DNA of 32,000 nucleotides from Candidatus Heimdallarchaeota archaeon B3_Heim. Its GTDB lineage: Archaea > Asgardarchaeota > Heimdallarchaeia > Hodarchaeales > Hodarchaeaceae. Where the stretch lies: NCBI GenBank assembly GCA_003144275.1, contig NJBF01000011.1, positions 1-32,000 on the forward strand, given 5' to 3'. Shown piece by piece: positions 1-32,000 of this stretch (positions within the stretch are counted from its first letter, which is position 1; every line of letters begins with the position of its first letter). The notes beneath the pieces were generated by a model that saw only the letters and a list, made by a program, of their open reading frames with translations, made no database searches and was not told the origin of the DNA. The translations under genes and the position numbers were made by a program.

Positions 1-290
1 CGAACCTTAAAAACATGATTATAACCACGAGCAAAGCCAAATTTAGCACTAAGTAGATCGAGGTGGATTTTATTCATTCTAGCTCCATTCTCTAGAAGGG
101 CCATGACTCGTTTATTGGCTTCCTTTAAAGTTTTACTCACAGCTGCGCGTGATATTTGCTTTCGTTGCGCGATTTGTTTCCCTGTCAGTCGAGTTCTCTT
201 AAGTTGCCAGATCTCCATCTGTGATGTCGACGGGTACTTAAGCGTTAAGAATGATATCTTATCTTTAAGAGAGAAAGACATGTTATACAT
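1..290 (-). CDS. HTH-domain DNA-binding protein (partial, runs off the window edge)
   Basis: Manual translation of the minus strand (not in the ORF track): MYNMSFSLKDKISFLTLKYPSTSQMEIWQLKRTRLTGKQIAQRKQISRAAVSKTLKEANKRVMALLENGARMNKIHLDLL...; LTGKQIAQRKQISRAAVSKTL is a typical helix-turn-helix. ATG at 290 or 281. Confidence 0.75.
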   Translation of the reverse strand, partial: MYNMSFSLKDKISFLTLKYPSTSQMEIWQLKRTRLTGKQIAQRKQISRAAVSKTLKEANKRVMALLENGARMNKIHLDLLSAKFGFARGYNHVFKV

Positions 291-305
291 AATGAGCTAA
301 TCTTA

Positions 306-350
306 TATATAAAGTTAACTAAAATTGGTTGAATGTTTCAATTGGTTGAA
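306..350 (-). promoter_or_regulatory. Putative archaeal TATA box plus tandem direct repeat upstream of the HTH gene
   Basis: TTTATATA on the minus strand at 313-306, 25 nt upstream of ATG 281; AATTGGTTGAA occurs twice at 323-333 and 340-350. Confidence 0.45.
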
Positions 351-576
351 AAAAATTATAGTCATTTAAAATCGCCTTAGAAACAATTGATTAAGGCAAT
401 CTCTCCTTATTAAGCTTGCTAGTATTAGGTATTACTTCTTATGAGTGTAAGACACGGTTAAAATTGTATCCGATCCTTTTTTCATCGCTTTCAAGTAAGA
501 ATTATTTTATAATACCCCCCCAAAGGATATTTATAGCTCCCAGATCAATCGATTTATAGTCCATCCTTTTAAAGGG

Positions 577-1182
577 GTGGTAGAGTTAGCTGACTTTATT
601 TATGATATCATAAGTGGTATCATAATTGCGGTAGTTGGTGGGAGTATTGTCGCGTATTTACATAAATATTGGCAAAAAAACAACCTGAGATTATCAACCG
701 ATCCTAGTGCTGAAGGTTATAAGACTAAGATCATTAAAAACACCAGAGAGCATAAAAATTATCTTTACCATGATAACAATGCCTATTGGTATGATAGATC
801 AATAGAAACACATCATCTCTATTCCTATATTGCCCTTTTAATTAAACTGGAAGAAATTACGGAACTAGAGAATCTTCTAGGACTTAAGGATGGATACTTG
901 GGATATTTCTGGAAATTTTCTGGGTTTAGAAAACATTATAGAAAGCTGAAGGGAGATTGTGAATCTATTGGTACAAAATATCATGATTCTGAATTTCTTA
1001 AAATAATCAGATTCAGAGTTAAGGAAGAAGACAATAGAGATATTATAAGTTTAGAAGCGAGGGTTCGTAAAAAATCAAAAGCAAATAGCAATTTTAATGA
1101 TATGGGTAAATTAGATAAAATCCTCAATGAAGCTAATGAAACAATGCGTTATTATGCTGAAATTGGTAAACTAGAAATCTAA
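577..1182 (+). CDS. Hypothetical protein with N-terminal membrane anchor
   Basis: 201-aa ORF with GTG start; hydrophobic IISGIIIAVVGGSIVAYL followed by a soluble charged domain; no recognised motif. Confidence 0.6.
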   Translation: MVELADFIYDIISGIIIAVVGGSIVAYLHKYWQKNNLRLSTDPSAEGYKTKIIKNTREHKNYLYHDNNAYWYDRSIETHHLYSYIALLIKLEEITELENLLGLKDGYLGYFWKFSGFRKHYRKLKGDCESIGTKYHDSEFLKIIRFRVKEEDNRDIISLEARVRKKSKANSNFNDMGKLDKILNEANETMRYYAEIGKLEI

Positions 1183-1203
1183 ATAGATAAGGAGAGTGAT
1201 TAA

Positions 1204-1374
1204 ATGTTGAATAACGAGGTATTAGATGAATTTGATCTTGAAAACATCTTATTATGGAAGAGAGTAGCGGGAACTAGTCCAGAAGAAGCACAACAATTAA
1301 AATGGAAAGATTTTGAGTATCATAGAAGTGAAATAAATCTAGTTTATACTAGAGAATATTATAAAAAAGGGTGA
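1204..1374 (+). pseudogene. 56-aa ORF resembling a tyrosine-recombinase box I fragment
   Basis: MLNNEVLDEFDLENILLWKRVAGTSPEEAQQLKWKDFEYHRSEINLVYTREYYKKG; GTSPEEAQQLKWKDF parallels the G-x-R-x-x-E-x-x-x-L-x-W-x-D integrase motif, with Ser at the catalytic Arg position. AGGAGAG lies upstream. Confidence 0.35.
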
Positions 1375-1377
1375 AAA

Positions 1378-2607
1378 TTACAATTTCTTCTTCTTTTTAA
1401 GGAATGGCATTATTATTATCAATATTAATACATCTGGAAATAGATAGCTTGATGTTGGTTGGGCCGTGGTTTTATGCTCCGTTGTGGTTGGAAAAGAAGA
1501 AGGTATATCTGTTGGGAAAATAATCGAAGATCCTTCAAACAGAGCACGATAACGGGGATCATGATTGAAAGGTTCTCCACCCCATGTGGGGTAACAAATC
1601 CGATACGGGAAAGTAGCTTCTTCGATACCTAATGGTGGAATGGTTGGTAGATCACTCATGGACGGAAAAAATGACCCCCACCAATTATAAAGGTTTTGGG
1701 GTGCATTCCATTCAGAGATTTGATCACTGAAAAGTGTTTCTAACGTAACAGGTGATGCAATGGCTGAATACGCAGAATCATTTAAACCGAGATCATAAGT
1801 GTCATGAAACAGTGATTGAAAGATTGGCTCATCGTTAACCTTAATGATAGCGTCGGACATCCCATTAGTTCCATTCACTAAAATTAATTCAAATGCAGTT
1901 TCACAACTTACTATATTACCGAACAGTATAGAGAGGCTATAATTATCTAGGTTTACATCTTGAATTCTAACTTCTTGATCGCCTTCGAAACCATATTCAA
2001 AAACATCCCAAGTTCCCATCTCGATTGATAATTTTAATTCTGAATAATTACTGCTTACTTCAAATGCATATGTTAGATTAAGATTTTCAATAATTGCTTT
2101 TTTTCCGTAAGGAGGTGTAGAAGGGAACAAGTGGCCATCTGTTTCCATATAACCGACTTTCCAAGTATATAATATACTTGTAGCTGTGATGGATCTTTCA
2201 ATTTGGGGAAGGATATAATCTTGAGAACAATTGATTAAGATGTAATATTTTAATTCTTCTTTTAAATCAAGAATGTCATTGTCATTAATATCTTGGTAAA
2301 GTTCAAATCCAATAATTGTTGTTCCAATATAGAATGAGTCATTTCCATTGTTAAAATATTGTCCAAAGAACGGATAAAATGGAGCTTCCCCATCTTCTTC
2401 GTTGAAGATTGTAATAGAAAGAAAGGAGGTGTTGCTAGTATTGACCCAAGCATAAGAAAAATCGAAACCAGGTTGTGTAATAGTTCCAGATGCGTATTCT
2501 TCTCCGATCGGTATGTCCTGATGAACCACCCCGCTGATAGGCGAACCAAAAACCAGGAAAAGCCAGATCACAATTGATAATGTAATTACACTTAGAGATT
2601 GTTTCAT
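1378..2607 (-). CDS. Secreted/cell-surface protein with Thr-rich linker and C-terminal TM + basic tail
   Basis: N-terminal signal/TM (SLSVITLSIVIWLFLVFG), many N-x-S/T sequons, PTTTEHKTTAQPTSS linker, ending PDVLILIIIMPFLKKKKKL. ATG at 2607 preferred over TTG at 2619. Confidence 0.8.
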   Translation of the reverse strand: MKQSLSVITLSIVIWLFLVFGSPISGVVHQDIPIGEEYASGTITQPGFDFSYAWVNTSNTSFLSITIFNEEDGEAPFYPFFGQYFNNGNDSFYIGTTIIGFELYQDINDNDILDLKEELKYYILINCSQDYILPQIERSITATSILYTWKVGYMETDGHLFPSTPPYGKKAIIENLNLTYAFEVSSNYSELKLSIEMGTWDVFEYGFEGDQEVRIQDVNLDNYSLSILFGNIVSCETAFELILVNGTNGMSDAIIKVNDEPIFQSLFHDTYDLGLNDSAYSAIASPVTLETLFSDQISEWNAPQNLYNWWGSFFPSMSDLPTIPPLGIEEATFPYRICYPTWGGEPFNHDPRYRALFEGSSIIFPTDIPSSFPTTTEHKTTAQPTSSYLFPDVLILIIIMPFLKKKKKL

Positions 2608-2695
2608 AATTCTTTTCAATTCAAGATTCGCCTTCTAAAAATGCGAATTAATACTGTCCTAGAATAACAACAAACACTGTTTAAATATTTGTTTA

Positions 2696-3061
2696 ATGTG
2701 TCGATATTTAGAAAAACGATCTTTTTTCTTTTTAAAGATTGGGGATCTAATTGGGTGTGGGAAATGCGCAACTTCATGCGGAGACGGCGCATTTAACGCA
2801 ATTACTTTGGAAGGAAACATGTACGATCGTCTTCAACTACGGACAAGTGTGGTGCATTACCAGTATTTAAACAAAATAATGATATCATGTACAGATCCAC
2901 AATGTATTATTTCATCGCTGATATTGTCCCAGTACGGAATCAATTCATCCGAATGGCAGATGAACGATACCGTATCCGAAGGATCGTACAGACAGCTCCC
3001 ACCATTTCTGCTGGGATGGCCGAACGGGGGGATTATTGCCAAAGTATTCATACTAACTTAA
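2696..3061 (+). pseudogene. Possible remnant of a 4Fe-4S ferredoxin-type domain
   Basis: LIGCGKCATSCGDGAFNAITL resembles the CxxCxxCxxxC cluster motif of PreA-type C-termini, with the first Cys lost. Overlapping short ORFs in several frames suggest decay. Confidence 0.3.
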
Positions 3062-3585
3062 TTTGGGAGTTGTTCCGCTCCATAGATTATGAGTCAGACC
3101 TTGAACCTGCGACCCACTGGCTTCAAACCCTGTTAACAATAATAATAATAATATATGATATGGATATTCCAGTAGATTTTTTTTTGATTCGAAAGAAGAA
3201 GAAGACAACGATATGCTTTGAAAATTAAACTATATTGAGAAACGAGCTCACGATGGATCTTTTTGTATCGACTTCACGAGGGGTGACAAGGAAGAAGAAG
3301 TAGAGGAGGAATAAAGAGAAAAAACACTGTCAGAACTCTATGTTCTACTCTAAAATAGTGTTTAGCGATTTAAGAGCTCGAATTAAAATGAGTAAAATAG
3401 ATTCTATCTAAAATTGCAGGATATAAAGTGCCCATGATGAATACACTATGTAGAGTAAAGAAAAGAGGTGCAATAGAATTAATCCATTTTTCAACATAAA
3501 CCCCTTTGGAAAATGTCAGTCATTGGAAAATGTTAAATCTCGACAATTAATATCGATGTTATTACTTTAGTTTTGTACTTTCAAG

Positions 3586-5661
3586 GTGGAAAAGAAATTG
3601 ACAAAATGGTTTTTTCAGCATGATCCTGAAGAATATTCTCTAAGAAGAGACGCAGATCAATCAGAAATTCAATGGTGGAATGCAAAAACCATTACTGAAA
3701 AGCCAAGGTTTAAGAAATATGTTAAGAAAGTGAAAAAGGGAGAATATTGTATTTTTTGGCAATCAGGCAGAAACAGTGGAATAGCTGGATATGGAAGAAT
3801 TGTGAAGGGAATTAATGACGAACCCTCTGACCAGATCCACGTAAAATATCATCATATTTTGGATAAAATAATTACAAAAGAAGAATTACAACATACGAAA
3901 GGTTTTCAACTGGAATACCTTGGTGATTTAGGAACTCCAGGGACATATTTTCCAATACCCCAACCTGATGGTTGGAATTTTTTTAAAAAGATATTTAAGA
4001 AAGAATTAGGGATGGAAATTGAAGTTTTAAAGGAAAAAAGAGAAGAAAAAATTATTTCTGATGATCTATATTCTAATCTTCTAGAATGGAAGCAATACTT
4101 GCTGAGAGATGGAGTTAGAATTTGGGATAATCATACATCGCAAGCAGAAAATGAATTTCAGAAAATGCGGGAAAAAGCTAATTTTAAAGAGAGTGGTAAT
4201 CTTTCCCATATTCAATTCAAAAAATTATTTGAATATATGAGACGTTTTTCTAATAATGTTGGTTTGCAAGATAAGCTGTTTAGAGATCTTGACTTTTTTA
4301 ATAAAAAGTTAAGAAAACTTTATTATGGAGAAATGGAGTTTCCAGAAAGAGTTGAAGATTTTCTTTCGATTAAAGGTATCGCTATTCATACACTTTCGCA
4401 ATTTCTAGTTATATTTAATTCAAAAAAATATCCAATAATTACTAGACCTATGAAAGAGATGTTAAATTTAAGTGAACATGAAAAAGAAGTTGCTTTGAGC
4501 TTAGCTTTAGATCATTGGTCCATTGAAGATCCTAATAAATATTCTCCCATGACTTTGCGATTTTTGAGAGATTTTATGGTAATGAAAGAAATTAAAGAAT
4601 TATTACAAATAGAAAAATATGATTCTATCAATAAACTATTATGGATGGCTTATGACGTTGAAGAAGAGGAGGAAGAGGAAATTGATGATGAATTTGGGGA
4701 GTTTGAGCCATATTCAATACCAAAATTTCTCTATTTTGATGCAAAAACGAAAGAAAAGTTGCAATACCAAATAGGTAATCTAATCTCAAAGGATTACCAT
4801 ATAATTCTTATTGGGCCTCCTGGAACTGGTAAAACAAAACTAGCAAAAGATATCATTAAAAATTTTCATGGCGAAGACTACATCATTACAACTGCAACCT
4901 CAGATTGGACCACAACAGAAACTATTGGTTCTTATTTTCCTGAAGAAGATTCAGGTGACATTTCATTCAAGCCAGGATTATTTCTTCAATGTTTTTCGAA
5001 GAATAAACCTACTAAATGGTTGTTAATAGATGAAATCAATCGTGCTGACATTGATAAAGCTTTTGGATATTTTTTTACCGTTCTATCTGGAGACCGAGTA
5101 ATTTTACCATTCACAAAATCCAAAATCCCTATTGAAATAATTCCAGAGGAAGAATTAACTTCAGAGGATCAAAAAAATGCAGAAAATGTCTATATTGTAC
5201 CGAAAAATTGGAAAATTATTGCCACAATGAATACATTTGATAAATCATCGCTTTATGAAATGAGCTACGCTTTTATGCGTCGTTTTGCTTTTATTTACCT
5301 TGATATCCCAAAGAATGTGGACAATCCTGATATTATTCAAGGATATCTTAAAGCATGGGGATATGAAACAGATATTGATGATTCTGAAACCGAAAATCTC
5401 TTTCAATTATGGAAAGTCATCAATGAGTATAGGAAGATTGGGCCTGCTGTGATTAAGGATATCCTTGATTATGGTTTTTACGAGGAAGACCTTATCGACA
5501 TATTAAAGCTGTTTATTATACCTCAATTCGAAGGTTTAGAAGAAGAACGTATTATTGTATTTATTCTTCACCTAAATAGGAGTTTTAATAGTGTTGAGAA
5601 GGCTGAATTGGTAAATTACTTCAATGAGTACTTTGATCTGACAATAACACTTCCAGATTAA
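3586..5661 (+). CDS. mcrB: McrB-like AAA+ GTPase with N-terminal EVE (PUA-like) domain
   Basis: N-terminus WFFQHDPEEY...VKKGEYCIFWQSG...GIAGYGRIV...TYFPI is EVE-like. Walker A GPPGTGKT, Walker B LLIDEINRAD, McrB signature MNTFD, and AFMRRFAF. Followed by an McrC-like gene. Confidence 0.88.
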   Translation: MEKKLTKWFFQHDPEEYSLRRDADQSEIQWWNAKTITEKPRFKKYVKKVKKGEYCIFWQSGRNSGIAGYGRIVKGINDEPSDQIHVKYHHILDKIITKEELQHTKGFQLEYLGDLGTPGTYFPIPQPDGWNFFKKIFKKELGMEIEVLKEKREEKIISDDLYSNLLEWKQYLLRDGVRIWDNHTSQAENEFQKMREKANFKESGNLSHIQFKKLFEYMRRFSNNVGLQDKLFRDLDFFNKKLRKLYYGEMEFPERVEDFLSIKGIAIHTLSQFLVIFNSKKYPIITRPMKEMLNLSEHEKEVALSLALDHWSIEDPNKYSPMTLRFLRDFMVMKEIKELLQIEKYDSINKLLWMAYDVEEEEEEEIDDEFGEFEPYSIPKFLYFDAKTKEKLQYQIGNLISKDYHIILIGPPGTGKTKLAKDIIKNFHGEDYIITTATSDWTTTETIGSYFPEEDSGDISFKPGLFLQCFSKNKPTKWLLIDEINRADIDKAFGYFFTVLSGDRVILPFTKSKIPIEIIPEEELTSEDQKNAENVYIVPKNWKIIATMNTFDKSSLYEMSYAFMRRFAFIYLDIPKNVDNPDIIQGYLKAWGYETDIDDSETENLFQLWKVINEYRKIGPAVIKDILDYGFYEEDLIDILKLFIIPQFEGLEEERIIVFILHLNRSFNSVEKAELVNYFNEYFDLTITLPD

Positions 5662-5685
5662 CAAATTGTATATGAGAGAGCTTAA

Positions 5686-7104
5686 GTGAATTCAATCACA
5701 AAAACATCTGCTAACCAAATTTTAGAAGATGTTGGAATAGATTTAATGTTTTATTTGAAACAAGGTCTTAGATTCAAATCTGGATGTAATAAACTGAATC
5801 TCAATTTTTCTCAGGCAGACCTTATAAAACTTCTAAGGATTCAATTTTTGTTTCAGGATGATGTCCTAGATTTCTTGAACATCCTCAAAAAAGAGACGAA
5901 ACGAATAGGCCATATATCTACATTTAACCTAGTTAACGCTGATAAAATTGGAAATGGTGCAATTAATTGGCAAAAAACATTAAATTTAAGAGCTAAATCT
6001 GGTTTCACGCAAAAAAATTTGTATGCAATAAATGAACCTGAAAAATACTTTGAAACCAAGGAAAATCTTGTTTTAATTAAATTATTACAGAACCTTAGAG
6101 ACAGTTTCAATGAAATTAATTTTGCTCTTAAACAATCCTATGAATGGACTCAACAGATTCGTGACTCAAAGCTTTGGGATAAATTTCGATTTGTCTATTA
6201 CAGGAATCCATATCTTACAAATATTACACAGAAAAAGGTTACGATAAACCCTCGAACGATTCAAATTGTAAAAAAATCACGGAAGAAGCTATATAGGAGA
6301 GCTGCATTTCTACAAGAATGGTTTCACACATTAAGAAAACATATTTTTATTGAAAAAGACCTATCGAAATTTCTTGAAATATTTATTGTGAATCCTGATC
6401 AGATATCGGTGCTGTTTGAATTATATTGGATTATTCAGACATTAAAAGTTTTTAACGACCAAAAGGGGTTCCAAATAATTATGAAACCTCATAAAGGTGA
6501 TCAAAAAAACCTGATTGCTACATGGGAGGCCAATAATCTTACTTATCAACTTTTTCATAATTCTTTGGGTAATAAAACCTTTTTTTTGGAGAAAGCTGAA
6601 TTTAATAGTCTTCTTCAGGATTTTGATAAGCTTTCTCACCAATTTTTCTTTAGATATTATTCAGCGGTTAAGAAAAAACAAGATCTCATTGTTGAAGCGT
6701 TTAAAGACGAAAATCTAAATAAAAATGTTCTAAATCTTTGGACTGGAAGACCTGATGTTCTTATTGAAGCATATAATTCTGATTCATTGATTTTAGAGAA
6801 AATCCTCATTGTAGAAGTGAAATATAGTAGGAAGCTGCAATATATTTACCAAGGATTAGAACAGTTACTAATTTACTTAGCACTCATTAGGAGAAAGAGA
6901 TCTACAAAGTATTTACTTTCAAGAAGTCCCATTTCAACTGATTTAAAGGTTTCGGGTATGTTATGTTTTGATAAATTAGAAAATAATAATGTAATAGAAA
7001 TAAATAATCGTTTGAAAGAGTTAGGAGAACCTATAAGACTTTTTGAATATCAGCAAGATTTAACGTCATTTTTGACTAAATTTGCTGATTTGGATATTAA
7101 ATAA
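5686..7104 (+). CDS. mcrC: McrC-like PD-(D/E)XK restriction nuclease subunit
   Basis: 24 nt downstream of mcrB on the same strand; LFELYW motif and catalytic RPDVLI...IVEVKYS, then YQGLEQLLIYL. Confidence 0.78.
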   Translation: MNSITKTSANQILEDVGIDLMFYLKQGLRFKSGCNKLNLNFSQADLIKLLRIQFLFQDDVLDFLNILKKETKRIGHISTFNLVNADKIGNGAINWQKTLNLRAKSGFTQKNLYAINEPEKYFETKENLVLIKLLQNLRDSFNEINFALKQSYEWTQQIRDSKLWDKFRFVYYRNPYLTNITQKKVTINPRTIQIVKKSRKKLYRRAAFLQEWFHTLRKHIFIEKDLSKFLEIFIVNPDQISVLFELYWIIQTLKVFNDQKGFQIIMKPHKGDQKNLIATWEANNLTYQLFHNSLGNKTFFLEKAEFNSLLQDFDKLSHQFFFRYYSAVKKKQDLIVEAFKDENLNKNVLNLWTGRPDVLIEAYNSDSLILEKILIVEVKYSRKLQYIYQGLEQLLIYLALIRRKRSTKYLLSRSPISTDLKVSGMLCFDKLENNNVIEINNRLKELGEPIRLFEYQQDLTSFLTKFADLDIK

Positions 7105-7305
7105 ACTTTGAGAATCTTCTAAACTCATCTATAATCTTGAACAAATATTCACCTGACTTAATCAATCTTCCAAGTATGTAAAAAGCGTAGAAATGTAATG
7201 TGAAATAAACTAGAGGGACAATCTAATAGTTGATCAATATTTATTGCCCTTCAGGTGTCAGAAATTCTTTATTATCATCCTTAAGTCTGTCACTCGTTAT
7301 GTGAT

Positions 7306-7844
7306 TTATTCCTTTCCTTTACTAGACTTTTGTTTCAATTTGGCTGACTCCAAACTTAAATAATGTTCAGCTAATTCAATTCTAGTCCGAGTAGCTCCCT
7401 GTTTTTTTAATAACGATCCAATAGAATATTTAGGAGTTTCTAATCTCAGTAATTCAATTATTATATCTGTTAAGGTTAGCTCTGAGTCCACTACATCTTG
7501 TTTCTTCAAAGATAACTCAACTTTCTTATCTTTCTTCATTTGAGCTAACTTTTGCTTTCAAGTAGAATGAAAATCTTTTTTTTTTTATGAAACTGTTTTC
7601 TTTAAAACCATGTCAAATCAAAATATTTCCATTCATATTCAACATAGCATCCTAGCATTTGACCTAGATTAGCAAAATAACCCAAGATCATAGGTGTCCA
7701 TTTAGTATTATATTTTGTATCAGATCTAATACCAAATTGGCCATAATTTCTAATTATTCCATAAAATAAATCATCCATTTCGATCTTTAAAGTCATGATC
7801 CATCCCAATAAGTTATTTTTATAACCATAATACTGGTTCAACAA
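7306..7844 (-). pseudogene. Fragmented ORF(s), possibly a decayed nuclease-like gene
   Basis: ORF 7602-7844 (..LGCYVEYEWKYFDLTWF*) continues in frame past TAA as RKQFHKKKKIFILLESKS* across an A11 run (7576-7586); a separate 77-aa ORF occupies 7306-7539. Confidence 0.3.
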
Positions 7845-8350
7845 GTTATGCGCTTAAATTGCTTATTTAGGTTTGTAATAAGAGAGTTCTATTGTATTGG
7901 AAATAATTATGATAACAAAGAAACAAAATCTAAATAAAAAACTACTATATTCTGACCTCCAACAAATGATACCCTATAGAAGAAACAATAATCAGTAGGT
8001 TGATTAGGGTTTGTGAAAGGAAAGGAAGATCCCTAATGAGATTTGTAGAACGAATCTAGGCCTTTCCCCTGATAACCTCATATACACCGAGGATACACAT
8101 TATTTTATCAAACTCAGTGCTGATATCTGAATGTCTTTTAAAAATTATTTTTGACGTTCATCGCATTGACCCTGTCATCGAGAATAATTAGCGGTTCTAT
8201 ATTTTCAGAAACCAATATTCCTAGAGGTCATTTTTCTGAAAGATTTATATACCAATCAATGCTCTTAAAATAAGCATTAAAAATTTGGGATACAACTAGA
8301 GAGTTTGTCTAAACTGAATAATAGAGATTATATACAGATCTTTCATAAGA

Positions 8351-9575
8351 ATGAAATTTCTAGTGGAGGCTTATGTTTTGGCTGCGAAAAATCCAGTTGT
8401 TATAGTTGATGAAGACAATATTAGAAGTAATTTCATAAGTGAACTCAAATTAAACTATCGTATGAGGTTGAAAGCAATTAGTGAAGATCCACATGGGATT
8501 CTAGAGATTGATAAGGAATTATTGAATAAGGTGATCACCAATCCTATTCCAATTAGACATATTGTACCATCAACTGTTAATGACGATCTAAAGGTTGATG
8601 CATTTTTCAAAACATACAGAAAATCTTTTGTGATTGAATTCAAGGCTCCATATCTCTACCAGAGAAGAACAAGTGATAATCCATGTATTACTGCTGAAAT
8701 GAAATGGCGTCAGATCCATTACATGCAGGTAATATCTAAATTAACAACTGCAATAGGTGCTAATGTTCATGTTGAAACAGGTTATTATGCAATACCTTAT
8801 CCAGATCTACAATTGCCTCGTGCAGCTAAATATGATGAAAACAGTAAAAAAGAATTACTTGATCCTAGTAGGGATTCAATGGGAATAAATAAAGGTGAGG
8901 TTTGTAATCATCTTTTCTATTGCCCCTCGAGGCAAATTCGGCTTATTTCTCCATGCTCTCATCACCCACGTCATCATAGAGGAACTAAAAAGGCACGAGA
9001 CACACTTTGGGGGAGAAGGATAGCCAATTGGGTATTTAAATATAATATAAGTGACGTGAGAGCCAATAGTAGGATTGTTCCTGCTCATCCTCCTGATTGC
9101 AATCAACTGGTAATAGGAATTTATGAATGTTTACCTTTTCAAAATTTCTTCGAGCAGATTTTCACCCTTCCCAATCCAGGATCACCTTTTACAATAATAT
9201 CAGTATTTCTATTGAATAAACTTGTAGAAGCAAAGGGCGATATGAAAAAAGTTAGTATTGAATATAAAAAGCTTGAAAAAAGATTATCCCAAAACACTAC
9301 AGTCAGGAAGAACCTAACGTGGTTAAATAAGGAAAGTCTAGAGAAATTTTTAATCAAAATTTGTCCAATGGAAGCTGATTTAAAACCCCTAAATAAGTGG
9401 TTAAAATCTAGTAATTTGATTTTGATCCCAGAATTTGTTAATAAAGATCAAAAAATTTCCCAAAAGACATTATGCAATTCATCATATCGACTGGAATCCA
9501 AATAATAATGAGAATACGAATTTACTACTCCTGTGTTCACAGTGTCACCTAAGTTACCATAGGAAAAGAAAATAA
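8351..9575 (+). CDS. PD-(D/E)XK-like nuclease with C-terminal HNH domain reached by a +1 frameshift
   Basis: Main frame has KVDAFFKTYRKSFVIEFKAP (D...ExK) and a Cys/His cluster, and stops at 9505. The +1 frame from the A6 run at 9450-9455 reads KFPKRHYAIHHIDWNPNNNENTNLLLLCSQCHLSYHRKRK* (stop 9573-9575), a canonical HNH motif. Confidence 0.7.
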
Positions 9576-9831
9576 CAAATGTAGATAATAGAGCGAATCA
9601 GAAAAATCCACAACGTAAGCATATCATTCTTCAAGAAGGAGGTAATATTAGTGACATACAAGGTTATATCAATAGAAATGAGTTCTGTAAAGAATTTCTA
9701 GTATAATCCTAATTAAAATACTTAACCAGTAGTACTTGATTCAAAGTCCTGATCGGCAAAAGTGGAAAAATCGCCTTTAGCCTTTAGCGATAGTAATAAG
9801 TGATAATAGTCTCGCAAAATTAATTATAACA

Positions 9832-9912
9832 ACTCTTTTTGGCATTTATAATACTCATAACCCGCATAAAACGCCCCCAAAATGAAGTCATTAACCAAAC
9901 CAAATACATGGG
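9832..9912 (+). repeat. 81-bp direct repeat, copy 1
   Basis: actctttttggcatttataatactcataacccgcataaaacgcccccaaaatgaagtcattaaccaaaccaaatacatggg; 5 mismatches versus 12053-12133 by manual alignment. Confidence 0.92.
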
Positions 9913-10011
9913 TCTTAATTGTTTCAAACTTTAAAAATTTTTTAGGATGGGAAAGTTAATTAGGATTACTTTCCACGCATAGCTAATAATATTTTTCGAG
10001 TTGAAAATGAA

Positions 10012-11898
10012 ATGAGGACGAGGATGGCCATAATCATATTAATACTGATTCTGATGTTGAGTTCAAATAGTATAAGCGCCAAGAAAGCTACAAATGAGCA
10101 ACAAGAATCGTCATATGATCTCTACGCATCAACATTTCTTGGTGGATTTGGGGATGATATTGTGTGGGATAATACTGTTGATGAGGAAGGGTATATTTAT
10201 CTAACGGGAACAACAGACTCTCCTTTATTTCCAGTAACTCCTAATGCAGCAAATAGTACCTATGGCGGTTCTGATGATGCCTTTTTAGTGAAAATGGATC
10301 CTTTTGCGAGTACTGTTCTTTATGCTACTTTTTGGGGGGGAAGTAGCTATGATGTTGGATACGCAATTACCTTGGATTCGATAGGAAATATTTACATTGG
10401 GGGTTTTACTCAATCAGTAGACTTTCCATTATCGATTGGAGCATATAATTCGACAAAACTAGGTTCGCACAAGGACGGTTTTATTGCAAAATTTGATCCT
10501 TATGGACAGATGCTCTATTCAACACTTTTGGGCTCAGTTACTACTGTTCAATCGCTTACTGTATTAGCTGATGATTCGATCGTGGCAGGGGGCTTGATAA
10601 AAGACATAGATTTTTTAATTACTTCAGCCAATGCTTATGATCAGACTTTAGGTGCTTCAGAAGATGGGTACATTTTTTGCCTTTCTGCTGATGGAAGCAC
10701 TCTTGTCTATAGCTCATATATTGGAGGGGCACAGAACGAAATTATTATGGATATTGACGCTGTTGGTGATCACGTGGTATTTACAGGGGAAACTCGCTCG
10801 GCAGATCTTGAAGTCATGAATGCAGAACAAACACAGTTAGGATCCACAAATGTCGATGCTTTTGTAGGTAGGTTAAATATATTAAATGGACAAATGAATT
10901 TCTTGACCTACTGGGGAGGAAATATGGTGGATATCGGTAAAGCAGTGTACATTGATGATGATGGTGATGTCTGTGTGGTTGGAAAAACCGAATCTCGGGA
11001 TTTTCCATTTACTTTCAACGCATATGACCCAAGTCTATACACTGGTTTTAATGTCTTTGTTACTCATTTTCTTTCTAATGGATCGGTAGCTTACAGTTCG
11101 TTTGCTGGTAGTGTATCGGGAATCTATGACATTGCACCTCTATCAGACAAACGTGTTGCATTTGTAGGAACTGGTAGTGATCTTCCTACCACTCCAAATG
11201 CTTATTATGATGGAACTGGGGGATTTTTTGCCATACTAGCAACCGATAGACCTTATTTACATTATTGTAGTTATTTATCGGAAGGAACAAATAGCCCTTT
11301 TTCGGTAACTATTGGTGAAGGGGAAACGATATATTTAGCAGGTTATACAACTAGTCCCTCATTTCCTACAACAAATGGTTGTTTTGATCCCACGTTTGTA
11401 GGAGCTAACGATGGTTTTCTAACTATTTTTACACCTAGTATTGCTACATTAAGTGTTTCTTTAACATCGGTGCTGGTGACTAATTTAACATCGGCATTTC
11501 TATTTTCTGTAATGGATACTACTACTGGCTTGCCTCTTTCCTCAGTAACAGTCACGGGAACGTTTTTGATTATTTCATATCCAGCTGTGGAAACTATAGA
11601 GGGTTCATATCTCCTTATTGTCCCGCATTCCCTAACTCCTGAACTACTAGTTGTTACTGTTCAAAAAATGGGTTATGTCACTGAGACGTTAGTTCTAACC
11701 ATATTAATGGATGTACCTTCTATTATCATTACCGAGGTGACTTATATCACCCTTATCAATACTTCGACTACAAACACATTGACTAATAACACCTTGACAA
11801 CACCTACTGCAACCACTCCTGAGAGTACCCCTTTGCCTGGAATAATCTTTTTCCTTACGTTGGGGGTTGTAGTAATTGTTAAGAGAAAACGTAGATAG
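10012..11898 (+). CDS. SBBP-repeat (seven-bladed beta-propeller) surface protein with C-terminal anchor
   Basis: Signal peptide; repeated STFLGG..D.....VD..G.IY..G.T.S..FP.T..A motif; Thr-rich linker; ends TPLPGIIFFLTLGVVVIVKRKRR. Confidence 0.88.
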   Translation: MRTRMAIIILILILMLSSNSISAKKATNEQQESSYDLYASTFLGGFGDDIVWDNTVDEEGYIYLTGTTDSPLFPVTPNAANSTYGGSDDAFLVKMDPFASTVLYATFWGGSSYDVGYAITLDSIGNIYIGGFTQSVDFPLSIGAYNSTKLGSHKDGFIAKFDPYGQMLYSTLLGSVTTVQSLTVLADDSIVAGGLIKDIDFLITSANAYDQTLGASEDGYIFCLSADGSTLVYSSYIGGAQNEIIMDIDAVGDHVVFTGETRSADLEVMNAEQTQLGSTNVDAFVGRLNILNGQMNFLTYWGGNMVDIGKAVYIDDDGDVCVVGKTESRDFPFTFNAYDPSLYTGFNVFVTHFLSNGSVAYSSFAGSVSGIYDIAPLSDKRVAFVGTGSDLPTTPNAYYDGTGGFFAILATDRPYLHYCSYLSEGTNSPFSVTIGEGETIYLAGYTTSPSFPTTNGCFDPTFVGANDGFLTIFTPSIATLSVSLTSVLVTNLTSAFLFSVMDTTTGLPLSSVTVTGTFLIISYPAVETIEGSYLLIVPHSLTPELLVVTVQKMGYVTETLVLTILMDVPSIIITEVTYITLINTSTTNTLTNNTLTTPTATTPESTPLPGIIFFLTLGVVVIVKRKRR

Positions 11899-12050
11899 GA
11901 GAAAGAATGGATATTTCATGTCCCTTTTTTCATTCAATATATTTCTTTATTACGTACGGGACTTGCCACCAGTCTTTTTTATTAATAGACACAATTTTTA
12001 TTCTTTGACATTATCACTATTAATCAAAGTTACCTATGTGTTAATCTCCA

Positions 12051-12254
12051 TTACTCTTTTTGGTATTTATAATACTCATAACCTGCATAAAACGCCCCCA
12101 AAATGAAACCATAAACCAAACCAAATACATGGGCAAGTAAAGGATTTCCCAGTGTTCTAGGAACGTCAAGAAAGTAACCAGTCGCACCTGCATAAATATT
12201 GACCAATATTAAGATAAACATTTGGAAATCAGTAAAGTGAATTATTTCTCTCAT
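12051..12254 (-). CDS. Small two-TM membrane protein
   Basis: 67 aa with two hydrophobic segments (FILILVNIYAGATGYF; LLAHVFGLVYGFILGAFYAG). Its 3' end is duplicated at 9832-9912. Confidence 0.5.
   Translation of the reverse strand: MREIIHFTDFQMFILILVNIYAGATGYFLDVPRTLGNPLLAHVFGLVYGFILGAFYAGYEYYKYQKE
12053..12133 (+). repeat. 81-bp direct repeat, copy 2
   Basis: Matches 9832-9912 (76/81 identical); encodes the C-terminal half of the small membrane protein on the minus strand. Confidence 0.92.
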
Positions 12255-12504
12255 CGATAAACACTATGTTTTAGATAAAAGAGGAATAGCATTCAAAGCG
12301 GGTTATGATTTCAATAAGGAATTTAGTTTCGATGCAATCGAATTGAAACAGAAAGCAAAACAAGCGAATAATTATCAAGAGTTGAATTCTATCTTAGCAG
12401 AGATCAAACCAATCTCCAGAGAAGAAACCAGACACATCATTAAAGATAGAGCGAATATTCTAATCGAAGCTCAGGATGATTTAGCTGAATTAGAGGATTT
12501 CTAA
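12236..12504 (+). pseudogene. Start-less 3' gene remnant
   Basis: Open frame with no ATG and protein-like composition: ...HYVLDKRGIAFKAGYDFNKEFSFDAIELKQKAKQANNYQELNSILAEIKPISREETRHIIKDRANILIEAQDDLAELEDF*. Confidence 0.45.
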
Positions 12505-12715
12505 CGATTTTGAATTGCTGTGTTTCTTCTGAAATTGGTTCATTTTTGATTCATTCTTAGCTTCAAGTCGTCAAAGACCGATTAGATGAAGTCGCGAAAG
12601 AAATGCAAGAGGTACATAGACTTCAATTATTCATTTGAAAATAGAAGTGAGAATACCAATATTATCCCAACACTTCACATTGAATAGTTATCTAAACTCT
12701 TTTTGTTTAGAACAG

Positions 12716-15700
12716 TTATCTAAACAAATCTTCATAATCTTCAATATTATAGTGCTTAATTAAAATATCATCGATTTTCTTTTTTGTAGTGGATATTTCT
12801 GAACTTAGCTCCTTCATGTTAAAAGTTTTTATCGGACTATCCTTAAATTTGCCTGTTCCACTTATCTCATCCTTGAACCAATCAAATAAATTATTCATTA
12901 TTTGATGAATCGAGGTAATCCTATTTGTTCTCGGTAATTTAACAACTTTTAAGATTGCAAAGTCTTTATCCAAGATTTTTAGATCCTCTTTTTTATCATC
13001 TAAGTACGCACATATCGATAAGTAATAAAACCAAGTAATAGTTTCATCGATTAGTTTTAGTATGATTTTTTTGTCGTTTAGTATATCTAGGATTAAGGTT
13101 GTATCATCATGAATTTCAACATCATAGAACTTCTTATTTGATTCAGACTTAACAATTTTTGTTTCATTGTAAACTATACCATAATTACGTGCGTCACGAT
13201 AGCTTTTTATTAATCTGGAGATTGAGAACTCACTAACCTGATATTTGTGAAGTTCGTCAGAAAACCTTTCATTTATGACATTAAATTGCATAGAAGTAAT
13301 TTCTAAAATATTAACTAGGTCAATAACTTCTGTTTGTTCGGCATCATTGATTCTAGGAACTGGAAAATTTTCTACATTGTGTTTTAACACATCTAAACCA
13401 TTTCCTAGAAATTTATTGAAATAACCTAATATTGTTCCTGAATTAATTACTCCTAGCAGATACTTAATGTTATAGCTTTTAGATAAAAGTAATTCTTCTT
13501 CGCTCAAAGAAGGAGCGCTTTTTCCGAATTTTTTTCTTTCTACATCTTTAATATAATCTTTTTGAATTACGATTAATACTGTTTGATGTATTATTCTTTC
13601 CTCAGGATCGAATGCACCCTTTATATTTTTACCAGCAATTCTCGGGATTACTATCTTTGGATTGATTAACAATTCAGAAAATTTTGCTTTCCAACTCTTT
13701 GGATCATCTGCAAAATCCCAACCTTCTTTTTGAAGTTGTAAATAGTAATCCTTATCATCTGTATACAGAAAATAAGTTCCTCCTTTATCAGAAATATAGT
13801 ATTGAGTAATTTGTTTCCCTTTTAAATACGGTTTTGTCACTAACCCATTAACAGTTTTCGGTACTCTACTCTCAAAGGAGCTCAATGGTGAGATTTGTAT
13901 CCCATTGGTGATATAACAGACATCGCTCAATTTAATTGAATTTTCATTCATTTTCTTATAAAGTTCCCAGTCTTCATTCGAAATTAATCTCCAGCTAAGA
14001 TCCTTTAATTGAGAGAAGTTGCTTACATTGAGTGCAAAAGCTGATAGCATAAGTATCTGATTATCTCTAGGGTCTTCCAGTGGCTTATTTATCTTAACTT
14101 CTGACGTCTGCTCCTTTTTTACAATATGAAATATAATGGTATCAATAGTTGCTTCAGGAAATACCTTATAATCCCTTAAATCCACAAGAAACTGCAAACT
14201 AAATTCTTTAAGTATAAGTTCTCGAATTTTAATTGCATTTTGTTCATCTAATAAAGATCCGGGAATAATAAAACTGAAAGATCCTGATTCTCTTAAATTA
14301 AACAAACATTTTTCAACGAATAATAAATAAAGATCATACCGTTGATATTGATAAGAAAATAGGGGAGTTAAAATATCACGATAGTCATTTGGTAAATTAT
14401 TATATTCAACATAAGGAGGATTTCCAATTATTATATCGAAACTTGAAAAACCAAAAAGGACATTCCAGTCAGTGATTAGAGAATCATTATTCTTAATATT
14501 TTCAAGTAAAAACATTCTCTGACTTTCTGAAGGTAAAAAATCCAAATTCTGATAAGCACCATAAAGAGATTTATCTCCAATTAATTTATGAAACATAAGA
14601 TTCATTTTAGTCAAATCTACAGCTTCAGGTACAATATCAATTCCAAAAATATTGTATTTAATAGGATCATTGACTGGATCATATTCTCTTGCAATTTTTT
14701 CGTCGAATTCAACCTTAATCCGTTCTACAAAAAGCGATCCATCTTTTGTTTTCCATTCTCCTATTGCAATTGATTTTCTCCTAGCATATTCTGTCTTCAA
14801 CACGTTGTAAACCTTAATGAGGAACGAACCAGAACCGCAAGCTGGATCTAGTATTTTAATTTTGCGCAAATCGCCATTAAAACTGGATAAAAAAGGAATT
14901 AGTGTCTCACGTACGATATGGTCAACAACATATGAAGGAGTGTAATATTGACCTTTTAATTTTCTTTCATTTTCATCTGTTGTCGAAAATTTTACAATTT
15001 CTGCTAAAAAATGCTCATAGATATCTCCAAGGATATCTTCAGTTAAATTTTGATAGTTAAGCTTAGAAAACTCATCAATCAATTCCTCGATATATTCTTC
15101 TTTTATTTCGTATCCATGATCGAAGAGTTCATCATCAACAAAAAGGGGGCCATTATATCTCTTGTTTATTTTCTTGAATGTCAAATCGATTAAATTCCAA
15201 GATGGGGTTTCTTCTATCAAGTCTTTGAATACTGCTTTATAATCATCAGAAAGTCTATTGGGTTCAATACCCCAATATTCAATACTCTTCACAAAAATCA
15301 GTTTTTGGAGGAGTCTCATCCTTATTTTATGAAAATAAACATTCATTGAAACTCCTGATTGTATTACTTTTTCCTCAGTTGATTCTAAAACTGTAATATT
15401 ATCCTTTAACTTTTCATAATGTTCTTTTAGAAGACTAGTTATCTTTTCAATAGTATCCTGAACTCTAAATTGATTTCTCATTAATATGGTTAACCGATCA
15501 TTGATTAAATGATATTTATTGTCATCAATGCGTAAAAGATTTTTTAGAACTGTTAGATTCCTCTCATCATCATCTGATCTTACTGTCAATAGACACAAGT
15601 CAGATAATTGCTTGTGAGGTGTGAAAGTTTTGTAAACAAACCATTGCTTTCCGTTTGATACAACAAACCAAGGAATTCCCATCTTAGTGGCATATTCATG

Positions 15701-15982
15701 TGCCTGATCGATTGCTTTTTTTGTGTTCTTATGTTTAAAATCGGGTAAATTCTTATCTGTAATGCGAAAATTCACTCCTGTTCGTTTTGCTTCAATTACA
15801 ATCGTTTTAACATCGGAGTCGACATGTTCAGAGAATAAATAATCTAAAACTCTCCTATCTTCTTGAGGTTCCAGTTTTAAGACTCTTGATTTTATTAACT
15901 CCTCAATATCCCAATTACAATCTCTTAATAATCTATCAATATATACAACACGAGTCTCAGCCTCAGTTAAATCATCAGACAT
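12716..15982 (-). CDS. Type IIG (fused REase-MTase-TRD) restriction-modification enzyme, N6-adenine methyltransferase class
   Basis: N-terminal EAETR...VLDYL...VIEAKR nuclease; GQYYTPSYVVDHIV; motif I ILDPACGSGSFL; motif IV IIGNPPYV; TaqI-C-like target recognition region. ATG 15982 preferred over TTG 15997. Confidence 0.92.
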   Translation of the reverse strand: MSDDLTEAETRVVYIDRLLRDCNWDIEELIKSRVLKLEPQEDRRVLDYLFSEHVDSDVKTIVIEAKRTGVNFRITDKNLPDFKHKNTKKAIDQAHEYATKMGIPWFVVSNGKQWFVYKTFTPHKQLSDLCLLTVRSDDDERNLTVLKNLLRIDDNKYHLINDRLTILMRNQFRVQDTIEKITSLLKEHYEKLKDNITVLESTEEKVIQSGVSMNVYFHKIRMRLLQKLIFVKSIEYWGIEPNRLSDDYKAVFKDLIEETPSWNLIDLTFKKINKRYNGPLFVDDELFDHGYEIKEEYIEELIDEFSKLNYQNLTEDILGDIYEHFLAEIVKFSTTDENERKLKGQYYTPSYVVDHIVRETLIPFLSSFNGDLRKIKILDPACGSGSFLIKVYNVLKTEYARRKSIAIGEWKTKDGSLFVERIKVEFDEKIAREYDPVNDPIKYNIFGIDIVPEAVDLTKMNLMFHKLIGDKSLYGAYQNLDFLPSESQRMFLLENIKNNDSLITDWNVLFGFSSFDIIIGNPPYVEYNNLPNDYRDILTPLFSYQYQRYDLYLLFVEKCLFNLRESGSFSFIIPGSLLDEQNAIKIRELILKEFSLQFLVDLRDYKVFPEATIDTIIFHIVKKEQTSEVKINKPLEDPRDNQILMLSAFALNVSNFSQLKDLSWRLISNEDWELYKKMNENSIKLSDVCYITNGIQISPLSSFESRVPKTVNGLVTKPYLKGKQITQYYISDKGGTYFLYTDDKDYYLQLQKEGWDFADDPKSWKAKFSELLINPKIVIPRIAGKNIKGAFDPEERIIHQTVLIVIQKDYIKDVERKKFGKSAPSLSEEELLLSKSYNIKYLLGVINSGTILGYFNKFLGNGLDVLKHNVENFPVPRINDAEQTEVIDLVNILEITSMQFNVINERFSDELHKYQVSEFSISRLIKSYRDARNYGIVYNETKIVKSESNKKFYDVEIHDDTTLILDILNDKKIILKLIDETITWFYYLSICAYLDDKKEDLKILDKDFAILKVVKLPRTNRITSIHQIMNNLFDWFKDEISGTGKFKDSPIKTFNMKELSSEISTTKKKIDDILIKHYNIEDYEDLFR

Positions 15983-16735
15983 TATAATAATCTCCAAAAT
16001 TGAACTAGTAAGATTTTGGTAAGAATTAATTCCTAAAGAATTATCTATGTCAACCTAGTTTTTGAGAATTTAAACACTTCTACTATTGTACAAGCAAATC
16101 TGGTTAATATCCTCCAAAAATAGCCAGATGGTTCACAAAAATCTAGATTTCATAATTTTTTGGCAATAAATCCTGTTAAACCAACTAAAAAATTATCCAC
16201 CCACTTGAGGTAAATGTTATGTTTGGTTTATCTGCAGCTTCGTTCCCTATGTCAAGCCACGTTTGGATTTGCCTCCACTCTACCGTAGATAGAAAATTGT
16301 TTTTTGATTCAACATTTATTCTCTGACATTGAAATTTTATTTTGGAATGTTATCAGATATTACGAATCTGAGACAAATCAAATTGTTTTCAAATATTTTG
16401 ATGAATTAAAAATCTAATTGAGTTTATTCAATGGAAAAGAACAACCAAATATGAATGAGACAAAATCCTAGTTATAAAAAGTCAATGAACTCCCATAAGC
16501 TTAATCAAGAAGGTAATTGAAAATATTATATGATTTCAATAGTCGGGGTATCCTTAAGATTAACATATAAATGAAATATGTAGATATTCTCATATGAAAG
16601 CTTTATTTGACACATAGAAATATTACAATGACTTTTTTGCGTATTACAGGGGAAGGTGTAATATATGTTTGACGAAGTTCACAACACTGAAAAAAGAATG
16701 TAAATGTTCATTTGTCCACCAATTTCATTATCTCT

Positions 16736-17191
16736 TCAAATCTTTCTGCTTTTCCTTGCAGTTAGGACTAGCTCCTTAATTTCTGATGGCAATTGTTCAT
16801 CTTGCCATTTTCTTTCTACATCTATTGATTTACTTGCATTTTTCACGACTTTCAGAGCATATAACGCCGCACCTAATGAATGGTCAGCCATATGAGCAGT
16901 TGCAACAGCGTGTCCAACAGAACGAGCCACTGCAATTGCAATCGGGTTTGAAGATTCGTTTGCTACCGCAATTGCATCTAATGAAGCTTTTCTTGCCTCA
17001 TCAACTGAAGTATTTCCTTGTTTCCACTCTTTAGCCACATTTAGTGCATTTTTTAGTCGCTCATCAATTTTTTCTCCAAAGAGATACAATACATTCTCCG
17101 CACAGTCGCAAGCCCATTTAATTAACTGATAGTGCTGTTCCTTTTTTAGAGGTCCGCCCCGATGTTCAGCAATAAATCGTTTGTCTCGCAT
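16736..17191 (-). CDS. Imm5-like putative immunity protein
   Basis: MRDKRFIAEHRGGPL...WACDCAENVL...ARSVGHAVATAHMADHSLGAALYALK matches my recollection of the Imm5-like family. ATG at 17191. Confidence 0.75.
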   Translation of the reverse strand: MRDKRFIAEHRGGPLKKEQHYQLIKWACDCAENVLYLFGEKIDERLKNALNVAKEWKQGNTSVDEARKASLDAIAVANESSNPIAIAVARSVGHAVATAHMADHSLGAALYALKVVKNASKSIDVERKWQDEQLPSEIKELVLTARKSRKI

Positions 17192-17483
17192 TTTTGCCTT
17201 TGTCCGCAATGTTTCGTTATGTTTTATGATGTAAACTGGAGATTCTAATCCTTTAAACTCATAAAAATGTATATATCAAAAGCTAGCTAAAAAAATTAAC
17301 AGATTTATTTGCCGAAAGCCAGGTTTAAGAAATCAAATAATTGTATGACGAACTAGAAGAAAATTTGTAAAAATGAAGCGTTCTGTTGATTTCGCGGGAT
17401 TCTCTTTTCAACCAGAGATTGATGATCAGTTAAAGTAAACTGCATCCCAAATAATTCCCTCATTACCTTCCACTTAACCAATC

Positions 17484-18524
17484 CTATATCCAAATCAAAA
17501 ATCCGTTCTCAAGCTTAGTATTTTTCATTAAATTAGCAGAAATAGCACTTTGGATAAATTCTTCCAAAAAATCTGCTGAAAGTCCAGTTTGGACAGCTAA
17601 TTCGAATAAACTCAAATTTTCTTTATTATGGATTACCTGCAGAACTCGTGAAATTAAGTCATGTCTTTTAGGATTGAAATGAAATTCAAAAAAGGCATCA
17701 AGTTCTTCAAATGTGACATTCTCTGCAAGATGAAGTTGAAGTCGGAAACCGGTATCTCTGGGTCCAGATAATCCATACTTAGAAGATAATTGCTGAACCG
17801 CAATACTATCAACAACTATTTCAATTTTATACATTGATCCTTGGGGAATTCTGGATTTAAAATTATTTAATTCTCGAAGTAATTCATTTCTCTTTCCTGG
17901 TGACATTTTCGAACGAAGCAACGCTTTTATCTGTCTATTTGCATCATCTAAAAGAATACATGTAGCATCTTGGGGAATTAATGCTTGATCAATAATGGGA
18001 TCGATATTTCCAACCTTCGAGACATAAAATAAACTCACACCAGTCTCGATCAAACGAATTTTTTCATCGATTTTTGAAAATACCTCCCGTTTTTTCAGAT
18101 CCTCATCAAGACGAACATGATAAAGTTGTAAACTTCGTCTTATCATATTTTTGATTAAACCAATGTATTTTATGGTAGCGGTTGAACTAGTGATGACCCA
18201 AAGTACGATCATTCGCCCATGTCTTTGTATTCGTTCGTCTTGCGAAGATTTGGCCTTTAAAAAGAAAATAAATCCTAAGGAAAGGTAAGGATCTTTTGGT
18301 GTGGGCATTGGTCCATAACAACGAATTTCACCTGGTTGAAATGGGGAGTCAGATCCAATTGCCGTTAATGTTTTTATTGTCATACCAAAAGCTTCTTCCT
18401 CATTTAACGGAGAAGAGTTATATAAATTGGTAGGGCCATTATCCTCAAACGCTGAGAAAATAATACCATCAGAAATAGCTTGTCTTGGAGATTTCGAATT
18501 TCTATCAACCAGAGTATTCACCAA
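17484..18524 (-). CDS. Multidomain protein: longin/uDENN-like N-terminus, possible gelsolin-like middle, C-terminal winged helix
   Basis: IIFSAFEDNGP...YGPMPTP...LGFIFFL...DERIQRHG (longin/uDENN-like); CILLDDANRQIKALL...YKIEIV (gelsolin-like); LSLFELAVQTGLSADFLEEFIQSAISANLMKNTKLENGFL (wHTH). Confidence 0.55.
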   Translation of the reverse strand: MVNTLVDRNSKSPRQAISDGIIFSAFEDNGPTNLYNSSPLNEEEAFGMTIKTLTAIGSDSPFQPGEIRCYGPMPTPKDPYLSLGFIFFLKAKSSQDERIQRHGRMIVLWVITSSTATIKYIGLIKNMIRRSLQLYHVRLDEDLKKREVFSKIDEKIRLIETGVSLFYVSKVGNIDPIIDQALIPQDATCILLDDANRQIKALLRSKMSPGKRNELLRELNNFKSRIPQGSMYKIEIVVDSIAVQQLSSKYGLSGPRDTGFRLQLHLAENVTFEELDAFFEFHFNPKRHDLISRVLQVIHNKENLSLFELAVQTGLSADFLEEFIQSAISANLMKNTKLENGFLIWI

Positions 18525-18657
18525 GGATGAAATTAGCTTATTAACTGGAATGTTATCTTTTCAATCAATTTTGAGTCGAAAGAGGACTCTAAAAAGAAAG
18601 AGAAAAAAATATCATTCCTAATTGAAGCATAATTTCAACCTATATTAAACTAGGTAA

Positions 18658-19536
18658 TTAGAGAGAGGTAGAGAATTCGGGAATTATTGCTCGTATAAGA
18701 GATTCACTTTCTTCCCAGAGATGTTTAGCTACTTCCACATCATAGGAGGTAGGTGTTGATTCCTTCACTTGTTTATTCACAAAGTATTTCCCAGAGATGT
18801 GATTAACTTCAGGGGACGAAGCAAGAAAGATCGAAGTTTCAGCCCCCTTTTTCGGAGATTTGGCCATCAGCATCACAAGTTTTTTCCCGTTTCTCATAAT
18901 CCAGGGCATCTCATGACCTAAATTTGTTCTTACAATCCCAGGATGGAGACAATTCACAGTTACTCCAGAGTCTTCGATTCTTCTTGCAAGCTCATAAGTA
19001 AAGAGAATGTTTGCTAATTTACTTTGTCCGTAGACTTTCATCATAGAAAAGTGTTTTTCTGATTGCAAATCATCAAAATTCAATGCACGCTGGGCTCTTG
19101 AAGCCACATTAACTATTCGAGAGGGTGAGGATTGTTTCAAAACATAGAGCAACAAATTTGTTAGAAAAAAATGTCCTAGATGATTTACCACAAACATTTT
19201 TTCATATCCATCATCTGTTTCAATTCTTCTATTCGTATACACCCCTGCATTATTGATGAGGATATGAAGTTCATTATATTGTTCTTTGAAATTAAGCGAA
19301 AACTCCTGAATGGATTTGAGGGATCCTAAATCACCCTTCATCACATCTATTGAATTATTTTTTGTTCGCTCTACAATTTCTTTCTTCACTATCTCTCCTC
19401 GAGAATGATCTTGAGATAAGATAACTACAGTAGCTCCCATTTCTGCTAATCCTATTGCAGTTGCTTTACCAATTCCAGAGGTAGCTCCAGTAATCAAACA
19501 GACTCTATTCTTCATTCTTCCACTGTTTTGTGACAT
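18658..19536 (-). CDS. Short-chain dehydrogenase/reductase (retinol dehydrogenase-like)
   Basis: TGATSGIG, LINNAG, FVVNHLGHFFLT, catalytic YGQSK, LHPGIVRT. ATG at 19536 preferred. Confidence 0.93.
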   Translation of the reverse strand: MSQNSGRMKNRVCLITGATSGIGKATAIGLAEMGATVVILSQDHSRGEIVKKEIVERTKNNSIDVMKGDLGSLKSIQEFSLNFKEQYNELHILINNAGVYTNRRIETDDGYEKMFVVNHLGHFFLTNLLLYVLKQSSPSRIVNVASRAQRALNFDDLQSEKHFSMMKVYGQSKLANILFTYELARRIEDSGVTVNCLHPGIVRTNLGHEMPWIMRNGKKLVMLMAKSPKKGAETSIFLASSPEVNHISGKYFVNKQVKESTPTSYDVEVAKHLWEESESLIRAIIPEFSTSL

Positions 19537-19686
19537 TCGATGACATCTTCCTATCTTCTTGTATGGATTACCACTTTGATCTTCTTGAAAGATACCTCTC
19601 CAAAATCGTATTATTGTTATCAAATAATGGGTCAATAAACTCCTTAATGATTCAATAATATATCCTTAATTGATGATGTGAACGTA

Positions 19687-20778
19687 ATGGTACGAACAGT
19701 TAATATGACAAAGGATGGGGACGTAGATATTATTGAGAGGGAGTATCCCATTTTAGAAAAAGGTGCGGTATTATTAAAAACAAGCTTTTCCGAAGTTTGT
19801 GGTACAGATGTCCACCTTCGCAAGGGTCAATTGGCAGGAGTACCCTATCCAATTATTCCTGGACATGTATCAACTGGAACCATTGAGACGCTGAATGGAG
19901 AAGTATATGATATTGATGGTAATCCACTAGAAATAGGTGACCCCGTTACGTTTCTTGACGTCCATGAAACATGTAATAATTGCTGGTATTGCTTAGTTGC
20001 TAAAACATCTACCCGTTGTCCACAACGAAAAGTCTACGGAATTACTTATTCAGCGGAAGAAGGTCTTTTGGGGGGCTGGTCCCAATATATTTATCTTAAA
20101 CCTGGCGTGAAAATTATTAAGTTTTCAGACCAAAAATATCTCAAAACGTTTATTGCGGCTGGTTGTGGTCTTCCTACCGCCATTCATGCCATTCAGAGAT
20201 CCAGTATCAAATTAGGCGATTCTGTTGCTATTCAAGGGTCTGGCCCAGTTGGATTAATGACTGCTCTTTGTGCAAAATTAAGTGGGGCCTTTCAAGTAAT
20301 CATGGTAGGTGCGCCAGCACACAGACTTGACACCGCAAAGAATTTCAGTATTGATCATGTGATTAACATCGATGAATATAACCTAACTGACCGTGTTTGT
20401 AAGGTATTAGATCTAACATCACAGAAGGGAGCTGACGTGACGATTGAAGCAACAGGTGTTCCTTCAGCTATTAAAGAAGGACTAGAAATGACTAGAGATG
20501 GGGGGACATATACTGTAGTCGGTCAATATACCAATGCAGGAGATGTCCAACTTAATCCCCATCTAGATCTTAACAAAAAACATATTACAATCAAAGGATC
20601 CTAAGGAAGCGATTTGAGTCACTTCTATCTCGCAGTTAAACTGGTTGAAAGATATGCTGATACTTACCCGTTTCTAAGCATCATTTCTGATGAATATTCT
20701 CTAGACCAAATTGCAGATGCCTTGGATGATGTTGAAAACTTACGAGTGATGAAAGCCATCATTGATCCGCACAGGTAG
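19687..20778 (+). pseudogene. Zinc-dependent medium-chain alcohol dehydrogenase interrupted by an in-frame TAA
   Basis: CGTD, GHVSTG, structural Zn CNNCWYC...C, GSGPVG. After IKGS-TAA (20602-20604) the same frame continues GSDLSHFYLAVKLVERY...VMKAIIDPHR* to 20778. Confidence 0.9.
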
Positions 20779-20818
20779 AGATTGGATGAATCCAATCAAA
20801 ATATTTCCGTGCTGCTTT

Positions 20819-21769
20819 TCAGAACACAAAAACTAATGCAAGTAGTATCGGGATCACGAACGCAAAGAGGGGCCCCCATTTGCTCACCCATCCGATTCTT
20901 CGAAGGGTTTTGGAGTCAGCTACCCGATTTTTCGAATAAATAATTTCTGTATATCCTTCATCAAGGTAGTAGCCCAGTAATTTTCTTTTAAACTTCGCAA
21001 TATTTTTGGATTCCTCTTTCTCGCCTTGAATTTCGAATAAGACTGTTCGTGCGCGACGAAATACGAGAAAAAATGCAATCGCACTGGAAATAATAACTAA
21101 TAATGGAGTAATGATCTCTTTAATGGCTGCAAATTTTGTAAGATATGAAGCTGCAAGAAATTCACTCATGGAACTACCTTCAAAGCTTGAACCAGCCATC
21201 ATAGTGGGAATATCTACATCTATTAATCCGAGCGCATTCAATAAGAAATAAGTTGATCCATAGAAATACATCGGGTTGTAAGTTGCCGTCAGATTTGAGA
21301 ATACATGAATTGCATCAACAATAAATTCGAAAGGAGATAGCAAATCAAGAAATGAATTAATTATGGATCTAATTAAGGCAGCAATACCAAAAGGGAGTAG
21401 ATCGATTGAGAAAGGAAGGACTACATTGAAGAGCCAAGGCAGTGAGATTGGAGCTGTAAATACAATTGAAAGACTCACACTCTGAATAATCGTACGGACT
21501 AGTAAATAGCGGAATCGAGTTTTAAATGGTTTTTCTTCAAGCACGATTCTTTTAGAACGACTTTCCTCAGCTACAAAATGTTGATCCTCTAAAGACCAAT
21601 CTAAAGCACGTTGATAAACTCCAAGAGGGTAGTATAGCGAAAAAGTTGATAAATATCGTCTAATTCCTCGTGTGGGAGTGACAGGTTTCTCTTCTTCGGC
21701 TACTTTGTGGTCATCTGGAGAAGAATTATCTTGTTTATTTCTTCTCAGAAATTTCTTCAATCGGGACAC
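20819..21769 (-). CDS. Multi-pass membrane protein of unknown function
   Basis: 316 aa, GTG start, about 4-5 hydrophobic segments, charged N-terminus. Confidence 0.75.
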   Translation of the reverse strand: MSRLKKFLRRNKQDNSSPDDHKVAEEEKPVTPTRGIRRYLSTFSLYYPLGVYQRALDWSLEDQHFVAEESRSKRIVLEEKPFKTRFRYLLVRTIIQSVSLSIVFTAPISLPWLFNVVLPFSIDLLPFGIAALIRSIINSFLDLLSPFEFIVDAIHVFSNLTATYNPMYFYGSTYFLLNALGLIDVDIPTMMAGSSFEGSSMSEFLAASYLTKFAAIKEIITPLLVIISSAIAFFLVFRRARTVLFEIQGEKEESKNIAKFKRKLLGYYLDEGYTEIIYSKNRVADSKTLRRIGWVSKWGPLFAFVIPILLALVFVF

Positions 21770-21855
21770 AGGTAAAAATTAATTAATCATCTTTTTAGGA
21801 TCTCTCTTAGCGGTAAAATATATGCCAAATTATCAGAAATAAGGAACATTATTCA

Positions 21856-22713
21856 ATGGTAACCAAAGAAATTGTTCATCATAAAGACTTACTAGAATGG
21901 TGTTGGGCTGCAGACGATGAGTTGATACCTAAACCATTTTTTACTTCATGTTACTTACTTGATGGTGTATTGATTGATACAGGTGCCCCTAAAGGGCAAT
22001 TAGATTTTACTTCTTTTATCAAAGAGTTACTAACAACAAATTCTGTCAGTAAATGCCTCATCACCCATACTCATGAGGATCATATAGGGGGAACCCATGT
22101 ATTATCTGAGGAATTTGAAATTCCTCTTTATGCAAGTGTAGAAGCCCTACCATTACTTGAAACTGCAAGTAACTATGTGTATGCTGAATACCGCGACTTA
22201 TATTGGGGAAGTGGACTCCATTCAGTCAATGCGCAACCAATACCAACTAAAATTCAAACAAAATCTCAAAATTATGAACTAAAAGTCCTTTCAGTACCTG
22301 GCCATGCACCCGACCAAATAGCATTCATAGAATCTGAACAAGAATGGGCGTTCGTGGCAGACGCAGTATTACCTAAATATCAAGTGCTGTTTGGGCATAC
22401 GTGTAATATTCAGGAAGACATAGCTCTAATCTATGACTCAATCCGAAAGATTTTCGATGCTACAGAGGGGATGGACAATCTTAAGATTTTTGTTTCGGGA
22501 AAGGGAGTGTTTAACGGACGAAATTACATTAAAAAACGCTTAGAAGAGATTACAACATTGCATAACGACGTTCATGGTTATAAGCTAAAGAAATTAGCGC
22601 CAGAGCAGATATTAGAAGAAATGTTTGGAGGAGAGGGGATAATGGGTATTATGACCAATGGAGAATTATCGCACTTGAATTTAATAAATTCGCTTTATCA
22701 GTGGAATGCCTGA
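21856..22713 (+). CDS. Metallo-beta-lactamase fold hydrolase
   Basis: LIDTG, THTHEDHIGG (HxHxDH), PGHAPD, FVADA. Confidence 0.9.
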   Translation: MVTKEIVHHKDLLEWCWAADDELIPKPFFTSCYLLDGVLIDTGAPKGQLDFTSFIKELLTTNSVSKCLITHTHEDHIGGTHVLSEEFEIPLYASVEALPLLETASNYVYAEYRDLYWGSGLHSVNAQPIPTKIQTKSQNYELKVLSVPGHAPDQIAFIESEQEWAFVADAVLPKYQVLFGHTCNIQEDIALIYDSIRKIFDATEGMDNLKIFVSGKGVFNGRNYIKKRLEEITTLHNDVHGYKLKKLAPEQILEEMFGGEGIMGIMTNGELSHLNLINSLYQWNA

Positions 22714-22753
22714 TTTTTTATTAGATCGGCGATTATGATCAGATGGACTTCTC

Positions 22754-23725
22754 ATGAAAATTTCCTGCGATGCTCAATGTGAACGATGTTATCACGAAAA
22801 AGGACGAAGACAAGATCTTGATGTCAACGATTTAGTTCTATTCTGTCCAAGCTGCAAACGTATGTATTTGTGCGAAATTGGCCTTGCTCGAATAGGAACA
22901 GAATATTATTGTCCTTTCGACAATACAATTGTGATCCAAGAGGAGGTCGACAAAAGTATCATCCAAATGAAAGGAATTCCAGGTGAAAATCAAGCTGCTT
23001 CAGAAGAGATGTACCACCGTTTGGTGGGAGGAAAAGAGGAAAAAAAGAAGAAAACCCGCTTTAGCTTAAGAGGGGGATCCTCTACAAAAACATTATCTGC
23101 TTATCATCATTCCAAAGTAAGTGAACTAAACGATATTGAAAATTTAACCCACGAATTAATATTAGAGGTTGCGCAAGATCAGAATATACAAAATGTACAA
23201 AAATTCAAGGATATAAAATCCAAAAAAGATCTTCTCGACCGTCTTGGGCAAGAAAATGCTAAGATTCTTGATTATTTATATTCTGCACTATATAAATTTG
23301 AAGATGTACCAAAATCGCTTGAGATTCGTTTTGCAGTTTTTGCTCCTTCCGCAATTCCAAGTATCAGAAGCATTCAAGTTGCAGATCAATCATTAAAATG
23401 CGATATACGCATTATTGATTCTCAGGGAAACGAAATATGGATTTTCTGTACAGATCACGTTATAGATTTACCTGATATAGACAAATACATAGAAAAGGCA
23501 AAAGAACTTAATTACAAAGATTATCTATCAGTTACTGGCATTTATTTCATATCAAAAAAGTTTACTTACGTAGCTAAAGGCATGCTAGCCAAATTTCAGT
23601 CAGCTTTCACAGGAATCGAACATACCCAAGCTGATGGAACCGTAGATGTGACCCGTTCCATCCCCCTAACTTTGTGGGAACCAATTCCAGGAAAAATAGC
23701 ATTTAGGAACGTCTCTCAAATTTAG
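22754..23725 (+). CDS. Cys-rich zinc-finger protein with a C-terminal degenerate restriction-endonuclease-like fold
   Basis: CDAQCERCYH...CPSCKRMYLC...YYCPFD. C-terminus CDIRIIDSQGNEIWIFC...DIDKYIEKA...GIYFISKKFTYVAK resembles Mrr-type folds lacking the ExK/QxK motif. Confidence 0.55.
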   Translation: MKISCDAQCERCYHEKGRRQDLDVNDLVLFCPSCKRMYLCEIGLARIGTEYYCPFDNTIVIQEEVDKSIIQMKGIPGENQAASEEMYHRLVGGKEEKKKKTRFSLRGGSSTKTLSAYHHSKVSELNDIENLTHELILEVAQDQNIQNVQKFKDIKSKKDLLDRLGQENAKILDYLYSALYKFEDVPKSLEIRFAVFAPSAIPSIRSIQVADQSLKCDIRIIDSQGNEIWIFCTDHVIDLPDIDKYIEKAKELNYKDYLSVTGIYFISKKFTYVAKGMLAKFQSAFTGIEHTQADGTVDVTRSIPLTLWEPIPGKIAFRNVSQI

Positions 23726-23752
23726 AACGGATTTCTACTAATTAAACTAGGG

Positions 23753-25009
23753 TTATCTCTTCTTGGATACCCTTACAATAATGAAGATTACCATTAATGT
23801 TCCATATAGAGAAAGAAAACTCGTATTTGATTGAGTCGAAGTTGTTTCAGTAGTTGAGGAAACTACTACGGTTGAAGACGATGTGGAAGAGAGTGGTAAA
23901 GTCGATGTTTCTTCAGAAGATGAGATAGAGGTTGTGGTGGGTGGGGAAATAATTTCTCCCGAAATAATCTCCATGGCTTTTGTTACATTAATTAGTCCAT
24001 ATCCAAAATCACCATCATAACCAGGATCACCGAGGTCTACCGCAGAATCTCGAATGAGCTCCCGAAGATCATTATTAGTCAGCGATTGGTTAAAACTTTT
24101 GAGGAGAGCAAGAGCCCCAGAAACATGAGGAGTCGCCATGGATGTCCCACTACTTGTACCAAAACCATTATATGGGATCGTGGATTTCACAAGTACTCCA
24201 GGAGCGACAATTTCAGCTCCGTGATTTGAGAAATCAGCCAGATCTTTAGTTTCTGAAATAGCTCCTACAGCAATTACATGGTTATCGTTCGCGGGTCGAA
24301 TGGGATTGACCTCATTCCAGTTTCCTGCGGCTGCCACTATTAACACATTCTCTGCATAAGCTCGTGCCAATGCACTCTCAACAAGTTGATAAGATGTAGC
24401 ATTAGTTATTTCTTCATCATAGATACCAATACTCATCGAAATGATATCGGCACCATTAGCAGTAGCATAATTGATAGCTTCAGCAACGATGATATCAGGA
24501 TTAAGATCACTTTCATTCACAACTCTAAGAGGCATGATTGAGACATCTGGAGCGACACCAATCACACCATAATTATTCATCTGTGCGGCAATTGTCCCTA
24601 CAACATGCGTACCATGATTCTGTAGAGATGGCTCAGCTTCAAGAAGACTGAAGGGATCATTATTCTGGTGGACAAAATCCCAGCCATGTGAATCATCGAT
24701 ATAACCATTGGAATCATCATCAATCCCGTTATTTGGATCTTCACCAGGATTATTCCATAGAATATTTTGTAAGTCGAGGTGAGACGTATTAAGTCCAGTA
24801 TCCAGAACCGCTACAACGACTTCAGGTGAACCCTGAGTTATATGCCATACTTTATCAGCACCAATCAATCGGATACCGTAGGGAAGATCATCTGAGTAAT
24901 CATTTACAGATAAATAGTTATCATGCTTGCTTATGCCCGATATCCACAAGCCACCAAAGGTAATTCCGAGGATTAGCATAAAAATAAGCAGTCTCTGGTT
25001 GCCTTTCAT
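23753..25009 (-). CDS. S8 (subtilisin-like) serine protease, membrane anchored
   Basis: Catalytic VAVLDTG, HGTHVVG, GTSMATPHVSG; oxyanion AAGN; signal peptide; Ser/Thr-rich linker and TM + KKR tail. Confidence 0.95.
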   Translation of the reverse strand: MKGNQRLLIFMLILGITFGGLWISGISKHDNYLSVNDYSDDLPYGIRLIGADKVWHITQGSPEVVVAVLDTGLNTSHLDLQNILWNNPGEDPNNGIDDDSNGYIDDSHGWDFVHQNNDPFSLLEAEPSLQNHGTHVVGTIAAQMNNYGVIGVAPDVSIMPLRVVNESDLNPDIIVAEAINYATANGADIISMSIGIYDEEITNATSYQLVESALARAYAENVLIVAAAGNWNEVNPIRPANDNHVIAVGAISETKDLADFSNHGAEIVAPGVLVKSTIPYNGFGTSSGTSMATPHVSGALALLKSFNQSLTNNDLRELIRDSAVDLGDPGYDGDFGYGLINVTKAMEIISGEIISPPTTTSISSSEETSTLPLSSTSSSTVVVSSTTETTSTQSNTSFLSLYGTLMVIFIIVRVSKKR

Positions 25010-25251
25010 TCTATGGCCTTACCTTTTATTGGAGTTATTATAAGTAACTAATCTACCACTGAGAAGAAAAATGAACGCAGATTATTAATAGCAATAATTC
25101 ACAATGTAAAACATCAGATTCATTCCTCAACACAAACTTTCTTAAATCGTGTAAAAAATAATCAGCAGAAGTTTCAATAAAGTGAATGGTAAAATTAGGA
25201 ATGGAAAATCAATGCCGAGGGATGGAACCATTATTCACGTGGAGAGAGTAA

Positions 25252-25952
25252 ATGAATCCAGACAAAAGAACAGATAAAAGTGATTACTATTCGAAAAATC
25301 TATTTGCAGTGAAATTAAAACGGGCCTACGAAACAGCACCATTGAGAATTCAACAATACTTGAATGCGGAACTAGCATATGTCCTTGATCAAATTAAACC
25401 CTCAGATACAGTGCTAGAACTTGGATGTGGATATGGGAGGGTATTGAAAAGAATTGCGGAAAAAGCAACAACAGTAGTCGGGATCGATATTTCAGAAGCC
25501 TCATTAGAATTTGCAAAAGATTATTTGAGAGGAATTCCAAATATTCAAATACATTTTATGACTGCTCGTAACATTAAATTACCTGAGCAAACATTTGATG
25601 TTGTTCTGGGAATCCAAAATGCTCTCTCAGCCACAAAAATTGACCCCCCCCTCCTCCTCTCCCAGGCCTTGCGTGTCACAAAAACTGGGGAAAAATCATC
25701 CTATCCAGCTATTCAGAAAAAATTTGGGAGGAACGATTAAAATGGTTTATCCGTCAAGCAGAAGAAGGATTACTGGGAGAAATCGATTACGATAAAACGG
25801 GAAATGGTATAATCACCTGTAAAGATGGATTTCGGGCAACCACTTTTACAAAGGAAGATTTTACGCACCTAATTAACACACTAGAATTGGAAGCAAAAAT
25901 ACAAGAAATAGATGACTCATGCATATTCTGTGTTATCACTAAGAACACTTAA
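25252..25952 (+). pseudogene. Class I SAM-dependent methyltransferase with a single-base frameshift
   Basis: VLELGCGYGR, VVGIDIS, FDVV. After ALRVTKTG at the G4/A5 runs (25687-25695) the other frame reads KIILSSYSEKIWEERLKWFIRQAEEGLLGEIDY...CVITKNT* (stop 25950-25952). Confidence 0.88.
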
Positions 25953-26454
25953 ACGTGTTTTTGTCTTTCAGACAGTATTTGTTACATTGTCTTAATAGCT
26001 AATACGAAAGACTGGAAAGTAAACTTCTCTAGCGAATCGGGAGAAGAGTAAATATATTACGATACTCTATGTTACAAATTCGTTCGGAATTTTGATTGGC
26101 TTCCTTTGAAGGGGGCTTAAGCTCAGGTTTCGGCTTAAACTCACAAGAGGAGGAACCAAATTCAAGAGTATCACTTAAGACAACGATAAAAGTTGCTTTT
26201 CGATTAATCAACAAAGAACCTCCTTAAGTAGCAAAAGTAAGTGAAATCTTGGATATTGGTCTAAAGTTCACCTACTGAGAATGAGAATAATATTCTTACT
26301 CAGACTTTAAATTTTTTGATTATGGCAAGTATGGGGTAAAGTCAGGAAGGTAAGGAGTTGGTTAGAATGCTTTGTAGGAGTACTCATTTACAACTTACGG
26401 ACTAGCCTTCCTGACGGTAAGCATAAAAAAATGTTCTCAGATGAAAAAATGGAG

Positions 26455-26526
26455 GGTTCAGGACAGTTGTTAATCCGCTCAAAAATTAACTGGGTTTTAT
26501 CCATAATATGGTAAATGTCCTGAACC
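26455..26526. repeat. 11-bp perfect inverted repeat enclosing two small hairpins
   Basis: GGTTCAGGACA (26455-26465) and TGTCCTGAACC (26516-26526); inner GTTAAT/ATTAAC (26469-26474/26485-26490) and CCAT/ATGG (26501-26511). Confidence 0.55.
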
Positions 26527-26541
26527 ATCATCAGTAATTCC

Positions 26542-26802
26542 TTATAAAAAATATCGTCTGACGAGTATTAGACCATAGATCGTTTGAAACCCGAAAAGGG
26601 CAATAACACCGTAGCTAACAAAGGTGATAGTCCCAACAACAATATTAGAGGGATAGAAGAAATAGGATAAGATGATAGGACTGAGGACAGCCAAGAATAA
26701 AGCAAATATCCTCAATAAACGGCGTAAATCAGGCAAATAACTGATTTCAAACTTCTTTTTGGTTTCTACAACAGTTTTTGTTCCCATAATTGATACATCC
26801 AT
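26542..26802 (-). CDS. Small two-TM membrane protein
   Basis: 86 aa; IFALFLAVLSPIILSYFF and IVVGTITFVSYGVIALFGFQTIYGLILV are hydrophobic segments. Confidence 0.65.
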   Translation of the reverse strand: MDVSIMGTKTVVETKKKFEISYLPDLRRLLRIFALFLAVLSPIILSYFFYPSNIVVGTITFVSYGVIALFGFQTIYGLILVRRYFL

Positions 26803-27039
26803 GAGTTTGAAAGTGGAATAGTATTAATCCACTCGATGGATAGATACTATTTCATGGATTTATAAGTGTATTTGTTTTGGCATGATATTTTTTTTGGAAT
26901 GAATATCATATTATGGCTTAGTACCGTTTAATGGATTCACTTATATAGGAAGACGACCAATGGTTCTTTAGACGATTCGCTCCCTCTTTTGGCGGTGTTT
27001 CATTTTTAAACTAGATTTCATCTAGGACAGGATTGGATT

Positions 27040-27717
27040 TTGAGTACCACCAGCAAACCGACAAATGATTCTAAAAAGGAAGACAATTTTTACTCTTCTG
27101 GTGAATTAATTCGCCCTTCTATTCTTTGGCTTCTCTTACGTAAAACTGAGCTCACTGCTAAAGATATTCAAGAGTTTCTCGGCCTTAAACGGCAGACCAC
27201 CTATAATTATCTCAAAGAATTAGAAGATAAGGGATGGATCAAAGTTGAATATCGTCAACACGAATCTAAGCCCCATATGAATGTCGGCTATTACTCTCGT
27301 GTCAAGAAAAAAGCTAAACCTGGTGCTTCCAAGAAAAAAAAACAGTGGATCTTTCCCGCCGATAACTATCTAGCCAAGCTCACTGCTTCGGATGACGCTT
27401 CTGATCCCGAGTGTGAGTATTGTGATGGCAAGGTTAAAAACGCCATTATTGAGAAGATTAATTTCGGTATTGCCGCCCTCTCCGAAAAGAAAAAATTCAT
27501 CCGAAACATGTCAGATGAGGAACTTACCGTTTTTCTTGAAACCAATAAGCATTTTCCTGGCCCCTCTCTTGACGTCCTGCTTCTCACCAATGATGAATTT
27601 GAGCAATTTGGTCAGCGCATGAAAGAGCTCTATTCCACCACTATCGAACGTTGGCTTATTGAACATTCCAACATGCATGATGAGAATTTTGTTTTGGTAG
27701 GCTTCTTTAAGGAATAA
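27040..27717 (+). CDS. Winged-helix transcriptional regulator (ArsR/TrmB-like)
   Basis: LTAKDIQEFLGLKRQTTYNYLKELEDKGWIKVEY wHTH, basic linker, CEYC motif; divergent from the small membrane gene. Confidence 0.82.
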   Translation: MSTTSKPTNDSKKEDNFYSSGELIRPSILWLLLRKTELTAKDIQEFLGLKRQTTYNYLKELEDKGWIKVEYRQHESKPHMNVGYYSRVKKKAKPGASKKKKQWIFPADNYLAKLTASDDASDPECEYCDGKVKNAIIEKINFGIAALSEKKKFIRNMSDEELTVFLETNKHFPGPSLDVLLLTNDEFEQFGQRMKELYSTTIERWLIEHSNMHDENFVLVGFFKE

Positions 27718-28017
27718 CCACCCATATCAAAGAGCTTTTTCTTGTTCATTTTACAACTTTGCATTATCTACCGAATCTTCCTGGAATATATTTTTCTGCT
27801 GACTGGACTAGATTCATTGTCTTCTATATATTTCTGTGAGCTTACTTGAGAAAATATTTTTCGACAAGCTCTTTTTTTCAATCGGAATAGTTAATTTTAC
27901 ACCAGATCGATGTAACCATTACTTCAACGGTCTACCCATGTTCAACCAATCATTATTATCGGTTTTCTGGGAACCGTGGTACCGATCACTCCATTTCCTT
28001 CATGTATTACCTATCAT

Positions 28018-30633
28018 TCATTCCTCTTCAATCTGGAATTGAAAGGAAGATTCGATAACAGGGGATACGTGCGGTTCTTCTAGCAGTATAGGCTGAACAG
28101 AGGGGGATGCTACTTTCTGGGGGCGTTTTCGAACCTTCTGGTAGTATAATACTAGTATTAATCCCAAAGAAAAGCCCACGATTTCAAGTGATTCTGAAAT
28201 CATTGCAATTAGAAGGAGAATTGAAAATGGTTCGGTAAGAATGACACTAAAGGTAAAACTAGGTACACCAATTGGAATAAGCAGTAACAAATGAAGGGTT
28301 CGAAGAAAAATGACAAACATCCCTAAAAGGAAAACTCCAATACGAATGATGGACCTTGAGTATCCAGAGCCGGACATAAATCGTCTGAAAATTGAGGGTA
28401 AGCTAGTGTATATTACCCAAGCAAAGAAAATTCCCTGTAACTCAAAATATAACCCATAAAGAACTGGTGTACTTATTAGCGTTTCTTGACTAACCCAAGT
28501 TACCAATTGATGCCACCAAGGTAACTCAGAAATTTGAATAAAAAAGAATGTAGTATTCTCGGTAAAAAAGATTGAGATAAGAAAATTAAGGAGATTCGAG
28601 AAGACACGATATAACTCTATTGAAAGACTCACTGCTAAAATTATTGTTTTATAATTCCAGCGACTTTTTTTCTGCTCTGCAGGTCGAAAGATCGCCCTCA
28701 CTGATGTTCCTCCGGCAAAATTCAATATAAACATGTAAAGTGCAAGTGGAAGAGTAAATACAATGAAAATAAGTTCTAAAATCCCCATATTTGATAAAAG
28801 AGTGATTTGCTCTGATGAGGGGGGTGTAGAAAGGTCTTTAACAAAAAAGGCCTGAAATAGATCTAATACATCATTTAACGAGGATGAGGATGAATAAGAT
28901 GCTTGTACCAACACGATAAATCGTACAAAAAGCATCCAGAGCATGAAATAGACAATTACAACTATCAATACTTTCAAAGATGTATTCAAGAAGCGTCGGG
29001 TCCGAGAAATTCGCTGTTTTACTGAGATTTGACCACGAAATCGGTTTTTCCCCCAACTAAAGAATGAAAGGAGGGTACCTAGTAGAATAAAAGTCACAGC
29101 CAAGAAGAATATTCGGTATCCCAGATCGACGAACCCTTTAGCTGTTAGAACAGAAACTTGATTTTGAAATTTTTCTCTACTTAATTCAGTGAATAACATA
29201 GCCATTAGAAAAAGAATAACACTCGAAAACATCCACTCTGAAAAACGAACATTCACTATAACTGGGAATTTCTTGAATGTCGTCCTTTCAGATGGGAATT
29301 CTGAATCTGAGATTAGGTTTGCGTGTATACTTCGTTGTTTCTTTGTTAATCGTCGATTTTCCCAGCGTAGAGTGAGAAAAAACAGAAAGGGGAGCCCGAG
29401 AAAAAGAAGTAAATTTAGTACTATGATTAAAAATTCTAAATGTGGTTGAATAGGGGTTTCATCGATCCATATTGAATAAAGAGAATTACCTGCGAACCCC
29501 CCGTCTACCTGAATAACCAATAGTTCGACAGCTAGAGGGATCGGAATCTCAACAAGATAGGGAAGAGCATTTGGTACATAGTTTGAGAGTGGAGAGACAT
29601 CTGCTCCGTTTCCAGAAGTAAGACCGAGAAGTTGTACATCAACTGTAGAATTGATCCGTCCTTCCAAATCAAAAATATAAAGTTGAACTCCTGGGAGATT
29701 ACTTTGTAAAATCACTGTTCCCTTCGTTCGTATTTCTGAGGTAAAAATATAATAATCAGTTGGATCTTCAAGTCCCTCCTCATTTACAGTTCCAACAATC
29801 CAATTTTGAGCAGATATATGGTCATGGGAGACGAGGGTAGTGTACAAATCATCTGGAACATCAGTGTTTAAATCGTCGATGACCAATGGTGCATCAGCAA
29901 TATGTTCTGTTAGTTGAGTGGGATCCGTTCCTAATAAAAATTCAATGTAATCTGATAATCCATCATTATCAGAATCAGGAGATAGTTCTATCCGAACTGA
30001 AAATTGAAATTTCTCTGACCCCCAATTGCCCGCAGCATCGCTCACATAAACTGATAGTCGGTGAGATCCATCTTCACGAGGAAGATTAACAATAAAAGGA
30101 AAAAGCAAACTCTGGTTCTCTTCAGCATTCCAGTGGTATAATACTTTATCTAGATTGGTATCGTTGATCAATAGTTCGATAGGTGTTTCGGGAATATGCT
30201 GACTATTATTCACCATTGATTCCAATAATATAATAGGAGTTGTATCATCAGTGATATAGTGAAATTTTTGGTATTCCCACACATCCAAACTGTCTAATGC
30301 ATAAACATGTAAGAAGTGAGGCCCATCACCAGGTGGTAATAGCGTAGTATATGGGGGAAGCCATGTAATGTTAGGTTGAGAATCCCAATTGAAATCAACC
30401 CGTAGTAGGGAAGCATCATCGATATCTAAAACAATTTTAGTATCAGATGGAAGAATAGAATTATTGGAAGGGGATTGTAGAAAAATATAATTTACTGCTG
30501 TTGCCATATCAACATTGAAAGAGAAAGGTGCAATTTTTTCCTCTAAATTGTAGGTTAAACTCCCTGAATCTATCACATTGAGAGTAAAATTGGTAAGTAA
30601 GAGTAAAAATATGATAAATGTTCTATTTCTCAT
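28018..30633 (-). CDS. Large membrane protein: two Ig-like repeats, TSP3-like Ca-binding motif, PPC-like region, about 9 TM helices
   Basis: Signal peptide; two repeats ending DGPHFLHVYALD / DGSHRLSVYVSDAAGNW; PDSDNDGLSDYIEFLLGTDP; DPTDYYIF; hydrophobic C-terminal half. Confidence 0.8.
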   Translation of the reverse strand: MRNRTFIIFLLLLTNFTLNVIDSGSLTYNLEEKIAPFSFNVDMATAVNYIFLQSPSNNSILPSDTKIVLDIDDASLLRVDFNWDSQPNITWLPPYTTLLPPGDGPHFLHVYALDSLDVWEYQKFHYITDDTTPIILLESMVNNSQHIPETPIELLINDTNLDKVLYHWNAEENQSLLFPFIVNLPREDGSHRLSVYVSDAAGNWGSEKFQFSVRIELSPDSDNDGLSDYIEFLLGTDPTQLTEHIADAPLVIDDLNTDVPDDLYTTLVSHDHISAQNWIVGTVNEEGLEDPTDYYIFTSEIRTKGTVILQSNLPGVQLYIFDLEGRINSTVDVQLLGLTSGNGADVSPLSNYVPNALPYLVEIPIPLAVELLVIQVDGGFAGNSLYSIWIDETPIQPHLEFLIIVLNLLLFLGLPFLFFLTLRWENRRLTKKQRSIHANLISDSEFPSERTTFKKFPVIVNVRFSEWMFSSVILFLMAMLFTELSREKFQNQVSVLTAKGFVDLGYRIFFLAVTFILLGTLLSFFSWGKNRFRGQISVKQRISRTRRFLNTSLKVLIVVIVYFMLWMLFVRFIVLVQASYSSSSSLNDVLDLFQAFFVKDLSTPPSSEQITLLSNMGILELIFIVFTLPLALYMFILNFAGGTSVRAIFRPAEQKKSRWNYKTIILAVSLSIELYRVFSNLLNFLISIFFTENTTFFFIQISELPWWHQLVTWVSQETLISTPVLYGLYFELQGIFFAWVIYTSLPSIFRRFMSGSGYSRSIIRIGVFLLGMFVIFLRTLHLLLLIPIGVPSFTFSVILTEPFSILLLIAMISESLEIVGFSLGLILVLYYQKVRKRPQKVASPSVQPILLEEPHVSPVIESSFQFQIEEE

Positions 30634-30880
30634 TTCCTAGATCCTTCAAAATCGATGGCATTCTATTCATCCATCTAAAAGAAAGGGCCTTATTTAGTTT
30701 GATATTATCTTTTCGTATGATTTAGCCAATCGTATGCAAAAAATTGTAGGTTTTCTGGATCTAGCCATACTCTTAAAAGAAGTCTCTAATTGCCACGAAG
30801 CACTTCGAGAGGTTATAGCAGCGAATGATTAATTATTAGAAATACAGAAATTGTGAAATTATCAAAAATTTTACTAAGAT

Positions 30881-31588
30881 TTATCTTGTAATGACTTGTC
30901 TTGCCATTGAAACAAAACATTCCTCGATTGCTTTACAATCATCTACTCTAATGCAAAATAAATTCATTTGGTTCAGATCAGCTAGATATCTTACCAGCTG
31001 AATGTTTGTAAGATGCGAGACAGAATTAATCTCTGCATTTCTCCTTCTTCTTTTCGATACTTTTATAGTAGAAAGAACGTGTTGAGATTTTCTCCTAAAA
31101 ATAACTCTACATTGATTTAAAATTCGATCTCGGATAGTTAGAGATTGTTTAATTTCTTTTTTCTTACGTCTTCGTGGGGAATATTTCCATCCTTTGATTA
31201 CTACAATGCCCATAGGGACGTGTGTACGATAGGAAAGATGCTTCTCAAACTCTGTGAGCCAATTAGGAATTGCTTCGATTGATTTTCGGTCATTAATATT
31301 ACAAAAAATTAACCCTGCTGATGCACCACGATAGTAGCTAGGTCTTAGCTTTCCAAAGAATTCTTGACCAGCTGTATCCACTAATATGAGTTTTACCTGG
31401 TTATTACCAACATTGATTTTCTTAGTGGTAATATCTACTCCCAATGTCGGTAAATAATTAGTATCAAATTTGTTTTCCGCAAACTTTCTAATAAAAAGAG
31501 TTTTTCCTGTGTTTCCAGACCCGATTGCACAGATTTTGAGGAGATATTCATTATTTTTTATCTGATTATCTCGCTTACAGTTATACAC
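30881..31588 (-). CDS. Rab/Ras-superfamily small GTPase with degenerate G4/G5 and a basic insertion
   Basis: G1 GSGNTGKT, G2 YLPTLG, G3 DTAGQE, Rab-like YYRGA; no NKxD or SAK motif. Confidence 0.88.
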   Translation of the reverse strand: MYNCKRDNQIKNNEYLLKICAIGSGNTGKTLFIRKFAENKFDTNYLPTLGVDITTKKINVGNNQVKLILVDTAGQEFFGKLRPSYYRGASAGLIFCNINDRKSIEAIPNWLTEFEKHLSYRTHVPMGIVVIKGWKYSPRRRKKKEIKQSLTIRDRILNQCRVIFRRKSQHVLSTIKVSKRRRRNAEINSVSHLTNIQLVRYLADLNQMNLFCIRVDDCKAIEECFVSMARQVITR

Positions 31589-31927
31589 TATCTTTCACAG
31601 GAAATTATTAATGTCTTGCCTTTTCTTCATGTTACTAGGATATTGTCGGTTTTTAAGCTTACCTCGAGAACTTCTCACTGGTTACTATTTGAAAACTGAT
31701 TGAGTGTGTTAGAAATTAACTTGTATCTTTGAAGTTCTTTCCTCAGAATTTTCTGAAAGAAGTTGATTATTCGAGATTTCGAATCATTCAAGCTATTAAT
31801 ATAGATGTAAATCACTAGTGAAGGGGGAAACTAGTAATCCTAGCATTAGTTCTATTGGAGTACATAAAAAATGTCTCAATTTCAAAAAAAGAAACCTATA
31901 GTATATTTGATTTTGTGTTTAATCTCA

Positions 31928-32000
31928 TCATTTTCGATAGCAACGGTCACAGCAGCGTTTTCCATATGCATTAACTACCGAAGATTTACCTGACGGTTTT
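31928..32000 (-). CDS. Possible C-terminal tail of a gene entering from outside the window
   Basis: The only open minus frame reads KPSGKSSVVNAYGKRCCDRCYRK*. Confidence 0.3.
   Translation of the reverse strand, partial: KPSGKSSVVNAYGKRCCDRCYRK

Follow-up and report, generated by a model that had tools for sequence, protein, structure and literature searches.

A rare PD-(D/E)XK-like nuclease gene in a defense island and the out-of-frame HNH sequence beside it, most likely a gene remnant

The HNH sequence that lies out of frame at the end of the ORF at positions 8351 to 9505 of the window (the whole 32,000-nucleotide stretch of DNA that was analyzed, to which all coordinates refer unless another locus is named) is most likely what is left of another, truncated gene and not a hidden second nuclease domain. 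In the explanation that we favor, and that we regard as probable, a rare gene for a stand-alone PD-(D/E)XK-like nuclease, located in a defense island, abuts a 3' remnant that comes from a separate HNH gene. The original prediction was of a dual nuclease, in which a PD-(D/E)XK N terminus and a frameshift-masked HNH domain belong to one protein. Its two components hold up, as the D...ExK motif is conserved throughout the family and the sequence in the +1 frame is HNH derived; the single two-domain protein does not.

The nuclease ORF and its family

Translation confirmed that the ORF ends at 9505, as had been predicted, and gave a product of 384 amino acids, here called P0001. The database gene call for the same ORF (P0002) uses a TTG start at 8378 and is 375 aa long. 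The features of the ORF that are shared with its homologues are the following.

8351 to 9505, plus strand: ORF encoding P0001 (384 aa), which belongs to what appears to be a very rare protein family and ends with NKDQKISQKTLCNSSYRLESK followed by a stop codon.
8567 to 8644, plus strand: PD-(D/E)XK-type core motif (P73-S74-x-V76, V82-D83-A84, and E96-F97-K98), invariant in the three-sequence alignment A1.
9176 to 9427, plus strand: conserved C-terminal helical region (N275-P276-G277..F280-T281, W350-L351, and L356-I357-x-I359 in A1).

The KVDAFF...VIEFK sequence on which the prediction of an N-terminal nuclease was based is present in P0001 and contains residues D83 (gat, 8597 to 8599), E96 (gaa, 8636 to 8638), and K98 (aag, 8642 to 8644). 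These three residues are invariant in all three family members, along with P73, S74, V76, V82, A84, K91, S92, and F97; further invariant positions in A1 are P100, Y103, R105, E116, W119, and Q121. Judged by sequence, D83...E96-x-K98 is the classical PD-(D/E)XK arrangement. The secondary structure of a low-confidence AlphaFold2 model has strands at residues 84 to 89 and 92 to 97, followed by a long helix at 115 to 134. D83, E96, and K98 are placed on two successive strands before a long helix even in this poor model. The pLDDT values of two AlphaFold2 models (32 for the whole protein and 41 for residues 50 to 180) were too low to confirm the fold. Among the structural neighbors of residues 65 to 156 in an ESM Atlas model (pLDDT of 0.47) were the PD-(D/E)XK families SduA_C, SfsA, PDDEXK_3, NERD, PDDEXK_5, and DUF4365, with TM scores over those residues of up to 0.49 (at most 0.5); we take DUF4365 to be a PD-(D/E)XK family. 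P0001 had no match in Pfam, NCBIfam, PADLOC, or PDB sequences, and comparison of A1 with two Shedu SduA_C proteins by hhalign gave a probability of 0.2%. We infer that P0001 is a putative Mg2+-dependent DNA endonuclease that may act as a stand-alone restriction-like or defense nuclease. The window's genome also encodes, on another contig, a 387-aa Shedu-type protein (SduA_C, E of 4e-17; G000:C29:3029-3481, minus strand, equivalent to L057 1456-2619, minus strand), which is unrelated to P0001 by hhalign.

Two other parts of P0001 can be set beside the motif. The Cys/His cluster pointed out in the original prediction is found at about residues 196 to 220. Part of it is shared with one homologue (P0004) and it is deleted in the other (P0003) in A1, and it is therefore not a family feature. 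The C-terminal helical domain, of about 100 aa, has no known relatives, and an ESM Atlas search with it was uninformative. This region contains the best-modeled part of the AlphaFold2 prediction (residues 283 to 336, with 10-residue block means of 55 to 74), where confidence is still low.

A full HMMER scan of 1.84e9 cluster representatives recovered P0003 (328 aa, 34% identity, E of 5.5e-32) and P0004 (359 aa, 31% identity, E of 1.8e-29) as the only homologues. Searches of 60 close relatives, 400 genomes from the phylum, one-per-species genome contigs, and viral contigs yielded no relative of P0001. Word-based searches with P0001 and with A1 recovered P0004 and the window's own protein and nothing else, and neither the window's own genome nor its genus contains a paralogue of the ORF, of the HNH tail, or of the DNA. 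On these searches, the family appears to be very rare, with three known members whose proteins are about 330 to 360 aa long. The only metagenome locus that came up as a further homologue (L014) was rejected, its KVDAFFKTY sequence being a chance match inside an unrelated 731-aa protein.

The ends of the homologues bear directly on the predicted fusion. Both align to P0001 from residue 18 to residue 357 or 359 and end within 1 to 3 residues of that point, so that family homology stops at about residue 359 of P0001. Where P0001 reads LILIP, P0003 reads LILIK and P0004 reads LIGIR, each followed directly by TAA. The HNH tail expected of a fusion is found in neither of the two homologues, both of which end before the A run, and the DNA of the two loci contains no HNH in any frame downstream of the genes. 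Genomic context exists for two family members, both of which adjoin defense genes. The P0003 locus is near a PD-Lambda-4_A-like gene (E of 9e-36) and a weak PDC-S02-like gene; it has no neighbor gene in common with the window, and the family is without a conserved partner gene. No split genes were seen in the flanks of P0003 or P0004. The product of the gene upstream of P0003 (L002 7922-9862, plus strand) is 646 aa long and combines a zincin-like HEVGHxxGxxH motif with a poly-Thr stalk and, at the C terminus, a membrane anchor; it is a surface protease and not a defense protein.

The A run and the out-of-frame HNH sequence

Beyond the conserved region, the ORF runs on into three overlapping features.

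9428 to 9505, plus strand: frame-0 tail of the ORF, 25 codons and a stop (EFVNKDQKISQKTLCNSSYRLESK), without counterpart in the homologues.
9450 to 9455, plus strand: A6 run, at which one A fewer joins frame 0 to the HNH frame.
9426 to 9575, plus strand: open +1 frame of 49 codons with an HNH (His-Me finger) core at about 9468 to 9560 and a stop codon at 9573 to 9575.

Both the position of the A6 run and the joining of the frames by loss of one A are as originally described. The run sits in the nonconserved extension, 8 codons past the family C terminus, and over its last 13 codons the frame-0 tail passes, in the wrong frame, through the HNH-derived DNA. The HNH motif itself was also borne out: the +1 frame reads ...KKFPKRHYAIHHIDWNPNNNENTNLLLLCSQCHLSYHRKRK and then a stop, with the core pattern HHID…N…N…LCSQCH…H, in which the catalytic residues are present; this motif occurs in the +1 frame only. 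It was matched by four PADLOC ZorE HNH models (E of 8e-7 to 6e-4). A 183-aa protein with a C-terminal HNH, encoded by an ORF in a genome of the same class (L016), matches the tail with 56 to 58% identity over 31 to 32 residues. The HNH likeness of the +1 frame is more than chance. By a rough estimate, 49 open codons would arise by chance in AT-rich DNA in about 2% of cases.

Other searches with this frame gave partial matches or none. It scored 16.5 to 17.9 bits against Pfam HNH and HNH_3, below their cutoffs of 21.4 and 24.8. Matches to Pfam HNH (PF01844; 16.5 to 16.9 bits against 21.4) covered only positions 13 to 47 of 47, and those to HNH_3 covered only positions 16 to 39 of 46. The frame has no ATG. 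Word-based searches of the HNH tail against longer proteins and searches against phage records found no match, PDB sequences gave chance matches only, and an exact-pattern scan for the junction in genome contigs found no match. PF01844 found nothing at an E of ≤0.001 in the window's own genome.

The HNH piece also lacks a zinc knuckle. Where an HNH domain has a CxxC as its helix begins (here LCSQCH), this motif pairs with a zinc knuckle located before the beta-hairpin (PMC5714182). Over the roughly 75 nt that precede the HH (9400 to 9473), none of the frames contains a CxxC, however the frames are joined. A search of 83 genomes of the class gave 58 PF01844 matches, of which 54 start at profile position 7 or earlier, and nearly all of the HNH ORFs fetched from related genomes that have a helix-side CxxC also have an upstream one, with one clear exception (L048). 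Because the zinc knuckle is absent and only Pfam positions 13 to 47 are covered, the HNH piece looks like an N-terminally truncated 3' gene remnant and not a complete domain. Its catalytic residues are intact and its 49 codons are open, and the truncation would therefore be recent, or the piece would still be used or under selection. Several ORFs of 416 to 493 aa in genomes of the same class (L029, L031, L033, L034, and L038) have a canonical HNH (EHIxPKSRGG...NLxxxCxKCNxKK) at about residues 210 to 275, a mid-protein layout and a size that recall IscB/Cas9-like nucleases.

A related strain is represented in an estuary metagenome (X1) by two short unitigs that are about 97 to 99% identical to the gene. 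One of them (151 nt, depth of 2) spans 9349 to 9466 with three mismatches, at positions not located, and without a gap, and this strain therefore also has A6. Beyond the match, the unitig continues with 33 unrelated letters (CCAAAAAAATTAAAAAAGAAAGGAGATAAG...) in which frame 0 stays open (PKKLKKKGDK) and the HNH frame meets a TAA. This 33-letter end is absent from the window and from the window's genome. The breakpoint between the two strains lies at or before 9466, where the HNH homology begins. At face value, and on the thin evidence of this one low-depth unitig, A6 would be the native state of frame 0, and the 3' end of either strain may be the ancestral one. The second unitig (9157-9340; 9270-9281) has an extra A in the A run starting at 9276, inside the nuclease ORF, which is either a frameshift in that strain or a low-depth error.

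Genomic neighborhood and origin of the junction

The original prediction placed the gene between McrBC and a type IIG restriction-modification (RM) gene, which was partly confirmed. An McrB-like protein with EVE and AAA_5 domains is encoded at 3586 to 5661 (the McrB-like match, with an E of 2e-12, is below the cutoff), and a type IIG RM enzyme is encoded at 12716 to 15997 on the minus strand. The place of McrC, directly after the McrB-like gene, is taken by a 472-aa ORF (5686 to 7104, plus strand) that has no Pfam, NCBIfam, or PADLOC match, so that McrC is not confirmed. Between this ORF and the nuclease gene, from 7105 to 8350, the only ORF of at least 80 aa is a TTG frame of 80 aa on the minus strand (7602 to 7844), which is without a profile match. 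Just beyond the type IIG gene, a 157-aa ORF (16736 to 17209, minus strand) has a strong match to an Imm-5-like immunity protein (PF21805, E of 4e-42).

An 81-bp direct repeat whose copies are 94% identical (9832 to 9912 and 12053 to 12133) brackets the gene that follows the nuclease ORF, which encodes an SBBP beta-propeller surface protein (10012 to 11898). With an ORF-poor stretch before the nuclease gene and a direct repeat around the next gene, the island is therefore a patchwork, and the location of the repeat next to the nuclease gene is consistent with rearrangement or insertion. A search for terminal or direct repeats around the nuclease ORF itself found only short AT-rich repeats, as chance predicts. 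A rough count, across the whole genome, of adjoining ORFs in different frames did not separate assembly indels from normal gene overlaps.

In the explanation that we favor, the native nuclease protein would end at about residue 359, and the HNH of the +1 frame would come from the 3' end of another HNH gene, of the treble-clef type, whose N-terminal half, including the zinc knuckle, had been lost. A rearrangement in the patchwork defense island would have placed this remnant beside the nuclease gene. The nuclease ORF would consequently have gained about 25 codons, the last 13 of them running through the remnant out of frame, and the HNH piece would not be translated as part of the nuclease protein. 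Against this account stand the single base that restores a continuous frame, the 49 open codons of the HNH frame with all catalytic residues retained, the number of homologues, which are only two and distant, the single unitig of depth 2 from the related strain, and a PD-(D/E)XK fold that neither AlphaFold2 nor any profile confirmed. Gain of a domain in one lineage is common among defense genes.

In a true lineage-specific fusion, a 407-aa PD-(D/E)XK-HNH protein would have its HNH masked by a one-base insertion in the A run. Such an insertion could have arisen through misassembly, through a recent mutation that inactivated the domain, or through reversible slippage at the homopolymer (phase variation). 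The frame that becomes continuous with one A fewer, the intact HNH core, a stop codon in the position seen in genuine C-terminal HNH proteins, the PADLOC HNH matches (E of 8e-7), and the position of the gene in a defense island all fit a fusion. We nevertheless consider it unlikely, as the domain occurs in neither of the two homologues and the joined protein would be without a zinc knuckle. The sequence as assembled requires a 1-nt deletion to bring both domains into one frame, and the second strain has A6 as well, together with a different 3' end. A run of this kind is also unremarkable here, where the genome contains 6514 A/T runs of length 6. That the locus encodes a genuine two-nuclease defense effector, with a PD-(D/E)XK domain and a knuckle-less HNH that is switched by changes in the length of the A run, seems to us distinctly improbable. 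A further mechanism would be a programmed +1 ribosomal frameshift or transcriptional slippage at the run, yielding a minor PD-(D/E)XK-HNH isoform. A tRNA-Lys on AAA (9452 to 9454) can re-pair with AAA (9453 to 9455), after which TTT would be read, but the A site holds neither a slow codon nor a stop codon (the next codon is ATT), no conserved stimulator is present, and the homologues have neither the A run nor the HNH. An A6 run is short for efficient transcriptional slippage. We regard this last mechanism as scarcely credible.

A different origin of the junction would be an HNH gene of about 70 aa that was split when a ~1.06-kb cassette with the PD-(D/E)XK gene inserted into it. The 5' half, with a zinc knuckle (...GGLCFGCEK), would lie at about 8305 to 8391 and the 3' half at 9456 to 9575, flanked by a 6-nt direct repeat (AAAAAT at 8387 to 8392 and at 9451 to 9456). 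The frame in question is the following.

8281 to 8409, plus strand: open frame of 42 codons, a speculative candidate for the zinc-knuckle half, which ends with ...SSGGLCFGCEKSSCYS and a stop and overlaps the start of P0001 in another frame.

The end of this frame (...GGLCFGCEKSSCYS and a stop) contains a knuckle-like motif, and the frame resembles the N terminus of an 84-aa HNH ORF (L021; z = 5 versus shuffles) that also matches the tail. Joining 8391 to 9456 across the AAAAAT repeat preserves the reading frame and puts 10 residues between the knuckle and the HH. The divergence of the X1 unitig near the right-hand junction and the unrelated contexts of the family members point in the same direction. 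On the other hand, the 5' piece has no Pfam or PADLOC match and no match below an E of 0.05 in 83 genomes, and the window has many chance tblastn matches that score as well. None of the possible starts of P0001 is free of overlap with the CxxC codons, chance alone predicts short AT-rich repeats, and the homologues have no split genes beside them. We therefore think a split gene very doubtful; if it were true, the nuclease gene would be a mobile, homing-like element.

If the remnant reading that we favor holds, the "hidden dual nuclease" is an artifact of reading a gene remnant through a frameshift, which is a caution for motif-based scanning of defense islands. What would remain is a very rare family with a conserved nuclease motif, and thereby a candidate, reasonable though not exceptional, for a new restriction-like nuclease encoded by one gene. 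A split gene or phase variation would be of greater interest, on evidence that is weak.

Comparison with known systems

The +1 frame shares with treble-clef HNH (His-Me finger) domains (PF01844; classification in PMC5714182) the pattern HH...N...N-L...L-C-x-x-C-H...H, and its stop lies a few residues after the motif, as in C-terminal HNH proteins such as that of the 183-aa ORF. It differs from them in being out of frame, in lacking a start of its own and a zinc knuckle, and in scoring below both Pfam cutoffs. The nearest profiles are those of the ZorE HNH; unlike in Zorya, no Zorya gene is linked to the sequence.

P0001 resembles the PD-(D/E)XK superfamily (survey in PMC3424549) in its D...(D/E)xK motif, whose D and E are separated by 12 residues, and in the placement of this motif, which is invariant in the family, on two adjacent predicted strands ahead of a long helix. 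Unlike described families of the superfamily, to which it has no sequence or profile match, it has an extra C-terminal helical domain of ~100 aa. Although P0001 has no detectable homology to Shedu (SduA; 0.2% in hhalign), it is like Shedu and other single-gene PD-(D/E)XK defense nucleases in that a defense island contains it as one candidate nuclease gene.
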